IMG/VR virus record: IMGVR_UViG_3300039159_000198
Length of the DNA: 64,000 bases
Source of the DNA: a virus
Taxonomy: Duplodnaviria > Heunggongvirae > Uroviricota > Caudoviricetes
Strand: one strand, 5' to 3'
How positions within the stretch are numbered: position 1 is the first letter of the stretch; every line of letters starts with the position of its first letter. The notes under the pieces were generated by a model. The model saw only the letters and a list, made by a program, of their open reading frames with translations. It searched no databases and was not told the DNA's origin. The position numbers were made by a program, and so were the translations under genes. Of this stretch, positions 1-64,000 are shown piece by piece.

Positions 1-192
1 TACCGTTCCAGAACGAAGACTTATGCGACTACCGCATTTTTTACACTGAAATTTAAGGTCGGTCTTCCTAAAATAATGTTCAGTATGTTCACATTTTTTA
101 CAAACGACGCCGAGTTGCAAACGTTGATTCTTAAATCCCTCAATTGAGGTAGTCTCGTCTGGATATTTTTCAAAAAATGCTCGTAAGTTCAT
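1..192 (-). mobile_element. IS1595-family transposase, N-terminal part (runs off the window edge)
   Basis: My translation of the minus strand from ATG at 192: MNLRAFFEKYPDETTSIEGFKNQRLQLGVVCKKCEHTEHYFRKTDLKFQCKKCGSRISLRSGTV. This has the CxxC...CxxC zinc ribbon and LRSGT typical of IS1595 transposases. Not in the supplied ORF track. Confidence 0.8.
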
Positions 193-391
193 TAGATTCG
201 CTTTAAAAATTCTTACTCAAAAATAGTCTTTTTTACTCAATGGTACAAATAACGGATAGTCATAAAAGGTAATAACACTGGATGGGAGGGAACATCAATT
301 GATAACTCAATTGAAGTAAAAATTGTTAAATCAATGTCCGACCAAGTATGGATTACAATTAACATGAAATTAGTAACAGTATTAGCAGAAT

Positions 392-1303
392 ATGATATTA
401 CAGAATAAAATAATTAAAATTAACTGTATTGAGGATATGAAAAATATACCTTCAAACAGTATTGACACAGTAGTTGCTGACCCCCCATATAATATTGGTA
501 AAGATTTTGGTAACAATTCTGATAAACAGGGTATGGAAGAATATATTAAATGGTCTTCTGAATGGATAGATGAATCATATCGTATATTAAAAGATGGTGG
601 TTCTTTATTTGTTTATGGGTTTAGTGAAATACTTGCTCACATTTTTGTAAATGTTCCGTACAATAAAAAATGGTTAGTATGGCATTATACTAATAAAACT
701 ACTCCATCATTAAAAGATTGGCAAAGAAGTCACGAATCAATAATTCATATATGGAAAGGTAATAAAAAAAATTTCAATTTAGACGATGTTCGTGAACCTT
801 ATACTGAGACATATTTAAAAAATGCTGCGGGTAAAACAAGAAAATCAACTAAAGGTCGATTTGGTTCTAAAGAAACTACCTACATAGCTAATGAACAAGG
901 AGCGTTACCTCGTGATGTGTTTAAAGTACCTGCTCTTGCTGGAGGTGATGGAGGTAATGAACGATGGTTTTATTGTAAAGATTGTGAAGACGCGTATCAC
1001 CCAAAAGAAAAGAAGAATCACGACGGACATGATTTTTTTACACATCCAACCCAAAAACCTTACGAGTTAACAAAAAAATTATTTTTATCGTCAATACCGA
1101 AAGATATTAAACCTAATATTATTGTTCCTTTTGCTGGCTCAGGTTCTGAGTTGGTCGTTGCTAGAGATTTAGGGTGTAATTATGAAGGGTATGAATTAAA
1201 TGAAGAATATGTTATTTTTGGTAACAAATGGATTGACAAAACTTTAATACTTTTAAAAAAAAAAATAAGACAGTTACTAACCCCGCCCCTCATCACTAAT
1301 TAA
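392..1303 (+). CDS. DNA methyltransferase, N4-C/N6-A, beta class
   Basis: DPPY catalytic motif near the N-terminus, HPTQKP, and PFAGSGS SAM-binding motif near the C-terminus; a CxxC/His insert precedes HPTQKP. Confidence 0.9.
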   Translation: MILQNKIIKINCIEDMKNIPSNSIDTVVADPPYNIGKDFGNNSDKQGMEEYIKWSSEWIDESYRILKDGGSLFVYGFSEILAHIFVNVPYNKKWLVWHYTNKTTPSLKDWQRSHESIIHIWKGNKKNFNLDDVREPYTETYLKNAAGKTRKSTKGRFGSKETTYIANEQGALPRDVFKVPALAGGDGGNERWFYCKDCEDAYHPKEKKNHDGHDFFTHPTQKPYELTKKLFLSSIPKDIKPNIIVPFAGSGSELVVARDLGCNYEGYELNEEYVIFGNKWIDKTLILLKKKIRQLLTPPLITN

Positions 1304-1316
1304 GGCGGGTTTTTTA
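1282..1316 (+). terminator. intrinsic terminator
   Basis: CCCGCC/GGCGGG stem followed by a T-run, overlapping the methyltransferase stop. Confidence 0.6.
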
Positions 1317-1369
1317 TTTGATTAACTTAAAAAAGTTTATTATAATTGTAGTCTAAATAAAATACTAAT

Positions 1370-1606
1370 ATGGAATTACAGCAACCAAAAATTAATTTAA
1401 GAGAGTGTCCAACGATAAAATGTGAATCTTGTGAAGGGATTTATTTTAGAGAGGTAATCTACATTAAACGAGTGCCAAAACTAATGACGGGTTCACCTGA
1501 AGATACGACCGTACCTCTGCCGATTTATAAATGTGATTCGTGTGGTCACATCAATGAAGGATTTAATCCATTTGATGAGATGAAAAAAACTTTAATAAAA
1601 GAATAA
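1370..1606 (+). CDS. small zinc-binding protein
   Basis: CESC...CDSC pair in a 78-aa ORF. Confidence 0.7.
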   Translation: MELQQPKINLRECPTIKCESCEGIYFREVIYIKRVPKLMTGSPEDTTVPLPIYKCDSCGHINEGFNPFDEMKKTLIKE

Positions 1607-2388
1607 TGATAAACAGAATAATACATTTCTCGGATTTACATCTAAAATTGTTCAAAGACCACGATTTATATCGTGGAATACTTGAAACAGCATTTAAAGA
1701 ATGGAAAACATTACAACCCGATAGAGTTGTGTTTAGTGGAGACCTTCTCCATAGTAAAAATCAATTAACTCCGGAAGCGATAGAAATATCATCTTGGGTT
1801 TTAACTGAATGTTCTAAAATTGCTAAAACAATATTAATTCCGGGAAATCATGATGCAAACTTAAAGAATGATGATAGGTTAGATAGTATAACACCAATAG
1901 TTAATAACTTAAATAATCCAAATATTGTTTATTATAAGGATAGAGGTATCTACGAAGATGAAAATGTTTCTTGGTGTGTATACTCACAATTTCAAGGAAA
2001 CATTCCTCCGGAGATTGACACGGCAACGGGATTTAAAATTGGGTTATTTCATGACCCGGTACAAGGGTTAACAACTGATTTAGGGTTTGACTTTGGTGAC
2101 CACGCTTATGATACTGAAAAATTTAATGGGCTAGACCTTGTTCTGTGTGGAGATATACACAAACGTGCTATTTTTAATATCCCAAATGGTAAAAGAGGAG
2201 TCATGATAGGTTCATTTTTGCAGCAGAATTTCGGTGAGAGTGTTGGTAAACACGGATATGGTGTTTATGATATTGATACTGATGAATACTCGTTTGTTGA
2301 TTTACCTAATTCTAAACCGTATCTAAAATTTTCGATAGACTCGTTTGATTGTATTGAGAAAGGAACTGAAAGACTCGTAAATTTATAA
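1606..2388 (+). CDS. calcineurin-like metallophosphoesterase, SbcD/Mre11/gp47-like nuclease subunit
   Basis: SDLH, GDLLH, GNHD and GDIH motifs; upstream of the SbcC-like gene. Confidence 0.85.
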   Translation: MINRIIHFSDLHLKLFKDHDLYRGILETAFKEWKTLQPDRVVFSGDLLHSKNQLTPEAIEISSWVLTECSKIAKTILIPGNHDANLKNDDRLDSITPIVNNLNNPNIVYYKDRGIYEDENVSWCVYSQFQGNIPPEIDTATGFKIGLFHDPVQGLTTDLGFDFGDHAYDTEKFNGLDLVLCGDIHKRAIFNIPNGKRGVMIGSFLQQNFGESVGKHGYGVYDIDTDEYSFVDLPNSKPYLKFSIDSFDCIEKGTERLVNL

Positions 2389-3270
2389 ATGGAATATAAA
2401 TTAAATCTTACTAGTACCGAGAATAAAGATTTGACAGGTTATTGTAATCTTAATGATTTACTTATAAGTGAAATTATTAAAAAGTCTTATTTAAATGGAT
2501 TTCGGATTGAGAAATACGGTCTCTTATCAGATTTAGGAAAAATAGGTACAACTCATGAAAAACCGGTGGAAATTGAGGTCATTCGGGAAAAACGGGTAGA
2601 AGTTCCGGTTGAAGTGGTTAAAGAAGTTGTTAAGATTGAATATGTTGAGGTAATCAAAGAGGTTGAAAAAATAGTTGAGGTTATCCGGGAAGTTCCGGCA
2701 ACGCCAATTGAGATAGAAGTCATCAAATACGTTGATAGAGAGGTTATTAAAGAGGTGATTGTGGAAGTTCCTGTCTCAAATATAGAATATATTTACGACA
2801 AAAAAGAGGATGAAGTTGTAACAAATTTAGACAATATTTGTTACAAACCGGAAATAAATATTGATGACATAATTTTCCAACATAATGAGGAAATTAATGA
2901 TATTCGGTCAAAATTTTCCACTAAAGAGGAAGAAATGGTAAAAATTTTCCAGCAAGAGAAAGAAAAGGTTGACGAACTGTTGTTAAAAATACAACAGTTG
3001 GAAAATCAACCATCCAAAATAGTCGAAACAATTAAAGAGGTGATTGTGGAAAAGGAGGTTATAAAAGAAACCACTGATGATAAATTAAAACCTAAGTTGA
3101 ATGCTCTTCAAAATACGGTTCAAAAGTTAAAACTTGATAATATTGAAAAAGACAAGTTGATTAAAGAATATGAGAAAACAATTCAAGATATACAAAAGTT
3201 TAACGAAGGAACAAAAGCGATGTATATGAAAGGTTCCAATTTGGATGATGGACTTTATAAAAATAAATAA
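2389..3270 (+). CDS. hypothetical protein with V/I/E/K-rich repeats and coiled coil
   Basis: repeated EVIKEV/EVPVEV tracts; 293-aa ORF in operon context. Confidence 0.75.
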   Translation: MEYKLNLTSTENKDLTGYCNLNDLLISEIIKKSYLNGFRIEKYGLLSDLGKIGTTHEKPVEIEVIREKRVEVPVEVVKEVVKIEYVEVIKEVEKIVEVIREVPATPIEIEVIKYVDREVIKEVIVEVPVSNIEYIYDKKEDEVVTNLDNICYKPEINIDDIIFQHNEEINDIRSKFSTKEEEMVKIFQQEKEKVDELLLKIQQLENQPSKIVETIKEVIVEKEVIKETTDDKLKPKLNALQNTVQKLKLDNIEKDKLIKEYEKTIQDIQKFNEGTKAMYMKGSNLDDGLYKNK

Positions 3271-3291
3271 TTAAAAAAAAAATAGAAAAAT

Positions 3292-3639
3292 ATGACACAA
3301 TTAATATTATGGATGATTATTACTTACGGGTTAAGTAATATTGTGGTTTATGGGAGTATTTTCAATGGACCAAGAAATACAATAAAAAAATGGGGAGAAA
3401 ATGAGAAATATCCGTTTAGTGATTTTGGTAAATTCTTAACAAATATGATGGCATGTATGATGTGTTTTGGGTTTCATTGTGGGTGGTTTTTATCAATTTC
3501 GATATATTCACCTGTACACGAAATTCTTGGAGTATCTTCATGGTCATCTTGGTTTTTTGATGGGTTCTTGGCATCAGGAGCCGCTTGGATTATAAACTCA
3601 ATTGTAGAATGGTTTGAAGAAAATAGACCAACAAAATAA
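3292..3639 (+). CDS. membrane protein (possibly DUF1360-like)
   Basis: three hydrophobic segments and a CMMC motif. Confidence 0.65.
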   Translation: MTQLILWMIITYGLSNIVVYGSIFNGPRNTIKKWGENEKYPFSDFGKFLTNMMACMMCFGFHCGWFLSISIYSPVHEILGVSSWSSWFFDGFLASGAAWIINSIVEWFEENRPTK

Positions 3640-3640
3640 T

Positions 3641-4204
3641 ATGGAAAATAAGATAGGAGATTTTATTATTAAACAAATTGAGGATAAGAAGACTCAACGA
3701 TGGATTATCTCAAGTGATGACTTATTCACACTTTGTGGTAATATGGGTATTATTGATGACGATGACCTTATGATAAATGTTGTTGAGCACTTGGAAGAAA
3801 ATGAAATTGATGTGAATTTCCACGGTCAGAAATCTCCCGGTTTTTATCGTAGATGGAATGAAATTGAAAAGATGATTCTTTTTAAGAAAATAATGGATGG
3901 TACTAAAACAGAAACTCAATTAATGATGGAAAAAGTTGATTCTATCAAAGTTCCTGAAAGACCGGATTGGTTGAACTCTTATATGGACGATGAAGAGGTT
4001 AATGACGAAAGAATTATAACTGGTACAACTGAAAAACCAAATCAAAGAATTCTTGATATGATAACTAAAGAATTGACTGAAAGAATTAATAATGAACCGG
4101 GAATAACGATTGAGGAACTTCAACAAGAAATAAACAACGAAATGAATATTAATAATGGTAGAAATTCTGTGGGTAATATTCGTCATGTGTTAGGGTTAAT
4201 ATAA
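3641..4204 (+). CDS. hypothetical protein
   Basis: ATG at 3641 directly follows the upstream stop at 3639; in frame with track ORF 3614..4204. Confidence 0.7.
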   Translation: MENKIGDFIIKQIEDKKTQRWIISSDDLFTLCGNMGIIDDDDLMINVVEHLEENEIDVNFHGQKSPGFYRRWNEIEKMILFKKIMDGTKTETQLMMEKVDSIKVPERPDWLNSYMDDEEVNDERIITGTTEKPNQRILDMITKELTERINNEPGITIEELQQEINNEMNINNGRNSVGNIRHVLGLI

Positions 4205-4235
4205 AAAAACAAATAAAAATTAAATAAATTAAATT

Positions 4236-4430
4236 ATGCCAACATCGAAAAAAAGAGGAGGAACTAAAACTCACGCAAAGAAAGTTCAACACAGAAACAA
4301 GACAATTAGAGGTCAGAAAAACTCATTCCAAAAAATTATGAATGAGCAAATGGAAGAATTAAAAAGAAAATACACCGAAGCTCAAGCTCAAAGCGGAATG
4401 ACTGAAAACGCCGAGGTAGTATCTCAATAA
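4236..4430 (+). CDS. small basic protein
   Basis: 64 aa, K/R-rich N-terminus, operon context. Confidence 0.65.
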   Translation: MPTSKKRGGTKTHAKKVQHRNKTIRGQKNSFQKIMNEQMEELKRKYTEAQAQSGMTENAEVVSQ

Positions 4431-4434
4431 TAAA

Positions 4435-5046
4435 ATGATGGATTTATTTAATCCTCCACCAATTTTTAATTTAAAAGAAATGAAACACAATTTAGATGTG
4501 GATACATTGGATAATGCGTATATTCAAGTTGTTTGGGAAGATACTCCCGAAAACTTTACGCAAGAAAGAATAAAGTCCGTAAAACAATATTTCACTAAGA
4601 AATACAATTCAACCAACGTAAATGTTATTACAAAGGTTAAAACTAGTGAAGAGACCCAACAAACTATTGATGTGTCTGTTAATATCATGGATAAGAACTA
4701 TCAAAAAGAACTTATCAAATCGTTACTTGAGAGTAAAGGTCAAGACCAATATTTGGACCAAGTGATTGGTATTGATTATATGGTTGAGAATAGAATGGCG
4801 GCGAATGATGTTGAGGTTACACCATTCAAAAAGTGGTACATTAAAAAAATTGAGTTTAGTAACTTCTTATCTTATGGGGAGAACCAAGTGATTGATTTTG
4901 ATAAGTGTGATGGTATTACTGTGGTTGAATCAAATCCACCAAATTTTGGAGGGAAATGTATTAGGTATGATACTGAGATTGAAATCGAATATAATATTGA
5001 TTATATAGTTAATAAGTTAGGTTTTTTACCTGATGAGTTAAAATAA
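4435..5046 (+). CDS. SbcC/Rad50/gp46-like ATPase, N-terminal fragment fused to split-intein IntN
   Basis: IKKIEFSNFLSYGENQVIDFD is an SMC-family N-terminus; Walker A NPPNFGGK is interrupted by intein Cys1. Confidence 0.9.
   Translation: MMDLFNPPPIFNLKEMKHNLDVDTLDNAYIQVVWEDTPENFTQERIKSVKQYFTKKYNSTNVNVITKVKTSEETQQTIDVSVNIMDKNYQKELIKSLLESKGQDQYLDQVIGIDYMVENRMAANDVEVTPFKKWYIKKIEFSNFLSYGENQVIDFDKCDGITVVESNPPNFGGKCIRYDTEIEIEYNIDYIVNKLGFLPDELK
4957..5043 (+). mobile_element. split intein N-fragment (29 aa)
   Basis: CIRYDTEIEIEY resembles intein block A; begins immediately after GGK and ends at stop 5044-5046. Confidence 0.85.
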
Positions 5047-5162
5047 AAATTGCTGAAGATAACGGATACAAAGTTTTAACTATTTGGGATTCTGAATATA
5101 GATGGGGAAATAAAGAAAAAGTTATAAAAAAATGTTTAAAGTTTTTAAAAAATGAAAATTAA
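5046..5162 (+). pseudogene. C-terminal remnant of a Vsr/DUF559-like homing endonuclease
   Basis: Frame from 5046 reads KIAEDNGYKVLTIWDSEYRWGNKEKVIKKCLKFLKNEN*, matching the GYKVLxIWxxE tail of Vsr-like nucleases; no start codon. Confidence 0.7.
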
Positions 5163-5517
5163 AATTGGGGAATTGTATGAAATTTACCAAAAATATGGTG
5201 ATTTAGGGTTTAAAGTTAATACACCATATGGGTATAAGAATATTGAATGGTGTGGTATCACAGAAAAAAATGCGGACATTTATAGGTGTGATTTGGAAAA
5301 CGGTATGTTTATTGAGGGTGCGGATTACCATAAATTAAAAAAAAATAATGATGGATTTACCGTTCTTAAAGAGCTCCAAATAGGAGAAAAAATACAAACA
5401 ATCGAAGGTTTAAGTTCAGTTAAAAACATTCAACTATTAGAAGAGAAAGACACTTTATATGATATTCAGGTAGAGGAGGTTCATCAATATTATTCTAATG
5501 GGATTGTATCACATAAT
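5152..5517 (+). mobile_element. split intein C-fragment (122 aa, no endonuclease domain)
   Basis: IEGADYHKL is block-B-like; block F/G ends His-Asn followed by Thr at 5518. Confidence 0.88.
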
Positions 5518-7371
5518 ACAGTTTTAACAGTCGATTTATTATTATTCCTATTCTTTAATACTACAACCAAAACACAAAGGGCTGAAGAAATTTTTAACAG
5601 ATTTACAGATAAGAATAAAGTAAGTGTTCGTGGAGAAATTTTAATTGATGGTGAGGAGTATATTATTGCTCGTCAAATTGAAAGAAAGATGTCCAAGTCC
5701 GGTGAATGGAATGTGAAAACAGAGTTGGAGTTCTTTAAACGATTATCTGACGGACAACTTCAAAATTTCACCGGAGAACAAAGACGGGAAACAGAAAACT
5801 TTATGAAGAAATCTATAGGTACTATGGATGACTTTTTAATGACCATTGTTACCACAGCGTCAAATCTTGAGGATTTATTGGATGCGAAACCAACTGCCAG
5901 AGGTCAGGTATTATCTAGGTTCTTAGGTTTGGAGTTTTTAAAGAAGAAAGAGGAAACCGGAAAAGAAATCTACTCAGAGTTCTCAAAGGGGATGATATCT
6001 AACATTTATAATACGGAAACCTTAAAACAAGAAAACGAAACCTCAACAACTGATATTGGAAGGTTAAAGGGTGAGATTACTGTGGCGGGTGATAATATCA
6101 CCGAGGTTGACCTATCTCTTAAAAAAGGTCAGGAATATAAGGAGGGGTTATTAAATTCAAAACATAGTGATTTACCTCAGGAACTTATTATTTTGAATCC
6201 GGACAAACTAAAGGAGGAAATTAATACTTATGTTACCAACAGTAAAACGATTCAAGTACAAATTGATAGTGTAAAAATTGTTGAACCAAGTGGGTTTTAT
6301 CATGAGGACAAACATGATGAGGTTAAAGAATTATTAACTAATCATAAAATTCAATTGGGTAATGTGACTCATAAGGTTGGTGAAATTGACTTAATGGTTA
6401 AAAAGTTTGGAGATGGTATTGAGTGTGAGCATTGTGGAATAAAATTGATGGATGCTGCTATCACCAAAAAGAAGATTAGTGAACTTGCGGGATTAAAAGA
6501 AGAGGTTAATATTCATAATAACTTGATTACAGAGTTAGACACTGAAGAAAAAACTTATGTCCAACTGAAAAAAGAGTTTGATGAGTATGAAAGAAACAAA
6601 CTTATCAAGGAGAAGTACGAGGTGTCTTTGGAGTCAAATGGGTTGAAATTAGACGCGGTAAGGTCTAAACTAACAAGATATGAGGAAGTTCAGGATAAGA
6701 TTAAACAGAACAACGATATTGAGACCAAATTGATTAAATCTAATCTTCGTATTGACGAGTTAATCAGTCAAAAACGAGGGTATGAGAGAATTCAAAGTGC
6801 CAATCAAAACCAAATTGATAATTTGATTGCTCGTATTGAAAAAAATAATGGTTTTGTATTGAAAATTGATGAGGAGTTTGAAAAAGAAAAAATCTATAAA
6901 ATCTATAACGAGATTTATGGCAAGAATGGAATTAGTAAAATAATCATGAAAACGATGATGCCCGTGATTAACTCGGAACTTCAAAGGTTACTTCAGGATT
7001 CCTGTTATTTTAACTTGGAGATTCGTATTAATGATAAGAATGAGGTTGAATTTATTATGGTTGATAACTCAACAGGTATTGAGAAATTAATGATGTCAGG
7101 TTCCGGATATGAAAGAACAATTGCATCACTGGCTCTTAGGGCGGTATTAACCAAGGTTTGTTCATTACCAAAACCAAACTTGGTGGCGTTCGACGAAGTA
7201 TTTTCAAAAATTAGTAATGATAATCTCGAAATGGTTGGGGAGTTTTTTAGTAAGTTAAAAGATTATTTTCCAAAAATATTTGTTATTACTCATAACCCGT
7301 TGGTTGGGAATTGGGCGAATAACATTGTCAAGATTACTAAAACCGATAATGTTTCAAAAGTCTCACAATAA
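5152..7371 (+). CDS. split-intein IntC fused to the SbcC/Rad50/gp46-like ATPase C-terminal part
   Basis: Intein end YDIQVEEVHQYYSNGIVSHN then +1 Thr; coiled coil; CEHC zinc hook; MSGSGYE signature; AFDEVF Walker B; ITH switch. Confidence 0.92.
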   Translation: MKIKIGELYEIYQKYGDLGFKVNTPYGYKNIEWCGITEKNADIYRCDLENGMFIEGADYHKLKKNNDGFTVLKELQIGEKIQTIEGLSSVKNIQLLEEKDTLYDIQVEEVHQYYSNGIVSHNTVLTVDLLLFLFFNTTTKTQRAEEIFNRFTDKNKVSVRGEILIDGEEYIIARQIERKMSKSGEWNVKTELEFFKRLSDGQLQNFTGEQRRETENFMKKSIGTMDDFLMTIVTTASNLEDLLDAKPTARGQVLSRFLGLEFLKKKEETGKEIYSEFSKGMISNIYNTETLKQENETSTTDIGRLKGEITVAGDNITEVDLSLKKGQEYKEGLLNSKHSDLPQELIILNPDKLKEEINTYVTNSKTIQVQIDSVKIVEPSGFYHEDKHDEVKELLTNHKIQLGNVTHKVGEIDLMVKKFGDGIECEHCGIKLMDAAITKKKISELAGLKEEVNIHNNLITELDTEEKTYVQLKKEFDEYERNKLIKEKYEVSLESNGLKLDAVRSKLTRYEEVQDKIKQNNDIETKLIKSNLRIDELISQKRGYERIQSANQNQIDNLIARIEKNNGFVLKIDEEFEKEKIYKIYNEIYGKNGISKIIMKTMMPVINSELQRLLQDSCYFNLEIRINDKNEVEFIMVDNSTGIEKLMMSGSGYERTIASLALRAVLTKVCSLPKPNLVAFDEVFSKISNDNLEMVGEFFSKLKDYFPKIFVITHNPLVGNWANNIVKITKTDNVSKVSQ

Positions 7372-7422
7372 AAAGTGAGATTTTTTTTTGACTAATTAAT
7401 TTAAATTTTGTACTATTATAAT

Positions 7423-7950
7423 ATGAGACAACTTAATTATACAAGAAAAGGAGAGGTCCATACTCCCCGCCTTTTCTGGAGAACTGATGATAAGACCACG
7501 GTTGCGATTTATCAGGGAATGAGAGGGGACAATCCGGAACTTGATTTTATTGTAAAATACAAGGAGGAGGGAAAGAGATTGAGAACACCATCTCACACTC
7601 ATTGGATTGTTGATTTATTAGTTAAGGCTGAGTATGACAAAGAGTTGTTATTGTCTTATGTGAATAATTTGATTGAATTATATGATAATACAATTCCATT
7701 TACTAATTTGGAAGAAAGAGATGGTTATGAGTTAAGGTACAATAATATATTGAATTTACGTTATAATGACTTGAATGCTCACGGGTATTATACCATTTCA
7801 ACACTAACATCGTTCATTGAATTATTTTCTTTATGTGAGAAACAAACTAGTGGAGCGTTCATGTTCAAAGGGTTACTGACGTTAGTAAAAGAATATTGTG
7901 AAGGGAAGAAAGATTTTTACCAAATTGTTGGTTATTCCAAAAGAGTTTAA
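7423..7950 (+). CDS. hypothetical protein
   Basis: ATG at 7423, in frame with track ORF 7408..7950. Confidence 0.7.
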   Translation: MRQLNYTRKGEVHTPRLFWRTDDKTTVAIYQGMRGDNPELDFIVKYKEEGKRLRTPSHTHWIVDLLVKAEYDKELLLSYVNNLIELYDNTIPFTNLEERDGYELRYNNILNLRYNDLNAHGYYTISTLTSFIELFSLCEKQTSGAFMFKGLLTLVKEYCEGKKDFYQIVGYSKRV

Positions 7951-7951
7951 T

Positions 7952-7959
7952 TACCTTTG
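7952..7959 (+). promoter_or_regulatory. Bacteroidota-type -7 promoter element
   Basis: TACCTTTG upstream of the ORF at 7987. Confidence 0.5.
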
Positions 7960-7986
7960 TAGAGTAATAATTAAAAAAAAACATAT

Positions 7987-8577
7987 ATGAATTACTATTT
8001 GTTATCACTTATGAGTGATTTGGGTTCGGAGAATTTTTGTAAACAAATTGCGGTTTCTCTTAACTCTGTTGTTGACGGTCCTCGTTTAAAATTTTATTAC
8101 AGTGGAGACTTTATGGTTTTTTCATTTGCAAGTAAAACTGGTAAAAAAGAACTTTATAAATATTTTAAAAAGAATCTTTTTGATAATATTAATGTTTTTA
8201 TTTTAACCAAAGTTGAGGATGATTATTCATTCCATTTTTCTCAATATATTGAGAAGGATTTATTGATTGTACGTAATGAAGGTGACGACTTGGAGATGGC
8301 AATGGATATGGTGAGAATCCAAAATAATTTAAAATCAAATGATGATGAATTTAATTTGAGGTATGAGGATTTAAATGAGGATGACTTTTATCTATATGAT
8401 GAAGATGAGGATAATGATGAGTTTATTCATAATCTTCGTGAAAAGTTAATGAATGATATTATGATGAGTTATCCTACACCAACTTTGAATGAAATATTAG
8501 ATAAGATAAGTGTGGGTGGTGTAGAATCTTTAAATGAAGTTGAAAAAGTTGAATTGTATAACTATAGTCAAAAATAA
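7987..8577 (+). CDS. hypothetical acidic protein with a C-terminal LNEILDKIS..GVESL motif (DUF6576-like)
   Basis: C-terminal motif recognised by eye. Confidence 0.65.
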   Translation: MNYYLLSLMSDLGSENFCKQIAVSLNSVVDGPRLKFYYSGDFMVFSFASKTGKKELYKYFKKNLFDNINVFILTKVEDDYSFHFSQYIEKDLLIVRNEGDDLEMAMDMVRIQNNLKSNDDEFNLRYEDLNEDDFYLYDEDEDNDEFIHNLREKLMNDIMMSYPTPTLNEILDKISVGGVESLNEVEKVELYNYSQK

Positions 8578-8580
8578 AAT

Positions 8581-9378
8581 ATGAAAGAAAAGTTGGGAAT
8601 GCCAATCAATCAAGATGAAATTAGTCATTATCTTAAAGATATTCGTAAGATAAAAGTTATGACACCTGAAAGAGAAAGACAATTGTCTGAAAGAATGTTA
8701 TCTAATGACATTACTAAAACTGAGGTGAAAAAAATCCAAAAAGAATTATTGGAAGGTAATTTAAGATTTGTTATTACAGTTGCGAAGCAATATCAAAATC
8801 AGGGATTGGATTTTCCGGATTTGGTTGCGGAGGGTAATCTTGGATTAATGAAAGCCATTGACAATTTTGATTGGTCTAAAAAGTTAAGGTTTATATCTTA
8901 TGCTGTTTGGTGGGTGAGACAGACTATTTTACAATCTCTAAATGAGAATGCTCGTACTATTCGACTACCAGTTAATGTGGTTCAGGAGTTACAGAGAGCC
9001 AAAAAAGAGTTGGAGAAAGGTGGAGCTGAGTTGCCGGGTAAATTTGCTACTTTACCTTATACCATTAATTTGGATAAACCTCTAAATGAGGAAGGTGATA
9101 CGTTGGTTGATATATTAAACAATCCTAATGCTGAATTACCGGATGCTGGACTATCAAGTGAAGATACGTTAAAAGACAAATTACTTGATATGTTGAATGT
9201 GTTAGACGAGAGGGAAAAAATAATTATTCAAGATTATTTTGGTTTATCAGGGTCTACAAGAACTCTTGAGGATATTGGTGGTGATTTTAATTTAACTAAA
9301 GAAAGAGTACGACAAGTGAAAGAAAAATCTCTTAGAAAATTACGAAATCATTGTGCCGATTTATTTGATTATATGTAA
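8581..9378 (+). CDS. RNA polymerase sigma-70 factor, RpoD-like without region 1.1
   Basis: NLRFVITVAKQY, EGNLGLMKA, RFISYAVWWVRQ (region 2); TLEDIG...LTKERVRQ (region 4). Confidence 0.95.
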   Translation: MKEKLGMPINQDEISHYLKDIRKIKVMTPERERQLSERMLSNDITKTEVKKIQKELLEGNLRFVITVAKQYQNQGLDFPDLVAEGNLGLMKAIDNFDWSKKLRFISYAVWWVRQTILQSLNENARTIRLPVNVVQELQRAKKELEKGGAELPGKFATLPYTINLDKPLNEEGDTLVDILNNPNAELPDAGLSSEDTLKDKLLDMLNVLDEREKIIIQDYFGLSGSTRTLEDIGGDFNLTKERVRQVKEKSLRKLRNHCADLFDYM

Positions 9379-9418
9379 TTTAATTTGTCTTTTTCGTTCT
9401 TTGGTGATATTTATAGAT

Positions 9419-10318
9419 ATGAGTAAAAAGAAAACAAAAGAAGAATTTATTGAGGAATCTAAAAGACTCCATGGAGAAATTTATGAATATTCTCATTTAT
9501 TTTATACTAATAATAGTACTAAAATTGAACTAATTTGCCCCTTCCATGGGGCATTTTATGTTAGACCAAATGACCATTTAAGTAAAAAAGTCGGTTGTAA
9601 TAAATGTTATAATGCTGGAATATCAAAAAAAACTAATTTAGGGAAAATTATTGTTGAAAAATTTAATAAAATTCATAATGATAAATATGACTATTCTCTG
9701 ATTAACTATCAAGGAACAGATGAGAAAATTCAAATTATTTGTCTTATTCATGGAATTTTTCAACAAACACCACATCATCATCTTAAAGGTTTAGGATGTC
9801 AAAAATGTGGAAATGTTTATAGACCAACAACTGAAGAATTTATAAAAGAATCAATTAATATCCATAAAAATAAATATGATTATTCGAAAGTTAATTACAA
9901 GAATAACTCAACAAAAATTAATGTTATATGTCCAACTCATGGAGTGTTTGGAGTTAGACCCAATGACCATTTAAACAAAAAAAGTGGGTGCCCAATTTGT
10001 AAATCATCAAAAGGTGAATTAATCATTAAGGAATTTTTAGATAACAATAAGATAAAATATATTAGATAAAAAAAATTTGAGAATTGTAAGTATAAAAAAA
10101 TGCTTCCATTTGATTTTTATCTACCTACAAAAAATATTTGTATTGAATTTGATGGAGAACAACATTTTAATTCCATAAGTTGTTTTGGCGGTATCGATAG
10201 TTTTGAAAAAATTAAAATTAGAGATAAGATAAAGAATGATTTTTGTTATGATAGCAATATTACATTGATTAGGGTAACAAAAGAAAACGTTTATAAATTA
10301 GATGAATTATTAGTTTAG
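9419..10318 (+). pseudogene. homing endonuclease (CPxHG repeats plus C-terminal PD-(D/E)XK-like domain), one in-frame TAA
   Basis: Three ICPxHG/HxxxxxGCxxC repeats. TAA at 10067-10069 is in frame with the downstream LPFDFYLP...IEFDGEQH ORF (10100..10318). Confidence 0.85.
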
Positions 10319-10379
10319 ATAAAAGAGTATATTTATTTCATATATTTATTATATTTAAAAACAAACTAAAACTGTACAT

Positions 10380-10664
10380 ATGAAAAATTTTATTCAAAAC
10401 AACTTTATTATGATTGTATTGGTCATCACTCTTATAACTTTCTTTAAGGGATGTGGTGATTCAAGAGAATTATCTAAGTTAAGAAAAGAAGTAGAAACTA
10501 TTAAAGATTCCACTTACACAAAACAAGAATTAAATGTTGAATTAAAAGTTATGGGGTTAGAGTCTGAAAAAAGAATGATTCAAGCAACCGATAGAAAACT
10601 ATTAGATGTTCAACGACAAACTCAAATTGACGAGGAGATAAAAAAATTAAAATTACGTAAATAA
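10380..10664 (+). CDS. predicted lipoprotein or membrane-anchored coiled-coil protein (possibly spanin-like)
   Basis: hydrophobic N-terminus ending FFKGC, then coiled coil; near the amidase. Confidence 0.6.
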   Translation: MKNFIQNNFIMIVLVITLITFFKGCGDSRELSKLRKEVETIKDSTYTKQELNVELKVMGLESEKRMIQATDRKLLDVQRQTQIDEEIKKLKLRK

Positions 10665-11368
10665 TGAATTGGTTTCAAAAAAACTTTAAAACAATAGTTT
10701 ATATTTCGTTTTTAGTTCCAATCTTATTGGTGGCCTTCGTATCTATTTCACATGTTAGTAAATGGTATGGGTTATCAAATCCGAACACGTGGGCGATTTA
10801 TTTATCTGTCGGTATTGAAATAGCGGCGCTATCCACACTAGCCGCAATATCTGCACAAATGGGTAAAAAAGTTTATTTTCCATTTGGTATTGTAACACTA
10901 ATTCAGTTCATTGGTAATATATTCTTCGCCTATCAATATATTGATGTTAATTCGGTTTCATTCAAGGATTGGGTGGATTTAGTTAACCCAATTGTTAGTT
11001 ACTTAGGGGTTGAGTCAGGTGACCTAATTGGTCATAAACGATTCTTAGCTTTATTTTCAGGAGGGATGTTACCAATTATCTCTTTATCGTTTCTACATAT
11101 GTTAGTTAAGTTCGAGGAAGAAGAGAAAAAGAAAAAACCAGTATTACCCACGAACATTGATATTGATGAGTTAAGTCTTATTGCAGGAAAAGAGGAGGCA
11201 AAATTTGTTGAAGATAAATATGTCCCAACTAAAGAAGATTTAAGTCGATTGGAAACTGAGTTGATTAAATTAAATGAAAAGAAATTTGGTTTATTGGAGG
11301 AAACAATTGTGGATGACTCACAACAAGATGGAATTAAACGATTAAATTATTTAAGACGAGATGCCTAA
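10664..11368 (+). CDS. multi-pass membrane protein (holin candidate)
   Basis: about four transmembrane segments plus a charged C-terminal tail; overlaps the amidase start. Confidence 0.6.
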   Translation: MNWFQKNFKTIVYISFLVPILLVAFVSISHVSKWYGLSNPNTWAIYLSVGIEIAALSTLAAISAQMGKKVYFPFGIVTLIQFIGNIFFAYQYIDVNSVSFKDWVDLVNPIVSYLGVESGDLIGHKRFLALFSGGMLPIISLSFLHMLVKFEEEEKKKKPVLPTNIDIDELSLIAGKEEAKFVEDKYVPTKEDLSRLETELIKLNEKKFGLLEETIVDDSQQDGIKRLNYLRRDA

Positions 11369-11966
11369 CATCATACAATTTGGCGATTTTAAGTCAAAAG
11401 GTAAACAAAAACAAAAAAAACAAATAATTCTATGTCATACTTCAAGGGAGGTTCAAGAGTACTTGACCTCCCTTAAACATAGGTATGATGGTCAGTTTGA
11501 TAAAATACCTAATTATGTTGTTACAAAAAATGGTGAAATAATTCAATTATTGCCGGATAATACTTATTCCAATTATCTTAATGGTGATTTGGTTAATAAA
11601 AACTCAATTGTTATTTGTTTGGAAAATTTAGGTTGGTTGGAAAAGAAACCACTAACAAATTATTATATTAACTGGAAAGGAAGTATTTATAATAACAAGG
11701 TGTTTGAAAAAAAATGGAGAGATTTCTTTTTTTGGGACCCCTATACATTAATTCAAATAGAAATGGTTGCTGAGTTGTGTAAGCATTTATCAGAATCTCT
11801 TAACATCGAAAAAAGATGTGTTGGTCATAATACTCGTTTTGAAGGGGTGAATAACTACGAGGGGATTGTGAGTAGAAGTAATTACAACTCAATATACACG
11901 GATTTAAATCCATCATTCAATTTTGAAACTTTTATAAAATATTTAGAAAATGAGCAATTTACTTAA
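11361..11966 (+). CDS. N-acetylmuramoyl-L-alanine amidase (Amidase_2 type), probable endolysin
   Basis: IILCHT, YVVTKNGEIIQL, SIVICLE, VGHN...TDLNP. Confidence 0.8.
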   Translation: MPNIIQFGDFKSKGKQKQKKQIILCHTSREVQEYLTSLKHRYDGQFDKIPNYVVTKNGEIIQLLPDNTYSNYLNGDLVNKNSIVICLENLGWLEKKPLTNYYINWKGSIYNNKVFEKKWRDFFFWDPYTLIQIEMVAELCKHLSESLNIEKRCVGHNTRFEGVNNYEGIVSRSNYNSIYTDLNPSFNFETFIKYLENEQFT

Positions 11967-12522
11967 CGAAAGATACGATGAAATGAAAACTTTGTTAAAA
12001 AAATCAAGAATGATTTTAGAACAAGGTAGTCAGATAAATGTTGCGTCAGATGTTGAATCACGTATTCAACAGGACCAAGAGTATGAAACGGCAGAGACCG
12101 GTATTGATAATGATGAAACCCCATCACCAAAAGACAAAAGACAAAAGTATAGAATCTCAGGGGGTATACTAACTCTTAATGGTAAAGACCGAAACGATTT
12201 GGATATTACTAGTGATGAGAAAATGGCATTTCAAGAAACAATGGATGAATTTATTAATGAGGTGTCGGACCTTGTTGATTTTAATTCATTAAATGTTTAT
12301 CCAAACAATGTTGAATGGTCCGGTAAGTTAATTGATGAAGACCTTGATTTTATTTTTACTATTGGGGAAGATAGTGGGGTTTATATCAATGGACAAATGA
12401 TTAAAATGGATGAGGGATTTATTGATACAATAAATAAACTTCAAAGTTATTACCAAAAATTTAAATCCAAATGGGGTAAAGTTTTGTCTAATAGAAAAAA
12501 AACAGGTGAATCTCCGGAATAA
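11950..12522 (+). CDS. hypothetical protein
   Basis: 190-aa acidic ORF, overlapping operon context. Confidence 0.75.
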   Translation: MSNLLNERYDEMKTLLKKSRMILEQGSQINVASDVESRIQQDQEYETAETGIDNDETPSPKDKRQKYRISGGILTLNGKDRNDLDITSDEKMAFQETMDEFINEVSDLVDFNSLNVYPNNVEWSGKLIDEDLDFIFTIGEDSGVYINGQMIKMDEGFIDTINKLQSYYQKFKSKWGKVLSNRKKTGESPE

Positions 12523-12887
12523 TGAAAGATATAATAGGTAATAACAAACAGAACATATTATTAATTATTGTAATTGTGATGGTAGCTTGGAATATATTCA
12601 CTATTGGTGGGGTTAAAACCGATGTTAAATCATATAAGAAACAAATAGAAACGATTCAAAAAGGTGTTGACTCTGCTCAAGTAGTTAACAAAATAATTGA
12701 TGATAAGGTTAATAAGGTAAATGAAAATGTTACTATTATTACTAAAGAAGTTAGTACTATTGATAATAATTTGACTAACTTAAAAAAGACTACAAATGAA
12801 AAAGTTAATACTGTTAATAAGTTTTCTAATGTTGAGTTGGAATTCTTTTTCACAAATAGATACGACCAAAACAACCTTACCAAATAA
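12522..12887 (+). CDS. N-terminal TM plus coiled-coil protein (spanin-like candidate)
   Basis: single N-terminal TM; overlaps the next gene by ~90 nt. Confidence 0.6.
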   Translation: MKDIIGNNKQNILLIIVIVMVAWNIFTIGGVKTDVKSYKKQIETIQKGVDSAQVVNKIIDDKVNKVNENVTIITKEVSTIDNNLTNLKKTTNEKVNTVNKFSNVELEFFFTNRYDQNNLTK

Positions 12888-13200
12888 AATACTTCGAGAG
12901 GCGGCTAAAGACCTATTAAGGTATGATGGTTGTAAACAAGAGGTGGTCTTATTAAATAATAAAATAGTTAAACTTAATGAGAGGGAAACTCAAAAAGATA
13001 CTGTGATAAATTTATTGAATAAAAAAGATAAAAATAATCAGTTCATCATTGGTAAAAAAGATGAACAATTAACTTTATCAAAAGAACTTTCTGATAAATT
13101 GGAAAAAGAACTTAAAGGACAAAGAGTTAAAACTTTCTTGTATAAACTAGGTACTTTTGTCGGGATTATCACATCAACATATCTATTAATAATAAAGTAA
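12796..13200 (+). CDS. signal peptide, coiled coil and C-terminal TM protein
   Basis: MKKLILLISFLMLSWNSFSQ signal; hydrophobic C-terminus. Confidence 0.65.
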   Translation: MKKLILLISFLMLSWNSFSQIDTTKTTLPNKILREAAKDLLRYDGCKQEVVLLNNKIVKLNERETQKDTVINLLNKKDKNNQFIIGKKDEQLTLSKELSDKLEKELKGQRVKTFLYKLGTFVGIITSTYLLIIK

Positions 13201-13445
13201 TGGGGTTAACAACATCGGATAAAAAAGAAATTGAGGTAATGATTCGTAAAGAAATCAAAGGATTTATGGATAACAATACCTTAAAACAATTTGAAGACAA
13301 GTTATTGGATAGAATTGGTCGTGAAATTAAAAGAGGTAAATTAGAAGGTGATATTAAAGATATTACATTAAGAATGTTTCGAGAATTCTACCAATTTATG
13401 TGGATGAATAGAAGTTACTGGGAACCAAGATTAAAAAACGCATAA
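13200..13445 (+). CDS. hypothetical protein
   Basis: 81-aa ORF abutting the upstream stop. Confidence 0.7.
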   Translation: MGLTTSDKKEIEVMIRKEIKGFMDNNTLKQFEDKLLDRIGREIKRGKLEGDIKDITLRMFREFYQFMWMNRSYWEPRLKNA

Positions 13446-13446
13446 T

Positions 13447-14316
13447 ATGGATTCATCTGCAAATTTATTTAAACAAAGTTTGGACAAGGCTTATGCTTCT
13501 CCGGGTATGACATTAAACACTAGTACTATGGGAGATGCGTCAAAATATAAACAATCTTTTAAAGAAGAGGATGTTGATGGTGAGTCATCTAAAAGTGATA
13601 AACCCAAAAAATATTTGGACATTCATGACATGATACCAGAGTTAAGGAGACAACTTAATAAAGGAACTAGATTTGACCCAAAACATAAAAAAGCTAAATC
13701 TAAAGAAGAATCTACAGAAGCCACCGGAAGTGGTTCGTCAGGAGGATATTCGGCACCTCTATTTTCAGGTGAAGAACCGAATATGGGTGAGTTAAGTAAA
13801 CTTGAGACAAAAGAAAACAAACGGGGTAGAGTTAGTCCAATTGGATTCTCGGATGAATTTATGAAAAAAAGTAATTCGGAAAAAAAAAGAATACAAACTG
13901 AATCTAATGGATGTTGGTCTGGTTATAAGAGAAATGGTTCGAAGATTAAAAATGGGAAGAAAGTACCAAATTGTATTAAAGAACAGGTTGAAAAAGTAGA
14001 AGCAACTGAGGCTACAGGTTCAGGGTCCAGTGGAGGTTATGAAAGTCCTGCCATGTGGGCTAAATCAACCAAAAAGAAAGATTGGGGACCAAGTAGAAAA
14101 ACACAAATACCAGGTGGTGGATTTGTTAAGATAAAAAAGAAATGTACTAAATTTCCTTATTGTAACCAAGGAGATATTAATAATGTGAAAATTAGTAAAA
14201 ATGAATCTGTTAAAGAGGCAATCAAACAAGTTTCATCTAAAATGGGAGTTAGTGAGAATATTATCATAACTATTTTAGAACATGAATACGAAAAATTGAA
14301 TAAAAGAAATAATTAA
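13447..14316 (+). CDS. hypothetical protein with internal repeats
   Basis: two TEATGSGSSGGY repeats and a CWSGYK...KKVPNC motif. Confidence 0.75.
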   Translation: MDSSANLFKQSLDKAYASPGMTLNTSTMGDASKYKQSFKEEDVDGESSKSDKPKKYLDIHDMIPELRRQLNKGTRFDPKHKKAKSKEESTEATGSGSSGGYSAPLFSGEEPNMGELSKLETKENKRGRVSPIGFSDEFMKKSNSEKKRIQTESNGCWSGYKRNGSKIKNGKKVPNCIKEQVEKVEATEATGSGSSGGYESPAMWAKSTKKKDWGPSRKTQIPGGGFVKIKKKCTKFPYCNQGDINNVKISKNESVKEAIKQVSSKMGVSENIIITILEHEYEKLNKRNN

Positions 14317-14341
14317 AGATATTTATTAAAAAAATACAAAG

Positions 14342-15703
14342 ATGGACAATTTTAAAAATCATATTGATAAATTAGTTTCAAGAGTACTTAACGAGGAAAT
14401 TGAAAGTAAAGTAAGAAAAATAACCGAAATGATGAGTGGGGAGTGGACCGAAATTGAAATGGGGGAACAACTTAAAGGTAATCAAAAAAAACTTGATGTT
14501 GCAAAACCAAAAGGTAAATTAACTACTGATGATTTTAGACAACTTAGAAAAACTAAAGAAACTAACGTGGCTAAAAAATTTACTAAAAAATATGGTAATA
14601 AATACGGTATGGAAGAAGCTGAGACTGAAGAAGGTAATGCTTTCTCAGGAGCTTTAGCGAAGGCTAAAGAATCAGGTAAAGATAGTTTTGATGTTGATGG
14701 TAAAAAATACCCGGTTAAGGAATCTGAAGATAAATGGATTCAAGATACTAAAATGCACAAAGGGGCTTTACACAAGAAACTTGGAATTCCGGAAGGAGAA
14801 AAAATACCAAACGCTAAGTTAAATGCTTTGAAAAAAGAATTAATGAAAAAAGGTAAGGGTGATAAAAAATTATCAGTATCTGACGATAAATTATTAAAAC
14901 AAGTTACACTTGCGTTAACTCTTAAATCTGTTAAAGAAAGTAGGGGGTCATTAAAATTAACAGAGAATGAGTTAATTGATATAATTGAAAAAATTGTAAT
15001 GGAACAAAAAGTGAAAGATGCTGACGAAAAACCAAATATTACTAAAAAATCACCTCAAGGGTTAAAAGATACTGATAAGGTTTTAAGTCAAAACAAAAAA
15101 ATTAATGATGACCATACAAAAGATGTTGTTAAAAAAATGAAAGAATATTTAAAAAATATGACTAAAGCCGATTATAATGAAAATCCGGATGATTTCCCAA
15201 GAAGTAATTATGATATTGACAAAGATGAAAAGGTTATGAAATATAATCCATCTGAAGCTGTTGAAGAATATATTGACGCATTTTCTTACCCTGGTATGAC
15301 TAATCTTGTTTATGACGAGATTAAACCGGATGATGAGAAGATTGATAAGTATCTTAAAGGTGACTCAACAACGGGTAATGCAGTGACAGATAAAGACGGT
15401 AAGGCGTTAGGTAATGTTGCGAAAAGTAAAGTTGGGGAAAAATTCAAAAAGAATTATGATGAAAACTTATATGGTGCGGAACAGATGAATGGTTCATATA
15501 AAAGAGTTCCACAACCTGTTGAGGTTGCTGGTGAAAAAACATTATCAGGGTCGTTAGGGTCTAAAAAAGAGAATAGTTCAGTAAATAAGGCGAACAATAT
15601 TTTAAGTAAACTTGAATCAACTGAAGATAAAAAATCTAAAATCATTTCAGAAGAGATGAATAAGATGAAAATTTTAATTGGGTACGATAGAAAAACACAA
15701 TAA
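14342..15703 (+). CDS. hypothetical K/E-rich protein (putative late or virion protein)
   Basis: preceded by TATTTATT at 14320; internal LTENELIDIIEKIVMEQ motif. Confidence 0.75.
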   Translation: MDNFKNHIDKLVSRVLNEEIESKVRKITEMMSGEWTEIEMGEQLKGNQKKLDVAKPKGKLTTDDFRQLRKTKETNVAKKFTKKYGNKYGMEEAETEEGNAFSGALAKAKESGKDSFDVDGKKYPVKESEDKWIQDTKMHKGALHKKLGIPEGEKIPNAKLNALKKELMKKGKGDKKLSVSDDKLLKQVTLALTLKSVKESRGSLKLTENELIDIIEKIVMEQKVKDADEKPNITKKSPQGLKDTDKVLSQNKKINDDHTKDVVKKMKEYLKNMTKADYNENPDDFPRSNYDIDKDEKVMKYNPSEAVEEYIDAFSYPGMTNLVYDEIKPDDEKIDKYLKGDSTTGNAVTDKDGKALGNVAKSKVGEKFKKNYDENLYGAEQMNGSYKRVPQPVEVAGEKTLSGSLGSKKENSSVNKANNILSKLESTEDKKSKIISEEMNKMKILIGYDRKTQ

Positions 15704-15751
15704 AATTTCACATTTCAAATAATTTTACTATATTCTCCATAGACAACTTCT

Positions 15752-16210
15752 ATGGAGAATTTTTTTAATTATATGACTAAAGTAATACCAAAAGATGAGA
15801 TAGTAATTTGGTTTAATATTCATAATATGTATTATGAAAAAATTGACTTGTTTGGTGATGTCTTTAAATCACTAAATTATATTATCCTCAATACCTATAT
15901 GGGTAATGAATACCGTGAGACTAAAATTATTTTAACTAAAGAAGATGATGAGAATCATTTTAATTGGTGTTGGAATAAATTGATTAAAGATTTTCGTAAA
16001 GAAAACATTTTAATCGGTGAGGATGGTGAGCACAAAGACTACTTTAAATCGTTTTTTAACGACACTTTTTATTATCAATCAGACAAGGAGACTCGAGAAT
16101 CAATTGATACGTTTTTAAACGATATTTTTGATGTTCACAAGGATTTTATTAAACCGGATTTGGTTATACTAACGGAGTATTATAAGATACTCCAAAAGTA
16201 TGTAGATTAA
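15752..16210 (+). CDS. hypothetical protein
   Basis: 152-aa ORF. Confidence 0.7.
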   Translation: MENFFNYMTKVIPKDEIVIWFNIHNMYYEKIDLFGDVFKSLNYIILNTYMGNEYRETKIILTKEDDENHFNWCWNKLIKDFRKENILIGEDGEHKDYFKSFFNDTFYYQSDKETRESIDTFLNDIFDVHKDFIKPDLVILTEYYKILQKYVD

Positions 16211-16290
16211 AAAAAACACCATTTGTATTTACACCAGAGTAAAAAAACTTAATATTCTTCTATAATAATAAACCGATTAACAATTCAAAA

Positions 16291-16476
16291 ATGGAAACAT
16301 TAGAAAAAATCAAAGTGTTAACTGAACAATTATCAGTGGACGCAACAAAATTCTACAACGGAAATAAAAGTGCTGGTACAAGAACCAGAAAATCTGCTCA
16401 AGAATTAAAATCATTACTTCAAGAATTTAGAATTCAAATACTTGAACATAGTAAAAAAGAAGATGTGAATGCATAA
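16291..16476 (+). CDS. histone H1-like (Hc1-type) small DNA-binding protein
   Basis: KFYNGNKSAGTRTRKSAQELK matches the GNKxAGxRARK pattern of Bacteroidota histone-H1-like proteins. Confidence 0.7.
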   Translation: METLEKIKVLTEQLSVDATKFYNGNKSAGTRTRKSAQELKSLLQEFRIQILEHSKKEDVNA

Positions 16477-16654
16477 TATTGAAACCATATATTTTTTTAT
16501 ATTTGTGTTTACAATATTGGTAGTGTTGAAAAATACTGCAAAGTTTGTAACTGCCCTGTTATCTAAAGAACCAAAACCATTGGTCTATAATAATGGGGAG
16601 CTTATTATACTTGGATTATCATTAAGTTATTTAATTACATACATATTACAATGA
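16469..16654 (+). CDS. small membrane protein
   Basis: two hydrophobic segments. Confidence 0.6.
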   Translation: MHNIETIYFFIFVFTILVVLKNTAKFVTALLSKEPKPLVYNNGELIILGLSLSYLITYILQ

Positions 16655-17106
16655 GTTTTTATAAAGAATTAGCACCGTTTGTTCAATACATTCATTCAAT
16701 TAGAAAATTGGAGACCTATTTAAGTTTTGATATGTCATTTCCGGTAAAATGGTCATTACCTAAAAGTATTATCGAAGAGGGTCAAGTAATTGCTTTTAAC
16801 GTTGATGACCAAAATTTAAAGGGAATTACGTTTGTTGCTCAAATTAACGAGAACGACATCTCAGTAATCCTTACCAAGATTGGTAAAATTATTAAATTAA
16901 ATAAGGAACGAGAATTAAAAGAACAATTATTTAAACAAACAATTGACCAACTAAAACAAACATTTGAAAAAAATGATTTAGATAAATTACAGAATTTATA
17001 TTTTGATTTTGAGACAGATGACCCTAATTTAGATTTACTTGATGAGCAAGACGGACAAGAGTCAGCAACTATTGAATTGGTTGATGAGCGAGAAGAAGAA
17101 AGATAA
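16651..17106 (+). CDS. hypothetical protein
   Basis: 151-aa ORF, ATGA overlap with the upstream gene. Confidence 0.7.
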   Translation: MSFYKELAPFVQYIHSIRKLETYLSFDMSFPVKWSLPKSIIEEGQVIAFNVDDQNLKGITFVAQINENDISVILTKIGKIIKLNKERELKEQLFKQTIDQLKQTFEKNDLDKLQNLYFDFETDDPNLDLLDEQDGQESATIELVDEREEER

Positions 17107-17236
17107 TATCGACCTTGAAAATAGTAAGAAACGACTTATTTGGGAGATTAAAAATTTAAAAAAAGAGGATTTATTTCCTCAACCAAAAAAAATAACATTA
17201 TGGGGGAGAATAAAAATATTACTCTTGGGGAGTTAG
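17039..17236 (+). CDS. hypothetical protein
   Basis: 65-aa overlapping ORF. Confidence 0.5.
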   Translation: MMSKTDKSQQLLNWLMSEKKKDNIDLENSKKRLIWEIKNLKKEDLFPQPKKITLWGRIKILLLGS

Positions 17237-17430
17237 AAAAATTGGCATTAATTGCCGAATCATGTCAGTCAATTTTTAGTGGGAAAGGAACAATTATATT
17301 TGAATTACCTATTGGTGAATATACTAGTGTTATCAATCATTTTAGAGAGATAGATAGACATCACAAACAATTTTCAATAGATATTTCCGGAACCGAGTTT
17401 CATTTTATTTTGACGGAGGTTGAGAAGTAA
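17200..17430 (+). CDS. hypothetical protein
   Basis: 76-aa overlapping ORF. Confidence 0.55.
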   Translation: MGENKNITLGELEKLALIAESCQSIFSGKGTIIFELPIGEYTSVINHFREIDRHHKQFSIDISGTEFHFILTEVEK

Positions 17431-18049
17431 ATTTTCGATATAGTATTTTTTTATCGATACCAAAAGATTCTAACATATTGAATAAGTATTTTCTTTGAGC
17501 CGAGGAGTTGTCTTTAATAAAAAGACAATCTCCTCTTTTTATTTTAAAAAAATGAGAAGATAAACAATCAATAAACCGGGATGACTCAGATTCAGTTTTT
17601 AATGTAAATAAATTTATCTTTTCATCTTCTTGAACTATTATTTTATTATTAAGACTTGAAATCATTTTTAATCCGTCACCTTTTAAATAGGTTTTAATTA
17701 ATTGTTGTGTTGTTATTTTTTTCTTTTTAGATAAATCATAAATCATCTCTTCTTTTTTATAGTAATCTATTTTAAATAAAGTCATTCCCTCCCCCTCAAG
17801 TTTTACTTTAGAACTCCTACCGTATTCATCAGTCATGTAGACTGGTATTAGTTGATTAACGCTCATCTCGATTAATCCCAATTCATATCTCACATCCACA
17901 CCATTTTCAATTTCCACATTAAATAGAACCTCATTTGATTCTTTCAATAATTTGTCGTAATATTGTTTAGCCCGTGAAAAGGTCACAAATTTATTTATTA
18001 TTTTTTTACGTTTCTTATTTTTAAATAAGACTACAAGATAGTTTACCAT
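17405..18049 (-). CDS. hypothetical protein
   Basis: 214-aa minus-strand ORF with no competing plus-strand ORF. Confidence 0.75.
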   Translation of the reverse strand: MVNYLVVLFKNKKRKKIINKFVTFSRAKQYYDKLLKESNEVLFNVEIENGVDVRYELGLIEMSVNQLIPVYMTDEYGRSSKVKLEGEGMTLFKIDYYKKEEMIYDLSKKKKITTQQLIKTYLKGDGLKMISSLNNKIIVQEDEKINLFTLKTESESSRFIDCLSSHFFKIKRGDCLFIKDNSSAQRKYLFNMLESFGIDKKILYRKFTSQPPSK

Positions 18050-18051
18050 AT

Positions 18052-18981
18052 ATGAAAGATTACTACAAAATTTTAGAAGTTGAAGAGAAAGCGTCTCAAG
18101 ATGAGATAAAAAAAAGTTATAGAACTTTATCCAAGAAATTTCACCCGGATATTAACCCTGATGGTGACGAGAAATTTAAGGACATTGCTGAATCTTATGA
18201 CACCATAGGTAATGCAGAAAAACGAGCACAATATGACCAAACTAAAAACAATCCATTTGCGGGTGGGGGAGGAAATTCTTCATTTGAAGAAATGTTTAAT
18301 CAAATGTTTAATAGAGGTGGGGGGAATCAAAGAACCCGAAGAAAATCAGTACCCGATAAAATTGTTAAGGTTCGAATAAATCCGGTTGAGTCGTACCAAG
18401 GTGCCGAAAAGAAAATACAGTACTTAAAAGACATCCAATGTAGTACCTGTAGTGGAACCGGAGGACAACAACAGACATGTTCCGGATGTAACGGTGTTGG
18501 TTTCCAAATAAAAACATTTGGTTCCGGATTTATGACTCAACAAATAAGACAGGCTTGTTCCACTTGTGGAGGTAGGGGTTATACTCTAATCCATAAATGT
18601 AATACTTGTGTGGGTCAAGGTACTAAAAGTGAAATGAGTACAGTTAATTTTAAATTACCTAAAGGTGTTGATAGTGGTCAATTTTTAAAATTAGAAAATC
18701 TTGGTGATTTTAGGGGCGGGGAAATTGGTGATTTAGTTATTCAAGTTGAGTTAATTGAACAAGATGGGTTTGAAAAAATGAATAATGATTTGATTTATAA
18801 TCTATTTTTGGATTTAGATGGGGTGAATGATGAAAAATTAACTGTTCCTCATCCGGATGGTGAATTAATGTTAAGTCAACCCAAAATATTTGATACCTCT
18901 AAACCGTTGAGATTGAAAGGTAAGGGATATAATGGTGGTGATATGTATGTTAAAATAAATGTAAAATTTGAAAGAAAATAA
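18052..18981 (+). CDS. dnaJ: DnaJ/Hsp40 co-chaperone
   Basis: J-domain with HPD, G/F-rich linker, four CxxCxGxG zinc-finger repeats, C-terminal domain. Confidence 0.93.
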   Translation: MKDYYKILEVEEKASQDEIKKSYRTLSKKFHPDINPDGDEKFKDIAESYDTIGNAEKRAQYDQTKNNPFAGGGGNSSFEEMFNQMFNRGGGNQRTRRKSVPDKIVKVRINPVESYQGAEKKIQYLKDIQCSTCSGTGGQQQTCSGCNGVGFQIKTFGSGFMTQQIRQACSTCGGRGYTLIHKCNTCVGQGTKSEMSTVNFKLPKGVDSGQFLKLENLGDFRGGEIGDLVIQVELIEQDGFEKMNNDLIYNLFLDLDGVNDEKLTVPHPDGELMLSQPKIFDTSKPLRLKGKGYNGGDMYVKINVKFERK

Positions 18982-18983
18982 AT

Positions 18984-19172
18984 ATGGAAGTAGTAGAAGG
19001 TCAATTGATTGATAAGAATGAGGTTAACAATCCAGGTGGATGTTCATCTTGTAAACAGAAAGGAATTAAAAAAGGTCAAATAGGTTCATTAATTTTGGGA
19101 GCGTATATTATGGGGTCTGCAATTTATGGGACTATAACGTTAATTAATAAAATAATAAATTATTTTAATTAA
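18984..19172 (+). CDS. small protein with GCSSC motif and C-terminal TM
   Basis: 62-aa ORF. Confidence 0.6.
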   Translation: MEVVEGQLIDKNEVNNPGGCSSCKQKGIKKGQIGSLILGAYIMGSAIYGTITLINKIINYFN

Positions 19173-19223
19173 TTTTTTACTTTTAACGCACTTTTCTTAT
19201 CTTTGAGTATATTTATATAATGT

Positions 19224-19391
19224 ATGGCGACAAAAGGAAAACCTTATAAAGATGAGAAAGATAAGAAAGTTAAATACGGGATTAGTATTGACCGACATCT
19301 TTTTGATAAAATGAAAAACGAGGGGATTAGTGTTTCCAAATTTATTCAAAATTTAGTTAAAGAGTATTATGATGGAAAAGAAAATTTGTAA
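19224..19391 (+). CDS. small ribbon-helix-helix-like protein
   Basis: My translation: MATKGKPYKDEKDKKVKYGISIDRHLFDKMKNEGISVSKFIQNLVKEYYDGKENL; follows TATTTATA at 19210. Confidence 0.55.
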   Translation: MATKGKPYKDEKDKKVKYGISIDRHLFDKMKNEGISVSKFIQNLVKEYYDGKENL

Positions 19392-20063
19392 GAAATGTGG
19401 TGTTGAGAAAGAGTTATGTGAGTTTTATTTTAGAAAAGAGAGGGGTAAATCTGAATCTCAATGTAAAATATGTCGATTAGATGTATAAAAAATCAATTGG
19501 GAGAAAAAAAAAAGTAATTAACCCTGAGTATGATAAAAAGAAGAGAGAAAAGAGACAACAAAATAAGCCAAATGAATTAAAAGAGTACCGTAATAAGTGG
19601 TACTCAAAAAATAAACAATATTGGAAAGATTATAGAGATAAAAATAAAGAAATCCTTAAACTTAAAAAAAAGAATTATAGAGAAAATAATAAAGATAGGG
19701 TAATAGAATCGACAAAAAAATGGATTGATAAAAATTATGAAAAACATCTTGAAAAAAAAAAATAATCATATAATTGCGTGGAGAAGTATGTTATTAAATA
19801 CTATAAAAAGAATAGGAACTATTAAAGAAAGTAGTACAAACGAAGTTTTGGGTTATTCTGAGTTAGAATTAAAAGAACATATTGAAAGGTTATTTGTTGA
19901 AGGTATGTCTTGGAAAAATTGGGGTAAGTGGCATCTTGACCATATAAAACCGGTTTCAAGTTTTGATAAATTAGAAAAAATGTCTATAATTAATTCACTT
20001 GATAATTTACAACCTTTATGGGATGTAGATAACTTAAAAAAATCAAATAAAATAATTAATTAA
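19372..20063 (+). pseudogene. HNH homing endonuclease broken by two frameshifts
   Basis: N-terminal CKKCGVEK...CKIC, basic linker (ORF 19481), C-terminal WHLDHIKP...NLQPLW..DN.KK (ORF 19725); the second shift is at A-run 19752-19762. Confidence 0.8.
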
Positions 20064-20074
20064 AAAAAAATAAT

Positions 20075-20926
20075 ATGGTTTCATATATTGGTGGTAAATC
20101 AAAAATGCAAAACTTCATAGTACCGTTCATACCTAAGGATATTGAAATATTTGTAGAGGCTTTTAGCGGAATGATGTGGGTATTCTTTGGAATGAAGTTG
20201 GAAGATTATCCAAATTTAAAACAAATCGTCTATAACGATTTTAATCCGCTTAATTATAATCTATTTAGATGTGTGATAAATCATCAAAGATTATTAGAAG
20301 AGTGTGAAAAATTAACCGTTCAGGAAAAGAATGTAATTCCAACCAATCCTATTTGTGTTGAAAATTTTAATCGGTTTCAACAGGAGATTTATTCTGATAA
20401 TTTTATATTAGGGAAAGAACCTAACTATGAGGTCGCAGCAAAATATGTTTATGTGTTGACTCAGGTTTTTTCCGGTGCTAACCCATCTAAATCAAAATTT
20501 ATTGATTTAAAAGGTAAATACCATTCAAAATTCACGTCATTTAAAAATAAGTTGAAAAAACCTGAATGGCAAAAAATGTTTGAAAAAATTACTTTTGTCG
20601 AGAATATGGATTTTCAAGAGGTGATTGAGAAATATGATGGACCTAATACTTATTTTTATGTTGACCCACCCTACTACATTGTTGGGGAAGGAAGTTATTA
20701 CTCAAATCATGAGTTTGGAAGAAAAGACCACGAAAGACTAGCGGATAGTTTAAAAGGTATTCAAGGGAAGTTTAGTTTATCTTATTATGATTTCCCACAA
20801 TTACACGAATGGTTTCCACAGGATACTTTTAGATGGGAGAAAAAAGAATTTGCTAAAGCGGCTGCGGCTAAAAAAGGTAAAACACAAACTATGGGTGAGG
20901 AACTTTTAATTATAAATTATAAATAA
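20075..20926 (+). CDS. Dam-like (D12 class) N6-adenine DNA methyltransferase
   Basis: SYIGGKSK, FVEAFSG, YNDFN, YVDPPY. Confidence 0.9.
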   Translation: MVSYIGGKSKMQNFIVPFIPKDIEIFVEAFSGMMWVFFGMKLEDYPNLKQIVYNDFNPLNYNLFRCVINHQRLLEECEKLTVQEKNVIPTNPICVENFNRFQQEIYSDNFILGKEPNYEVAAKYVYVLTQVFSGANPSKSKFIDLKGKYHSKFTSFKNKLKKPEWQKMFEKITFVENMDFQEVIEKYDGPNTYFYVDPPYYIVGEGSYYSNHEFGRKDHERLADSLKGIQGKFSLSYYDFPQLHEWFPQDTFRWEKKEFAKAAAAKKGKTQTMGEELLIINYK

Positions 20927-21004
20927 AATGATAAAAAAACTTTGTGGGTAATAAAATGTTGATTATATTTGCCAACGATATATTTATAATTAAAACAGTT
21001 TAAC

Positions 21005-22324
21005 ATGAAATTTACTAGAATATTAAAGTCAATCATTTTAGAACAGTCAAGATTTGAGGTTTTATATGATGCTCTTACCAAACCATCAGTTGATAAACAG
21101 GGAAATAAAAGTAAACCAAGACTTTCAAAAGAGGAACTAAATACTTTAGTTCAGGCGGACCCAACAACAAAATTAAATGATGTTGATTTGAATAATATGT
21201 CACCGGATGACTTTAAGACTATTAAAGCGGGTAAATATGTTCAATGGTTAATCAAACAATATTTATCCCCTAAAACCGAAAGACAACCTGGTGAAAATGG
21301 TTATGACCGTGAAGTGGCGAATGTTAAGTCAACTTTCATGGAAGACCTTTATAAAGTAACGGATGACTTAAAGAAATTTGAAAGATTTAAAGGAAGAATC
21401 CAAGGGGAAAAAGATATTAACAAATTAACTGTTGACCAATTATATGATGAGGTTAAAGATTTTGACCTTACTTTAGCATCAACGACTAAAGCGGAAAGAA
21501 AATCTGCTGATGTTCACCCTGGGTCTAAATTAGTTTATGATGGGCCTAATTGGAGAGTTGTTGAGATTGAAGACAAAGGACCGGTAGGTAAAGAAGCTGC
21601 GTGTTTCTATGGAGGTAATAACACAGAAACTAGATGGTGTACATCAACTCCGGGTACTGACCAATGGTTTAATCGATATATTAATAAAGGACCGTTGTAT
21701 GTAATTTATAATCCTAACGATACTGATGTTTCTTCGGGTAGTGGGTTACCAAAAAATAGATATCAGTTTCACTTCCCGGATTCTCAATTCATGGATAAAG
21801 ATGATAGACAACAAGATTTAGTTCAGTTATTAACTGGACCTATGGCAGAATTAAAAGATTTCTTTAAACCTGAATTTGCTAAAGGTCTTACGGTTGGTGG
21901 AGAAAAATTGGTTATTGATAGTTTTACTCATGGTGCTGTTGGTAAATTTATTGCTCTTTATGGGTTAGATGATTTGATTGGTAATTTACCGACAACATTA
22001 AAAGAATTCCAAATTCAAAACAAGGATATGAATAACAATATTATTGTTACAATTCCTGAAGAAATTGGACGATTCCAAGATTTGAATATGATTATGTTAG
22101 AGAATTGTGTAAAAAGTATTCCTGACTCGGTTTGTGGGTTGAAGAAACTTAAGTTCTTGTCGTTAATAAATAATTCACAACTTACGGAAATCCCTGAATG
22201 TGTTTCAGATATTCCATCATTATTGTTTCTTAATATCAAAGGTAGTACGAATGTTAATTTACCAAATGCTATTAAAGAGAAAGCGACTGAATTGGGTGGA
22301 GGAATGTGGGACCTTCAAGACTAA
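21005..22324 (+). CDS. YG..TxWCT-domain protein with C-terminal leucine-rich repeats
   Basis: ACFYGGNNTETRWCTS; IPEEIGRFQDL..I.L / IPDSVCGLKKL..L.L / IPECVSDIPSL..L.I repeats. Confidence 0.75.
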   Translation: MKFTRILKSIILEQSRFEVLYDALTKPSVDKQGNKSKPRLSKEELNTLVQADPTTKLNDVDLNNMSPDDFKTIKAGKYVQWLIKQYLSPKTERQPGENGYDREVANVKSTFMEDLYKVTDDLKKFERFKGRIQGEKDINKLTVDQLYDEVKDFDLTLASTTKAERKSADVHPGSKLVYDGPNWRVVEIEDKGPVGKEAACFYGGNNTETRWCTSTPGTDQWFNRYINKGPLYVIYNPNDTDVSSGSGLPKNRYQFHFPDSQFMDKDDRQQDLVQLLTGPMAELKDFFKPEFAKGLTVGGEKLVIDSFTHGAVGKFIALYGLDDLIGNLPTTLKEFQIQNKDMNNNIIVTIPEEIGRFQDLNMIMLENCVKSIPDSVCGLKKLKFLSLINNSQLTEIPECVSDIPSLLFLNIKGSTNVNLPNAIKEKATELGGGMWDLQD

Positions 22325-22340
22325 AACTTAAAACAAAAAT

Positions 22341-22688
22341 ATGGGTGTAGATGTAGAGATTTATTTGAGTGGGATTATTAAATTTTTCAAGGATAATCCC
22401 AAAGATTTACTTAGTTTGGTTCCAAAAAATAAAGAAGAAAAATTCTACTCAATGATTAGAGAGTTATCTCTTGAAAATTATGGGAAAGGGGATGATTATA
22501 TTTTAACTAGGAATCAAATACTTGAAATTTGTGTTCAACTAAACGACCCAAAAAGGGCTAAAACTATTAGTAAAATAGTTGTGGTTAAGGGTATTGATAA
22601 GTTAAAGATGGAACTTGATATTGCGATTGAAAAAGAAGAATACGAGTTGGCAGCGGAACTTAGGGACCAAATAAATAAAATATCATAA
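22341..22688 (+). CDS. protein with C-terminal UVR (UvrB/UvrC) motif
   Basis: LDIAIEKEEYELAAELRDQI. Confidence 0.75.
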   Translation: MGVDVEIYLSGIIKFFKDNPKDLLSLVPKNKEEKFYSMIRELSLENYGKGDDYILTRNQILEICVQLNDPKRAKTISKIVVVKGIDKLKMELDIAIEKEEYELAAELRDQINKIS

Positions 22689-22697
22689 TAACGTAAA

Positions 22698-22729
22698 AAA
22701 AAAGGAGACTAAATTTGGTCTCCTTTTTT
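22698..22729 (+). terminator. intrinsic terminator
   Basis: A-run, GGAGACT/GGTCTCC stem, T-run. Confidence 0.75.
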
Positions 22730-22737
22730 ATTTTAAT

Positions 22738-22745
22738 TATCTTTG
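22738..22745 (+). promoter_or_regulatory. Bacteroidota-type -7 promoter element
   Basis: TATCTTTG 6 nt before ATG 22751. Confidence 0.55.
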
Positions 22746-22750
22746 CTACT

Positions 22751-24415
22751 ATGAGACAAGAGATATTTAAAATACATTATGAGGAATACTTTGCAACTAA
22801 GTATAAGGAATCAAGTCCTATTGATTATCATGAACCAGTAGTTGTTTGTGATGATGATTGTTGGGGGGGAGTTTCTACTGATAATCGACCACGCGAAATA
22901 TCCAAAAAACGACCTTTATTTATTGTGGATAAAAGTATTAATTTTGATGAAAAAATATACATTGAAAACTATGGAAATCGTTTATATGATGTAATGAAAA
23001 CTTATATGATGGTAGTTATTGAAAGAGATGGAGATAAAATTTCTTTAAAATTATTTACGGGGCTTAAGAAAAGAAGTAAGGGTGTTAGTTATTTTAGAAT
23101 TAAAAAGAATCTTTATTACATCACGGTAAATGTTAAGACCGGAGATGTTTACACGGGATTCTTACATGATTTTCAGAAAAAAAGAAAGGCGACTAAACAA
23201 GTTAGGAGAAATACCTTTATCAACGAACCCCTAAATTCAATGAAGTTAAGAATTAGAAATCATTTACGTAAATTTACTTTACCCGATACGATTGTTTCAT
23301 CTGAAATAATTCATACAGTGATTGATACATTTATCACTTCAATAGATGAAGGGCATTATAAGGATTTAAGTAATGACGATAGATTGTTTAAATTTTATTT
23401 AGATAAAAGAGGTATAAAATATCCTAATAATTTTGGGGTTTATAGAAATCATTTAATTGGACCTGAGATTAGAAAAAAACTTAAAAAAAACAATGGAAAA
23501 TTGGTGGATGCTTTTATGGAATCTAAAGATTTAAAAGGTGCTGTTTTAAAAAAATCATTACATGAATGTCACCAAATTAATCTCAATGTTTATGATTATG
23601 CTAAAAAGGTTTTCGGTGATGACAGATTGAATAATGATAATGGAGTTATTACTCAGTTACTTAATACTGAAAGTAGTGCTAATTGTCCTCAATACTCTGA
23701 TGTTTTACTCAACCTATTTAATTCAACTGAACTTAATAAATATTATTCATGTTTCAAGGAGACCTATATTAAGAATAATATGGACACCTATACTTTAAGT
23801 GACCATGTAAGAACCTATTATGAACTACGAGAGTATGGGGTAGATATTAAATGGATGTCAGATGGTATTGATAGAAATATATTTCATCAAGAGCATATGG
23901 ATTGGGCTGATAAATTGTCTCATTACCGAAACGGAAGTTATACTTTAATTTATCCGGATGTTCTTCATAAACTATTGTCTAATAAAATTGATGGTGTCTC
24001 ACCAATTTTATTAACGACATCCCAAGAATATAATGAAGAAAGTTCCATACAATCAAATTGTGTTAAAGGATATATTACAAGACCAACGTCAATTATAATT
24101 TCATTAAGAAATAAAATTGGAGATAGAGCAACAATTGAATATAGTTTTAAGTTGGTAAATGATAACACTACCCTATCCCGGGTACAATCATTAGGTAAAC
24201 GAAATCAAAAATTAGAAGAAGAGTGGAACAATGTTTTATTTAAATTAGACGAAATAATGTTATCTTATGTAAAAGATAAAAACTTTGAGTTTGTTAAGGT
24301 GATAAAAGAAAATCAAATGGGAATGGTAATGAATTCAAATAGTGTGTGGGATAAATACGGATTTTTAGTTTGGGAAGATAAAAAAATAACACAAACTAAT
24401 AGTTTTGTTTGGTAA
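22751..24415 (+). CDS. PcfJ-like domain protein
   Basis: C-terminal EESSIQSNCVKGY...IISLR...TIEY...VQSLGKRN pattern. Confidence 0.7.
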   Translation: MRQEIFKIHYEEYFATKYKESSPIDYHEPVVVCDDDCWGGVSTDNRPREISKKRPLFIVDKSINFDEKIYIENYGNRLYDVMKTYMMVVIERDGDKISLKLFTGLKKRSKGVSYFRIKKNLYYITVNVKTGDVYTGFLHDFQKKRKATKQVRRNTFINEPLNSMKLRIRNHLRKFTLPDTIVSSEIIHTVIDTFITSIDEGHYKDLSNDDRLFKFYLDKRGIKYPNNFGVYRNHLIGPEIRKKLKKNNGKLVDAFMESKDLKGAVLKKSLHECHQINLNVYDYAKKVFGDDRLNNDNGVITQLLNTESSANCPQYSDVLLNLFNSTELNKYYSCFKETYIKNNMDTYTLSDHVRTYYELREYGVDIKWMSDGIDRNIFHQEHMDWADKLSHYRNGSYTLIYPDVLHKLLSNKIDGVSPILLTTSQEYNEESSIQSNCVKGYITRPTSIIISLRNKIGDRATIEYSFKLVNDNTTLSRVQSLGKRNQKLEEEWNNVLFKLDEIMLSYVKDKNFEFVKVIKENQMGMVMNSNSVWDKYGFLVWEDKKITQTNSFVW

Positions 24416-24416
24416 T

Positions 24417-24740
24417 ATGAAAAAATTTAATTATATTGAAAAACTCGAGAGAGAGGGTGAAGAATACTTTTCTGTTATGGATTTACCAACAGCGAACAAT
24501 GAAATTGAGAAATTTATGGATGGCAAGTTTGAACTAGTTAATAGTATTTCAGATATCAAACAAACCTTAAAAATAACTTTTAAAGAAAAACTGTATAAAA
24601 CAAAACAAGAGTTTTATATTTATTTATTAATAACGGAAGATGATAGTGTTGAATGTAGAGTCTATTATAAACAAAAACAATTAGACGAACTTAGATTAAT
24701 CATTGGACAAATTTTAAAACAAACAAATTTATGGAAATAA
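24417..24740 (+). CDS. hypothetical protein
   Basis: ATG 24417, in frame with track ORF 24405. Confidence 0.65.
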   Translation: MKKFNYIEKLEREGEEYFSVMDLPTANNEIEKFMDGKFELVNSISDIKQTLKITFKEKLYKTKQEFYIYLLITEDDSVECRVYYKQKQLDELRLIIGQILKQTNLWK

Positions 24741-24780
24741 CTTTTGGGCGACTTGGTGATATTTCTTAATAAAGACACCA

Positions 24781-25443
24781 ATGAGCGTGGAAAAAGGTAA
24801 AATTTATAAAATAACGAATAAAAAAAAACGGGCTAATTTATATTGGTTGTACTATCAACTCATTAGAGAAAAGATTTTATGAGCATCTCTACCGATGTTT
24901 TAAAACGGATTATAAATCAAAATTGTACAATTCAATGAAAAAATATGGTCAGGAAAATTTTATCATAGAGTTGATTGAAGAATGTGATTTAAGTGTTATT
25001 TATGAAACGGAAAAAAAATATGTTAAAATTTATGATTCGTATAATAATGGATTAAATACTACTTTAGGGGGTGAAGGTTGTTTTGGGTATACTCATTCTC
25101 CGGAAATAAGACAAAAAATTTCTGAAAATACCAAAAATGGTAATTCACATAAAGGTAAAACTTATGAAGAATTATATGGTGATAGAGAGGAAGAAGAAAG
25201 ATTAAAAAGAAAAACTGCGTCAGGATGGAATAAAATGACTGAAAAAGAAAGAAATGAAAGGGTTGAGAATATTAGGAATGGTATTCGTAAAAATTCTAAA
25301 TACAGCGTTGATTTGGTAATTGATGTTAAAAATAAATTAGATGAAGGTTATAAAATAAAACAATTAGAAGAACTTTATCCTGATGTGAAAAAACATTTTT
25401 TTTTTATGATGTAAAAAATGGTAGACGATGGGTTAATATATAA
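24781..25443 (+). pseudogene. GIY-YIG homing endonuclease with NUMOD-like tail, two homopolymer frameshifts
   Basis: MSVEKGKIYKITNKK/NGLIYIGCT...; shifts at A9 24820-24828 and T10 25396-25405. Confidence 0.8.
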
Positions 25444-25457
25444 ATTAAATTATAAAT

Positions 25458-25778
25458 ATGGAAATTACACAAGAATTATTACAAGAAAAAATTAATGATG
25501 GAGGGAAATTAATTATTGACTTCTGGGCCCCGTGGTGTCGCCCCTGCGGTGTGATGAAACCTATATTTGAAAAGGTTTCTGAAGATTATAGAAATGAAAA
25601 TGTTGAAGTTCAATTATATACGTTGAACGTTGAGGAAAATAAAGAATTTGCGTCGTCATTAGGAATTAGGTCAATCCCAACATTAAAATCATTTTCGGGA
25701 GGTAAGGAAGTTTATTCCCAACCTGGTATGAAAACAGAATCACAAATAAAAGAATTGGTTGAGAGTTTATTAAACTAG
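25458..25778 (+). CDS. trxA: thioredoxin
   Basis: DFWAPWCRPC and GIRSIPTL; the active site is CRPC rather than CGPC. Confidence 0.9.
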   Translation: MEITQELLQEKINDGGKLIIDFWAPWCRPCGVMKPIFEKVSEDYRNENVEVQLYTLNVEENKEFASSLGIRSIPTLKSFSGGKEVYSQPGMKTESQIKELVESLLN

Positions 25779-25779
25779 T

Positions 25780-26079
25780 ATGAAAGATTTAAATGTTATA
25801 GTCTACACAATGAAGGGTTGTCCCTTCTGTGTAGATTTTAAGGAATTATTGGTTAAAGAGGGTATAGAGTTTTTCGATAGAGATATCGATGACTATAAAG
25901 ACGAATATGACACGTATGTTCAAATTACGGAAAATGATATGATACCATCTCTATTGATTATTGAGGGTAATGAAAATAATTATGAGTCATTTTTATATGC
26001 CCCTGATAGAAACTACAATGAACTAACAGAGGCTGTTGATATTATTAATCAACACAGAAAAAATGTTGGGTTAATCTAA
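25780..26079 (+). CDS. glutaredoxin-like protein
   Basis: VYTMKGCPFC. Confidence 0.8.
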   Translation: MKDLNVIVYTMKGCPFCVDFKELLVKEGIEFFDRDIDDYKDEYDTYVQITENDMIPSLLIIEGNENNYESFLYAPDRNYNELTEAVDIINQHRKNVGLI

Positions 26080-26813
26080 AATATTATTATACTTTTATTA
26101 ATCTTTTTAATAAAGTCGTATTCTTCAAGTGGGTTGAGTAGTTCGAAACTCCAATCCACTTTTTTTATTTCCTTTTCCAACCAACCCATATCAAAATCAA
26201 ACGTGTCTAATATTGCTGAGGTTAAGTTTGAGTCTTTAACTACTGAAAATAATGGTTCACCATCTTCGGTCTTATTTTTTGATAGATTGAAAATAAGGGT
26301 GTTTACGGGATAGTTTGAAGGAATACTACAAAAGATATGTTTACCATAATAATAATGTAATCTACCCTGTCCTAATGAGTAACCGTGAGGAAACTCTGAA
26401 ATAGATACCATATCTTCATCAGTTATTTCTGTGATAACATAATTGTAGTCGTAAGAAGACTTTTTATTATTATAAGAATCTATTTGATTATGTGTGTATG
26501 AACAGTTGGATGTATTATGATAAACAAACTCAAAATCATTTGGTTTATTCATTTTAACATCGTATTCAAGTAAATCTACGGTATGAGATAATTTAATATT
26601 ACCAATATGGTCTTCGTATTTTTTTAAGAATTCTTCTAGTACTATGGTTAAATCTAAAACTTGGTTATAACTAGTCTTTCCTTTAATTATGAAAAAATTT
26701 TTACAGTCAACAATTTTAATAATTGTGTCTTCGATATGTGGTATTTTGGATAATATAAAATCGGCAAACAAATTGGTTACTAATAGTCTACTTCCGGTAT
26801 TTTTTAAAATCAT
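26076..26813 (-). CDS. hypothetical protein with degenerate MetK (SAM synthetase)-like segments
   Basis: ADFILSKI, FFIIKGKT...LDL, and SAILDTFDF resemble MetK domains; catalytic motifs absent. Confidence 0.5.
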   Translation of the reverse strand: MILKNTGSRLLVTNLFADFILSKIPHIEDTIIKIVDCKNFFIIKGKTSYNQVLDLTIVLEEFLKKYEDHIGNIKLSHTVDLLEYDVKMNKPNDFEFVYHNTSNCSYTHNQIDSYNNKKSSYDYNYVITEITDEDMVSISEFPHGYSLGQGRLHYYYGKHIFCSIPSNYPVNTLIFNLSKNKTEDGEPLFSVVKDSNLTSAILDTFDFDMGWLEKEIKKVDWSFELLNPLEEYDFIKKINKSIIIF

Positions 26814-26888
26814 ATTGAATTATGATAAGAGTTTAATGTTTTGGAAATTATAATAAAATTAAAAAATAAAACGAATAGTTAGTAAAAG

Positions 26889-26918
26889 AAAAAGGACTTA
26901 TTTCTAAGTCCTTTTTTT
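26889..26918. terminator. bidirectional intrinsic terminator
   Basis: AAAAAGGACTTA/TAAGTCCTTTTT perfect stem. Confidence 0.8.
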
Positions 26919-27903
26919 ATATGTAATCGCCGAGTAGTTCGTTTATGTTTCTTCGTATTTCTGAAGAGTCAGGATAGTCGGGTGGATAAAGGGGTAAACA
27001 GGATTCATAATCCGATAATATATCTATAAAATCACCATAATAATCAATACCTTGAGATGTTCCCATATTATTGTAAATATAGTCTCTAATTGTCTCATAA
27101 AAATTTAATATTGGTAGTTCAAGAACCTCAATTTGACTATCTTTTTTACGTGGGTTTGGGATGGTGCCCCATTTACGTTTTTCTACGTCAAATAACCCTT
27201 CTAATTCACTCCAAATTGATTTATAAATTTCTGATTCGTAAGCACTATTATAAGCATTTGAATGGAGGGATTCTAATTCGGATTGTAAATCATCCAAATA
27301 ATTTTCATCAAATAAATATATCATGGATTCCTCATCTTCAACAACATCACTAATATTATCGGGGGTTAAATGAAAAACACCATCATCATCCGCATAATTT
27401 CGGAATAAATCAGGACTATCATCATCAACTTCAATACTTAATTCGTCTGAATTATTTAAAATGTATTTTTTGACTAGTTCCTTATTTTCCGGAGTTAAAT
27501 CTTCAATAACATCATAATATGCATTATCGGTTGTGTTATAAAAACTATCCCGTTCGTAATCTCCATCTAAAACAGATTTGATTGTATTTTGACTTATATT
27601 ATTTCTACCGTCACAAAAAAGATTCCCAAGGTCAGTAATATCTTGTAGGTATAAAACAGGGACCTTACCTTCCTCAAATTTTATGTTACTAAAAGATTTT
27701 TGAACTTCTTCTATAAATTTTTTAGAGTTATTGTTTGATAAATAGTAGAGATAATCATTTTCCATGTAATTTCCCTCTAAATCAAGGTCTTGGATTCTAT
27801 TTCGTTTATCCATTATTTTGAAAAAAGTCTCACTATCATTAAAATATTTTTCAATTTCTAAGTTACCATCGTTAAAGTATTCTATTATTTCGTCTATGTC
27901 CAT
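26917..27903 (-). CDS. hypothetical highly acidic protein
   Basis: 328-aa D/E-rich ORF; TATTTATA upstream on the minus strand (27907-27914). Confidence 0.8.
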   Translation of the reverse strand: MDIDEIIEYFNDGNLEIEKYFNDSETFFKIMDKRNRIQDLDLEGNYMENDYLYYLSNNNSKKFIEEVQKSFSNIKFEEGKVPVLYLQDITDLGNLFCDGRNNISQNTIKSVLDGDYERDSFYNTTDNAYYDVIEDLTPENKELVKKYILNNSDELSIEVDDDSPDLFRNYADDDGVFHLTPDNISDVVEDEESMIYLFDENYLDDLQSELESLHSNAYNSAYESEIYKSIWSELEGLFDVEKRKWGTIPNPRKKDSQIEVLELPILNFYETIRDYIYNNMGTSQGIDYYGDFIDILSDYESCLPLYPPDYPDSSEIRRNINELLGDYI

Positions 27904-27966
27904 AAATATAAATATAAAAAAAGAGACAAATCTCTAAGTCTCTTTGTTTATCTCAATTTCTAAAAA

Positions 27967-28128
27967 TTAGTTTGAGGTTTTGTTTACATTATAGTATTTC
28001 TCAACAGTCTTTTTAATTGATGATTTAATACTTTCTGTTTGTTGTTGTTTTACCTCTTGAGCTTGTTGTGTCAGAACTACCTGTTGTTCAGGTGTTGAGT
28101 TTTGTTTGTTTTTACATGAACATCCCAT
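27967..28128 (-). CDS. small Q-rich protein
   Basis: My translation: MGCSCKNKQNSTPEQQVVLTQQAQEVKQQQTESIKSSIKKTVEKYYNVNKTSN. Confidence 0.6.
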   Translation of the reverse strand: MGCSCKNKQNSTPEQQVVLTQQAQEVKQQQTESIKSSIKKTVEKYYNVNKTSN

Positions 28129-28216
28129 GTTGATTAAATTATTAGAGTTTATTATAATAAATAGTAATTATGGTACAATTATAAAACAAAAGTATATTTA
28201 TTAAATAAAAAACTTT

Positions 28217-29992
28217 ATGAGATTTTCAGAATTAATTATAGAAAGTAGAGAAGATGACTTTAAAAAGAAGTATTCTAAAAAATTTTTACCACAAAACATA
28301 GAAAAAATTGTTAAAATGGTCACTCCAAAATATTTGGAATGGGTAGGAAAAATTATGGATGAAATTAATTTTGATGAATCATTTCCAAAATTAGTTACCG
28401 GACTTAATAGATTTGATAGTATCTCAACTAATCTACCTCTAACAGATATTAATCAATATAAGACTTTAAATGAATTATTAGGGGCTCTTAACACTTATGA
28501 TAACCGAGTAAGACGCGATGTAAAAGAGGTTAAGGGTGGTAAAGTTGTTTTTGATGATGGAAAATATTTTGTTGTTAACCCGTTAAATCATGAATCCTCT
28601 TGTTATTATGGTACTGGTACTAAATGGTGTACTGCGGCTGAAAGTGATACTCACTTTAAAAGATATAATGAGGATGGTAAGTTATTTTATATTATTGATA
28701 GAACTAAACCTACTAATAACCCATTTTATAAAGTTGCTTTATTAAAAAAGTTTGATGGGGAAATGTCTTTTTGGGATGCTGAAGATAATCAAATTCGTCC
28801 AACTGACGTGTTAGTTAAAAATATAATTGGTGAAGAAAAATATAATGAAATTATGTCATCGGTTAACAAATTTTTGGGTGAAGTCTATTCGGAACAATTA
28901 AAAATTTATGCCGATAAGGCTGCTGCTCAAAAAGAGAAACAAAGACTTGAAAAATTAAGGATTGATAATGAACTACAAGAAAAGAAAAATGATGCTCAAG
29001 ATAGACGTGAAGAGGGTGAATGGGACGGTGAATATGACGATATGTCGGATGAAGGCGTAAGGGCTCACGCTTTACTTACTTATATTGAACAATATGAATC
29101 TGTTGGTGTTATGACTAACGAGGATAGAGTTGAGATTACAAGATTAGAAACTGAGATTGACCGACTAAAACAAGAATATGATGATAGCGAAGACCCAAGA
29201 CCGGAATTGTTGGATGGTGTATATGAATTAGAGGAGGAATTAAATGAACTTAAAAATAAAATAGATGTCTACGATATTATCCCAACAGGTGGTTTTTATG
29301 AATGTACTGAATTTGAAGTTCTTACACCTGATTTACAAGATAGACTATATGTTGTTGGTGATGAAGATGAGATGAGAACAAGTGCGTATGATAATATAGA
29401 TGAACTAATTGATGATTTTGGTTATCAAGGTTTTAATATTACATACTTGTCCAATTATATTGATACTGATGAGGTTGTTACTTATGCTGAAGAATTTTTT
29501 GACAATGATGTTAGAGCGTCTCCTGAGAGTTATTTTAATGAGGACCAAAGAGAATTATCTGGGGAACAAGAAGAACAAATTAGAATTAGAAGAAATTTTA
29601 TTGAAAGAACTGAACTTCAAATTTCGAATTTAGATGAAAAATTAGATGGTGGTGAGGATGATGATGATATACAAGAAAAGATTGATGAGTTAAATGAAAT
29701 GATTCAAGAATCTGAAGATATGATTACCGAGATTGAAGAAAACCCTGAAGGAGACTTTCCTGAAGATTTAATTGAGGATATAGTTAACGATAGACTAAGA
29801 GACGTTAGGAGAGACCCTGAAGATTTTATTAGTGAATGGGGGTTAGAGTTAGAAAACTTTATTGATAGAAGAGACTTTATTAATGGTGTTGTTGAAGAAG
29901 ATGGATATGGGTCAGTACTAAATCGTTATGATGGAAGCGTCGATGAAGTTAAGGTTGGTGATACATGGTTTTATGTAATGAGAATTGACTAA
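28217..29992 (+). CDS. YG..TxWCT-domain protein with acidic coiled-coil C-terminus
   Basis: SCYYGTGTKWCTAA; paralogous to 21005 and 53974. Confidence 0.8.
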   Translation: MRFSELIIESREDDFKKKYSKKFLPQNIEKIVKMVTPKYLEWVGKIMDEINFDESFPKLVTGLNRFDSISTNLPLTDINQYKTLNELLGALNTYDNRVRRDVKEVKGGKVVFDDGKYFVVNPLNHESSCYYGTGTKWCTAAESDTHFKRYNEDGKLFYIIDRTKPTNNPFYKVALLKKFDGEMSFWDAEDNQIRPTDVLVKNIIGEEKYNEIMSSVNKFLGEVYSEQLKIYADKAAAQKEKQRLEKLRIDNELQEKKNDAQDRREEGEWDGEYDDMSDEGVRAHALLTYIEQYESVGVMTNEDRVEITRLETEIDRLKQEYDDSEDPRPELLDGVYELEEELNELKNKIDVYDIIPTGGFYECTEFEVLTPDLQDRLYVVGDEDEMRTSAYDNIDELIDDFGYQGFNITYLSNYIDTDEVVTYAEEFFDNDVRASPESYFNEDQRELSGEQEEQIRIRRNFIERTELQISNLDEKLDGGEDDDDIQEKIDELNEMIQESEDMITEIEENPEGDFPEDLIEDIVNDRLRDVRRDPEDFISEWGLELENFIDRRDFINGVVEEDGYGSVLNRYDGSVDEVKVGDTWFYVMRID

Positions 29993-30018
29993 TTTATTTT
30001 CATTAATATATTAGTATT

Positions 30019-30798
30019 ATGGGCAGAAAAAAGAAAATATCTTTCAAGTTAAATCCCGAGTGGATGTTGAAAGAACCATTGGATTTTGAATATAATAAAT
30101 ACACCTTATTAGATTATATTCAAAAATGTGAAAAGGGTTTTGACAAGTTAGAGATTTATCCTGACTTTGTTGAAATTTCCTTACATTTGGCAAACTTACA
30201 ATCATTAGTTAAAGAAAATACATTATTATTAACAAATAAAAAATTTGAATCTTGTGATGATGAAATTTTGGTTAAAGAACTTACACCAAAAAAACCAAGA
30301 GACCTTACCAACGAGGAGGAAGAAGAATTAATTAAAACTTTAAAATTCTCCAACACTAGATTATTTGATACGTTTAATATTGCTAAATCAATTTGGAATT
30401 TGGCATATGATAATATTGACCTTTATATTAAAAAAAATAGAAAATCAATTGTTACAGGTAATGGTTATGTGTTCTATTATAATAAATCAAATGAGACATT
30501 ATTTGTTTGGGAATATGAGATTAAAAAATCTAAAGGGGATAACAGCAATTATAAAACTTATCTAAATTCCATTTACGATGGTTCATCTGAGGGTATATTA
30601 ATTCCTGAAATTATTGAAACTTTTTCAAATTGGAATCAAACAGAATATTTTAAGGAACTCCCAATATTTGAAATACAATCGTCACAAAACTTTCCAATGG
30701 AACAAACTTTTATTCCAATTATGAAAAGAAAAATTACTTCATATATTTTTCAAATTGCGAACTCAGAAAAGTTAAATAACTTTGACTTTGAGAATTAA
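30019..30798 (+). CDS. hypothetical protein
   Basis: 259-aa ORF. Confidence 0.75.
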   Translation: MGRKKKISFKLNPEWMLKEPLDFEYNKYTLLDYIQKCEKGFDKLEIYPDFVEISLHLANLQSLVKENTLLLTNKKFESCDDEILVKELTPKKPRDLTNEEEEELIKTLKFSNTRLFDTFNIAKSIWNLAYDNIDLYIKKNRKSIVTGNGYVFYYNKSNETLFVWEYEIKKSKGDNSNYKTYLNSIYDGSSEGILIPEIIETFSNWNQTEYFKELPIFEIQSSQNFPMEQTFIPIMKRKITSYIFQIANSEKLNNFDFEN

Positions 30799-30816
30799 TT
30801 TGTTTATAATTCTCAT

Positions 30817-31032
30817 GTGGGATTCAATAAAAGGTGCATATCGTTAAAATTGTCGTTAGTTGCTCTTAATAAGGGTAATCTAAAACTTTATTATGGAAAG
30901 GCGAATGCTTTAATATTTGAAGATGACCTAAGTGAGATTATCCACAACTTATACCTGTCCGGAACTCCCGAACAGGAAATACTAAACATTATTAATTTAA
31001 ACTTGGAGCAAAAACGCTATGAAATGTATTAA
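30817..31032 (+). CDS. hypothetical protein
   Basis: 71-aa ORF, GTG start. Confidence 0.55.
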   Translation: MGFNKRCISLKLSLVALNKGNLKLYYGKANALIFEDDLSEIIHNLYLSGTPEQEILNIINLNLEQKRYEMY

Positions 31033-31249
31033 AACAATTAAGAAAACCGGTTCAAGAGAGATTGGAGAAATCATTAGAACTGAAGACAGAGATGCCGAAA
31101 TTAAAGTATCAACAGGTATTTGGAATTACTGTCCTAAAAATGAATGGAAATCATTAACAAGAAGAGTTAAACCCACGGTAAAAAAAGAAACTGAAGAAAG
31201 TTCAGAGGATAAAGTTATTACCAAGAGAGGTAAAAATAGTATTCAGTAA
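31019..31249 (+). CDS. hypothetical protein
   Basis: 76-aa ORF. Confidence 0.65.
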   Translation: MKCIKTIKKTGSREIGEIIRTEDRDAEIKVSTGIWNYCPKNEWKSLTRRVKPTVKKETEESSEDKVITKRGKNSIQ

Positions 31250-31254
31250 TCGTT

Positions 31255-31470
31255 ATGGAAATGGTAAACAACCCCGGACATTATGGGGGAGCTTCAAATC
31301 CATATGAAGCGATTAAGGTAATTGAAAATTGGCAATTGGATTTCCACTTGGGGAATACGGTTAAGTATATCTCAAGGGCTGGTAAAAAAGACCCAACTAA
31401 AGAAATTGAGGATTTGAAAAAGGCTATGTTTTATTTAGATAGAAAAATACAAAATTTAGAAAATAAATGA
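31255..31470 (+). CDS. DUF3310-like protein
   Basis: VNNPGHY...GNTVKYISRAGKK...EDLKKAMFYL. Confidence 0.8.
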   Translation: MEMVNNPGHYGGASNPYEAIKVIENWQLDFHLGNTVKYISRAGKKDPTKEIEDLKKAMFYLDRKIQNLENK

Positions 31471-31913
31471 TATATTATTTAATCGGACAGCCTCATGCGG
31501 GCAAGACCACATTGTCCAAGTTATTAAAACAACATTTGTATCCTCAAAATATTATGCAAATCGATGGGGATGACCTCAGAGATATTTTTCAAAATAAAGA
31601 TTACTCGGAGGAAGGTCGTAGGAATAATATTAGACGGGCTCAGGATATTGCGATGTTTCTTAATGTTAAAGGTACTAATGTAATTATGTCTTTGGTTTCA
31701 CCTTATAAAGATTTAAGGGATGAGTTAAAGGAAAAGAGTGATGTAGTTGAAGTTTATGTTCACACTAGTGATGTTAGAGGTAGAGAAGGGTTTCATGTTG
31801 AAAATTATGAAAAACCAACAGAAAATTATATAGATATTGATACAACAAATGTGTCTGAGTTTATTAGTCTTGGTGAGTTGGTAAATAAAATTAATGAATA
31901 TGGAAACACCTAA
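31467..31913 (+). CDS. cysC: adenylyl-sulfate (APS) kinase-like P-loop kinase
   Basis: GQPHAGKTT, IDGDDLR, DYSEEGRRNNI, SLVSPY, YEKP. Confidence 0.8.
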   Translation: MIYYLIGQPHAGKTTLSKLLKQHLYPQNIMQIDGDDLRDIFQNKDYSEEGRRNNIRRAQDIAMFLNVKGTNVIMSLVSPYKDLRDELKEKSDVVEVYVHTSDVRGREGFHVENYEKPTENYIDIDTTNVSEFISLGELVNKINEYGNT

Positions 31914-32097
31914 GATAGAATATTATTTGGCTTATTATATTAATTATGGAGATTTTAATGAACACGGGGATATGGAAACTAAGTTAGAGTGTGTTCCAAT
32001 TCCAATTAGATTGAAAGAGAAGTATTTAGAGAAATTCAATGATAAACCACAACAAAATAAAGAAAAAATCTTTAAATTTTTAGAAGAAAATGAGTAA
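31894..32097 (+). CDS. hypothetical protein
   Basis: 67-aa overlapping ORF. Confidence 0.55.
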   Translation: MNMETPKIEYYLAYYINYGDFNEHGDMETKLECVPIPIRLKEKYLEKFNDKPQQNKEKIFKFLEENE

Positions 32098-32500
32098 TTG
32101 GGAAAGAAAAACACACGTACAGGCGGCGTTCGCCTCATCAACATCAAATAAGAAGTATTCAATGTTTGTGGGTAGATGGCAACCATGGCATCACGGACAT
32201 AGAGCGTTAATTGACCAACAATTAGATAGAGGTAAAAACATATTACTTTGTGTTAGAGATGTTGAGATTGATGATAAGAATCCATTTTCAACGGAATGGG
32301 TTGTTGAGAACTTAAACAAAGAATTAAAGGAACTAATAGATGAAAGGAGATTAGTGATTCAAGTTATTCCGGATATTGAGAGTGTTAATATTGGTAGAGG
32401 TGTTGGTTATGATGTTTATGAACATTTTCCTCCTGATGAAATTAAAAACATTTCAGCCACTAAGATTAGAGAACAAATGAGAAGTGAGGGTAAACTATAA
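32090..32500 (+). CDS. HxGH-class nucleotidyltransferase (cytidyltransferase/NMNAT/ATP-sulfurylase-like)
   Basis: FVGRWQPWHHGH and ISATKIR. Confidence 0.8.
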   Translation: MSNWERKTHVQAAFASSTSNKKYSMFVGRWQPWHHGHRALIDQQLDRGKNILLCVRDVEIDDKNPFSTEWVVENLNKELKELIDERRLVIQVIPDIESVNIGRGVGYDVYEHFPPDEIKNISATKIREQMRSEGKL

Positions 32501-32502
32501 TT

Positions 32503-32802
32503 ATGAGATTTACAGTTGATATTGATGAATACGCGGAAGGAGCAATCCTATTAGACGGATTAGAAGAGGCTATTGTCGGAATTGTGGAAGAGTTTGGTAA
32601 TGGTAATAGGATTCTTTATTCCAAACCAAAAATACTTCAAATTTTACAGGAAAGAGACCTGATGACTCATTCTGAGGCTGAAGAGTTTTATTATTACAAT
32701 ATTATTGGATTATATGCTAGTGAGCAAAATGCGGTGTTTTTGGATTTAGAAATCATACCAATAAAAAAAGAAAATGGGTGGGAATACCAATTAAAAGAAT
32801 AA
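32503..32802 (+). CDS. hypothetical protein
   Basis: 99-aa ORF. Confidence 0.7.
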   Translation: MRFTVDIDEYAEGAILLDGLEEAIVGIVEEFGNGNRILYSKPKILQILQERDLMTHSEAEEFYYYNIIGLYASEQNAVFLDLEIIPIKKENGWEYQLKE

Positions 32803-32803
32803 G

Positions 32804-34714
32804 ATGATAGAAACAGGAAAAATAATAAATGGGGACTGTGTTGAGGTTATGAAAACATTACCTGAAGGTTGTATCGACCTTTTGTGTACGTCACCGCCAT
32901 ATTCAGTTAACGTCAAATATGATGTTTATGATGATACAATACCTATGGATGAGTATTGGAAATTTACAACAGATTGGTTATCGGAGGCGTTTAGAGTTTT
33001 AAAAGACGATGGTAGGATTGCGGTTAATGTTCCTATTGAGACTAATGTTCAAGAACGAGGTGGAAGAATACTATTCAATGCTGAGTTTTGGATGAGAATG
33101 AAGGAAGTTGGATTCCAATTTTTTGGAATGGTTGATTTATCTGAAGATTCTCCACATAGGGTTAGACAAACCGCGTGGGGTTGTTACGATAATGAGACTA
33201 AAGTTATGACAAATAATGGACTTAAATTTTTTAAAGATGTTGATATTGAAACAGATTTGTTTATGACTTTAAACCCCATAACAAAAGAAATTGAATATCA
33301 AAAAGCCTTTGATTATATTGAAAAACCATTTAAGGGTAAGTTGGTAAATATTAAATCTCGCTCTATTAATCTTACGATAACTGAAAACCATAATATGGTT
33401 AGAATTAATAATTCTGAGATAGATATTATACCGTTTAATGAAATAAAACAAGAAACTTTTACTATACCTAGAAAACATAATGGGTTGAAAAATTATGTGG
33501 ATGTGGAAACAATTGTTATACCCCCTGTTGAATATGGGTTGAGAACTAAAAAAATATATAGAAATGAAAATTCATTAATTGTTGATACTGATGATTGGTT
33601 GAGATTTTTGGGGATTTTTTTAACAGATGGTTCATTAACATATGACGTTAAACGAGGTATATATAAAATTTCTATTTATCAAACAAAAACAAATTTTTTA
33701 AAAGAAATTGAAGATTTATTAGAAAGATTACCATTTAATTTTGAATATAAAAAACAAAAAAACGAATATTATTGTTGTTCAAAACAATTAGCGTCATTTT
33801 TACTTGACACTAAAAGTAAAAATTTAAGAACAATACCTGATTATGTTTTTAGTATGTCTAAAAGACAAAAAGAAATATTATTATTATGGTTATTTTATGG
33901 TGATGGTTCTTTTACAAAAAATAATGAATTGTGGAAAATTTCTGTATGTAGTGAAATAATGAAAGACCAAATTATTAGATTATTATTTGAGTCGGGAAGA
34001 ATTTGTTCATTGTATAGTTACTATCCAAAAGATAGGGTTTGGAATGGTAAATTGATTAAATCTAATTATCCAATGACGACTATACAAGTTCTTAATAAAG
34101 AACAAACATATGTGAAGAAAAAAAATATTACAATGGTTGATTATGATGATAAAGTTTATTGTGTGTCAGTACCAAATAAAACATTATTAGTTGAAAAATC
34201 CGGTCAATTAGTTTGGTGCGGTAATTCATGGATGAGTGCTTCCAGTCCTTACATCTATAATCCAAAAGAATGTGTGATACTTGCTTATAAGAAATCTAAA
34301 AAGAAATTAGAAAAAGGTGAGTCTCAATGGTTCGGTACACCAACTAAAATAGTTTTAGAAGATGGGACTTTAAAGAATAAAGTGGTTTATGAGGATGAAG
34401 ATAAGAAAGACTTTATGAATTTGGTGTTTGGTAGATGGGATTATTTTGCGGATACTAAATCATTAACTAAAGCCACGTTTAGTATGGATATACCAACTAA
34501 GGCAATTAAGATTTTATCATATAAAAATGATATTGTTCTTGACCCATTCAATGGGTCGGGAACTAGTTGTTTGGCTGCTGAGATACTTGGAAGAAAGTGG
34601 ATAGGGATAGAATTGAGTGAAGAGTATAGTAAAATTGCTAGAAATAGAATTTTAGAATATCAAGTTAAAACAACCCAAACAGAATTAGAGTTTAAAGAGA
34701 ATTATAAGTTATAG
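32804..34714 (+). CDS. DNA methyltransferase (N4-C/N6-A, beta class) containing an intein
   Basis: TSPPY and DPFNGSGT exteins flank a 348-aa intein. Confidence 0.92.
   Translation: MIETGKIINGDCVEVMKTLPEGCIDLLCTSPPYSVNVKYDVYDDTIPMDEYWKFTTDWLSEAFRVLKDDGRIAVNVPIETNVQERGGRILFNAEFWMRMKEVGFQFFGMVDLSEDSPHRVRQTAWGCYDNETKVMTNNGLKFFKDVDIETDLFMTLNPITKEIEYQKAFDYIEKPFKGKLVNIKSRSINLTITENHNMVRINNSEIDIIPFNEIKQETFTIPRKHNGLKNYVDVETIVIPPVEYGLRTKKIYRNENSLIVDTDDWLRFLGIFLTDGSLTYDVKRGIYKISIYQTKTNFLKEIEDLLERLPFNFEYKKQKNEYYCCSKQLASFLLDTKSKNLRTIPDYVFSMSKRQKEILLLWLFYGDGSFTKNNELWKISVCSEIMKDQIIRLLFESGRICSLYSYYPKDRVWNGKLIKSNYPMTTIQVLNKEQTYVKKKNITMVDYDDKVYCVSVPNKTLLVEKSGQLVWCGNSWMSASSPYIYNPKECVILAYKKSKKKLEKGESQWFGTPTKIVLEDGTLKNKVVYEDEDKKDFMNLVFGRWDYFADTKSLTKATFSMDIPTKAIKILSYKNDIVLDPFNGSGTSCLAAEILGRKWIGIELSEEYSKIARNRILEYQVKTTQTELEFKENYKL
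33182..34225 (+). mobile_element. intein with LAGLIDADG endonuclease (348 aa)
   Basis: Starts CYDNETKVMT; TENH block B; GIFLTDGS and LFYGDGS LAGLIDADG motifs; ends VYCVSVPNKT...WCGN with +1 Ser. Confidence 0.92.
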
Positions 34715-34781
34715 TCTATTTTTTTTATAAAAAGGAGCGTAAAACCCATCCATCGTTTTTACGTGGATGGGATGTAAGCGA

Positions 34782-35196
34782 CTAACCCTGATTAAGGATA
34801 TACTCACGAATAGTATCAGGTGATGCCTCACCTATTGAACAAACGAAATACCCATCACTCCAAAACATATCTTTGTACCAATATTCTTTACGAAGTGATG
34901 TAGAATGTAACAACCATATTTGACGAGTAGATTCTTGTTTTAACCTACGAACTAATTGTGAAACAGACAAACGAGGGATGTATCGAATTAAGAAATGGAT
35001 ATGGTCAATATCAGACTCCATTACCTCAATTTCAAAATCCGAATTATCAGCTATTGATTGAAATATTTGTTTAATATCATTATTTAATTGACCTATAAGT
35101 AACTTTTTACGATACTTACAAACAAAGATTAAATGACATTTTAAGTAGTGTTTAGAGCGATTTGTGCTGATGTAATTAGATTTTTTTTAAAATCAC
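34782..35196 (-). CDS. tnpA: IS200/IS605 Y1 transposase TnpA (apparent frameshift near the start)
   Basis: CHLIFVCKYRK, DHIHFL (HuH), FWSDGYFVCSIG, IREYI; the homopolymer at 35181-35188 breaks the GTG start frame. Confidence 0.9.
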
Positions 35197-35240
35197 GATA
35201 ATATTTGTATCTTTGTAGAAAATAAAACTATTTATAATAG

Positions 35241-36068
35241 ATGTCTAAAAATACAAATAAATGGATTGGTAGAAGATTTGGCAGACTAACTGTTGTTAGT
35301 TGTGATGAAACTATACCACCAAAGTACTATGTTTATTTCAATTGTGTATGCGATTGTGGTAATGAGATTAACCTAAATAAAGATGTTGTTTTATCAAAAA
35401 ATAGAAACAGTGAAAATATTTCTTGTGGTTGTTCTCACAATACAAGAGGTGTTTTAAATAATGGTAAATTTAGAAATGAAAATGCTAAGAATAAAATAGG
35501 TGAAATACATAATAGTCTAACTATCGTTGATATAAAACACAATAATAATCGTGGGTATAAAATGGTTTGCAAATGTGATTGTGGTAATATTACTGAACAA
35601 TTTTATGCTGACATGAAAAATGGTAAAGTAATTAGTTGTGGTTGTTATGGAAAAGAACAACAAAGTATTAATGGGAGTAAAGTTGGGTTAAATAATTCAA
35701 CTAAGCAATGTTCTAAATATAGTTGGCATTATATCAAAAATGGTTGTATAATCAATATGAGGTCTGGATATGAAGTTATGTTTGCAGAAGTACTTACTAA
35801 AGAACAAATTGAATGGGAATACGAACCAAAATGTTTTAAATTAGAAAATGGTAAGAGATACACTCCAGATTTCTATATCACCAAACAAAATAAATGGATT
35901 GATACAAAAGGAAGATATAAAGAAAGTTCCAAATTAAAAATAAAAGAGTTTGAATTACTTGGTAATATAATTGATGTGGTTTTTATAAAAGAGATTGAAG
36001 ATAGACTTGGAATGTCTTATTACAAATTTAAAAGAAATTGGGTTAGTAAAAATAATATAAGAATATGA
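35241..36068 (+). CDS. CxCDCG-repeat PD-(D/E)XK endonuclease (homing-endonuclease-like)
   Basis: CVCDCGN, CKCDCGN, ISCGC; MRSGYE, EWEYEP, YTPDFYI, WIDTKG. Confidence 0.8.
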   Translation: MSKNTNKWIGRRFGRLTVVSCDETIPPKYYVYFNCVCDCGNEINLNKDVVLSKNRNSENISCGCSHNTRGVLNNGKFRNENAKNKIGEIHNSLTIVDIKHNNNRGYKMVCKCDCGNITEQFYADMKNGKVISCGCYGKEQQSINGSKVGLNNSTKQCSKYSWHYIKNGCIINMRSGYEVMFAEVLTKEQIEWEYEPKCFKLENGKRYTPDFYITKQNKWIDTKGRYKESSKLKIKEFELLGNIIDVVFIKEIEDRLGMSYYKFKRNWVSKNNIRI

Positions 36069-36391
36069 TGAAGAATCATAAGTTGGCACAAGCATTTTCT
36101 GATGTTTCGTTGGGTACTTTTTACACAATGCTTGAATATAAAGATAATTGGAACGATAAAGTAGTTGTTAAAATTGACAGATTCTTTCCGAGCAGCAAAA
36201 ACTGCAACGTGTGTAATTACATTAACCAAGACCTAACTCTAAAAGATAGAGAATGGACTTGTCCAAGTTGTAATACAATACACGACAGAGATTTTAACGC
36301 AAGTATTAATATTAAAAAACAAGGTTTAAAAATACTATCTGGTTCAGGAACTGACTCGGATATAAAAATAGCCTTAAACAGTTTGGTATAA
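36065..36391 (+). pseudogene. tnpB: TnpB C-terminal fragment (zinc finger plus RuvC-III)
   Basis: MMKNHKLA, FPSSKNCNVC, WTCPSC...HDRDFNASINI; starts just after where the RuvC-II EDL motif would lie. Confidence 0.9.
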
Positions 36392-36420
36392 TTTTTGTAT
36401 ATTTGCAATAAAAAGAAACG

Positions 36421-37157
36421 ATGATAATATACAAAGCAACAAATAAAAAAAACGGTAAAATATATATATAGGTAAAACTATGAATAGTTTACGCCAAAGA
36501 ATGTCAGAACATAAAAGACATTCTAAAAATAGCGTTATGGTTTTTCATAAAGCTATACGAAAATATGGTTTTGACAAATTTGAATTTGTTGTTTTGTTTG
36601 AGTGAAATGATGCAAAAGTTCTTTTCGATAAAGAGATTAAATTAATTGAACAATTTGATTCTACAAATAAAAGAATTGGCTATAACATATCTAAAGGTGG
36701 TGATGGTGCAGATGCAGGAGAAAACCATCCATTGTTTGGTAAAAAAAGACCAGAGTTTTCTGAAAGTATTTATGGTGAAAACCATCCTAATTTTGGAAAT
36801 ATTGGTATGTTATCCCCAAGATATGGCGAAAAACATACTATTGAAACCAAAAAGAAAATATCTAATTCTTTAATTGGAAACAAAAGAGGTGTGGATGAAA
36901 CACTATATGAATTTGAACATTTGGAATACGGTAAAGTAATTTCTACTAAATATGAAATGAAGAAAAAATACAACCTTGAAGGTAAGTGCATCGCTCTATT
37001 ATGTAGGGGTGAAAGAAATACTCATAAAGGTTGGAAAATGATATGTTGTGTGTCAGGGACTGATTCGCAACTCAAACAAAAACGGAGTAAGGCGTTGCCA
37101 TTAGGTGAGTCTATGACCTCCGAAGCCCATCCCATCGCCTTTGGCGTGGGTGGGTAG
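36421..37157 (+). pseudogene. GIY-YIG/NUMOD3 endonuclease with a +2 slip and an in-frame TGA, fused to the TnpB tail
   Basis: IIYKATN..NGKIYI/GKT; extra TA in (TA)n ~36461-36470; TGA 36603-36605; GENHP.FG repeats; ends SGTDSQLKQKRSKALPLGESMTSEAHPIA. Confidence 0.8.
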
Positions 37158-37162
37158 TTCAC
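37053..37162 (+). ncRNA. IS200/IS605 right end / TnpB omegaRNA scaffold remnant
   Basis: TnpB-tail sequence followed by the terminal hairpin and GTAGTTCAC end. Confidence 0.55.
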
Positions 37163-37168
37163 CAGTAT

Positions 37169-37636
37169 ATGTTAAAAACAGGGTTAAAACCTGAGTTAAA
37201 GAAAATAACAGAGTATATCTCTAATGATGATGAGATAAAGAAAGAAAATGAAACTTTAAATCAATATTTGGATAAGGGGTGGGAAACCTTAAATAAAAAG
37301 AAAACAGGTAATTTAGGTGGGAACTTGCAAAAATGGTCTAAAGAAGAGGTTATTAATATTGATAAGAAATATGGTAAATTAAAAGACTTCAAAAATAATG
37401 AGCCAAGAGCATGGGAAGCAGCATTTAGAAATGGATGGTATGACGAAGTTGTTAAGGATTTAGAGAAGACCATAAAGGTAAAAAAATACACTCAAAAAAT
37501 TCTTAAGTCTATTATTGATAAATACAAAACTTTGTCAGACTTCAGAAGTCAAGAACCTAGCGCATATAAATCAGTAATAAAATATAAATGGCAACATCTG
37601 TTGGATGATTTAGTTAGAAAGAATCGACGATTATAA
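37169..37636 (+). pseudogene. N-terminally truncated GIY-YIG-type endonuclease fragment
   Basis: KGWETLN...GG end of catalytic domain plus two K.Y..L.DF...EP.A repeats; begins at the IS right end. Confidence 0.55.
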
Positions 37637-37653
37637 TAATACGTTTAGAATAG

Positions 37654-37679
37654 AAAAGGGTCTCACGACCTTTTTTTTT
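37654..37679 (+). terminator. intrinsic terminator
   Basis: GGTC/GACC stem with flanking A- and T-runs. Confidence 0.6.
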
Positions 37680-37710
37680 GTTTATGATGATATTTATAAA
37701 TAAAACTTAA

Positions 37711-38781
37711 ATGAAGAATATCGTTATAACGGAAACTCAATTTAAAAATATTAAAAACCAATATATTATTTCTCCAAAAACCTATGGTAACAAGACATCA
37801 ATTAATGAGGCTTGGTATAATAATGTTATGGATGTTGTGGGTATAGTTGACCCAACACCTATTACCGATACAGTTAATGCTATTTCTTATTTTTCCCAAG
37901 GTGAAAATCTTTTTGGGGTTTTGACTTTAGTTGCTGCATTACCTTTTTATGTTGGAGATATAATAACAAAACCTGTTGTTGGAGCTTTAAAAATAGGTTC
38001 AAAATCTGCTAAGGAATTAGAGATGGCACTTAAATTGGCTAAAACAGATTCAAAAGCTGCTGGTGAAATTATTGGAAGATTAGCGAAAGACCCGGGACCT
38101 ATTGGTACATTTTTACAAAAAGCGGGTGGACCAACAGGATGGGCAGAAAAAGTTGCGGGATTTTTAAAAGAATTCCCTGCAGGTCCTTTTAAGGGTTTGA
38201 GAAATACCATTACGGATTATTTCACATTATTAGGAAGAGCGGGAACTAAAAGTAAAACATTTTCAGGGTTAGCTAAAACTTTGGAAGCGGAACTAAAAGC
38301 GGGTAAAGCTGGTGTTAAAAGTATTGAAAGTCTTAAAACTTTATTAAAAACTGATAAAGTTTTTAATGTTGCAGCATTAAGTAAACCGGGATTTATGAGT
38401 CAAACATTTTTTGGTGGACTTCCAAGATTATTTAGAAGTACTGAGGGAAGAAGAATTAAGATGATGATGCAACAAACTAAATGGTGGTTAGGGTTTTTAG
38501 ATTACATAGGTGTTGGAAATTGGGTTGGAGTCGACGAGGTTGTTAAACAATTAGGTGGTGAAGCTCAGATGACTAAATCAATGGAGGATTATCAAAAAAC
38601 TCCGGAATCAAAACAATATTTTGGAGAGTCTTTTGACAATAAAGAACAACCACAACCAGTATCAAATACTAATAATAATAAAACAACAAATAATTCAAGT
38701 AGTGAAGTTCAACTTGACCCATTTGCGAAAATGTTGAGAAATCTTCTTACCGGAACATTAAACCCCATACCGGGAATATAA
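37711..38781 (+). CDS. putative late protein with a pre-toxin-TG-like segment
   Basis: DVVGIVDPTPITDTVNAISYFSQGENLFGVLTLVAALP; TATTTATA at 37691. Confidence 0.7.
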   Translation: MKNIVITETQFKNIKNQYIISPKTYGNKTSINEAWYNNVMDVVGIVDPTPITDTVNAISYFSQGENLFGVLTLVAALPFYVGDIITKPVVGALKIGSKSAKELEMALKLAKTDSKAAGEIIGRLAKDPGPIGTFLQKAGGPTGWAEKVAGFLKEFPAGPFKGLRNTITDYFTLLGRAGTKSKTFSGLAKTLEAELKAGKAGVKSIESLKTLLKTDKVFNVAALSKPGFMSQTFFGGLPRLFRSTEGRRIKMMMQQTKWWLGFLDYIGVGNWVGVDEVVKQLGGEAQMTKSMEDYQKTPESKQYFGESFDNKEQPQPVSNTNNNKTTNNSSSEVQLDPFAKMLRNLLTGTLNPIPGI

Positions 38782-38798
38782 TAAATTAAAATAATATA

Positions 38799-39146
38799 AT
38801 GTCAAAAATAATAAGATTAACAGAATCAGACTTAACTAGAATAGTTAAAAGAGTTATTGAAGAACAAATGAATAAACAAACACCAATTGATATTCAAATG
38901 ACAAAAATTAAACCTGAGATGGGTGGTAAATATTGTTTTGGGAATCCTCAAAGATTAAAAATGGATGTTGGAAATAATGTTGTTTTAATTAAAGTTAAAT
39001 CAGGTGACACGTTAAGTGGTATTGCTTCAAAATACCCGGGAGTTAGTAGTGTTGATGAAATAATTACAACGAATAAAGGATGTGCTTTAACTAAAGGTTT
39101 AAGAGGTGGTGATGTGCTAGCAATTACTTTAGTTCCGTCAATGTAA
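38799..39146 (+). CDS. LysM-domain protein with an LTESDL N-terminal motif
   Basis: VKSGDTLSGIASKY LysM-like; MSKIIRLTESDLTRIVKRVI. Confidence 0.75.
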   Translation: MSKIIRLTESDLTRIVKRVIEEQMNKQTPIDIQMTKIKPEMGGKYCFGNPQRLKMDVGNNVVLIKVKSGDTLSGIASKYPGVSSVDEIITTNKGCALTKGLRGGDVLAITLVPSM

Positions 39147-39147
39147 T

Positions 39148-39522
39148 ATGATTATTAATATTTGGAGACCAATTTATAGAACTGTTAATGGTATTAAAAA
39201 TATTTATCAATATGACCTTATTGATGATATCTCACTATTAAAAAAAGGGTGTAAAGTTTCTTATTTGTGTGATAGGTGTAAATCGAATGAAATTAAATTT
39301 ACAACGAGTACAGTTTTAATTAATCCTAATATTGTTTATAATGATTTTGAAAAACAAACTTGTAGAAGTTGTAGAAGTCAAATATCTGAATACGAAATGT
39401 TTTTACAAGGTATAATACCTTCAATCATTGGTGGGGTTGATAATTTAGAGATACTCAGTAGTTATGAGAATAATAGTAAGGGGAGAAAATGTTCTTTATC
39501 GTTAGAAGAAATATTAAAATAG
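39148..39522 (+). pseudogene. internally deleted HNH-type endonuclease remnant
   Basis: CDRC/CRSC and a C-terminal IPSIIGGVDNLEIL..EN.SKG tail, but no HH core. Confidence 0.5.
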
Positions 39523-40917
39523 ATGAAAAAATTGATAAAAGAGTCTGGAATTAGGAATATTACAAATTTAAGAAAGGTATTCGATAAAGTTGTTATAGTG
39601 TTTCATCAGGATACTGACGGAATTTGCTCGGCAATTGGGATGAAGAAGTATTTTGAAAAGTATGGGTTTAAAGTTATAGATGCTCAAGTAATACAGTATG
39701 GAGATAAAGAATGGAGTTTAAAAAAATCAAACGAAGATGATAGGACTATGTTTTGCTTATGTGATTTTGCTCACGGTAAACCAATGTTTCAGGTTCATCT
39801 TGACCATCACGATAGACAAGCAGGTGCTGAAGATACCAAATCAACTTCGTTTAGACATTCTCGTTCAAATGTTGAGACCATATCTCAAATAGTATCACCA
39901 CAAGAGTTATTTCCTTCTTCTGACATATTACTAATATCAACTGTAGACTCTGCTGACTTTGCTAGACAAGATATTACTGCTGATGAGGTTGTTAATTATT
40001 TATTTAGAGTTGATAAAGATAAGTCATTACAAAAAAATAAAATGTTATTAGGGTTTGTAATAAACAAATTGATATTAGCATTTAAGAACAAACCAGGATT
40101 TTTAGAAGGTTTAGTTATGAACTCTGAACCATCATTAATGTCCATTCTTACAAACATTAAGGAATGGATGAAAAAAACAAATGCCGTTAAACCGGAGTTA
40201 TTACAAAAAAACGCTGAAGACTATAAAAAAACAATGCAGGGATTTCCAAGTGTCGGGGACAACATTATTTTTCAATACGGTGGAGGTAGTATGTTCAAAC
40301 CTGGGTCATATGACAGGTATACCCCATTTAGAAACAATCCTGAGGCCGATTTTCTTATCATGGCATGGCCGTTGGGTCTTGTTCAAGCCTCGTGTAATCC
40401 GTTTAAAAAGGAGAGGGAACTTAAGGGTGTTAATTTGGGTGAAATTGGTCAAGAAGTATTATCAAAATGGGAGGAACAATTAAAATCTCGAGAAATACCT
40501 TTATCAACGATTAAGTGGGTTAGTGAAACTTCAGTCGGTCCTGAAAGTATTGGTTTTACTTTTAAAGACTTCAAGGCGTTATACGGTGATAAATTCAAAA
40601 CTATAGATAATGGAGATAAAGCGTTGTCTCATGTTGGTAAGATGATGGAGTCACCATTTTCCAAGTTAAGTGAGGAACATCGAGCAATGTTGGATAAGAT
40701 TACAATTAATGCTTGGGATTTAATTCAGTCAAATTCGGGTGGTCACAAATGTATTACAAATATCTCAGGGTTAAATTACCTTGGTAAAAATACAAGACCA
40801 CCAGAAGGAAGTAGTAGATACAATGAGTCTGATGATTCTCCAACGGTTAAATTTACTAAGATGATTGCGAATCAATTTCGTAAAGTATTAAAGGAAAAGA
40901 TTGATATCTCAAAATAG
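39523..40917 (+). CDS. DHH-family phosphoesterase
   Basis: HQDTDG, DFAH, LDHHD, GGHK. Confidence 0.85.
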   Translation: MKKLIKESGIRNITNLRKVFDKVVIVFHQDTDGICSAIGMKKYFEKYGFKVIDAQVIQYGDKEWSLKKSNEDDRTMFCLCDFAHGKPMFQVHLDHHDRQAGAEDTKSTSFRHSRSNVETISQIVSPQELFPSSDILLISTVDSADFARQDITADEVVNYLFRVDKDKSLQKNKMLLGFVINKLILAFKNKPGFLEGLVMNSEPSLMSILTNIKEWMKKTNAVKPELLQKNAEDYKKTMQGFPSVGDNIIFQYGGGSMFKPGSYDRYTPFRNNPEADFLIMAWPLGLVQASCNPFKKERELKGVNLGEIGQEVLSKWEEQLKSREIPLSTIKWVSETSVGPESIGFTFKDFKALYGDKFKTIDNGDKALSHVGKMMESPFSKLSEEHRAMLDKITINAWDLIQSNSGGHKCITNISGLNYLGKNTRPPEGSSRYNESDDSPTVKFTKMIANQFRKVLKEKIDISK

Positions 40918-40994
40918 TAAAATATTTTATTATTTTCAGTGGACATAAATGAATAGTTTGTTATATTTATAATAATAACAAACTATTTTTTTTT

Positions 40995-42455
40995 ATGATA
41001 TTGACTAAAGAAATCGAAATTCGAATTGCCGGTAATGGGTATAACTACTACCGAGAAAATAATATTGACGTAATACCGAATAAGGTGAATAGAATTTCTA
41101 TTGAAATGGTTAACCCAAAAAGTCATTTTATTATTGATGCAAAATGTGATATTTGTGGTAAAGAAGTGAAGGTTCAGTTGAGAAGATATAATCAATCTTT
41201 CAATAATGGGGGATATTATACTTGTTCTTCAAGATGTGGTACAGAAAAAAGAAAAATGACTTTCAATAATAAATATGGGTGTGAAATTCCATTCAAGACA
41301 GATAATTTTAAGGAAAAAACAAAACAAAGTATGTTGGAAAAATATGGTTCGACACATTTTAGACAAAGTAATGTTTGGAAACTTAAAAATTTGAAAAATG
41401 AAAAAAAAATAAGGAAAGACACAATATTTCAAAATTTTTTAATTGAGAACCCTTCTATTATTGGTCAAAATGAGGATAATTTTATTGTTAAATGTGAAAT
41501 ACATGGGGAAAATAAAATTCCTAAAAAAATATTTTCAAACCGAAAAAAAATTGGTACAGAGTTATGTGTAATATGTAAACCAATCGAAAGTAATATTTCG
41601 GGTAAAGAAGTTTTATTATTTAAATTAATAAAAGAAATTTATGATGGAGAAATTATTAAATCATATAAAATTAAAAGGAAAGAAATTGATGTTTTTTTAC
41701 CAGAATTAAATATTGGTTTTGAATTTAATGGGTTGTATTGGCATTCTAATAAATTTCTCGATAATAATTATCATATTGAAAAAACAATATTGTGTGAAAA
41801 AAATAAAATTAGGTTAGTTCATATTTTTGAAGATGATTTTGACAATAAAAATGATATAGTAAAATCGATTGTTATGAATATTTTAGGTAAAACAACTAAA
41901 ATATTTGGAAGAAAAACTGAGGTAAAAAAGATAAGTTCAAATAATGATGTGAAAGATTTTTTAATAAAAAATCACTTACAGGGGTTTGTTAATAGTAATA
42001 TTAATTATGGGTTATATTATAATAATGAGTTGGTTTCGATAATGACGTTTATGAAAAGTCGAAAAATATTAGGGGGTGAATATGGTGATGGGAATTATGA
42101 ACTTGTTAGGTTTTGTAACAAATTAAATTACAGTGTTGTAGGTGGAGCGTCTAAATTATTTAAACATTTTGTTAGTGAATATTCACCAAAAAATGTGACA
42201 TCATATTGTGATATTTCATGGGGTAGTGGTAATTTATACGAAAAAATAGGTATGAAATACGAAGGGTTAACAAAACCTAATTATCATTATGTTATTGATG
42301 GTAAAAGAGAAAGCCGCATTAAATATCAAAAACATAAATTAGTTAAACAGGGGTTTAGTAAAGACAAGACTGAAAAACAAATTATGGATGAACGGGGTAT
42401 TTATAGTGTATATAATTGTGGTAATAAGATATATAGGTTCTATAATTTAAATTAG
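40995..42455 (+). CDS. homing-endonuclease-like protein (zinc fingers, PD-(D/E)XK-like core, GNAT-like C-terminus)
   Basis: CDICG, CSSRC, EIDVFLPELNIGFEFNGLYWHS, VVGGASKL, SYCDISW. Confidence 0.75.
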   Translation: MILTKEIEIRIAGNGYNYYRENNIDVIPNKVNRISIEMVNPKSHFIIDAKCDICGKEVKVQLRRYNQSFNNGGYYTCSSRCGTEKRKMTFNNKYGCEIPFKTDNFKEKTKQSMLEKYGSTHFRQSNVWKLKNLKNEKKIRKDTIFQNFLIENPSIIGQNEDNFIVKCEIHGENKIPKKIFSNRKKIGTELCVICKPIESNISGKEVLLFKLIKEIYDGEIIKSYKIKRKEIDVFLPELNIGFEFNGLYWHSNKFLDNNYHIEKTILCEKNKIRLVHIFEDDFDNKNDIVKSIVMNILGKTTKIFGRKTEVKKISSNNDVKDFLIKNHLQGFVNSNINYGLYYNNELVSIMTFMKSRKILGGEYGDGNYELVRFCNKLNYSVVGGASKLFKHFVSEYSPKNVTSYCDISWGSGNLYEKIGMKYEGLTKPNYHYVIDGKRESRIKYQKHKLVKQGFSKDKTEKQIMDERGIYSVYNCGNKIYRFYNLN

Positions 42456-42794
42456 GTATTCAATAACATCACCTGGTTCGATATTTAAATATTCACAGGT
42501 TCCGCCATCAAGTTCTAATACGATATTACCATTTCCACAGTAACTTGAACATTCTTCTCCTTCACACGGAGGACAATTATGGTGTATGTTTACAATAACA
42601 TTGTTTTTAATTATAATAATATCAAGGTTGACGATACAATTCTTCATCCAAAAACATTGTTTGTTACCTCCCATTAGGAATAACAAACCCTCGAAAGATT
42701 TGTCAAAAGTTTTTCCCATCATGCCAATGGCTTGGGACCTCTTATCAGTAAGGGTTTTGACTTTAAAAATATTTTGATTAATTTTAACATTCAT
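42447..42794 (-). CDS. DUF192-family protein
   Basis: IGMMGK, GLLF, FWMKNC...LDII, VLELDGG, GDVI. Confidence 0.8.
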   Translation of the reverse strand: MNVKINQNIFKVKTLTDKRSQAIGMMGKTFDKSFEGLLFLMGGNKQCFWMKNCIVNLDIIIIKNNVIVNIHHNCPPCEGEECSSYCGNGNIVLELDGGTCEYLNIEPGDVIEYLI

Positions 42795-42806
42795 ACTTAT
42801 AAATAT

Positions 42807-43229
42807 ATGGAAATCAAAAGGTATTCAGGTGTTTTAGTAAAATGTGGTAATAAAGTTTTACTATGTAAAAGAAATGCTAAGGGCATATACCATGGCATGT
42901 GGTCATTACCCGGAGGTCATCTTGAAGAGGGCGAGACAACTATGGAGTGTAGTTGCCGGGAATTTTTCGAAGAGACAGATATTGATATTGATGATAGGGA
43001 TTTAACCTTTGTTGGAATTGTTCCAAGAACTAGTAGAGATGGTGAAAAAATTAGGGGTATTATGTATGTCTACCAATTAGATGTTGATACTGAACTTGAA
43101 CCTGATTTTGAAAATGCTATGGACGGAGACGAACATTCGGAGTGGGGATATTTTACCCTTACTCAAGTTAAACCGGAAAAGACCGGTCTTAGACTACACG
43201 AACTTATTACACACGTAATGAGTAAATAA
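42807..43229 (+). CDS. Nudix hydrolase
   Basis: Nudix box GGHLEEGETTMECSCREFFEETD. Confidence 0.9.
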   Translation: MEIKRYSGVLVKCGNKVLLCKRNAKGIYHGMWSLPGGHLEEGETTMECSCREFFEETDIDIDDRDLTFVGIVPRTSRDGEKIRGIMYVYQLDVDTELEPDFENAMDGDEHSEWGYFTLTQVKPEKTGLRLHELITHVMSK

Positions 43230-43446
43230 TAAAAAATAAATCGACTTTTGGTAATGTTATGTGATATTTATTATCTCACGGTTCGAGAGAACCAAAACAC
43301 CCCAAACAAAAATTTCATAAAAAATTTGATAGTGTCGAAACTATTTTTATCCCTTATGAAATATATATTCCACAGATGTATTTTTGAGAAAATTTATATT
43401 TGTGGATTTTTTTTGTTTTATGTTTGGTAGATTAAAAAAAAAGTAT

Positions 43447-43454
43447 TATCTTTG
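43447..43454 (+). promoter_or_regulatory. Bacteroidota-type -7 promoter element
   Basis: TATCTTTG upstream of ORF 43478 and the first RNA elements. Confidence 0.6.
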
Positions 43455-43477
43455 TATCGGATTTAAAACTAAACATT

Positions 43478-43663
43478 ATGGAAGGTAAATTATTATGGTG
43501 GGGTTATAAATACACCTCAGGAACCTATCAGGCAAAACGATATTTTGATAAATTGGATATTCAAGAAGCCAACGAAAGCCCTTTTTGTGAAATGGTTGTT
43601 GGACCATTTGAGTCGAAAACCCGAGATGAGGCATTAAAAATTGTAGAACAACTAACAAATTAA
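43478..43663 (+). CDS. hypothetical protein
   Basis: 61-aa ORF downstream of a promoter. Confidence 0.65.
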   Translation: MEGKLLWWGYKYTSGTYQAKRYFDKLDIQEANESPFCEMVVGPFESKTRDEALKIVEQLTN

Positions 43664-43670
43664 AAAAAAA

Positions 43671-43733
43671 TAACCTGTACCCCTGAAAAACTCGTATATA
43701 AGGATAAGCAGGTTAGCTCGAAATAAAGGGGTA
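43671..43733 (+). ncRNA. candidate H-type pseudoknot RNA
   Basis: TAACCTG(43671-77)/CAGGTTA(43709-15) interleaved with TACCCCT(43678-84)/AGGGGTA(43727-33); both are perfect 7-bp helices. Confidence 0.5.
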
Positions 43734-43751
43734 AGAGAATAAGAGTAAAAT

Positions 43752-43820
43752 AGTCAGGTGGTGTGTGGCGCACTGAGGAGGTCACACTTCGTAGAATAGG
43801 TTCGATTCCTGTCCTGACTA
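43752..43820 (+). tRNA. tRNA-like RNA, anticodon undetermined (69 nt)
   Basis: Acceptor AGTCAGG/CCTGACT; T-arm ATAGG-TTCGATT-CCTGT; 5-nt D-loop; 8-nt loop AGGTCACA without U33; no CCA. Confidence 0.65.
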
Positions 43821-43870
43821 CAAAAATTAAAAAAAAATGTTAAAGTATTGACAGAGTGAAATAAAAGTAT

Positions 43871-43878
43871 TATCTTTG
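43871..43878 (+). promoter_or_regulatory. Bacteroidota-type -7 promoter element
   Basis: TATCTTTG directly upstream of the permuted tRNA-like RNA. Confidence 0.65.
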
Positions 43879-43900
43879 TAGAAGAAATAAAGTTCTTAAA

Positions 43901-44010
43901 AATATTGAAAATTTAGTGTGGGTGTTGTGTCGACCGGTTAAATTCCGTCCTTGTGTATCTTGATGAAAAGCAAGTAGCTCAGTGTTAGAGCATACACTCA
44001 CTAAAATATT
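43901..44010 (+). ncRNA. circularly permuted tRNA-like RNA (YrlA/Y-RNA-like topology)
   Basis: Terminal stem TTTAGTG/CACTAAA enclosing, in order, a T-arm (43932-49), a loop-closed acceptor-like stem CTTG/CAAG, and a D-arm GCTC-AGTGTTA-GAGC (43977-91). Confidence 0.65.
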
Positions 44011-44155
44011 CTAATTACAAGTTTAGGTCCGTAGGGCTGTTATGGTATGTGAGGAAAATGACTACGGGACAAACATACAACTGTACGAAATAAAGCAGAG
44101 GTCCTTCGCATTTAATGTATTACTGAAAAATGTAATCACCATAACAAGTTAGAAT
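44008..44155 (+). ncRNA. candidate pseudoknotted structured RNA (~150 nt)
   Basis: Closing stem TTCTAATT/AGTTAGAA; hairpin 44021-44074 whose loop TGTTATGGT pairs 9/9 with ACCATAACA (44138-46). Confidence 0.5.
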
Positions 44156-44160
44156 TAAAT

Positions 44161-44251
44161 GGTATTGTAGCTCAGTGGGAGATTCGTCTTCCTTGGTAGA
44201 GCAAGAGTAACGAAAGACTCCGTGCCGTAGGTTCGAACCCTACCGATACCT
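44161..44251 (+). tRNA. tRNA-like RNA with a D-loop hairpin insertion, anticodon non-canonical (91 nt)
   Basis: Acceptor GGTATTG/CGATACC; T-arm GTAGG-TTCGAAC-CCTAC; D-loop carries GGGAGA-TTCG-TCTTCC; 8-nt loop AACGAAAG; no CCA. Confidence 0.75.
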
Positions 44252-44273
44252 CTGAAAAAAAAATAAAAAAAAG

Positions 44274-44305
44274 TTTGACAATTCAAATAAGTTTACTTAC
44301 CTTTG
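44274..44305 (+). promoter_or_regulatory. Bacteroidota-type promoter (-33/-7)
   Basis: TTTG(44274-77), 20-nt spacer, TACCTTTG(44298-305). Confidence 0.7.
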
Positions 44306-44312
44306 TCAAAGA

Positions 44313-44368
44313 TTTAAGAAACAGGTTGACAGGGTCGTAAAACGTTGTATAGTTTTCCTCTTCTTAAA
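44313..44368 (+). ncRNA. candidate small RNA (three-way junction)
   Basis: TTTAAGAA/TTCTTAAA ends pair; internal hairpins GAC/GTC and AAAAC/GTTTT; starts at the expected TSS of the promoter above. Confidence 0.35.
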
Positions 44369-44410
44369 AAAAAAATAAAATAAAATTTGACTTTTAGATT
44401 TAATGTCTTA

Positions 44411-44418
44411 TATTTATT
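44411..44418 (+). promoter_or_regulatory. putative phage late promoter motif
   Basis: TATTTATT immediately before the large RNA. Confidence 0.45.
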
Positions 44419-44419
44419 A

Positions 44420-45310
44420 AACACTTCGGAGAGATACCGAATACGTTCTTAGAAATTATTGTATTATCCATTATGACACTTCGGTGTTGTAAAAAAATGA
44501 TAATCGGCGGTATATCGTCGTTAAATAAATTGATGAAAATCAATATAAACCAAACTTAGTTGTGTTATTAAGTTTGGGGCTTCTGAAAGGGAGCTCGAGT
44601 ATACAAGCGAGATATCAGTGAACCTGTATTACCGAGGATGACTTCGTAGGGAAATGGATTACTGAACAGGCAATGTGGGTGTCTGTTTGAGGTTGGAAAA
44701 CCAAAAAAAATAACTCGTAGAAACTCTGTGAGAAATAAGATTATCCAATCTTATAATTGCGGGTTTCAAAATTAGAGTTGAGTTAAAACTGAAAAGTAAG
44801 ATAAAGAACGAGTGGTGTCGATTTTATCCTTATCAAATATCTACCAAGATGTTGATATGAACTACACTTGAAATTTCGTAATGGGGACATTACACGGAGG
44901 AGGTTAGTATCTTATTGTCCAAAAGATAACGAGGCTTACGACAGACCCCTTCTTCGACACATCCACAACACAATTACTATTTTCAATATGGTGAAAAACT
45001 AAAAAGATATATAGCAAAAGTGTCTGTCAGTCGTAGATGACAAGGTGACTACTTAGTTATGGGCCGTCCATAGCACACAAAGACCGCAAGTTTATGTGTA
45101 TTCTTACCAAAAACCTCTAATCCCGCAAGGATTAATCAGTTCGCAAGATTGAAGAGAGTGTAGTAATAAGAGAGTAATTTACGACTCGAGGAGTGATTGG
45201 TCTAACCAATCGTCACTGAGGATTACATCCCAAAAGGGTGTGGATATAAAGGGAACTAATAATCCTTTTAAAGATTCTCAATAATAGGTTTAATCTCAAC
45301 CTAATTAGCC
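44420..45310 (+). ncRNA. large ornate ncRNA, GOLLD-like (~890 nt)
   Basis: ORF-free and relatively GC-rich; many GNRA/UUCG hairpins (GACAC-TTCG-GTGTT, TTGAT-GAAA-ATCAA, three tandem CGCAAG hairpins); long-range pairs such as GTGTCGA/TCGACAC; bounded by a promoter and terminator; beside tRNA-like genes. The GOLLD assignment is from recalled resemblance only. Confidence 0.6.
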
Positions 45311-45345
45311 AAAAAGGTAACACATTTATTTGTGTTACCTTTTTT
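45311..45345 (+). terminator. intrinsic terminator
   Basis: AAAAAGGTAACACA/TGTGTTACCTTTTT 14-bp perfect stem. Confidence 0.85.
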
Positions 45346-45366
45346 TGTTTATATCAATTTTTATAT

Positions 45367-45374
45367 TATCTTTG
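45367..45374 (+). promoter_or_regulatory. Bacteroidota-type -7 promoter element
   Basis: TATCTTTG 5 nt before smpB. Confidence 0.55.
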
Positions 45375-45378
45375 TCGT

Positions 45379-45813
45379 ATGAAAACATCTATAAACATAA
45401 TAAACAAAAAGGTCAAATTTGAATATGAATTTATCCAAACAGAAATTGCGGGAATTTCATTAAAAGGAAGTGAAATAAAATCAATCCGTCAGGGGAAGGT
45501 ATCCATCTCCGAGAGTTATTGTTATTTTAATAATGGTGAGTTATTTGTTAAGAGTATGAATATCTCCGATTATGGTTATGGGTCATTCCACGAGACAACT
45601 CGGGATAGAAAGTTATTACTTAAAAGAAAAGAATTAAACGATTTGGAGTCAAAACTAATCAATGGACTTACAATCATCCCCTACCGATTATTCACCAATG
45701 ATAAAGGATTAATTAAGATGGAGATTTGTTTATCAAGAGGTAAGAAACTTTACGATAAAAGAAATAGTATTAAGTCTCGGGATATTGACCGGGATATAAA
45801 AAGAAACGAATAA
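45379..45813 (+). CDS. smpB: SsrA(tmRNA)-binding protein SmpB
   Basis: INKKVKFEY, AGISLKGSEIKSIR, RDRKLLLK..EL, LTIIPYRLF, RGKKLYDKR. Confidence 0.93.
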   Translation: MKTSINIINKKVKFEYEFIQTEIAGISLKGSEIKSIRQGKVSISESYCYFNNGELFVKSMNISDYGYGSFHETTRDRKLLLKRKELNDLESKLINGLTIIPYRLFTNDKGLIKMEICLSRGKKLYDKRNSIKSRDIDRDIKRNE

Positions 45814-45825
45814 TAAATAAAAAAT

Positions 45826-46316
45826 ATGTTTGATAAATTAATAAACTTTTTAATTGAATTAAAGGATGATGTTATACCATTCCGAGTAGTCAATGAGTTG
45901 GAAAGTTTAATGAATCAGTTGGTGATGGACTAATATTTAAAATTCCATTTTTTGATAAAATTTATACCGTTTATAATATTACGAGAACTGTTCATTTACA
46001 CGCACAGACTTTAACAACATTGGACCAAAAGGAGATTGTACTTAAATCAATTATTAGATATCATGTTGTTGACGCCAAAAAATTCTTATTAACTATGAAT
46101 ACGGCATCTGATGTGTTAATAGATTCAACTCAAGGAATCATCAAGGAGACGGTTGAAAAAATGAAATGGGATGAACTTACCGGAGTAGATGATATTATCA
46201 CGGAAAAGACTAAAGAAATGGTTGAAAAGTGGGGTATTGAGATTGAGAGGGTGACTTTAACTGATTTAGGGCTGATTAGGACTTATAGATTGATGTCGGA
46301 TAAAGATATTTTATAA
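45826..46316 (+). pseudogene. SPFH/band-7 domain protein with an internal deletion or frameshift
   Basis: MFDKLI..., then out of frame GKFNESVGDGLIFKIPFFD...QTLTTLDQKEIV...GIEIERVTLTDL. Confidence 0.75.
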
Positions 46317-46330
46317 AAATTTATAATATG

Positions 46331-46361
46331 TTTGGTATAATGAAAAAAAAGATTATCTTTG
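46331..46361 (+). promoter_or_regulatory. Bacteroidota-type promoter (-33/-7)
   Basis: TTTG, 19-nt spacer, TATCTTTG. Confidence 0.7.
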
Positions 46362-46380
46362 TATTCACAAAACGATAGAT

Positions 46381-46656
46381 ATGAACTTACCACAGCACAA
46401 CATCAAGATTCAAAACGAAAAATTCGGGGTTCTTTTAAATGAGACCTTTGTAAATGGAGTACAGTTTAAGATATTTTTAAGTATGGTTCAGGGTTGTCTT
46501 GAACTTAAGAATGACCTTACATTTTTTAATGGTAGTGACTTCTTAGTTCATATTCCCCACCAATATTTAATTAATTCGATAATCACAACAAGTGTGGATG
46601 CGTCATTAACCTTGGCAGAACACTTAATCCAAAAATCAAAATTGGAGACAGCTTAA
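46381..46656 (+). CDS. hypothetical protein
   Basis: 91-aa ORF downstream of a promoter. Confidence 0.7.
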   Translation: MNLPQHNIKIQNEKFGVLLNETFVNGVQFKIFLSMVQGCLELKNDLTFFNGSDFLVHIPHQYLINSIITTSVDASLTLAEHLIQKSKLETA

Positions 46657-46715
46657 AATGATTTCCAAGTTAGATTAAACTTGGTGGTGGAGTCAGTACA
46701 AACTAGTACAGACCT

Positions 46716-46743
46716 AAAAGAGGGACATTACGTCCCTCTTTTT
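46716..46743. terminator. bidirectional intrinsic terminator
   Basis: AAAAGAGGGAC/GTCCCTCTTTT between convergent genes. Confidence 0.8.
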
Positions 46744-47230
46744 ATATTTGTTTGCCATACCAAATTCCAAAACCACAATTATCCATAATATAATCATAAC
46801 ACCAATCCTTAATATCGTCTATCATTTCTTCCCATTCGCCCCATTCTCCCATTCCAATATCTTCATACATTTCATCTAAGGTTTTATATGTTTCATCATT
46901 TGGGTCAAATATTTTAGATTCGCCAAAACTCCAATCAACGATAATACAATTTTGGACTTCGTTTAAATCGATTGATGAATTATGTATTTGTAAATAAACG
47001 TAATCATCGTCTGAATCACCTAAAGGTATTTTAATTCCTCTATCCCCTTCAGATATTTTGTCTAATGCTCTTATAGTAAATTCGTTTGTTTTTTGATATC
47101 CAACTTCATCGACCATATCAGATAACATGTCATATAAGTTATAATCGACGTAGGAGGCGTAATTTTTAGTATCGGGGTTTGGGTAACCCATTTTATTTAT
47201 TACCTTTAAAAATGTATTTAAGTTGCTCAT
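46742..47230 (-). CDS. hypothetical acidic protein
   Basis: 162-aa ORF. Confidence 0.75.
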   Translation of the reverse strand: MSNLNTFLKVINKMGYPNPDTKNYASYVDYNLYDMLSDMVDEVGYQKTNEFTIRALDKISEGDRGIKIPLGDSDDDYVYLQIHNSSIDLNEVQNCIIVDWSFGESKIFDPNDETYKTLDEMYEDIGMGEWGEWEEMIDDIKDWCYDYIMDNCGFGIWYGKQI

Positions 47231-47237
47231 GTGTTAG

Positions 47238-48086
47238 TTATTCGTATGATGATAAATGTCTGTAAGGACCTTCGGCTTTAATATGGGAAAAATCGTGTGA
47301 AAAAGTTAATTTTGGGTAATTACTATAACCAAAACAATATACCTCGTCCGGTCTAAACCCTTTTTTGAAATCTAAATGATTATCACTGATATAGGTCATA
47401 TGAATATAATTATCTTGATATTCTATGTAATTGTTGTAATTCAATATCGGGACCAAAGTTTGTTGGGTATCTACTGATTTGTCAATTAACTTTTTATTCC
47501 AAGTTAATATTGACATTATATCGTAATACCAATCATCTGTTTCAATTTCTCCTATATCATCACAATTAGAACAAGTTTCAAGACCTTCACCGTCACATAC
47601 ATCACAACTTACGTACCCACTTGAATCACAATTGGGACAATCTAATTTTCCACTTCCATTACAAGTGTTGCATTCTTCATCATCACTATTAACTCCGGAA
47701 CCATTACAAGCATAACATTCAATTTCTCCCTGTCCATCACATTCGGGACATTCAGTTTCTCCATTACTGTTACAACTATCACAATCTATTTTACCATCAC
47801 CGGCACATGCTTCACACGTCTCCCGATGATTTGTTCCATCACTATAAAGTAAAAATAGGAACATTGAATCGTCTATCATTTTTTCACCTAGTTCAAAACT
47901 ATTTGTTGTCTTGTATGAGTATAATAATAGAGATAAATTAATTACGTTTTTAGGACCAATATATCCAAAATAATCGGGTTGTTGTTGGCATAACGACATC
48001 AATTTATTATAAACATGCTGAGGGGTGTCAAATGATAAGATAAGGTCCTCTAATTTAAGTGCCGTTTTTTTTAATTTTTCATTCAT
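47238..48086 (-). CDS. protein with an extended CxxCxGxG (DnaJ-type) zinc-finger array, no J-domain
   Basis: eight CxxCxxxG-type repeats. Confidence 0.8.
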   Translation of the reverse strand: MNEKLKKTALKLEDLILSFDTPQHVYNKLMSLCQQQPDYFGYIGPKNVINLSLLLYSYKTTNSFELGEKMIDDSMFLFLLYSDGTNHRETCEACAGDGKIDCDSCNSNGETECPECDGQGEIECYACNGSGVNSDDEECNTCNGSGKLDCPNCDSSGYVSCDVCDGEGLETCSNCDDIGEIETDDWYYDIMSILTWNKKLIDKSVDTQQTLVPILNYNNYIEYQDNYIHMTYISDNHLDFKKGFRPDEVYCFGYSNYPKLTFSHDFSHIKAEGPYRHLSSYE

Positions 48087-48412
48087 ATTTTTTTGGTCTT
48101 AATTATAAATAGATTTGTTTTGTAAAATATATTCATTATATTTGGTTAATAAAGTAATATGATATGTCTATAAAAATTAAAATAAGTGAAAAAGAAGTTT
48201 TAGGGATTCCTAATGATGTCGAATTGGGTGGATATGTTAGGAAAAATACCTATCATTCAAGAATCGTCAACAGGATGATGAACCGGAACATTGTGTTGTG
48301 TGTGGAAAAGTTAGTGGGTATTTAAAGTCCGCACATATTGATTTAAGGGTGGGTTTTGTTGAAGGGGTTGGACAATTATGTCATGAATGTGATAAATAAA
48401 ACGAATAATTAT

Positions 48413-48443
48413 TTTGTGAATTAAAATAATTTGAATATCTTTG
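48413..48443 (+). promoter_or_regulatory. Bacteroidota-type promoter (-33/-7)
   Basis: TTTG, 19-nt spacer, TATCTTTG. Confidence 0.7.
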
Positions 48444-48465
48444 TACTCAACAAAAACCAAAACAC

Positions 48466-49200
48466 ATGTCTACACTTACCATCACTAAAGTACAAAATTA
48501 TCAAGGAAATAATACATTTGTTAATAAAATGAAAGATGTTGTGAGCCGTTATGGTTCATTGACTATTAAACAAGTTGAGGCTGTTGAAAAATGTCTTAAA
48601 GCGACAGCAGTGGTTAAGGTAACTGAATTACCTGAAAATGTTAAAAGAATTGTTGAGTATAGTGGTGAAAACTCTTTTGTTAAAAAAATTGCTTCTAAGT
48701 TTAAGACTTACGATACTTTAACTGAAAAACAAATCAGTGTCGCAATTAAACAAATCCAAAAAGAAGAGGATAAAGAAAAAACAATTCGTATGAATTGGCC
48801 AACAGAGGGAGAAAGTATTAAAATTACTCGTAAAGTTGGTGAGGAATTGAAAAAAACTTATGGACTTGAGTTTAATCCTATCTTACTTGACATTACAAAG
48901 TTGAAGGCTCTTAGTCCAAAAGCTGTTCAGTTTACTGGTAAATTAACCATTAAACGAGGTAAAGTATGTACTTGTTGTGGTAGAACTTTAACTGATGAGT
49001 TTTCAATGTTAACCGGAATTGGTAGGTTATGTGCTAAACACATTAAAGTTGAATATATTACTGATAAAAGTCAGGTGGAAAGATTCCGTAATGATTACCT
49101 TAAAAAGGTTGAGGAGATAGGAGAAATGACTTTTTGGATACCAAAATCACAAATTGTGAAATGGAATGGGGATACAGAAACGATATTAAGAATTATGTAA
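48466..49200 (+). CDS. protein with an internal duplication and a DUF6011-like zinc finger
   Basis: two YxGxNxFV...LTxKQ repeats; CTCCGRTLTD.FS..TGIG..C. Confidence 0.7.
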   Translation: MSTLTITKVQNYQGNNTFVNKMKDVVSRYGSLTIKQVEAVEKCLKATAVVKVTELPENVKRIVEYSGENSFVKKIASKFKTYDTLTEKQISVAIKQIQKEEDKEKTIRMNWPTEGESIKITRKVGEELKKTYGLEFNPILLDITKLKALSPKAVQFTGKLTIKRGKVCTCCGRTLTDEFSMLTGIGRLCAKHIKVEYITDKSQVERFRNDYLKKVEEIGEMTFWIPKSQIVKWNGDTETILRIM

Positions 49201-49211
49201 AATAAAGAATT

Positions 49212-49538
49212 ATGAGTGGAGGACATTTTGATTATAACCAATATAAAATTGGTTATATGGTCGACCAAATAGAACAGGTGATTGAGAACTCAGGTAAAGA
49301 AAAAACACCTGAGCAGATTAAAGACGAATGGAGAAATAATGAGTGGTATGAAAAATACCCTGAGGATAAATTCCATTATACATATCCGGATGAGGTTATT
49401 GAGAAGATGAAAGAAGGGGTTAAGGCTCTTAAAATTGCTCAAATATACGCTCAAAGGATTGATTGGTTGTTGTCCGGTGATGATGGAGAAGAATCGTTCT
49501 TAAACAGATTAGAAGAGGAGTTAGATGGAGAACAATAA
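49212..49538 (+). CDS. hypothetical protein
   Basis: 108 aa, MSGGHFDY...IDWLLSGDDGEESF. Confidence 0.75.
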   Translation: MSGGHFDYNQYKIGYMVDQIEQVIENSGKEKTPEQIKDEWRNNEWYEKYPEDKFHYTYPDEVIEKMKEGVKALKIAQIYAQRIDWLLSGDDGEESFLNRLEEELDGEQ

Positions 49539-49744
49539 ACCATACATTCAAGAGTCTATGATTGAGGACTTGAGAATTAAATTAAATGAGATTTCATTTG
49601 ACTATCTCCCTGGTTTTATCAATTAATTTGGGGAAGAAATAAGTGATGACGATTGGAGTGTTAGTCAGTTTTTAAGATGGTTACAACTAAATAATTATAA
49701 AATAGTTAAAGAGGATATAACCGATAGAGATTTAATGAGTTAAT

Positions 49745-50101
49745 ATGAGGGCAAAATTAATATTTGATTTAGAAATACCGGAAGATGTGGAGGAGTACAC
49801 AGTCGGGAAATGTGTAATAAACTATTTAATTAACAAAATCTCAAAGTAGTATGGTATCAATATCACAAAATAAGTACGATATACAAGCATGGATTATAAA
49901 AGTAATTGATTCATGTCAAACACGGAAACACTGTCGTACTGCAGATAAACTTATAGATGCCTTCCTTATCATGTATGGAGATTGGCGACTAACAGGACAA
50001 CTACGTGCACTTGTGTATATCCAAAAAGATGAAATAATAAATAAATCATGAAAGCAAAATTAATATTTGATTTAGAAATACCGGAAGACGTAGAGGCGTA
50101 C
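49745..50101 (+). repeat. 54-bp direct repeat (49745-49798 and 50048-50101)
   Basis: ATGAGGGCAAAATTAATATTTGATTTAGAAATACCGGAAGATGTGGAGGAGTAC versus ATGAAAGC...GACGTAGAGGCGTAC, 49/54 identical. Confidence 0.85.
49851..50051 (+). CDS. hypothetical protein
   Basis: 66-aa ORF. Confidence 0.55.
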   Translation: MVSISQNKYDIQAWIIKVIDSCQTRKHCRTADKLIDAFLIMYGDWRLTGQLRALVYIQKDEIINKS

Positions 50102-50296
50102 AATAGAATGAATCAGTCCCAAGATTTAGCGCTTGCGTTATGGGATATATGTCAACTTAGAAAAAAGTTAGAACGTAGATTTGAAAATACTGATAATACA
50201 AATAATGATGTGTTTGATGGTATTCAAGAATTTGCGGATGAAATAGGTAATGTATTGGAAGAGTATAAAATTAATCTCGATAATTTAGTAAGATGA
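50048..50296 (+). CDS. hypothetical protein
   Basis: 82-aa ORF, ATGA overlaps. Confidence 0.7.
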   Translation: MKAKLIFDLEIPEDVEAYNRMNQSQDLALALWDICQLRKKLERRFENTDNTNNDVFDGIQEFADEIGNVLEEYKINLDNLVR

Positions 50297-50496
50297 GTAC
50301 AAAAATAATAATTGAATTGAACGAAAAACAGGAGGATAAATTTAAGGAATGGAAACGTGCTCTTAAAGTTATATTTGGTGAAGTGGGAACTTTGACTTGG
50401 ACTATAGTGTATAATGGGATTGGACCTACCATCTACGTCCATAGTAGTTTGCTTATTAACACAGAATTAGAATTAACGGATGTTAACAGTTGGTAA
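50293..50496 (+). CDS. hypothetical protein
   Basis: 67-aa ORF, ATGA overlap. Confidence 0.65.
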   Translation: MSTKIIIELNEKQEDKFKEWKRALKVIFGEVGTLTWTIVYNGIGPTIYVHSSLLINTELELTDVNSW

Positions 50497-50497
50497 T

Positions 50498-50782
50498 ATG
50501 GAGAAGAATTACGACCCTAATATGGTTGAAACCTTAAAACAAGTATATGAATGTTATGAAGTGGAACATTCTATGTCAATCAATAGATGGCTTCACCCAA
50601 TGTTTGGAAATGGAACATATAGTAAGGATAATTCCTGTCAACCACCTAACCCGGGAGAACTTCTAACAAAAGAAGAATTTTATAATGAGATAAACACAAA
50701 TGGTGAATTTTATAAAGAGTGGGGTAATGCCATCACCGTACTTTATTTTTATATCTCAAATCAAATAAAACGAACAGAATAG
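50498..50782 (+). CDS. hypothetical protein
   Basis: ATG 50498, in frame with track ORF 50480. Confidence 0.6.
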   Translation: MEKNYDPNMVETLKQVYECYEVEHSMSINRWLHPMFGNGTYSKDNSCQPPNPGELLTKEEFYNEINTNGEFYKEWGNAITVLYFYISNQIKRTE

Positions 50783-50800
50783 ATAAAACAATAAAAGAAT

Positions 50801-51445
50801 ATGAATAACAGTGTAGAATTAATCGGTTATTATGGTAATGACCAAATACATGCTCAATCGGCTTGGACATCAACATCAAGAGATTTGACTGAAGATAAAA
50901 TAGGGAGAATACCCAAACTTTTAACAATGTTGGCAACAGAAGGACATCACACCCCATTTGAGAAAAGTACGTTACATTTCTTAGTTACGGTGGACCAAGC
51001 GACTCATATTCATTTGTTAAAACATAGAATTGGGGTTAGTATTAATGGAGAATCGGCTAGATATAAAGAATTGAAAGAGGATAAAACATATCTTCCGGAC
51101 GATTGGTCAAATATAGAAATTAGTGATGACACTATAACATGGTATGAAAGGTTAATAAATTTTACTAATGAAGGTAATTATTTATATCATCAATGTCTTG
51201 AAGAGTTGACACCGGCGTTAGGGAGAAAAAGGGCTAAAGAATCGGCAAGGTTTTTTAAAACTATGAATAGTCAAATAACAATGGACGTATCATTTAATTT
51301 TAGGAGTTTTGCTCATTTTCAAGGTTTAAGAAACAGTGAACATAGTCAATTAGAGGTTAGAGAACTAGCACAACAAATGTTAAAGCTTGTAAAAAATATT
51401 GAAGGGAATCCCTTTAAAGAGACAATAAAGGCCTTCAATTTTTAG
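50801..51445 (+). CDS. thyX: FAD-dependent thymidylate synthase
   Basis: HHTPFEKS, KHRIGVSINGESARY (ThyX motif), NFRSFAHF..LR...SQLEVR. Confidence 0.9.
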   Translation: MNNSVELIGYYGNDQIHAQSAWTSTSRDLTEDKIGRIPKLLTMLATEGHHTPFEKSTLHFLVTVDQATHIHLLKHRIGVSINGESARYKELKEDKTYLPDDWSNIEISDDTITWYERLINFTNEGNYLYHQCLEELTPALGRKRAKESARFFKTMNSQITMDVSFNFRSFAHFQGLRNSEHSQLEVRELAQQMLKLVKNIEGNPFKETIKAFNF

Positions 51446-51581
51446 TAACTAAATTATGAACCATAAAGATTACGAAGAACTTAAAAAAAGTTTTAAGACA
51501 GGAAACAGAGCCTTATTAGTTATGGTGATTCTTGCAATTGTTATTGTGGTCTATTTCGCTTATTCATTTAAAAAATAAAAT

Positions 51582-51848
51582 ATGAAAAGTCCATTAACCG
51601 GAAGAGAAATGAAACTAACGTCGGAACCATCCACATTGGATTATAAAGGTAAGACATATAATGTGATTCATCATCATTACCTATGTGAATTAACAAATGA
51701 ACAATTTACGACAACGGAATTGGATGAAATGAATTTATTAGAACTAAACAAACAAATTAAACTTGAATTTTTAAGACAATTTGGGGAAAAAGGTAAAATA
51801 GACATATCAACCTTATATGAGGGTAAAACTAAACAAACGATAAAATGA
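51582..51848 (+). CDS. hypothetical protein resembling a YgiT/MqsA-type N-terminal domain
   Basis: MKSPLTGREM...YLCELTNEQFTT. Confidence 0.55.
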   Translation: MKSPLTGREMKLTSEPSTLDYKGKTYNVIHHHYLCELTNEQFTTTELDEMNLLELNKQIKLEFLRQFGEKGKIDISTLYEGKTKQTIK

Positions 51849-52036
51849 TAAAACCAGCGACAGAAATTGAAATGATGAGAGTATTACATACATTTTATGT
51901 TAATAAGTTAATCTCATTTGAGATGGTTGAACAATACTTAATTGTCAGTACTCAATTAGAACTTACTTATTTAAATGAAAGTAGATTTGAATGTGAGTCT
52001 TCAGATGGATTAATTAAATATAAATTAGGGGTATAA
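51845..52036 (+). CDS. hypothetical protein
   Basis: 63-aa ORF, ATGA overlap. Confidence 0.6.
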   Translation: MIKPATEIEMMRVLHTFYVNKLISFEMVEQYLIVSTQLELTYLNESRFECESSDGLIKYKLGV

Positions 52037-52092
52037 AATTTGACTTACCCTTTTTATTGAACTATAATTAAATAAAAACGAAAACAAAACAT

Positions 52093-52531
52093 ATGAATAT
52101 TAAACAAGCGTTAAAGAAAAAAAAACCTATTGGTTAAAGAGATTCAAGATTTACATAATAGAATCGTAACTTATAACTCAATTGAGGTTGGGAATGTAAG
52201 ACCATATTCTACTAAAGAATCGATGGAACAGGTGAATAGTTTAAGTAATGAGTTAGTGGGACTTAAAACTAAAATCCACACGGCTAACGCACCGATTTAT
52301 AAACACATTTTTAGATTATCTGAATTGAAATCTATGATAGCAAGAATTAAAACCTTGGATTGTAATGAGGGAACTGTTCAGGATTACTATTCAAGAAATC
52401 GTGAGACACCGTTGGTAAAGACTAGCGAAATTTCAATTGTTGAGAGAGACGAGATGGTTACACATATGGAAGGTCAAATTGAAGAAATTCAAGATATATT
52501 GGATGACCACTACCAAAATACTCAAATATAA
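52093..52531 (+). CDS. helical coiled-coil protein (DIP1984-like pattern); apparent +1 slip in an A-run
   Basis: MNIKQALKKK then NLLVKEIQDLHNRIVTYNSIEVGNVRPY after removing one A from A9 at 52117-52125. Confidence 0.65.
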
Positions 52532-52532
52532 T

Positions 52533-52721
52533 ATGAGTGGGGATGTTGAATTTGACAAATGTGATTTTTGTCATATTGAAAAACCTGTAGAAAGAACGTA
52601 TTTACGACCAAGTAAATATGTTAAACCCGAAAACCCTGAAGAATACCTAAAGTTGTATAACGAAGGTGGATACTTTATTATAGTGAAAACCTGTAATGAA
52701 TGTGGGGTTCCTAAAATATAG
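52533..52721 (+). CDS. small zinc-binding protein
   Basis: CDFC...CNEC; ATG at 52533. Confidence 0.6.
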   Translation: MSGDVEFDKCDFCHIEKPVERTYLRPSKYVKPENPEEYLKLYNEGGYFIIVKTCNECGVPKI

Positions 52722-52908
52722 TTCAGTGTCCGGAAGGGATTTAATGTAATGTGTATTGGTAATCAATATTTAACTACAAACTATTAAGAAACATCGACGT
52801 TTTGATGATGATGAAGTATTCAAGCCTCAAGATTCAGCAGTTCAACCTTAAACTCGTCAAAACTTAAACCTCTTTTTAATTTACTTATTGAACTTCCAAC
52901 CTGACTAT
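52718..52908 (+). ncRNA. candidate ncRNA: paired ends enclosing YTCAA-type repeats
   Basis: ATAGTTCAG/CTGACTAT and GGAAG/CTTCC end pairing; seven units with 7-8-nt period at 52819-52869; followed by a terminator. Confidence 0.5.
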
Positions 52909-52911
52909 AAA

Positions 52912-52939
52912 AAAATCCCTTAAGAAATTAAGGGATTTT
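52912..52939. terminator. intrinsic terminator
   Basis: AAAATCCCTTAA/TTAAGGGATTTT. Confidence 0.8.
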
Positions 52940-52954
52940 GTATATTTATAAAAT

Positions 52955-53356
52955 ATGAAAGTTTGTATTAAAGGTGTTAAAAATTTCCCGGTTGAGGGTG
53001 GAGAAGAATTGGTCAAGTCATTTTCCGAGTTCTTACAATCTCAAGTTCCCTTATCGTCAGATATGACTATTGAATTTGTAAATGAGAGGGAAGGTGATAT
53101 GACTACAGGGGTTAGATATCCGGGTAATAAAATCCAAGTATTATCTGCAGGTAGAATGCCTATTGATATTTTACGAACTCTATCTCATGAGTGGATACAC
53201 GAGTTTCAAACACAAAAACTTGGAGTTGATGATACTAAACCAATTCAAGATATTGGTGGTCCCGAAGAGAATATGTGTAATATTTTATCAGGGGTCTTCA
53301 TCAAACGATTTGAAAAAGACCATCCTGAGTTTGGTAATTTACTTTACGGGGAATAA
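52955..53356 (+). CDS. HExxH zincin-like metallopeptidase domain protein
   Basis: RTLSHEWIHE...E; TATTTATA at 52943. Confidence 0.7.
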   Translation: MKVCIKGVKNFPVEGGEELVKSFSEFLQSQVPLSSDMTIEFVNEREGDMTTGVRYPGNKIQVLSAGRMPIDILRTLSHEWIHEFQTQKLGVDDTKPIQDIGGPEENMCNILSGVFIKRFEKDHPEFGNLLYGE

Positions 53357-53357
53357 T

Positions 53358-53900
53358 TTATTCGACTTCCGGTTGATATCGTCTTGATAATGTTTTAATC
53401 CATGTTGGTGTAATATCATCATCGTTTAGTGTTGAAATTTGTTTTACAACGTTAGGGTCGTTTAATGACTTAAGAAAATCATTACTACGATATTGGTCAT
53501 AAGTAAAATTAATTTTTCTTTTGTTAGTTAATCGTTTGATTGATAACTCTGGTAATTTTTTAAACAGCCAATATGGCATTTTAATATAATCAAACCCTTC
53601 TTTACCTTCTACAGGTCCAAGTATCTCAATCTGTGACTTTGGTAGTTTTGTTCTATAAATTTGTATTGTGTATGGGTCGGCACCATCCATATACATTCCT
53701 TTATCACTCTTAAATTCTTTGATGTTTAATACCTCAATCATTTTATCGGTATTACCTGTAATCATATAAGCAACAATTACTGACTTATCATCCGGGTTAT
53801 AAACACTTTTGTAAAAGTCAGGTGTTAAATTTCCTAATGGTTCTATATTTTCTATAATTCTTTGAAGTTGTAATTCACTTACAATATAATTTTTATCCAT
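53358..53900 (-). CDS. hypothetical protein (putative late)
   Basis: MDKNYIVSELQLQRIIEN; TATTTATT upstream on the minus strand. Confidence 0.75.
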   Translation of the reverse strand: MDKNYIVSELQLQRIIENIEPLGNLTPDFYKSVYNPDDKSVIVAYMITGNTDKMIEVLNIKEFKSDKGMYMDGADPYTIQIYRTKLPKSQIEILGPVEGKEGFDYIKMPYWLFKKLPELSIKRLTNKRKINFTYDQYRSNDFLKSLNDPNVVKQISTLNDDDITPTWIKTLSRRYQPEVE

Positions 53901-53973
53901 AATAATAAATATCGGTTATGACGGTATTGATAGTTTAATTTTTTATTTGTACATTCGTATTAAAATAAAATAT

Positions 53974-54831
53974 ATGTCAAGAATAGATAAATTAAAGGAA
54001 CAACACCCGGAACTTAATGTTTCCGTGATTGAAATACTTGCTAGAATAGACCCATCACACACTTTTAAGTACATGGATTTCTTAATTAAGAAGTTCAAGG
54101 AATTTTATAGTGAATATGACGATTGGACAGTTGGGTTAGGTATTGAAATGATGGGTGTTGAAAATATGGAATCTCTTAATGAATTTGAGATTCATTCCAA
54201 AGCGAATAGAATTACCAATTCGGACATTAGTACTTATAAAGATTTTAATGAGATTTCTTCTGCTGTTAGTGATGCAGAAGAAAAGGTTAAACAAAAAGAA
54301 CTTGAAAGACAGGTCATTAAACTTTACAATAATGATGAGTGGTCTGTTATTATTCCGTTAAGTTATGAGGCTTCTAAAACATATGGTGCCAACACAAAAT
54401 GGTGTACCACTCAAGAAAAATATTGGAACGAATATATTACTTCTTATAAATTGATTTACATTCAAAATAAAAAAACGAATGAGAAATATGCGGTTTCAAG
54501 ACATTGGGAACAAAAAAATAAACTTCAAGCTTGGTTATCAAATGATGATGAAACAAGTCCCATGTTATTACCGTTGCCAATTGAGGTGATGGCAATTATA
54601 ATTCGTGAGGTTAATAATAATGAGACCATTTTGGGACTTCAAGACAAACATAATATTAAGGGTGGTATTGTTTCGGCTAGGGAATATCCTGTTCAACAAA
54701 TAGTTTCTAATTTGTCAAGTAATACTTTGAGAGGGTATGATTATGGTGACCGACTTATTAGGGGTATAAATAATAGTTCATATGATGTAGATTCATATAA
54801 TAATATTAGACGGATATTGGGCGGTTTATAA
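53974..54831 (+). CDS. YG..TxWCT-domain protein
   Basis: ASKTYGANTKWCTT; paralogous to 21005 and 28217. Confidence 0.8.
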   Translation: MSRIDKLKEQHPELNVSVIEILARIDPSHTFKYMDFLIKKFKEFYSEYDDWTVGLGIEMMGVENMESLNEFEIHSKANRITNSDISTYKDFNEISSAVSDAEEKVKQKELERQVIKLYNNDEWSVIIPLSYEASKTYGANTKWCTTQEKYWNEYITSYKLIYIQNKKTNEKYAVSRHWEQKNKLQAWLSNDDETSPMLLPLPIEVMAIIIREVNNNETILGLQDKHNIKGGIVSAREYPVQQIVSNLSSNTLRGYDYGDRLIRGINNSSYDVDSYNNIRRILGGL

Positions 54832-54842
54832 AATAAAAATAT

Positions 54843-55253
54843 ATGAAAAAGAATAAAAAAATAGGGATTACTGCCAGTACTTGTGACTTGTTACATGCTG
54901 GTCACATATTAATGTTGAAAGAGGCAAAATCGGTTTGTAATTATCTTATCGTTGCTTTACAAATTGACCCAACGGTTGATAGAGTATCAAAGAATATCCC
55001 GGTTCAATCTTATTATGAGAGATGGGTTCAATTATCTGAGGTTAAATATGTTGATGAGATTATACCGTACACTACCGAACATGAATTAAATACAATATTA
55101 CAAAACTATGATATCGATATTCGTATTTTAGGGGATGAATATAGAGATAAAGAATTTACGGGGAATTATTTGGATATGGAATATCATTTTAATAAAAGGA
55201 CCCATGGGTATAGTTCAACTGAATTAAGAAATAGAGTAAAAAGTTTTGTGTAA
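54843..55253 (+). CDS. glycerol-3-phosphate cytidylyltransferase-like (TagD-type) nucleotidyltransferase
   Basis: CDLLHAGH, YLIVALQ, YVDEIIPY, RTHGYSSTELR. Confidence 0.85.
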   Translation: MKKNKKIGITASTCDLLHAGHILMLKEAKSVCNYLIVALQIDPTVDRVSKNIPVQSYYERWVQLSEVKYVDEIIPYTTEHELNTILQNYDIDIRILGDEYRDKEFTGNYLDMEYHFNKRTHGYSSTELRNRVKSFV

Positions 55254-55275
55254 TTCAAACTTTTTTATATCTTTG
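55245..55275 (+). promoter_or_regulatory. Bacteroidota-type promoter (-33/-7)
   Basis: TTTG, 19-nt spacer, TATCTTTG. Confidence 0.7.
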
Positions 55276-55291
55276 TTAAAAATTAAAAGTT

Positions 55292-55798
55292 ATGATAGTA
55301 TTAGGTATTATTGTTGGGGTTATTCTTCTTATGTTGTTAATGAATGGTATTTCGGGAACTATTACAGAAAGAAATAGAAAGAAAAGATGTAAATCTTGGA
55401 AGGTTGGGGACAAATTAATATTGTCTCGTGGTAATGATTATTACCAAGAATTACAAAAAAACAATAAAAGTTATGCTAAATTAGAAGGTTGGACGTTAGA
55501 CCATTTATACATCAATTGTGGTGGTGGGTATGTCAGTAAGGTGAGTTGGTCGGTATTAAATGCTAATAAATCTGATGATTGGAGAAAAAATTACGATGAA
55601 GCTAAAAAAGTTATGGGTTGTAATCCTAACTTTAAGGGTGATGTTAATGACAGTAATCCTGTTGGTAGAATTTATGATGGAAAACCTATTGACACTATGA
55701 ACGAAATTGAGTGTGAGGTTTATTTAAAGAAAGCGTTAGATGACGAAGATTATGATACCGATGAGTTAATTAAAAACCGAATGGAAAAATTTAGATAA
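55292..55798 (+). CDS. membrane-anchored protein with a UVR-like C-terminus
   Basis: N-terminal TM; MNEIECEVYLKKALDDEDY. Confidence 0.7.
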   Translation: MIVLGIIVGVILLMLLMNGISGTITERNRKKRCKSWKVGDKLILSRGNDYYQELQKNNKSYAKLEGWTLDHLYINCGGGYVSKVSWSVLNANKSDDWRKNYDEAKKVMGCNPNFKGDVNDSNPVGRIYDGKPIDTMNEIECEVYLKKALDDEDYDTDELIKNRMEKFR

Positions 55799-55799
55799 G

Positions 55800-56174
55800 A
55801 TGGAAGAACAATTAATCACATTTGAAACTGCCAAGTTGGCTAAGGAGAAAGGATTTGATGTTGAAGATGAATATTATTATATTGAAGATTTAAAAATTCA
55901 AGGTATATTTCCGACACAAACTATTCTCCAAAAATGGTTAAGAGATAAACATCAAATATTTGTAGAGGTCAATACTGATTGTACTTCATCACCTAAATTT
56001 AGTTTTAACATTAGACAATTTATTGGTAACCCTAAAAACTTATCTGAAAGAGAGTGGGAATGGATTTCTCCGGTTCAAAATGAGAATTGGGGTTTGGATA
56101 GAACTTATGAACTTTCATTAGAATCGGGATTATTAGAATCATTAAAATTAATTAAAGATGAATTGGTTAAATAA
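55800..56174 (+). CDS. hypothetical protein
   Basis: MEEQLITFETAKLAKEKGFD; similar to the pseudogene at 57898. Confidence 0.7.
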   Translation: MEEQLITFETAKLAKEKGFDVEDEYYYIEDLKIQGIFPTQTILQKWLRDKHQIFVEVNTDCTSSPKFSFNIRQFIGNPKNLSEREWEWISPVQNENWGLDRTYELSLESGLLESLKLIKDELVK

Positions 56175-56577
56175 ATTATTGGGTGTTAAACCTAAAGGTG
56201 AGTTTGAGGTTGTTTATAGTAAATCGGGGACTTGGAATATTAATGTGGGTAAAGATACGACGTATAATGAGTACTGTCATTTTGATATTCTTTACAATGA
56301 TGTTACCAAAAAATATAAATTAGAACATAGAGGTTATAAACCTGAAAGTCATTCACTATTCTCGGATTTGTTTCAGTATATGAGAAAATTAAATGAGGGG
56401 ACCTATTATATTAAGGGGGGTGAACTTTACGATAAACTTCCAACTAAATCAAACGGTAAAGAGGTTAGTTCAATGAATGAAACCGAATGTCAAGCTCATC
56501 TAATTAAAGCGATTGAGGATGAAGATTATGAGTTGGAGGAAAAGATTAGAAAACAATTAAAACAATTTAGAGAGTGA
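56158..56577 (+). CDS. protein with a UVR-like C-terminus
   Basis: MNETECQAHLIKAIEDEDYELEEKIRKQL. Confidence 0.7.
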   Translation: MNWLNKLLGVKPKGEFEVVYSKSGTWNINVGKDTTYNEYCHFDILYNDVTKKYKLEHRGYKPESHSLFSDLFQYMRKLNEGTYYIKGGELYDKLPTKSNGKEVSSMNETECQAHLIKAIEDEDYELEEKIRKQLKQFRE

Positions 56578-57074
56578 ATAATATTGTCAAAATATTTAAC
56601 GAACTAATTCAAATGAAATTATCTCATCAGTTTGGTGAACTATTAGTTGATTGTAAATTAATTGGTCGAGATTATAGTTTTGGAGATTATCGTTATGATT
56701 TGTTGTTTGTTTTTGGGAGAGAATATAACAACAGAGGAGTACAATTAAGATGTGTTTTTGAAACTTGTGATGATTTATTTGATTGGGTTGATTTAACTAT
56801 TGTTCATAATCTTAGCATTGTTATTATGACTAAAGGTAAAACTCAACATTATAGTTATTTTGAATTAATGGACACCATAGGTACAATTGAAAGTTATAAT
56901 TTTCACATCTATCATAAACATCCAAAATATAAAGAATACCTTCAATGGAAAGTTGATAAAATGAATGAGGAACAAAATCGAGAAAAGTACGAAAGACAGG
57001 TTTATGAGAATGAACGTAGAATTCACCAACAATCAGAAACAATTAAACCAAGAAATAAGAGGTTTTTTATTTGA
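56574..57074 (+). CDS. hypothetical protein
   Basis: 166-aa ORF, GTGA overlap. Confidence 0.65.
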   Translation: MNNIVKIFNELIQMKLSHQFGELLVDCKLIGRDYSFGDYRYDLLFVFGREYNNRGVQLRCVFETCDDLFDWVDLTIVHNLSIVIMTKGKTQHYSYFELMDTIGTIESYNFHIYHKHPKYKEYLQWKVDKMNEEQNREKYERQVYENERRIHQQSETIKPRNKRFFI

Positions 57075-57100
57075 TAATATTAAATAATGTATTACCTTTG
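57070..57100 (+). promoter_or_regulatory. Bacteroidota-type promoter (-33/-7)
   Basis: TTTG, 19-nt spacer, TACCTTTG. Confidence 0.7.
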
Positions 57101-57117
57101 TCTGATAAAATAGTGTT

Positions 57118-57837
57118 ATGAGAAAATTTAAAGAATATTTAGTAGGTGGTGCGGTTAGAGATGAAATTTTAGGCCTTTCAAATAAAGATTTGGATTACGT
57201 ATTCGTGTTTGAAGATTTGGATGAAACTCAAACTGCTGATGAATGTTTTAATGAAATGTATAAGAATATTCAAGAAAGAGGGGAGATATTTCTATCAACA
57301 CCAAGTTGCTATACTATTAGGTATAAAGATAAGGTAACCAAAGAAATTAAAGACGTTGTAATGGCTCGTAAGGAGATTGGTTACATTCCGGGAACAAGAA
57401 CACCAATCGTTAAACCGGGAACATTATATGATGACCTTGAAAGAAGGGACGCGACATTAAACGCGTTGGCAAAAGATGAGAATGGAACTATCATTGATTA
57501 CTTCAATGGATTGACTCACTTGAAGGAGGGTATTTTGAGAACACCATTAGACCCGATTAAAACTTTTGATGACGATTCACTTAGAGTCATCAGATTCATC
57601 AGATTTTCTATTACCAAAGGATTTACAATTCCTGGCGATATTAATAGAGTGATTCAAAAATACGATTACGATAATAAAATGGGTGTTGTTTCGACTGAAA
57701 GAATCCGTGAGGAATTATTAAAGTGTTTCAAACACAATACTATGGATACTTTGGATATGTTAAATGAATTTCCAACTTTGAAAAGATATATTTTTGAGAA
57801 TAAATTAATGTGGTTAAAACCTACAATGGAACAATAA
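57118..57837 (+). CDS. class II tRNA nucleotidyltransferase / poly(A) polymerase family protein (compact)
   Basis: YLVGGAVRD, DLDY, DLERRDATLNA, DDSLRVIRFIRF. Confidence 0.88.
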   Translation: MRKFKEYLVGGAVRDEILGLSNKDLDYVFVFEDLDETQTADECFNEMYKNIQERGEIFLSTPSCYTIRYKDKVTKEIKDVVMARKEIGYIPGTRTPIVKPGTLYDDLERRDATLNALAKDENGTIIDYFNGLTHLKEGILRTPLDPIKTFDDDSLRVIRFIRFSITKGFTIPGDINRVIQKYDYDNKMGVVSTERIREELLKCFKHNTMDTLDMLNEFPTLKRYIFENKLMWLKPTMEQ

Positions 57838-57848
57838 TTAATAAAAAG

Positions 57849-57880
57849 TTTGGCAAGTCCAAACTTTTTTTTTACCTTTG
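57849..57880 (+). promoter_or_regulatory. Bacteroidota-type promoter (-33/-7)
   Basis: TTTG, 20-nt spacer, TACCTTTG. Confidence 0.7.
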
Positions 57881-57897
57881 TCGGAAATAAATAAGAT

Positions 57898-58299
57898 ATG
57901 AAAGAACAATTTATAGGTTAGGAGCAATCATTAAAACTTAAAGAATTAGGTTTTGATGAGCCTTGTTTTGGGGTTTTCTATGGAAGTGATGATTTAAAGT
58001 TATTTAATGATTGTCGTTGGGAAGAAAGAACCAATTCTAAATTTTTAATATTTTTTGAAGATAGAGTCGAATTTTGTACCGCAATAACTTGGCAACAAGT
58101 TTTTGATTGGTTTAGAGAGAACTATGGTTATGATATATCAATTAAAAAATTCACACCAAGTGAATATTCATTTGTTATAGAACAGTTGTTTAGAGAGGAT
58201 AATAATTATTATTTTATTGATTTTCCATTTTCGTCTCATCAAGAAGCTCAAACTGAATGTTTAAATAAATTAATTGAGGTAGTAAAACGAAATAAATAA
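57898..58299 (+). pseudogene. hypothetical protein with a single in-frame TAG at codon 8
   Basis: MKEQFIG*EQSLKLKELGFDEPCF... stays open to 58299; TAG at 57919-57921. Confidence 0.75.
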
Positions 58300-58302
58300 G
58301 AT

Positions 58303-58944
58303 ATGATAAATAAAGAAAATCCTATGGAAATGTTGGAACTATTTACTCAAATGATGGGTGGTACAGATTCGATTTCACAATTTTTTGGTGGGTTAACAAA
58401 CAAACCAAAAGTAGTAAATCCGTATGAATCATTAAAGAATGGTTTTGAACTACGTCCAATTGAAGTCTTAGCGGAAGGTGGTCAATTTGTTTTAGATAAT
58501 AAAAATAAGTATTCTCACCTTTATAAAGATGGTATTAAAGTATCTGATGAAATATTCCGTAAAGGAGGTCTTTGCCACGGGTTTAAAGATGGTTATTGTT
58601 CGTTAATACATTATGTTCTTGAAAGAGAGCACGAAGAAAAACGACTTGGGTTCTCCTTTGGTGACCACGTAATTATTAATATTGATGGTAAAATCTGTTT
58701 AACTAAAGACGGTTTGGATGGTCCTTATCACGTTGGTGGTAATGTTGCTTCAGTTGGTAATTACTATTACAATTTACTTACCGGTGAGAAGATTTGTTAC
58801 AGACCATCAACCGTTATTGACGGTGAAGAGTATCTTTATCTTGATAATGGATATAACTTTGATTATTATGAAGTTAAACTTCCGGTCGGTGTTTACAAAT
58901 TGAATAAGATTACGTTAGAATTAACTAAAATTGATGAAATATAA
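58303..58944 (+). CDS. hypothetical protein
   Basis: 213-aa ORF. Confidence 0.75.
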   Translation: MINKENPMEMLELFTQMMGGTDSISQFFGGLTNKPKVVNPYESLKNGFELRPIEVLAEGGQFVLDNKNKYSHLYKDGIKVSDEIFRKGGLCHGFKDGYCSLIHYVLEREHEEKRLGFSFGDHVIINIDGKICLTKDGLDGPYHVGGNVASVGNYYYNLLTGEKICYRPSTVIDGEEYLYLDNGYNFDYYEVKLPVGVYKLNKITLELTKIDEI

Positions 58945-59147
58945 TGGGAAAATTAGGAGAATTTTTAGGGGTAATTGCGATGATAATATTGATTACTATT
59001 TTGATGGCATTACCAACACAATTATTATGGAATGGATGTTTGGTCCGGGCAATTGACGGTTTAAATCCGATTGGGTTATGGCAGACATTCGGGATTAATG
59101 TGTTGTGTCATATTTTATTTAAGAATTCAACAAAATCTAAAGACTAA
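58944..59147 (+). CDS. small membrane protein
   Basis: two hydrophobic segments. Confidence 0.65.
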   Translation: MGKLGEFLGVIAMIILITILMALPTQLLWNGCLVRAIDGLNPIGLWQTFGINVLCHILFKNSTKSKD

Positions 59148-59151
59148 AGTT

Positions 59152-59625
59152 ATGAAAAGAATTTTTATTGATATGGATGGTGTATTGGTTGACTTGGGTA
59201 AAGAATTTGATAAATGGTTTGAGAATAATCCAAATTTAATTCACAAATATAAACATTGTCCTGACCATATTCCGGGAATATTTAGAGACCCGAGTCCGTA
59301 TGATGGTGCGATTGATGCCATCAACAAATTAAAAGAGAGTGGGAAATATGAGTTATTGATTGCGACTGCGGCTCCATGGGGTAATCCTTGTGCTTCAACA
59401 GATAAAAGATATTGGATTGAAAAACATTTTGGTAGATTGTTTCATAAGAAAATGGTTATCACCCATAGAAAAGATTTGTTACTTGGTGATTACCTGATTG
59501 ATGATAGAACTGCTAATGGTGCTGGTGAGTTCACCGGAGAGTTAATACACTTTGGTTGGAACTATGAACAAAAAGTGTGGAATGAATATCCTGATTGGGA
59601 TAGTGTGTTGGAAAAATTATTATAA
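59152..59625 (+). CDS. 5'(3')-deoxyribonucleotidase (HAD superfamily, NT5C-like)
   Basis: IFIDMDGVL, ATAAPW, DKRYWIEKHF, LIDDR. Confidence 0.85.
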   Translation: MKRIFIDMDGVLVDLGKEFDKWFENNPNLIHKYKHCPDHIPGIFRDPSPYDGAIDAINKLKESGKYELLIATAAPWGNPCASTDKRYWIEKHFGRLFHKKMVITHRKDLLLGDYLIDDRTANGAGEFTGELIHFGWNYEQKVWNEYPDWDSVLEKLL

Positions 59626-59633
59626 TAGAAAAT

Positions 59634-60101
59634 ATGGAAAAAAATTTAAAAAATTGTCGCATCTATCTTGATGACATCCGTACTCCGGTTGATAAAGATT
59701 GGGTTGTTGTTAGAAGTTATGAGGAGTTTGTGGAAAAAGTAAATGAGATTGGTTTGACTAACATTGATGCTATTTCGTTAGACCACGATTTGGGGGATAC
59801 TGCTATGAAGGAATATTTTGATAATGTTTCTCCAAACTATACTTTGGATTATAATAATATCCACGAGAAGACAGGTTATGACGCTTCAAAATTTTTAGTG
59901 GGTTTATTTCATATAACTAATGAGGATAGATTTAACATGAGTAGAAGTGAGAAAAAACAACATCAATTTGTATTCCCAAAAGTTTATGTTCATTCACATA
60001 ATCCAATCGGGGCTCATAATATATGTGGTTGGATTAATAATTTTTTGAACAATGAAGGTCAAGACCAAAGTTGTGTGAGAGTAAGAATTGACCATACGTA
60101 A
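59634..60101 (+). CDS. cyclic-phosphate-processing receiver-like domain protein
   Basis: IYLDDIR, ISLDHDLG, TGYD, VHSHNP.G. Confidence 0.7.
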   Translation: MEKNLKNCRIYLDDIRTPVDKDWVVVRSYEEFVEKVNEIGLTNIDAISLDHDLGDTAMKEYFDNVSPNYTLDYNNIHEKTGYDASKFLVGLFHITNEDRFNMSRSEKKQHQFVFPKVYVHSHNPIGAHNICGWINNFLNNEGQDQSCVRVRIDHT

Positions 60102-60154
60102 TTTAAAATGTTATCATAATAAAATAATTAACATCATCTTCAATATTTATTATT

Positions 60155-60487
60155 ATGAAATATATTATTAAAGAAGATAGATTACAAAGTATAGTTAATA
60201 AAGTTTTAGATGATTCCTTCGGTGAGTTGTATGAGGATAAGACATACACTACAGACTCAACGGGTGAATGGTCGACAACTAAGTATTACAAGGAAGGTCG
60301 TCAGTGTGTTATGATATATCGAGATAATCTTGGAATGTTATATGTTGCTAGAGAAATGACATCTCAATTATCAATGTTTGATGTGAATTTACAAAGAGAA
60401 AATTTTATGGTTAAAGATTGGTTTGAATCAAGATATGAATTACCTGTTAGACGAGTTTTGGAGGTATCACTCAAATCAATAAATTAA
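60155..60487 (+). CDS. hypothetical protein (putative late)
   Basis: MKYIIKEDRLQSIVNKVL; TATTTATT at 60144. Confidence 0.7.
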   Translation: MKYIIKEDRLQSIVNKVLDDSFGELYEDKTYTTDSTGEWSTTKYYKEGRQCVMIYRDNLGMLYVAREMTSQLSMFDVNLQRENFMVKDWFESRYELPVRRVLEVSLKSIN

Positions 60488-60515
60488 AAACCCCTACTTT
60501 AATTGAGGGGTTTTT
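60486..60515. terminator. bidirectional intrinsic terminator
   Basis: AAAAACCCCT/AGGGGTTTTT between convergent genes. Confidence 0.75.
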
Positions 60516-60796
60516 CTATTCTTTAACATTAGTTTAATCATACGGATGGTGTCTTTATCTTCTTTTGTTTGGTATGATTTACCTTGAAAATAGGTTAAAG
60601 ATTCCAATAGTTCATCCTCCTCAGTCACAACTTTTTTAACAACCGGTTTCGGAGATACTTTTTCTTTGGGTTGTCTTACAACTCTTTTCGGGGCAACTTT
60701 TTTTGGCTCTTCAAACATTTTGTTAAAGGTGTTGATTGCTGTCCTAGTATTAGGGGATACCGCACGAATCAATAAAAAGGTTAGTAGATTTTCCAT
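60494..60796 (-). CDS. hypothetical basic protein
   Basis: ATG at 60796, downstream of a minus-strand TATCTTTG (60802-60809). Confidence 0.7.
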   Translation of the reverse strand: MENLLTFLLIRAVSPNTRTAINTFNKMFEEPKKVAPKRVVRQPKEKVSPKPVVKKVVTEEDELLESLTYFQGKSYQTKEDKDTIRMIKLMLKNRKTPQLK

Positions 60797-60933
60797 AATA
60801 ACAAAGATACGGAATTCATTTGAGTTGTACAAATAAAAAAACGAAGGTAAAATTTGATATTTTCTACTCTCGTTTATTTGTTGAGAGTAAATGTTACTCT
60901 CGTTATTTTAATTTATTTGTTATATTTATCACT

Positions 60934-62493
60934 ATGAAGTTATTAGAGAATATAAAAAAACTTATTATTGAAGCCTCCAAGAAAAAAATCTTAATGGATA
61001 AGATTGGTTTTAATGAAGAGACTGCTGATATATTAGACCAATTATGTGGTTCATTATCTGTTTGGATGGCAAAGAAAATGGTGGGTAATCCACCAAAAGA
61101 GGGTGTTGAACTTATTGACAAAATGAATAATAATGGGATAATCCAAAAATATCGTCCAACAATTCAATCGATTATGGATTGGATTCGTGTTGGTCTAAAC
61201 GGTAATGTAAAACAATATCAGGATTTATCTTTTTTAGAATTAAATGGTTTATCAAAAGAATGGCACGATAGTTTAGAGGTTGGTCAGGGTGATATCAATT
61301 ATATTGAAAAAAATCCAATTTTATTAGATTTTAGGGATGAGCAAGGTAATGGATTCTATTGGGCCGATTTGGAAACAAAAAATTCTGATGAAGAGTGTGA
61401 TAGAATGGGTCACTGTGGAAGAAGTTCATATGGATATCTATATTCATTAAGACAGGTAATTCCAATTAATAATAAATACAAATTAAATAAATCGGTATTA
61501 ACTGCTGCTATTGGTGAAGATGGTATAATGTATCAATTAAAGGGTCATAAGAACTCCAAACCGGATGAGAAGTATCATCAGTATATTTTACCATTATTTT
61601 TTGTATTAGGTGGTGGTGGAGAAGATGATTATTTAATTCAAGGTTTTGGAACTGAATACGCTTCGGAACAGGATTTCAAACTATCTGATTTACCGGAAGA
61701 AACAATTAAAGAGTTATATCAAAATAGACCTGATTTATTCTCATCAATGAGAATGCAAAGATTATTGGGCAAAATGGGTATTGTTGACGTTGAACAATTA
61801 CCAACAACATTTAGTTTAGAAATAAAACCTGAAGATTTTGAAGATTATATTGATGGTGGTTGGGATAATACATATAAGAATCGTGCAACAGGTGGTTCAA
61901 GAAAAGTTAGTATATTCACAGAAATAATGGAAGGTGACGCTTTTAGTCTATGGAATCAGGATGGATATGAAGACTTCGGTGGTTATTTCCAATATACTAT
62001 TGATGAAGAAACTGAAAAAAAGTTATGGGGCATCGTTAAAACGATGTCAGAAAGGGATGGTGTTGAATTAGACACTGATTTGAATTTACGAGACGCAGTT
62101 GAAAAAGTTGATGATGATTGGGAAATTAGAAACGCTATTAGTGGTGGAATAAACGATGCTGATGCTGATGATTATCTTAATTATTTACAGAATTTAATTA
62201 GAACTGCGTTAGAGACGTATGGTAATGTTTATGAACTTAATGATACAGGTGCTAAAATACAGGTTGATATTGCTGATTTGGTAGATATCAATAACGACGA
62301 AGTTGATGAGATTTTTGAGAATGAATATAGTGAAGTACGAGGGTATAATTATGAGGCTATTTTAGATGGATTGGTTTCATCTGAGTTAATTGAACAGCCA
62401 ACATTTGATATTGACGATAGATGGTATCCATCACCTGATAGTAATGTGGTTAATGAAAATATAAATTATAGGTTAGATGATATTAACATATAA
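60934..62493 (+). CDS. PcfJ-like domain protein with an acidic C-terminus (putative late)
   Basis: EECDRMGHCG...YSLR...QLKGHKNSKP; ATG 60934 follows TATTTATC. Confidence 0.75.
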   Translation: MKLLENIKKLIIEASKKKILMDKIGFNEETADILDQLCGSLSVWMAKKMVGNPPKEGVELIDKMNNNGIIQKYRPTIQSIMDWIRVGLNGNVKQYQDLSFLELNGLSKEWHDSLEVGQGDINYIEKNPILLDFRDEQGNGFYWADLETKNSDEECDRMGHCGRSSYGYLYSLRQVIPINNKYKLNKSVLTAAIGEDGIMYQLKGHKNSKPDEKYHQYILPLFFVLGGGGEDDYLIQGFGTEYASEQDFKLSDLPEETIKELYQNRPDLFSSMRMQRLLGKMGIVDVEQLPTTFSLEIKPEDFEDYIDGGWDNTYKNRATGGSRKVSIFTEIMEGDAFSLWNQDGYEDFGGYFQYTIDEETEKKLWGIVKTMSERDGVELDTDLNLRDAVEKVDDDWEIRNAISGGINDADADDYLNYLQNLIRTALETYGNVYELNDTGAKIQVDIADLVDINNDEVDEIFENEYSEVRGYNYEAILDGLVSSELIEQPTFDIDDRWYPSPDSNVVNENINYRLDDINI

Positions 62494-62496
62494 ATT

Positions 62497-62526
62497 AAAT
62501 CCGGGATTGATATTCCGGATTTTTTT
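62497..62526 (+). terminator. intrinsic terminator
   Basis: AAATCCGGGA/TTCCGGATTT plus T-run. Confidence 0.75.
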
Positions 62527-62559
62527 ATTTAATATTATGATGTGAAAAACTAATATAAA

Positions 62560-62841
62560 ATGAAAGAAGAAAAAAAAAAACAAACAAGAAAATTGAATGA
62601 ACATATTGAATCCGAGTTATTTAATAAAGAAAACAAAGAAACTCCAAAGGTGATTAAAGATGGTGTGCAAACACCAGCAAAAAAGAAAAAACCGTACTAC
62701 AGAAAAAGATATAACAAACCAAAACCTGTTGAGGAGATTATCCCGGAAATTGTTGAAACAAAAAATTACTTTATTCATGGGGTTATTGTGGGTATGGTTG
62801 TTGGGGGAATTATTCTTGGAATTATTGAATATTTAAACTAA
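62560..62841 (+). CDS. small basic protein with a C-terminal TM
   Basis: KKKPYYRKRY and a hydrophobic C-terminus. Confidence 0.65.
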   Translation: MKEEKKKQTRKLNEHIESELFNKENKETPKVIKDGVQTPAKKKKPYYRKRYNKPKPVEEIIPEIVETKNYFIHGVIVGMVVGGIILGIIEYLN

Positions 62842-62845
62842 TATT

Positions 62846-63238
62846 ATGGAACAAATACATATTCAAATAGATAAAATTGAATCGGTGAGAATAAGAATGG
62901 AGAAAAAAACAGATTATAAATGGTTTGTTGCTGTCCCACCAAAAGAAAAGTTATTATTTGGGTTTATCCCAATTGGAATGACTCAAGGAATACCTTCCGG
63001 TTGGTCAACGGATTGGAATGAATCTCATGGTTATTTAAGACGCAGTTTAGATTATTTTGATACAACAACACATCGAATTAATAATGATTTAGAAGTTTCA
63101 ATATTGCCTAATATTATAATTTATTTGAGTAATGGTCACTCAATATCCCAAGTGTTTGATACGGATAATGAAGCTCAAGATTTTGTTGGGAAAATGTTAA
63201 TAAAAACAAAAAAAGAATTTCAAGTAATTGTACAATAA
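62846..63238 (+). CDS. hypothetical protein
   Basis: 130-aa ORF. Confidence 0.65.
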   Translation: MEQIHIQIDKIESVRIRMEKKTDYKWFVAVPPKEKLLFGFIPIGMTQGIPSGWSTDWNESHGYLRRSLDYFDTTTHRINNDLEVSILPNIIIYLSNGHSISQVFDTDNEAQDFVGKMLIKTKKEFQVIVQ

Positions 63239-63320
63239 GTTATGGAAAAAAGATTAGGAAAAATTGAGGATGTTAAATTTGGTCTTGGTGGTTATCAGGG
63301 GGCTATGATTGGTATTCACG

Positions 63321-63632
63321 TTACATTACAGACAAAATACCTAAATTCATTGAACATACCATAAATATTTCCCAATCGTGACGTGTATTAATCCATTCCT
63401 TTAATACTTCCCTACTTTCTTCGGGGGTTAATCCCATAAAATTATCTAAAAATGACCAAATTTCATTATAATTTACACCAATAGTTTTAGTTTTTGTGTT
63501 GTAACGATATATTAACTGATTATCTTTTATAGAATATATATAATTTTTTTCTTTATCTGTTTCAAATAAAGTATGTCCCGAATATTCTTTATTGAGGTAG
63601 TTAATGATTGTATTTTTTAGTTTATCTGTCAT
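63321..63632 (-). CDS. hypothetical protein, tandem paralog A
   Basis: MTDKLKNTIINYLNKEYSG...IWSFLDNFMGL. Confidence 0.75.
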   Translation of the reverse strand: MTDKLKNTIINYLNKEYSGHTLFETDKEKNYIYSIKDNQLIYRYNTKTKTIGVNYNEIWSFLDNFMGLTPEESREVLKEWINTRHDWEIFMVCSMNLGILSVM

Positions 63633-63988
63633 TTGTTTCTAATTTGAATTGTTACTCTACCTCGTCATTAATATCAAAAAGATAAATAAACGTTGTTATT
63701 ACCCCCCAATTTGAATTGTTCCTCCACCCATTCCTTCGTTAAAGTTTTTATTTCATCGTATTCTAACCCAAAAAAAGATTCCAATAATGACCAAATTTTA
63801 TCGTATGAGATGTAAACAAATCCATTTTTTTTATCGTAATAAAAAATAACCTTACTATTTTCCATAAAAAATATGTGGTTCTCCCATTTATTTGTTTCAT
63901 AGAGAACAAGTCCCGAATATTCTTTATTCAGGTAGTTAATAATTTTATGTTTTAATTTATCGGTCATTTGTTTCTAATTTGAATTGTT
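63575..63988. repeat. tandem duplication unit (~335-nt period)
   Basis: GTCATTTGTTTCTAATTTGAATTGTT is exactly repeated at 63628-63653 and 63963-63988; TCCCGAATATTCTTTATT recurs in both genes. Confidence 0.8.
63674..63967 (-). CDS. hypothetical protein, tandem paralog B
   Basis: MTDKLKHKIINYLNKEYSG...IWSLLESFFGL. Confidence 0.75.
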   Translation of the reverse strand: MTDKLKHKIINYLNKEYSGLVLYETNKWENHIFFMENSKVIFYYDKKNGFVYISYDKIWSLLESFFGLEYDEIKTLTKEWVEEQFKLGGNNNVYLSF

Positions 63989-64000
63989 TCTCGACCCTCA

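What the first reader, a model, noticed from the sequence alone, without database searches (positions are those of the whole stretch)
4435..7371. Naturally split intein with an atypically short N-fragment (29 aa) in the Walker A of an SbcC/gp46-like ATPase
Seen: ORF 4435 ends ...NPPNFGGK|CIRYDTEIEIEYNIDYIVNKLGFLPDELK*. ORF 5152 starts with 122 aa ending ...NGIVSHN|TVLTVD. Trans-splicing would rebuild the P-loop GGKT, so the ATPase cannot work without it. Known: most natural split inteins have a long IntN and short IntC, whereas short-IntN atypical inteins (for example TerL types) are rare and valued for protein semisynthesis. Inference: an endonuclease-free atypical split intein using Cys1 and Thr+1, in a host gene I do not recall for this type.
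Basis: partly seen in the sequence, partly recalled or inferred. Interest (0 to 1): 0.8.

Follow-up and report, generated by a model that had tools for sequence, protein, structure and literature searches.

The report
Split-intein gp46/SbcC gene, endonuclease fossil
An uncultured giant phage encodes its Rad50/SbcC-type DNA-repair ATPase as two genes cut inside the ATP-binding loop, and a lopsided split intein (29 + 122 residues) most likely stitches the two proteins together; the kind of element is known, but I found no paper describing it in this host gene.

Summary
ORF 4435-5046 ends ...GGK followed by a 29-residue IntN, and ORF 5152-7371 begins with a 122-residue IntC ending SHN before Thr+1.

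- **Splice junction:** 99 intein-less 790-aa homologues read ...NPPNFGGK|TVLTVD..., exactly the predicted junction.
- **Selection:** both halves are under purifying selection (dN/dS 0.13 and 0.07).
- **Docking:** a complex model docks the halves (0.70; best control 0.01).
- **Fold:** a contiguous relative folds as a HINT domain. The closest solved structure is the VidaL intein.

1. The locus is not natively endonuclease-free. The 105-nt spacer holds the last 40 codons of a 337-aa Vsr-like homing endonuclease, which is intact in relatives.
2. The break lies between strands β2 and β3 (S1 type, as in VidaL), not after helix α1 as in the TerL inteins. A 13-residue core carries a 16-residue helix-loop typical of this family.
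3. The family is large. About 30 clusters at 50% identity are split at this site, and many others are contiguous.

This is a new member of a known kind, the "fractured genes" of Dassa et al. 2009. This scan has already found it in at least 15 other genomes. Splicing itself is untested.

The parts
1606..2388 (+). Context: calcineurin-like phosphoesterase gene (260 aa), the likely SbcD/Mre11/gp47 nuclease partner of the ATPase
   Evidence: Pfam Metallophos, E 2.2e-12. The same 260-aa gene sits upstream in the related loci.
4435..4956 (+). N-extein of the SbcC/gp46-like ATPase (174 aa), ending ...NPPNFGGK
   Evidence: PHROG 77 hit. 160 of 173 residues are identical to the intein-less P0012 and P0018. 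tblastn gives 92% identity over 4438-4953.
4957..4995 (+). IntN core, 13 residues (CIRYDTEIEIEYN): block A with Cys1, strands beta1-beta2
   Evidence: Cys1 is invariant in 7 loci. In the complex model, IntN residues 6-12 pair with IntC residues 2-5 and 20-23. Contiguous relatives P0155, P0247 and P0252 pass from this core almost straight into beta3.
4996..5046 (+). IntN appendix, 16 residues (IDYIVNKLGFLPDELK), plus stop TAA at 5044-5046: a family-specific helix and loop between beta2 and the break point
   Evidence: KxGFLPxEL is almost invariant despite synonymous changes; dN/dS is 0.13. The segment is helical in the AlphaFold2 model of contiguous relative P0136, at model residues 19-26 and 31-33. 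It is present in contiguous P0136, P0140, P0151 and P0159.
5036..5046 (+). 11-nt stretch that a related contig carries on both sides of a 942-nt extra segment: the microhomology at the junction of the endonuclease-gene deletion
   Evidence: In run X1, record 1, window 4734-5046 maps to contig 11097-11409 and window 5036-5600 maps to contig 12352-12916.
5040..5162 (+). Fossil of a free-standing Vsr-like (I-Bth0305I-type) homing endonuclease gene: last 40 codons and stop, in a different frame from the two ATPase ORFs. The stop overlaps the IntC start codon region.
   Evidence: tblastn with the 337-aa ORF of L007 gives 85% identity over residues 298-337, E 1e-16. PHROG 22677 matches profile positions 314-351 of 353. 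The full gene is present in L005-L008. Its catalytic domain matches Vsr 1cw0 (Z 9.9) and I-Bth0305I 3r3p (Z 9.6).
5152..5517 (+). IntC, 122 residues: beta3 (KIKI), helix alpha1, block B (GADYH), blocks F and G ending ...SHN
   Evidence: Pfam Intein_splicing scores 34.3 bits against a cutoff of 35.8. H60, H121 and N122 are invariant. dN/dS is 0.07. 857 relatives were found in the exhaustive search. The family profile matches VidaL 6vgv at E 8.7e-16.
5518..7371 (+). C-extein (617 aa plus stop), starting at Thr+1 (TVLTVD...). It contains a CxxC zinc-hook-like motif and the Walker B region.
   Evidence: PHROG 77 at E 2.8e-29 and Pfam SbcC_Walker_B at 23 bits. 87% identical to the intein-less P0018.

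Best explanation
The phage's SbcC/Rad50/gp46-type ATPase gene is a 'fractured gene'. An intein sits in the Walker A loop between GGK and T. A free-standing Vsr-like homing endonuclease gene once broke this intein in the loop between strands beta2 and beta3.

In this phage a 942-nt deletion between 11-nt repeats has removed nearly all of that endonuclease gene, leaving a 105-nt spacer.

Two proteins are made: N-extein plus a 29-residue IntN, and a 122-residue IntC plus C-extein. The 13-residue IntN core inserts as a strand between IntC strands, completing the HINT fold. The 16-residue helix-loop lies alongside.

Splicing then runs through Cys1, Thr+1 and the terminal His-Asn. It releases a 791-residue ATPase with a restored GGKT P-loop, which works with the neighbouring Mre11/SbcD-like nuclease.

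Shown: gene anatomy, exact junction, conservation, selection, endonuclease fossil, predicted fold and predicted docking. Inferred: that trans-splicing actually occurs, and its rate.
For: - **Junction:** all 99 intein-less 790-aa homologues read GGK|TVLTVD. The predicted spliced product is 88.6% identical to them.
- **Catalytic residues:** Cys1, the block B His, the penultimate His, the terminal Asn and Thr+1 are invariant in 7 diverged loci.
- **Selection (NG86 dN/dS):** IntN 0.13, IntN appendix 0.13, IntC 0.07, exteins 0.07-0.10, at dS of about 1.
- **Docking:** ESMFold2 complex of IntC with IntN scores ipSAE 0.70 against a best control of 0.01. That mark was reached by 58 of 80 solved complexes and 2 of 110 mismatched pairs. 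The runs agree in at least 80% of contacts and the partner pLDDT is at least 70. Solved split-intein complexes exist, so part of this pass may reflect likeness to them.
- **Fold:** contiguous relative P0136 folds with mean pLDDT 92.9. Its best solved match is the VidaL intein 6vgv, with Foldseek E 8.7e-11 and TM 0.89 by target and profile E 8.7e-16.
- **Family size:** about 30 clusters at 50% identity start with this IntC followed by an SbcC-like C-extein.
- **Endonuclease history:** the gene is intact in L005-L008, a 267-nt remnant in L003, 105 nt here and 27 nt in L001. Run X1 holds a contig that differs at 2 places over window 5036-5600 and carries 942 extra nt at this site.
Against: - No splicing assay, and no peptide or RNA evidence from this phage.
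- The Pfam intein score of IntC alone is just below the curated cutoff (34.3 against 35.8 bits).
- The block B Thr is replaced by Ala (GADYH), which has to be tolerated.
- The rest of the 293-kb contig could not be searched, so a second, intact SbcC gene elsewhere cannot be excluded. The 64-kb window holds none.
Confidence: 0.85

Rival explanations
1. Decaying locus: after the endonuclease was lost, the intein halves no longer splice. The ATPase is then dead, or replaced by another gene elsewhere in the 293-kb genome.
For: The endonuclease gene is a fossil. The whole genome could not be searched. The window's extein has a longer terminal branch (0.19) than its intein-less sisters.
Against: Both ORFs are full length with every catalytic residue. 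Intein dN/dS is 0.07-0.13, including the endonuclease-less loci L001 and L003. The deletion looks very recent: an X1 contig that carries 942 extra nt at the spacer differs at only 2 positions over 5036-5600.
Confidence: 0.07
2. The two polypeptides assemble without covalent joining, as in the fragmented NrdA of phage Aeh1, or ribosomes bypass the 105-nt spacer to make one chain with a contiguous intein.
For: Tails derived from mobile elements can assemble split enzymes (abstract of PMC3045599, listed). Earlier notes on this genome propose ribosome hops in other genes (untested here). The two ORFs share a frame.
Against: The break is inside the P-loop, with 151 foreign residues between GGK and T. 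All intein catalytic residues are conserved under purifying selection, which non-covalent assembly would not require. In relatives the gap holds a 1-kb gene on the same strand, and IntC has its own ATG.
Confidence: 0.05
3. Assembly or sequencing artefact: the gene is really one continuous frame.
For: None beyond the general risk of metagenome assemblies.
Against: There are five in-frame stops between the ORFs. The same architecture and stop position occur in six other contigs from different samples. Contigs from runs X2 and X3 cover the junction.
Confidence: 0.01

Closest known systems
Fractured genes with split inteins and free-standing Vsr-like homing endonucleases (Dassa, London, Stoddard, Schueler-Furman, Pietrokovski 2009, PMC2677866)
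   Same: A phage DNA-metabolism gene is cut into two ORFs at an intein, with a free-standing Vsr-like endonuclease gene between the halves in relatives. The reading frames overlap, and a hairpin precedes the endonuclease start.
   Different: The host gene (SbcC/gp46/Rad50) is not among that paper's eight host types; it reports only an SbcD-like gene fractured without an intein. Here the endonuclease gene is reduced to 40 codons. The break is near the N-terminus of the intein, whereas the usual endonuclease insertion site leaves an IntN of about 100 residues.
VidaL atypically split intein (PDB 6vgv; 16-aa IntN; Burton et al. 2020, as cited in PMC13014065)
   Same: It is the closest solved structure by both fold and profile. 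The split site is of the same S1 type, after beta2, so IntC begins with beta3 and alpha1. It is cysteine-dependent.
   Different: Only about 18% identity in the structural alignment. The host protein differs: I recall a T4-like helicase, but that is from memory and unchecked because the paper is not held. This IntN carries a further 16-residue helix-loop, making it 29 aa. The +1 residue here is Thr.
AceL-TerL, GOS-TerL and the consensus Cat-TerL atypically split inteins (IntN 25-37 aa; PMC11766414, PMC13014065)
   Same: Short IntN and long IntC, phage origin, and insertion in a P-loop ATPase. IntC here matches terminase inteins at about 31% identity and CatC 6dsl_B at E 6.8e-12.
   Different: Those inteins are split after helix alpha1 (S2). 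Here alpha1 lies in IntC. The nucleophile pair is Cys1/Thr+1, against Cys/Cys or Ser/Cys.
I-Bth0305I, a Vsr-like homing endonuclease of a phage recA intron (PDB 3r3p)
   Same: The catalytic domain of the 337-aa ORF of relatives matches it at Z 9.6, rmsd 3.0 A, 96 residues aligned, 23% identity. Vsr 1cw0 matches at Z 9.9, rmsd 5.8 A, 127 residues aligned.
   Different: It is free-standing between intein halves, not intron-encoded. The model had low overall confidence (mean pLDDT 61). In the window only the last 40 codons remain.

Membership tests
Intein (HINT protein-splicing domain) | N-terminal nucleophile (Cys/Ser1) in block A | tested here: met
   Cys1 directly follows GGK and is invariant in 7 loci and 23 family members.
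Intein (HINT protein-splicing domain) | Block B histidine (TxxH) | tested here: met
   GADYH, with His60 of IntC invariant. The Thr is Ala here, and Ser/Ala-Pro-x-His in the wider family.
Intein (HINT protein-splicing domain) | C-terminal His-Asn followed by a Cys/Ser/Thr +1 nucleophile | tested here: met
   ...VSHN|T is invariant in the 7 loci. The wider family has SHN|S or SHN|T.
Intein (HINT protein-splicing domain) | In-frame insertion at a conserved host site, with intein-less homologues contiguous across it | tested here: met
   99 homologues of 790 aa read GGK|TVLTVD.
Intein (HINT protein-splicing domain) | HINT fold | tested here: met
   A contiguous relative 46% identical in IntC (P0136) folds with pLDDT 92.9 and matches 61 solved chains at E <= 0.001, the top 50 rows being inteins or intein-like domains, with VidaL first. 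The window's own halves dock in a complex model at 0.70, best control 0.01.
Intein (HINT protein-splicing domain) | Protein splicing activity | not testable with these tools
   Needs expression of the two ORFs and detection of the spliced product.
Naturally split intein in a fractured gene (Dassa et al. 2009) | Two separate ORFs: extein-IntN with its own stop, and IntC-extein with its own start | tested here: met
   Conserved in 6 other contigs.
Naturally split intein in a fractured gene (Dassa et al. 2009) | Free-standing homing endonuclease gene between the halves | tested here: not met
   The window holds only the last 40 codons. The gene is intact in relatives L005-L008 and on P0100's contig. 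The window is therefore a derived, endonuclease-less member.
Atypically split inteins, S2 type (AceL-TerL, GOS-TerL) | Break after helix alpha1, so that IntN holds beta1, beta2, beta3 and alpha1 | tested here: not met
   Beta3 (KIKI) and alpha1 (GELYEIYQKYG) are at the start of IntC. They pair with IntN residues 6-12 in the model. CatC aligns to the family profile only from position 52, whereas VidaL aligns from position 32.
Atypically split inteins, S1 type (VidaL, PolB16 OarG) | Short IntN with the break between beta2 and beta3 | tested here: met
   The site definitions come from PMC13014065. One difference: a 16-residue helix-loop follows beta2 before the break.
SbcC/Rad50/gp46 ABC ATPase | Walker A, long coiled coil with a CxxC hook, signature and Walker B region, and a partner Mre11/SbcD nuclease | tested here: met
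   PHROG 77 matches at E 2.8e-29. Pfam SbcC_Walker_B scores 23.1 bits against a cutoff of 27. A CEHC motif lies in the middle of the C-extein. A Metallophos gene lies at 1606-2388. Walker A is complete only after splicing.
Vsr-like (I-Bth0305I-type) homing endonucleases | Vsr-type PD-(D/E)xK-like catalytic fold with conserved acidic and His residues | tested here: inconclusive
   For the 337-aa relative: Z 9.9 to Vsr and Z 9.6 to I-Bth0305I, but the model's mean pLDDT is only 61. Pfam DUF559 is weak at E 0.022. A profile search against PDB sequences found nothing. The window copy is a 40-codon fossil.

The most novel reading that the evidence does not exclude
The 16-residue helix-loop behind the 13-residue IntN core is a dedicated docking module that lets an S1-type split work in cells. 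In addition, this family moves in both directions between contiguous and split states. The endonuclease invades the beta2-beta3 loop, decays by microhomology deletion as it has here, and the halves can fuse again by loss of the stop codon. The fusion step is suggested by the Mre11-Rad50 fusion protein P0140, whose linker DNA resembles the 27-nt spacer of L001 with TAA changed to AAA. That would make this family a natural record of the whole life cycle of a split intein, and a source of very short IntN peptides using Cys1/Thr+1.
Probability: 0.3. Interest if true: 0.55.

Novelty: new member of a known kind. Interest (0 to 1): 0.42.

Why it matters
**Protein engineering.** Short-IntN split inteins are rare; the papers I read describe natural IntN fragments of 15-37 aa and name four natural examples (AceL-TerL, GOS-TerL, VidaL, PolB16). 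They are sought for protein semisynthesis because the short half can be made chemically. This family offers a large natural sequence pool: about 30 split clusters at 50% identity plus many contiguous forms. It uses Cys1/Thr+1 chemistry, has a 13-residue structural core, and carries an extra helix whose role in fragment association can be tested.

**Biology.** An essential phage recombination and repair ATPase depends on trans-splicing. The locus also captures several stages of the homing cycle in close relatives: an intact endonuclease, three stages of decay, intein-less alleles and contiguous forms.

**Limits.** It is not a new principle. This scan has met the same element in at least 15 other genomes.

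Tried and rejected
- **Phage records, DNA search:** blastn of the locus against 50,697 phage records found nothing. The lineage is known only from metagenomes.
- **Whole genome:** none is held for this window, so I could not look for a second SbcC gene or further copies of the endonuclease outside the 64 kb. Within the window there are none.
- **Endonuclease, sequence searches:** a PDB sequence search with the single protein gave only one chance-level match (E 0.4, a de novo designed protein), and the profile search matched nothing. Pfam gave only sub-threshold DUF559 and MTES_1575 hits. The family assignment therefore rests on a low-confidence model.
- **Co-conversion tract:** a sliding-window comparison of extein DNA with six intein-bearing loci and one intein-less locus showed no clear donor-like tract near the junction. 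The only hint is the X1 contig, which differs at 18 places in 4770-4854 but at only 4 places from 4855 to 5600.
- **RNA evidence:** one 182-nt metatranscriptome contig (X4) covers 5058-5237 with 11 differences. It comes from a relative and shows nothing about expression here.
- **Spacer structure:** RNA folding of the window's spacer shows no structure beyond chance (z 0.33).
- **VidaL paper:** not held, so VidaL's host protein is given from memory only.
- **Literature:** searches for intein together with SbcC, Rad50 or gp46 returned no paper describing such an intein. InBase could not be consulted.
Full report
**Observation**

The window holds two same-strand, same-frame ORFs.
- ORF 4435-5046 (203 aa) ends ...NPPNFGGK, then 29 residues beginning with Cys, then TAA at 5044-5046.
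- ORF 5152-7371 (739 aa) begins with 122 residues ending ...NGIVSHN, then TVLTVD.

The 105-nt spacer has four more in-frame stops, so a single base error cannot merge the ORFs. PHROG 77 (SbcC-like subunit) matches the first ORF at profile positions 208-328 and the second at 336-954. Only the P-loop lies between them.

**The junction is exact**

A protein search with the second ORF returned two kinds of close relatives.
- 99 proteins of 790 aa are 82-88% identical over the extein part only. All of those inspected read ...FGGK|TVLTVDLLL... with nothing between.
- 12 proteins of 738-739 aa match over the full length, including the 122-residue head.

The predicted spliced product (791 aa) is 88.6% identical to the 790-aa proteins. 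So the 29 + 122 residues are an insertion between the Lys and Thr of Walker A.

**It is an intein, under selection**

- The isolated head scores 34.3 bits on Pfam Intein_splicing, just below the cutoff of 35.8. It matches terminase inteins of Campylobacter, Serratia, Vibrio and Delftia phages at about 31-35% identity.
- Six related loci were fetched. In them Cys1, the block B His (GADYH), the penultimate His, the terminal Asn and Thr+1 are invariant.
- Pairwise NG86 dN/dS is 0.13 for IntN, 0.13 for its last 16 codons, 0.07 for IntC and 0.07-0.10 for the exteins, at dS of about 1 or more.
- Intein dS (about 1.1) is lower than extein dS (about 2.3). This fits horizontal spread of the intein among diverged hosts.

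**Fold and docking**

A complex prediction of IntC (135 residues including 13 extein residues) with IntN (39 residues including 10 extein residues) used 7-row alignments.
- It gave ipSAE 0.70 against a best control of 0.01. That mark was reached by 58 of 80 solved complexes and 2 of 110 mismatched pairs.
- The runs agree in at least 80% of contacts, and the partner pLDDT is at least 70.
- Solved split-intein complexes exist, so this shows likeness, not binding.
- The best-defined contacts put IntN residues 6-12 between IntC residues 2-5 (KIKI), 20-23 and 113-117.

A natural contiguous relative (P0136, residues 170-340) folded with mean pLDDT 92.9. Its best solved matches are inteins. VidaL (6vgv) is first by Foldseek (E 8.7e-11, TM 0.89 by target) and by family profile (E 8.7e-16). 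Next by profile are gp41-1, NrdJ-1 and CatC.

**Where the intein is split**

The exhaustive search with IntC found 857 relatives. Two groups stand out.
- About 30 clusters at 50% identity start with IntC within their first 7 residues and continue as SbcC-like proteins. Their exteins are only 23-60% identical to this one.
- Many gp46/SbcC-like ATPases carry a contiguous mini-intein of 135-166 residues at the same GK|C...SHN|S/T site. One is an Mre11-Rad50 fusion.

Three contiguous forms (P0155, P0247, P0252) pass from the 13-residue core almost directly into beta3. Most others have a variable insert there. In the model of P0136 this insert is a helix (model residues 19-26), a short second helix, and then the least confident internal loop (pLDDT 72) before beta3 and alpha1.

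So the window's IntN is a 13-residue beta1-beta2 core plus a 16-residue helix-loop typical of this family, and IntC begins with beta3 and alpha1. By the definitions in PMC13014065, this is the S1 position, as in VidaL and PolB16. It is not the S2 position of AceL-TerL and GOS-TerL. The alignment to CatC fits this: it starts only at profile position 52, against position 32 for VidaL.

**The endonuclease**

In a third frame, positions 5040-5159 encode the last 40 residues of a 337-aa ORF, at 85% identity and E 1e-16. PHROG 22677 matches this stretch at profile positions 314-351 of 353.

That ORF lies intact between the two halves in L005-L008 and on P0100's contig. Its stop overlaps the IntC start. 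The decay series across loci is:

| Locus | What remains between the halves |
|---|---|
| L005-L008 | intact 337-aa gene |
| L003 | 267-nt frameshifted remnant |
| window | 105 nt |
| L001 | 27 nt |

An AlphaFold2 model of the ORF is weak overall (pLDDT 61). Even so, its C-terminal domain matches Vsr (1cw0, Z 9.9, rmsd 5.8 A, 127 residues aligned) and the homing endonuclease I-Bth0305I (3r3p, Z 9.6, rmsd 3.0 A, 96 aligned, 23% identity). Its first 50 residues match helix-turn-helix DNA-binding domains. This is the Vsr-like family that Dassa et al. found in half of their fractured genes.

**Reads**

- A 49-kb contig of run X1 matches 4734-5046 and 5036-5600, with 942 further bases between the two matches. 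It differs at only 2 places over 5036-5600, but at 18 places in 4770-4854.
- So a near-identical phage still carries the endonuclease gene. The window's form arose by a recent deletion between 11-nt repeats, and a recombination boundary lies about 100 nt upstream of the intein.
- Contigs of runs X2 and X3 carry the deleted form. X3 covers 4974-5124 without a difference, but it may be the source sample.

**Evolutionary placement**

In a maximum-likelihood tree of C-exteins, the 33 sampled intein-less alleles and the window's allele form one clade (support 100/100). The other split alleles form a basal grade, so at least two gains or losses are needed. Either the intein re-entered this lineage by homing, or it was lost more than once.

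**What is known**

- Dassa et al. 2009 list eight host types, none of them SbcC. They report an SbcD-like gene fractured by a Vsr-like ORF without an intein.
- The papers I read describe natural atypically split inteins with IntN fragments of 15-37 aa and name AceL-TerL, GOS-TerL, VidaL and PolB16.
- Searches for intein with SbcC, Rad50 or gp46 found no description.
- This scan has reported the same element in at least 15 other genomes, and the endonuclease fossil in this same window. Those notes agree with what I tested here.

**Verdict**

This is a real split intein, very probably functional, and a new member of a known kind. Confidence that it trans-splices is about 0.85. The rival explanations are a decaying locus, non-covalent assembly or ribosomal bypass, and an assembly artefact; together they hold about 0.13.

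Noticed in passing
L009:1501-4554 (P0140), compared with L001:3950-4020: A 1017-aa Mre11-Rad50 fusion protein carries a contiguous intein at the same P-loop site. The DNA of its beta2-beta3 linker (…TTA AAA AAA TTA GAG AAT GCC ATG…) resembles L001's IntN stop plus its 27-nt endonuclease remnant (…TTA AAA TAA TTA GAA AAT GTT…), with TAA read as AAA. This may be a split intein fused again after endonuclease loss. The sequence is AT-rich, so chance is not excluded.
   Followed up: partly
L005:1944-2003: A strong hairpin (-24.2 kcal/mol, z -4.6, 0 of 200 shuffles as good) sequesters the start codon of the intact endonuclease gene, like the 5' hairpins Dassa et al. describe. It is degenerate in L007 (z 0.64).
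   Followed up: partly
window 4734-5600, against the run X1 contig: A near-identical phage in a freshwater metagenome still has 942 extra nt at the spacer, the size of the endonuclease-gene segment missing here. Identity drops sharply upstream of about 4855 (18 differences in 85 nt). This marks a recombination or co-conversion boundary about 100 nt before the intein site.
   Followed up: partly
window 4435-7371, C-extein tree: The window's extein nests inside the clade of intein-less alleles (support 100/100), while the other split alleles form a basal grade. Intein dS (about 1.1) is about half the extein dS (about 2.3). Both point to horizontal movement or repeated precise loss of the intein.
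   Followed up: partly
L010:1231-2334 (P0136): A contiguous form of this intein that keeps the IntN helix-loop. Its C-extein ends about 30 residues after the intein on a 2.4-kb contig. This could be a second break, a frameshift or an assembly problem.
   Followed up: no
window 392-1303 and 8581-9378: Flanking genes include an N6/N4 DNA methyltransferase (Pfam E 1.4e-36) and a phage-encoded sigma-70-type factor with regions 1.2, 2 and 4. Both are conserved in synteny in the related contigs.
   Followed up: no

Follow-up and report, generated by a model that had tools for sequence, protein, structure and literature searches.

What are the tRNA-shaped RNAs that lie, together with pseudoknotted RNAs and one very large RNA, directly before smpB in a very large uncultured phage? 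We examined a 64,000-nt stretch of DNA (the window), in which a gene-poor region of about 2.1 kb precedes smpB. An initial annotation had listed eight elements in and after this region. It had proposed that the tRNA-shaped RNAs are mimics of the tRNA elbow rather than decoding tRNAs, with decoys against anticodon nucleases, ribosome-rescue partners or cargo of the large RNA as possible roles. All eight elements were found in their places (Table 1), and the sole real small gene between 43230 and 45378 is ORF61, as had been reported. Comparison with its relatives revealed that 22 of 34 differences fall at third codon positions, a pattern that supports a real gene. Pfam and PHROG searches with the ORF61 protein gave no match.

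Table 1. Elements of the RNA island and of the adjoining smpB gene, with positions counted from the first nucleotide of the window
Element	Position	Strand	Basis
Promoter motif, Bacteroidota type, 5' of ORF61	43423-43454	+	Match to TTTG-N-TAnnTTTG
ORF61, gene for a 61-aa protein	43478-43663	+	Kept in relatives L010 and L023; third-codon-position bias
E1, leader block with candidate pseudoknot (43673-77/43709-13 and 43680-84/43727-31)	43673-43745	+	Conservation
E2, minimal tRNA-shaped RNA	43752-43820	+	ARAGORN; Rfam tRNA, 26 bits; predicted fold
Putative promoter of E3-E4-E5 precursor, TTGACA ... TATCTTTG	43848-43878	+	Sequence motif
E3, circularly permuted tRNA-shaped module	43912-44008	+	Weak YrlA match; 13 distinct homologs; helix covariation
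E4, multi-pseudoknot RNA, 146 nt, optional insert between E3 and E5	44009-44154	+	Model R1, 125 bits
E5, 91-nt cloverleaf RNA	44161-44251	+	Rfam tRNA, 37 bits; ARAGORN; 14 distinct homologs
Promoter motif 5' of E6	44274-44305	+	Match to Bacteroidota-type motif
E6, small hairpin RNA or GOLLD 5' leader	44312-44369	+	Kept in 6 relatives
GOLLD RNA (5' domain, ~44418-44894; linker and 3' domain, 44895-45302)	44418-45302	+	Rfam RF02032
Intrinsic terminator of GOLLD	45311-45344	+	14-bp stem, then T run
Promoter motif 5' of smpB	45344-45374	+	Match to Bacteroidota-type motif
smpB	45379-45813	+	Pfam SmpB

Promoter motifs of the Bacteroidota type (TTTG...TAnnTTTG) were enriched (15 observed versus 6.4 expected), and those at 43423, 44274 and 45344 bear out the claim that the region has several promoters. 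Of the 13 other distinct relatives listed, 9 likewise have the E3-E4-E5 promoter block ahead of E3. The data point to an uncultured jumbo phage of ~300 kb as the owner of the island and, from the promoters and the relatives of SmpB, to a host among the Bacteroidota. The RNA data are RNA-library contigs of relatives, which cannot show RNA ends or transcripts and whose depth cannot rank genes. One such contig covers the E1 block, one spans E3-E4-E5 of a relative, one carries both E6 and a relative's GOLLD 5' domain, and contigs from four studies cover GOLLD. None lies over ORF61 and almost none over smpB; the uncovered part is no evidence either way.

E3 reads in the order outer stem, variable loop, T-arm, capped acceptor-like stem, D-arm and outer stem. 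Alignment and pair counts thus confirmed the permuted tRNA-like element annotated at 43901: among 13 distinct homologs, 98% of cells were paired compared with 87% in shuffles, and seven pairs had changed on both sides. The D-loop and T-loop letters that we read as positions 19 and 56 switch jointly from G-C to U-A between two groups of homologs. An anticodon loop is absent by topology, and the acceptor-like stem, which is only 4 to 5 bp long and capped, carries neither CCA nor a tag frame. This architecture resembles that of YrlA RNA (RF02553; PMC4201824). The order of variable loop, T-arm, acceptor-like stem-loop and D-arm is the same, the closing stem stands in for the anticodon stem, and both the T-arm and the D-arm are canonical. 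The YrlA model matched E3 over its full length (43902-44021) with 25.6 bits, below the threshold of 69, with an E-value of 0.017 when 3 kb was searched and of 0.36 for 64 kb. YrlA is encoded less than 4 kb from a Ro60/TROVE gene on the same strand and has a GNCGAAN0-1G motif near its 5' end (PMC4201824). No TROVE domain was found among the 30 window proteins scanned, and no Ro60/TROVE gene was found in four complete relatives, including the collinear one (G001). The motif was absent from E3, as no CGAA was read in 43881-43925 or in the leaders of relatives. Unlike YrlA, E3 has a second tRNA-shaped RNA joined to it head-to-tail. It adjoins E5 directly wherever E4 is absent, and a search with model R2, which scores E3 at 75.8 bits, revealed a second permuted module abutting the 3' end of E5 in three relatives (L004, L013 and L045).

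E5 exceeds the 29-bit threshold of the Rfam tRNA model (RF00005) and, consistent with the tRNA-like RNA annotated at 44161, has a 16-nt UUCG hairpin in its D-loop. Its helices covary, with 96.9% of cells paired compared with 93.4% in column shuffles and 43 to 52% with shifted partners, and with seven compensatory pairs. The anticodon loop of a tRNA has 7 nt, with U33 and a readable anticodon; in E5 it is replaced by a loop ending in GAAAG, which has 8 nt in all 14 distinct copies. GAAA is invariant in this loop, while U33 is unconserved, positions 32 and 33 being AA, CU, CC or UU. E3 and E5 alike are kept in some 20 contigs from related phages, where compensatory changes preserve their helices.

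The fold predicted for E2 consists of a 7-bp acceptor stem, one hairpin and a T-arm, with no D-arm or anticodon arm. ARAGORN found this RNA where a tRNA-like element had been annotated (43752), although its Rfam tRNA score is under the 29-bit threshold. It belongs to a family of 12 distinct paralogous RNAs of 69 to 114 nt that share acceptor and T arms and differ in their cores. Upstream, E1 recurs as a near-identical block in six other viral contigs and always is followed by a tRNA-shaped non-tRNA. The conservation of the element placed at 43671 therefore stands, but its pseudoknot is unproven: the folding z-score is -1.66, and the block is so nearly invariant that it yields no covariation signal.

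None of the three tRNA-shaped RNAs has a canonical 7-nt anticodon loop with U33, in agreement with the initial annotation, since the loop of E5 has 8 nt, E2 has a single hairpin and E3 has none by topology. An encoded CCA also is missing, as had been noted, but this is uninformative as evidence against tRNA identity: in the complete relative, even canonical tRNAs are encoded without it. Could these RNAs simply be normal tRNA genes in random decay, or folds that arose by chance? E2 scores under the tRNA threshold, and the single-sequence folding energies of all elements are unexceptional (z-scores of -0.07 to -1.66), as decay or chance would allow. However, compensatory changes keep every helix, and the noncanonical features are constant across 13 to 40 distinct sequences. 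The compensatory pairs of E3 and E5 and the constancy of their odd features contradict tRNA loss without covariation, the scenario that the initial annotation had set against its own proposal, and we give decay or chance practically no credence. Because the odd features are constant and the helices carry compensatory changes, the tRNA-shaped RNAs are, as judged from the alignments, non-decoders selected for their shape. This upholds the initial proposal as far as shape and the lack of decoding are concerned.

The pseudoknotted RNA annotated at 44008 proved to be real, and it led beyond the earlier description: E4 is a widespread phage RNA family, without an Rfam match, that is tied to tRNA arrays and GOLLD. 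Its 40 distinct sequences share seven helices, two of them pseudoknotted. Pairing is 93.8% compared with 70% in shuffles, and 29 of 37 pairs have changed on both sides; the covariation includes one pseudoknot helix that had been left out of the alignment model. In the window, E4 lies about 6 nt or less from E3 on one side and from E5 on the other, and among relatives it is present or absent between the two. Other copies occur inside tRNA arrays (4 to 50 nt from tRNAs, on the same strand), just 5' of GOLLD, or near the tmRNA of Flavobacterium phage FpV4. Downstream sequence of 1.2 kb or more is available for 46 E4 loci, and about 32 of these have a GOLLD 3' domain that starts 516 to 1,133 nt downstream on the same strand, and E4 therefore ends some 40 to 650 nt before the GOLLD 5' domain. 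Rfam gave no match for E4 in the window or at four other loci, blastn of two other E4 variants against cultured phages gave none, and a literature search with a core string of E4 returned unrelated primer sequences only. Functionally, E2 and E4 are most nearly comparable to the species 1 and 2 RNAs of phage T4 (rnaC and rnaD; NC_000866 annotation). These stable RNAs, which are not tRNAs, are encoded within the T4 tRNA cluster on the strand of the tRNA that they directly adjoin, and the 3' end of rnaC is a T-arm-like hairpin. They differ from E4 in having no sequence or structure relationship to it; model R1, run with filters off, found no match in rnaC or rnaD (best match elsewhere, E = 1.8).

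The giant RNA of ~890 nt that had been annotated at 44420 is a true GOLLD. The complete RF02032 model (positions 1 to 416 of 416) matched 44895-45302 with 317.3 bits, above the gathering threshold of 150 bits. The preceding segment, 44418-44894, is homologous to what precedes the 3' domain at roughly 30 loci, and the model alignment places an A-rich linker at ~44960-45015. The element thus has the less conserved 5' domain, the variable linker and the total length of ~800 nt or more that mark GOLLD. Comparative analysis shows it to be genuine, with a predicted promoter and terminator of its own. The small RNA annotated at 44313 (E6) also was upheld, with one compensatory pair among the six relatives that keep it. 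Like GOLLD elsewhere (RF02032; 10.1101/2024.12.08.627333), this one has a variable 5' domain, a linker and a conserved 3' domain, and it lies in a phage beside tRNA-type genes. Unlike GOLLD elsewhere, its neighbors are not tRNAs but non-decoding tRNA derivatives and an uncatalogued pseudoknot RNA, and in this phage lineage it is followed by smpB and, in the majority of members, also by a tmRNA. The location of GOLLD near tRNAs and the presence of SmpB in phages were already known; what is new is the tRNA-derived modules and the E4 pseudoknot family. No functional link between GOLLD and SmpB was found in the literature searched.

The protein gene that follows the island was confirmed as smpB: Pfam SmpB (PF01668) matched with 157.4 bits over profile positions 3 to 140 of 143, exceeding the domain threshold, and smpB was found at 44 related viral loci. 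Might one of the anticodon-less tRNA mimics be the partner of SmpB, as a reduced or split tmRNA? In favor of this, smpB starts 77 nt past the GOLLD match, and the 64-kb window holds no tmRNA, for which we required a tRNA-like domain with a 7-bp acceptor stem, a tag frame, pseudoknots and a score of at least 47 bits. In the window, the Rfam models RF00023 and RF04321 gave no hit at the gathering threshold or at E-values up to 0.5, and none was found by ARAGORN or by nhmmer with the tmRNAs of L010, L030, FpV4 and G001. However, a canonical tmRNA, complete with a tag reading frame, lies 96 to 2,229 nt from smpB in 28 relatives, and in the complete collinear relative a tmRNA (50.6 bits) lies at 218 kb and the island at 23 to 28 kb. 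In relatives, GOLLD and smpB are separated by as little as 30 nt or as much as 4 kb, the tmRNA and permuted-tmRNA models of Rfam matched none of the mimics, and the stem of E3 is short and capped. A two-piece permuted tmRNA made of E3 and E4 was considered and rejected on the same features of that stem, together with the absence of a plausible tag frame by eye and of a tmRNA_permuted match. The initial annotation had itself said that binding of SmpB to only a canonical tmRNA encoded elsewhere would speak against its proposal, and canonical tmRNAs are what the 28 relatives and the complete relative carry; the ribosome-rescue branch is not supported, and a mimic as the SmpB partner is very improbable. 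Most likely, smpB works with a normal tmRNA whose gene lies in another part of the genome. We counted SmpB homologs in 67 phage records, Lak megaphages included. As in the SmpB and tmRNA pairs of huge phages (PMC7162821), smpB here is regular and relatives carry a tmRNA with a tag frame beside it; the difference is that the window has none in 64 kb and that the two genes of the complete relative are more than 100 kb apart.

What, then, might the selected non-decoding RNAs do? There is perhaps an even chance that the island RNAs act as tRNA-shaped handles, cut at their borders by host enzymes so that embedded RNAs are released, with smpB a bystander. Host RNase P, 3' trimming and CCA addition would cut the precursors at the module borders, much as RNase P cuts the YrlA of M. 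smegmatis, to which CCA then is added (PMC4201824). A nucleotidyltransferase with a PolyA_pol-type head domain is encoded at 57118-57837 in the window. The border cuts would release and stabilize E4 and perhaps the GOLLD leader, and the products would be stable L-shaped RNAs occupying factors that recognize the tRNA elbow or acceptor end, outside decoding. SmpB would be a synteny neighbor from the phage translation module, working with the canonical tmRNA. Punctuation alone is not the whole function of E3 and E5, because both are conserved also where E4 is absent. In E5, the invariant GAAA(G) and the conserved D-loop arm point to a specific partner beyond such handles. That partner could be GOLLD. 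GOLLD RNAs are known to self-assemble into a 14-mer cage. In the cryo-EM study, the linker is reported to face the interior of this nanocage and to contain tRNAs, and encapsulation is proposed (10.1101/2024.12.08.627333). The tRNA-shaped RNAs, and perhaps E4, may be partners or cargo that dock via the GAAA loop of E5 or are enclosed. The E3-E5-GOLLD order, kept in about 18 loci, and the position of E4 shortly before GOLLD fit this idea; however, each RNA here has its own promoter, E4 can stand without GOLLD as well, as it does in plain tRNA arrays and FpV4, and the synteny may be mere inheritance within one phage lineage. We regard a GOLLD partnership as unlikely.

Phage tRNAs are known to counter tRNA-targeting defenses, which counts in favor of a further role, that of decoys or uncuttable stand-ins against host systems that attack tRNAs (anticodon nucleases or acceptor-end modifiers). 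Consistent with this, the RNAs keep their shape but have a changed anticodon loop or none at all, and this loop is what nucleases usually attack; the E2 family keeps its acceptor and T arms constant around a variable core. Yet an anticodon nuclease requires the very loop that these RNAs lack, and no defense or counterdefense gene was identified beside the island, which makes the decoy role distinctly unlikely. E5 might instead be a chargeable special-purpose tRNA with the anticodon (Y)GAA that reads a four-base codon or donates an amino acid off the ribosome. Its acceptor, D and T arms are intact, all 14 copies have GAA and the next A unchanged, and 13 of them have A as the discriminator. Frameshift-suppressor tRNAs, which likewise combine an intact cloverleaf with an 8-nt anticodon loop, are known; E5 differs from them in its unconserved U33, its 16-nt D-loop hairpin and the possibility of a capped GAAA tetraloop, with which Y-G pairing around GAAA fits equally well. 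The label "Phe-like" is our assumption, taken only from the GAA triplet and general knowledge. Comparison with 148 phage tRNAs does not single out Phe (Asn and Trp scored highest, Phe sixth), and the complete relative already has a canonical tRNA-Phe(GAA) among 23 canonical tRNAs in separate arrays at 229 to 243 kb, more than 100 kb from the island. A charged E5 therefore appears improbable.

Whichever role applies, one phage lineage keeps GOLLD, which ranks among the largest RNAs of bacteria and phages to have been solved structurally, though not functionally, together with conserved non-decoding tRNA derivatives. A second covarying pseudoknot RNA often travels with GOLLD, tRNA arrays or tmRNA across many phages. 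The island thus supplies concrete candidate partners for GOLLD, enlarges the catalogue by at least one RNA family and extends Y-RNA-like permuted tRNA modules to phages without a Ro protein. Speculatively, E4 could be a new class of functional RNA, a putative ribozyme or cofactor, that forms with the tRNA-shaped modules and GOLLD an RNA-only machine acting on the host tRNA and ribosome pool. We consider this doubtful; if it is true, the E4-GOLLD linkage would be the first handle on the role of GOLLD cages. E4 is 80% identical to a sequence of FpV4, a phage that infects the fish pathogen Flavobacterium psychrophilum; because FpV4 is in culture, ordinary laboratory work on the family is feasible.

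All of the elements listed for this region in the initial annotation were found in the window (see the table), and the gene-poor character attributed to it holds: ORF61 is the sole credible protein gene of the RNA island. ORF61 is kept in two relatives, with most of the differences at third codon positions. The listed RNA of ~890 nt matches the Rfam family GOLLD at 317 bits (threshold, 150), its 5' domain is homologous among relatives from about 44418 onward, and a strong terminator follows it. The smpB call also was confirmed, the product being a regular SmpB. Of the 44 loci gathered by an SmpB search, about 28 have a GOLLD RNA upstream of smpB, and about 18 have the order E3, (E4), E5, (E6), GOLLD, smpB, E4 and E6 being optional. 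The spacer before ORF61 is conserved and non-coding; besides a T-arm-like hairpin, it holds a terminator-like hairpin with a T run that precedes the ORF61 promoter.

Features of the island, of the rest of the window and of other viral records
Sequence	Position (strand)	Feature	Remark
Window	5152-7371	SbcC/Rad50-like protein	
Window	32804-34714	N6/N4 DNA methylase	
Window	40995-42455 (+)	Large HNH/homing-endonuclease-type protein	phrog_3339, E-value 1e-101
Window	43230-45378	RNA island	
Window	43230-43420	Spacer	80% identity to L047, L049, L051, L052
Window	43281-43294	T-arm-like hairpin	GGTTC-GAGA-GAACC
Window	43673-43745	E1, candidate pseudoknot leader	
Window	43752-43820	E2, minimal tRNA-shaped RNA	tRNA-like match, 26 bits
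Window	43902-44021	YrlA match (E3 region)	25.6 bits
Window	43912-44008	E3, permuted tRNA-shaped module	
Window	44009-44154	E4, multi-pseudoknot RNA	
Window	44161-44251	E5, cloverleaf with D-loop hairpin	
Window	44312-44369	E6, small hairpin RNA	
Window	~44418-44894	GOLLD 5' domain	
Window	44895-45302	GOLLD linker and 3' domain	Rfam match
Window	45311-45344	Terminator	
Window	45379-45813	smpB	
Window	57118-57837 (+)	239-aa nucleotidyltransferase	PF01743, 64 bits
FpV4 (L001, KT876724.1)	2985-3130	E4-family RNA	
FpV4 (L001, KT876724.1)	3518-3932	tmRNA	Rfam, 58 bits; tag frame end VAVAA
L013	4668-4762	Second permuted module	41-50 bits (all three loci)
L004	4889-4985	Second permuted module	
L045	4171-4268	Second permuted module	
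L113	383-509	Extended tRNA-like RNA	48-53 bits (both loci)
L076	5-121	Extended tRNA-like RNA	
G011 (record of L118)	214082-214933	TROVE/Ro60-like protein	72.5 bits

E5 is called a tRNA by both Rfam and ARAGORN, with 20 nt in excess in its D-loop and a loop of 8 nt at the anticodon position. Across 14 distinct versions, the cloverleaf and a 6-bp hairpin in the D-loop are 96.9% paired, with both-sided changes at seven pairs. The 8-nt loop is present in all 14; its GAAA is invariant and the three preceding nucleotides vary, and therefore U33 is not conserved. For E3, with 13 distinct versions, pairing in the outer, T, capped acceptor-like and D stems reaches 98%, and seven pairs differ on both sides. 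At the E3 positions that by analogy are 19 (D-loop) and 56 (T-loop), one group has G and C, the window's group has U and A, and one version is intermediate, a switch consistent with a preserved elbow. Because pairing and double changes persist across distinct versions, these alignments indicate that E3 and E5 are under selection for tRNA shape without a decoding loop, in keeping with the proposal that the tRNA-shaped RNAs are not ordinary decoders; selection of this kind rules out randomly decaying tRNAs. A second permuted module adjoins the 3' end of E5 in three other loci (detected with R2, the covariance model of E3) and is absent from the window. Elsewhere, the tRNA arrays of other phages contain RNAs whose acceptor, D and T arms are canonical and whose anticodon loop is replaced by a long or branched extension; weak permuted tRNA-like modules are present too in one of these loci (L113) and in L111 (complete genome G008, without a TROVE gene).

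The YrlA match over the E3 region is full length yet below threshold, and no Ro60/TROVE gene was found in four complete relatives, so that E3 does not count as a YrlA as that class has been defined (PMC4201824). Unlike the relatives of the window, one E4-bearing phage record (G011) encodes a TROVE/Ro60-like protein. E2 is a weaker tRNA-like match. Its family numbers 12 distinct RNAs (69 to 114 nt), which have one acceptor stem and T-arm in common and very different cores; the window's copy is the smallest, its acceptor stem and T-arm being separated by a single hairpin. The predicted pseudoknot E1 shows almost no variation across six other viral contigs, is followed by a tRNA-shaped non-tRNA in all six and overlaps an ORF end in some. 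Relatives of the island are matched by contigs from four metatranscriptome libraries, in which DNA carry-over is possible. Single contigs cover E1, span E3-E4-E5 (368 nt) and link E6 with the GOLLD 5' domain; several fall in the GOLLD region, indicating presence in the libraries only and not ends, strands or levels.

E4 is the most novel part of the island. It is optional among relatives, the E3-E5 gap measuring 3 to 13 nt where it is absent. The 91-nt core of E4 has a match of 80% identity in the cultured Flavobacterium psychrophilum phage FpV4 and in 28 similar records, within sequence that carries no annotation. In FpV4 this match lies ~430 nt upstream of a tmRNA, likewise unannotated; both RNAs lie inside a 2.3-kb stretch without any annotated feature, common to those 28 records. 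Gathered with a degenerate 17-mer of the core and filtered by profile, the family comprises 40 distinct sequences from about 60 loci, all of which align to one covariance model (R1) at 77 to 130 bits. The fold has seven helices, two of them crossing, and is 93.8% paired, compared with 70% for column shuffles and 36 to 48% for shifted partners; 29 of 37 pairs show both-sided changes. The six-pair pseudoknot helix had been excluded from the aligning model; its pairing is 98.3%, and all six pairs covary. One inter-helix site tolerates inserts, the longest in this set being about 57 nt. Some copies lie in tRNA arrays, 4 to 50 nt from tRNAs on the same strand; others lie 40 to 650 nt upstream of the GOLLD 5' domain (about 32 of the 46 loci that extend far enough, a set that includes many close relatives). 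No family in Rfam 15 matched E4.

The initial annotation had suggested that the tRNA-shaped RNAs may be ribosome-rescue partners. This was not borne out: 28 relatives carry a canonical tmRNA on the strand opposite to smpB, 96 to 2229 nt downstream of it, and in three of them ARAGORN read a tag peptide. No tmRNA was found within the 64-kb window. The collinear relative G001 has one at 218 kb (50.6 bits) and 23 canonical tRNAs at 229 to 243 kb, including tRNA-Phe(GAA), and its island copy, with three odd tRNA-like genes, is at 23 to 28 kb. Given this collinearity, the equivalents in the present genome are expected beyond the window. Judging from the relatives' tmRNAs and the separation of tRNAs and island in G001, a canonical tmRNA is the most likely partner of SmpB, and the tRNA-shaped RNAs are not the decoders of this phage.

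The island combines conserved shapes, no decoding loops, its own promoters and tRNA-shaped modules packed tightly around E4; it lies apart from real tRNA arrays in a phage that encodes a PolyA_pol-type nucleotidyltransferase. The latter has a head domain of the type shared by CCA-adding enzymes and poly(A) polymerases, and could supply the CCA that the phage's tRNA and tRNA-like genes lack. We propose that tRNA-maturation enzymes would recognize the tRNA-shaped modules, that such recognition would set where the embedded RNAs begin and end and would stabilize them, and that the products would be L-shaped RNAs able to bind tRNA-binding factors without decoding. A more specific role related to GOLLD is conceivable, given that E5 has a conserved D-loop arm and GAAA loop and that E4 is linked to GOLLD. 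The GOLLD linker faces the interior of the cage and is able to hold tRNAs. The tRNA-shaped RNAs also may act as decoys or as special tRNAs.

GOLLD near phage tRNA genes (10.1101/2024.12.08.627333) and SmpB with tmRNA in phages (PMC7162821) were already known. Four items were found neither in Rfam nor in the literature searched: the family of E4, the tandem of E3 and E5 in phages that lack Ro, the family of E2 (in which acceptor and T-arm are constant) and the recurrent siting of E2/E3/E4/E5-type RNAs with GOLLD.

The window has a G+C content of ~30%, and one strand carries nearly all genes. Its promoters match the Bacteroidota pattern TTTG...TAnnTTTG (15 matches versus 6.4 expected), positions 1356-60108 are collinear with G001, a 309-kb viral contig rated complete by CheckV, and the closest SmpB relatives are encoded by 44 viral contigs, the largest of 321 kb; among deposited phages, the nearest SmpB is that of Prevotella Lak megaphages (47% identity). 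On these grounds, the window is part of an uncultured jumbo phage, and the host probably is a member of the Bacteroidota. The SbcC/Rad50-like and N6/N4 DNA methylase genes have intein-splicing matches, the methylase LAGLIDADG matches too, which suggests that both are interrupted by inteins. The gene for the HNH/homing-endonuclease-type protein lies just 5' of a NUDIX gene and the RNA island.

Follow-up and report, generated by a model that had tools for sequence, protein, structure and literature searches.

The window, by which we mean the whole 64-kb stretch of phage DNA that was analyzed (64,000 nucleotides), contains a series of structured RNA genes upstream of a SmpB gene. The first of these is a permuted tRNA-like element (43918-44001, plus strand), here called the mimic. 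The features of the locus are as follows.

43848-43878, plus strand: predicted promoter TTGACA (43848-53), 17 nt, TATCTT; 10 of 12 matches in a consensus scan
43885-43917, plus strand: A/U-rich 5' leader starting AAGTTCTTAAAAATATTGAAAA, nearly invariant in alignments of most relatives
43918-43925, plus strand: 5' strand of the closing stem, GTGGGTGT, pairing with 43994-44001 in the position of the anticodon stem
43926-43931, plus strand: junction TGTGTC, counterpart of the tRNA variable loop, with the C48 analog at 43931
43932-43949, plus strand: T arm GA[C]CGG - TTAAATT - CCGTC, 5 bp with one bulge and a 7-nt T loop
43950-43974, plus strand: acceptor-like hairpin CTTGT (43950-54) / GCAAG (43970-74) with a 15-nt closing loop
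43975-43993, plus strand: U8-A9 analog TA, D arm GCTC-AGTGTTA-GAGC (the arm itself at 43977-91), then AT
43994-44001, plus strand: 3' strand of the closing stem, ACACTCAC, pairing with 43918-25
44025-44115, plus strand: inserted structured element of ~91 nt in the interval between mimic and tl2, found only in some relatives
44161-44252, plus strand: tl2, a tRNA-like gene of 92 nt (Rfam tRNA, 37 bits)
44260-45344, plus strand: GOLLD RNA (RF02032, 317 bits), with a 5' domain (44260-44894) and an Rfam-matched 3' domain (44895-45302)
45311-45344, plus strand: predicted GOLLD terminator
45379-45813, plus strand: SmpB gene (PF01668, E = 2.9e-46), with 44 related phage loci

The modules of the mimic come in the order closing stem, T arm, capped acceptor-like hairpin and D arm, and a sequence check found every element that the initial annotation of this DNA had listed. 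The 5' and 3' ends of the RNA would form an 8-bp helix in the place of the anticodon stem, such that the T arm comes first and the D arm last. The initial annotation had paired the ends as TTTAGTG (43912-18) with CACTAAA (43999-44005) and had extended this helix by AATATT. The letters are present, but the conserved register is GTGGGTGT/ACACTCAC, which is both the minimum free energy (MFE) register and the register that covaries in relatives, and alignments showed that the AATATT extension is not kept among them. The acceptor-like hairpin lacks a free 3' end and CCA. Counterparts of U8, A14, G15, C48, G18, T54, T55 and A58 are all retained in the window element. Its MFE fold has exactly these helices, yet the z-score is only -1.17, which is not significant. 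Hence, the single-sequence fold proves nothing and the evidence is comparative. Neither ARAGORN nor Rfam at the gathering score called the element as a tRNA, a tmRNA or a member of another family. A conserved pairing partner was also sought for the leader (43885-43917), and none was found.

The SmpB gene, which lies 1.4 kb downstream, gave access to 44 related IMG/VR phage loci on contigs of up to 321 kb, and BLAST detected the element in about a third of them. Pattern scans of IMG/VR and of JGI/ENA metagenomes added further members to give 38 distinct cores. According to the run records the source metagenomes are mostly freshwater, and the phages are uncultured with genomes of ~310 kb. A covariance model built on the four helices was used to realign 50 distinct sequences, including those of a divergent paralog. 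Standard pairs made up 98.1% of the 999 pair cells as compared to 79.6% in shuffles, in an alignment that is fitted to the model and thereby favors pairing, although the changes are plain by eye. Changes on both sides were seen at 13 of 20 pairs, the observed covariation score was reached by none of 500 shuffles, and in controls where the partners were slid by 1-3 columns pairing fell to 23-58%. These comparative pairings in 50 homologs bear out the view that the element is a circularly permuted, selected tRNA-like fold of the YrlA type.

The individual helices behave as follows. In the closing stem both sides have changed at six of eight pairs, and 99.2% of the cells are paired. Its versions include GTGAGTGT/ACACTCAC, GTGGGTGT/ACACCCAC and GTGGACGT/ACGTCCAC, together with G-U intermediates, among them the window, where a single G-U pair (43921-43998) stands between the A-U and G-C versions of relatives. 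The T-stem pairs covary (AU/UA/UG; GC/CG/UA) with 99.5% of the cells paired, the versions being GAGG/CCTC, GACGG/CCGTC and GTTGG/CCAAC, and in one relative (L010) the T-stem bulge has shifted to the opposite strand. All four modeled pairs of the acceptor hairpin have changed on both sides (CTTG/CAAG, CGGN/NCCG, AACC/GGTT), and the versions found are CTTG/CAAG, CGGA/TCCG, CGGT/ACCG and AACC/GGTT. These three helices were recovered de novo by RNAalifold. The fourth, the D stem, does not vary except for one compensatory A-U pair in a paralog, and RNAalifold offers an alternative in which GTGT is paired with GCAT. Thus, the D stem rests on the analogy to tRNA and YrlA rather than on covariation. 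The junction TGTGTC is near-invariant in the main family and reads AGAGTC or AGTGTC in the divergent paralog.

The divergent paralog, which scores 33-44 bits, has the same topology built from other stem sequences: a canonical T loop (TTCGATT), an AACC/GGTT acceptor with a loop of ~17 nt, and the closing stem GTGTAGTGT/ACACACAC. It adjoins the 3' side of tl2 in many relatives and is missing from the window. Examples are found at these loci.

L012:4651-4770, divergent paralog
L044:4160-4276, divergent paralog
L003:4885-4994, divergent paralog
L046:7071-7193, divergent paralog
L094:5812-5930, divergent paralog

The module order is conserved across homologs, the paralog included, as the initial annotation had anticipated for a genuine permuted RNA. 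A pattern search of 185,579 prokaryote genomes gave no family matches; the distribution is phage-only. No entry of Rfam 15 covers the mimic family.

Tandem-tRNA junctions also give the order T arm then D arm and score 24-35 bits on the family model, and in the clade of the window the D loop is shortened, bulges occur in the T stem and position 56 drifts. These properties could be those of a functionless relic, either such a junction or a YrlA gene decaying after loss of Ro, an origin we hold to be very improbable. Compensatory changes preserve the closing stem, the T stem and the acceptor hairpin in clades where SmpB shares just 72-83% identity with that of the window, and the fold is also retained by the divergent paralog. 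The element is flanked by a promoter and a short tail rather than by tRNA halves, and on this anatomy a tandem-tRNA junction was rejected. The covariation has already largely refuted the relic reading.

One element of the proposed fold did not survive the comparison. The window has U19 in the D loop and A56 in the T loop, which had been read as a compensatory replacement of the G19-C56 elbow pair. Most relatives have the canonical D loop AGATGGTA and the T loop TTCAAAT (G19/C56). In the clade of the window the D loop is shortened to AGTGTTA (U19), G19 is lost and position 56 drifts. Counted by distinct sequence, relatives with U19 have A (4), C (4) or U (3) at position 56; A56 accompanies U19 in the window, L010, L174 and L212, C56 does so in L178, L179, L009 and L186, and U56 in L170/L180 and L171, whereas in L046 G19 occurs with U56. 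Covariation at 19/56, the lack of which the initial annotation had itself listed as a refuting outcome, is absent among homologs. Judged from these alignments the pattern is one of relaxation, not compensation, and the canonical elbow may be weakened in the clade of the window.

Bacteria and mycobacteriophages are known to encode YrlA-type mimics next to Ro genes (Rfam RF02553; Chen et al. 2014, PMC4201824), and the structure of the YrlA module (Wang et al. 2018, bioRxiv 10.1101/312249) shows the L shape of a tRNA with the acceptor closed. The mimic resembles YrlA in its succession of closing stem, junction, T arm, loop-closed acceptor hairpin, UA, D arm and closing stem, and in the agreement of its junction TGTGTC with the uGUuGC junction of the Rfam YrlA consensus. 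Its D arm, GUAGCUCA...UAGAGC, is identical to the YrlA consensus, the U8/A14, G15/C48 and T54/A58 counterparts are kept, and there is no free CCA end. The mimic may also adopt an L-shaped tertiary fold. It differs from YrlA in that the long interrupted stem that binds Ro is replaced by a terminal helix of only 8 bp, and in a T-stem sequence that is not the conserved one of YrlA. Binding by Rsr and modification by TruB and DusA are features of YrlA itself.

The initial annotation had called the element YrlA-like, and the permuted architecture supports that description; membership of the YrlA family fails on Ro adjacency, the 5' motif and the Rfam score. YrlA genes lie within ~4 kb of Ro60/TROVE on the same strand, and a GNCGAAN0-1G motif near the YrlA 5' end is the presumed Ro60 contact (PMC4201824). 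A scan of the 110 nt that precede the junction did not find this motif in the window or in most relatives, and the few scattered matches among relatives are not conserved. The Rfam YrlA model (RF02553) gave 25.6 bits versus a gathering score of 69; under relaxed thresholds the alignment covered the whole model (positions 1-114), with E = 0.012 in 2.2 kb. At the gathering threshold Rfam called no YrlA in 15 phage loci.

A pattern derived from the mimic retrieved 28 stand-alone permuted phage elements outside the family, with a TROVE gene in 15 of the 28 records. In 11 of the 12 loci checked the element lies no more than 1.3 kb upstream of TROVE on the same strand. Three more records have DUF2828 above cut-off and one further match is weak and below cut-off; hence, 18-19 of 28 records with RNAs of this Ro-adjacent type have a Ro-like gene, as compared to none in the mimic family. 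Representatives are given here.

L048-L146, range of the Ro-adjacent phage mimics
L095:6017-6080, Ro-adjacent phage mimic
L083:2424-2488, Ro-adjacent phage mimic
L068:11150-11258, Ro-adjacent phage mimic

These Ro-adjacent RNAs have the same permuted core as the mimic and likewise reside in phage tRNA islands. They have 7-8 bp tetraloop-capped acceptors, long distal stems and a handle motif, none of which is found in the mimic family. They also lack GNCGAA; those adjacent to TROVE share a G(T/A)TACTTC upstream motif, and the RNAs of the DUF2828 records carry an ACAGCAA motif. Both handles were sought upstream of the mimic family and not found; the GTTCTT motif of the leader bears a mere loose resemblance to the phage handle. 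On the Rfam YrlA model the Ro-adjacent phage RNAs score 29.5-47.5 bits, higher than the 25.6 bits of the mimic but all below the gathering score, and thus the missing gathering score of the mimic is not decisive. As the family model also matches tandem-tRNA-gene junctions, the sequence similarity to YrlA is largely generic tRNA-likeness. The closed, permuted architecture is the specific shared feature, and common descent with YrlA is unproven.

The absence of a Ro gene, noted for the window in the initial annotation, extends to the family. None of the nine window open reading frames (ORFs) of at least 400 aa has a TROVE domain, and six-frame searches of 11 family records, five of them 96-100% complete (one of the five with terminal repeats), gave no Ro/TROVE match. 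DUF2828 was not found in seven family records, nor RtcB in five, and the positive controls worked in each search. By absence we mean that no Ro is detectable by the Pfam TROVE and DUF2828 models; a more divergent Ro-like protein would escape them. Three unannotated window ORFs of 453, 557 and 591 aa gave no TROVE or vWA signal, and two of the three gave weak PcfJ-like leads. Four complete phage genomes outside the family (L056, L069, L073 and L109) also contain a permuted mimic and no Ro-like gene. Hence, orphan mimics are not unique to this lineage.

The mimic could nonetheless be a true Y RNA that uses the Ro60 (Rsr) of the host, such that the phage RNA would gate or redirect the host Ro/exoribonuclease machinery. 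Its module order is that of the Ro-adjacent phage elements, other complete phage genomes carry such RNAs in the absence of a Ro gene, and one of these (L073, 64.6 kb) retains the G(T/A)TACTTC typical of TROVE-adjacent elements. The closest bacterial SmpB relatives are from Cytophagales and other Bacteroidota, a class where TROVE occurs. However, TROVE is present in just 21 of 301 sampled genomes of that class (a tally that includes one unpublished genome, G132) and in none of the five bacterial genomes with the closest SmpB. The mimic also lacks all three motifs (GNCGAAN0-1G, G(T/A)TACTTC and ACAGCAA) and is closed by only 8 bp. We therefore regard use of a host Ro as improbable.

Other permuted or tRNA-derived RNAs were compared. 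In the permuted tRNA genes of Cyanidioschyzon merolae the 3' half precedes the 5' half, a linker connects the acceptor ends, and processing yields complete tRNAs that decode and have 7-bp acceptors and an anticodon loop. The mimic, in contrast, has an acceptor of 3-5 bp and encodes no anticodon loop. A permuted functional tRNA gene was thus rejected on anatomy, and the mimic likewise departs from the tRNA family (RF00005), in which the acceptor is a free 7-bp helix rather than a short hairpin closed by a loop, and the anticodon loop has 7 nt. The tRNA-like domain of tmRNA, including that of two-piece permuted genes, is similar in that a T arm and acceptor occur in a non-tRNA near SmpB. Its free chargeable acceptor end, lack of a D stem, tag reading frame and pseudoknots are not features of the mimic, and two-piece tmRNA was also rejected on anatomy. 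No tmRNA was found in the 64-kb window by ARAGORN or Rfam, and all five complete relatives carry a separate one-piece tmRNA, usually ~1 kb or less from smpB on the opposite strand. Phage SmpB thus has its normal partner, which makes it unlikely that SmpB uses the mimic in place of tmRNA.

The gene that follows the mimic is tRNA-like as well. tl2 has an open 7-bp acceptor, and a 6-bp hairpin with a UUCG or UUUA loop is inserted in its D loop. In an alignment of 20 variants its anticodon loop is replaced by an 8-nt loop with the core Y-GAAA-R and two freely varying 5' nucleotides. ARAGORN assigned it inconsistent anticodons (Pro, Thr and a 4-base anticodon), and from its sequence tl2 does not look able to decode. 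It is kept at 84-97% in all relatives and directly follows the mimic in every family contig that reaches past the mimic, with a gap of 8-13 nt in most. Essentially all family contigs of sufficient length share the order mimic, tl2, GOLLD, SmpB, L046 being the exception. The 5' half of GOLLD (44260-44894) is kept at 70-84% in relatives, and Rfam models only the 3' 408 nt. In the literature we found no description of a form lacking both Ro and handle, nor of one linked to GOLLD and to a tRNA without an anticodon.

The claim that the RNA has its own TAnnTTTG promoter at 43871 was borne out by the consensus scan and by the presence of the same block upstream in relatives. The Bacteroidota-type box, TATCTTTG (43871-78), overlaps the TTGACA-17-TATCTT promoter, and the transcription start is a predicted one. 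If the transcript begins at the promoter and stops where the next tRNA-like gene starts, it would be a small RNA of ~120-130 nt. Contigs of RNA libraries from three studies cover the mimic (43862-44227, 43922-44162 and 43935-44178; runs X16, X25 and X35) at depths of 2-7.5, values that do not show the transcript ends and could include DNA carry-over. This coverage is compatible with a low-level or poorly captured RNA and proves neither transcription nor ends. In one metatranscriptome the depth of the mimic contig was 7.5 as compared to 846 to ~13,000 over GOLLD; hence, in that sample the abundant GOLLD RNA does not include the mimic. Freshwater metatranscriptome contigs over GOLLD reach a depth of up to ~13,000.

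These data bear on whether the mimic is a GOLLD accessory, a tRNA-shaped module that together with tl2 would be made with, docked on or enclosed by the GOLLD nanocage. Nearly all family contigs have the mimic and tl2 immediately 5' of GOLLD, and the prediction placed no intrinsic terminator upstream of 45311. In a second lineage (L056, 233 kb) an orphan permuted mimic and GOLLD lie in one tRNA island, and the GAAA loop of tl2 is a common tertiary-contact motif. Known GOLLD RNAs have tRNAs in their vicinity and in some cases within their linker (Kretsch et al., bioRxiv 10.1101/2024.12.08.627333). Those are ordinary tRNAs beside or inside GOLLD, whereas here the neighbors are a sealed permuted mimic and an anticodon-less tRNA-like gene. 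Against a GOLLD role, the mimic model has no matches in the GOLLD-SmpB phages L005, L020-L021 and L023-L029, L046 has the mimic and tl2 with no GOLLD within 7.8 kb, and in the one RNA library the depth over the mimic was ~100-fold or more below that of GOLLD. The sole complementarity found between leader and GOLLD linker, an 11-nt complement at ~44979 that lies in a local linker hairpin, does not covary. Relatives that retain the leader lack it, L051 has it unchanged in spite of a different leader, and this pairing was rejected as coincidental. We consider a GOLLD accessory unlikely.

In most relatives the mimic is the first element behind the promoter and tl2 begins 8-13 nt further on, a position that would also suit a structural end-cap or processing signal, a nuclease-resistant 5' fold that stabilizes the transcript or directs RNase P/Z to tl2. 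Nuclease protection has been raised as a role of the tRNA-like fold (Chen et al., PMC4201824). However, RNase P acts poorly on acceptor hairpins of 3-5 bp, the one acceptor that was cleaved being that of Mycobacterium smegmatis YrlA with 7 bp (PMC4201824), and tl2 has its own complete acceptor/T minihelix for RNase P. An end-cap would also leave unexplained the second paralog retained after tl2, and on these grounds we judge it distinctly improbable. These alternatives and the reading set out below are not all mutually exclusive.

On balance we lean toward the mimic as a Ro-independent, non-chargeable mimic of the tRNA body, the best reading of the RNA. It lacks the anticodon loop needed for decoding and the free CCA end needed for charging, and so can do neither. 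What it would retain are traits of the tRNA body: a coaxial T/acceptor stack, a D arm and counterparts of U8-A14, G15-C48 and T54-A58. The core of the mimic would be the effector (tRNA-like) module of the YrlA design minus the Ro-binding module, and independence from Ro is drawn from that missing module together with the lack of a Ro gene in the phage lineage. A lone module under clear structural selection with no recognizable Ro gene suggests that the tRNA-like part probably works without Ro. The mimic would be made together with the non-decoding tl2 in a phage tRNA/GOLLD/tmRNA-SmpB island and may act by being bound, thereby occupying a protein or RNA that recognizes the tRNA core (D/T stems and elbow). 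For YrlA, an as yet unknown effector with tRNA-binding ability has been suggested to contact the tRNA-like domain at its D/T stems and elbow (10.1101/312249; PMC4201824), as the authors of the crystal structure expect. A decoy or adaptor for a factor that recognizes the tRNA core would extend that effector proposal (10.1101/312249).

In a bolder and doubtful form of this reading the tRNA-like module of Y RNAs would be an autonomous effector without Ro, and the mimic, tl2 and the GOLLD cage would together sequester a host factor. Candidates for the captured factor would be a tRNA-processing, a tRNA-surveillance or an anti-phage tRNA-targeting protein. If true, such a sequestration system would also give a lead to the effector that has long been sought for bacterial YrlA. 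What the tRNA-like half of bacterial Y RNAs does has been a question since 2014, and here that half stands alone. The mimic, at ~85 nt, could thus serve as a minimal natural bait for finding the partner of the tRNA-like module. It also places non-decoding tRNA-shaped RNAs beside tRNAs, tmRNA/SmpB and GOLLD in jumbo phages of Bacteroidota-like hosts.

Several minor observations concern the surrounding sequence. The element at 44025-44115 is 80% identical to a stretch in 29 Flavobacterium psychrophilum phage genomes (the FpV4 group), is absent from most family loci and has no Rfam match; one helix shows compensatory changes (CCGTAG/CTACGG vs CTGTGG/CCACAG). The FpV4 copy lies in a 2.3-kb unannotated gap, 430 nt upstream of the phage tmRNA. 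Upstream of the mimic, the tRNA-like gene at 43752-43821 has a good acceptor and T arm but lacks a D arm, and its central hairpin is irregular. It scores 26 bits on the Rfam tRNA model, below cut-off, and only its 3' 33 nt are common to relatives. The DUF7487 ORF at 40995-42455 was considered as a partner protein and rejected, as it is a homing/HNH endonuclease gene absent from all related loci. This 486-aa gene (phrog_3339, E = 1e-101) lies between DHH and NUDIX genes, and the insertion is absent at this site in L105 and L057. Weak intein-splicing matches below cut-off were seen in an SbcC/Rad50-like gene (5152-7371) and in a DNA methylase gene (32804-34714), the latter of which also has a LAGLIDADG domain. 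Finally, Rfam tRNA matches spanning 134-196 nt in two other phages (L056:3273-3424, 4498-4631 and 5134-5329; L114:514-669 and 890-1033) are tRNA genes with large insertions or introns, situated in phage tRNA islands.
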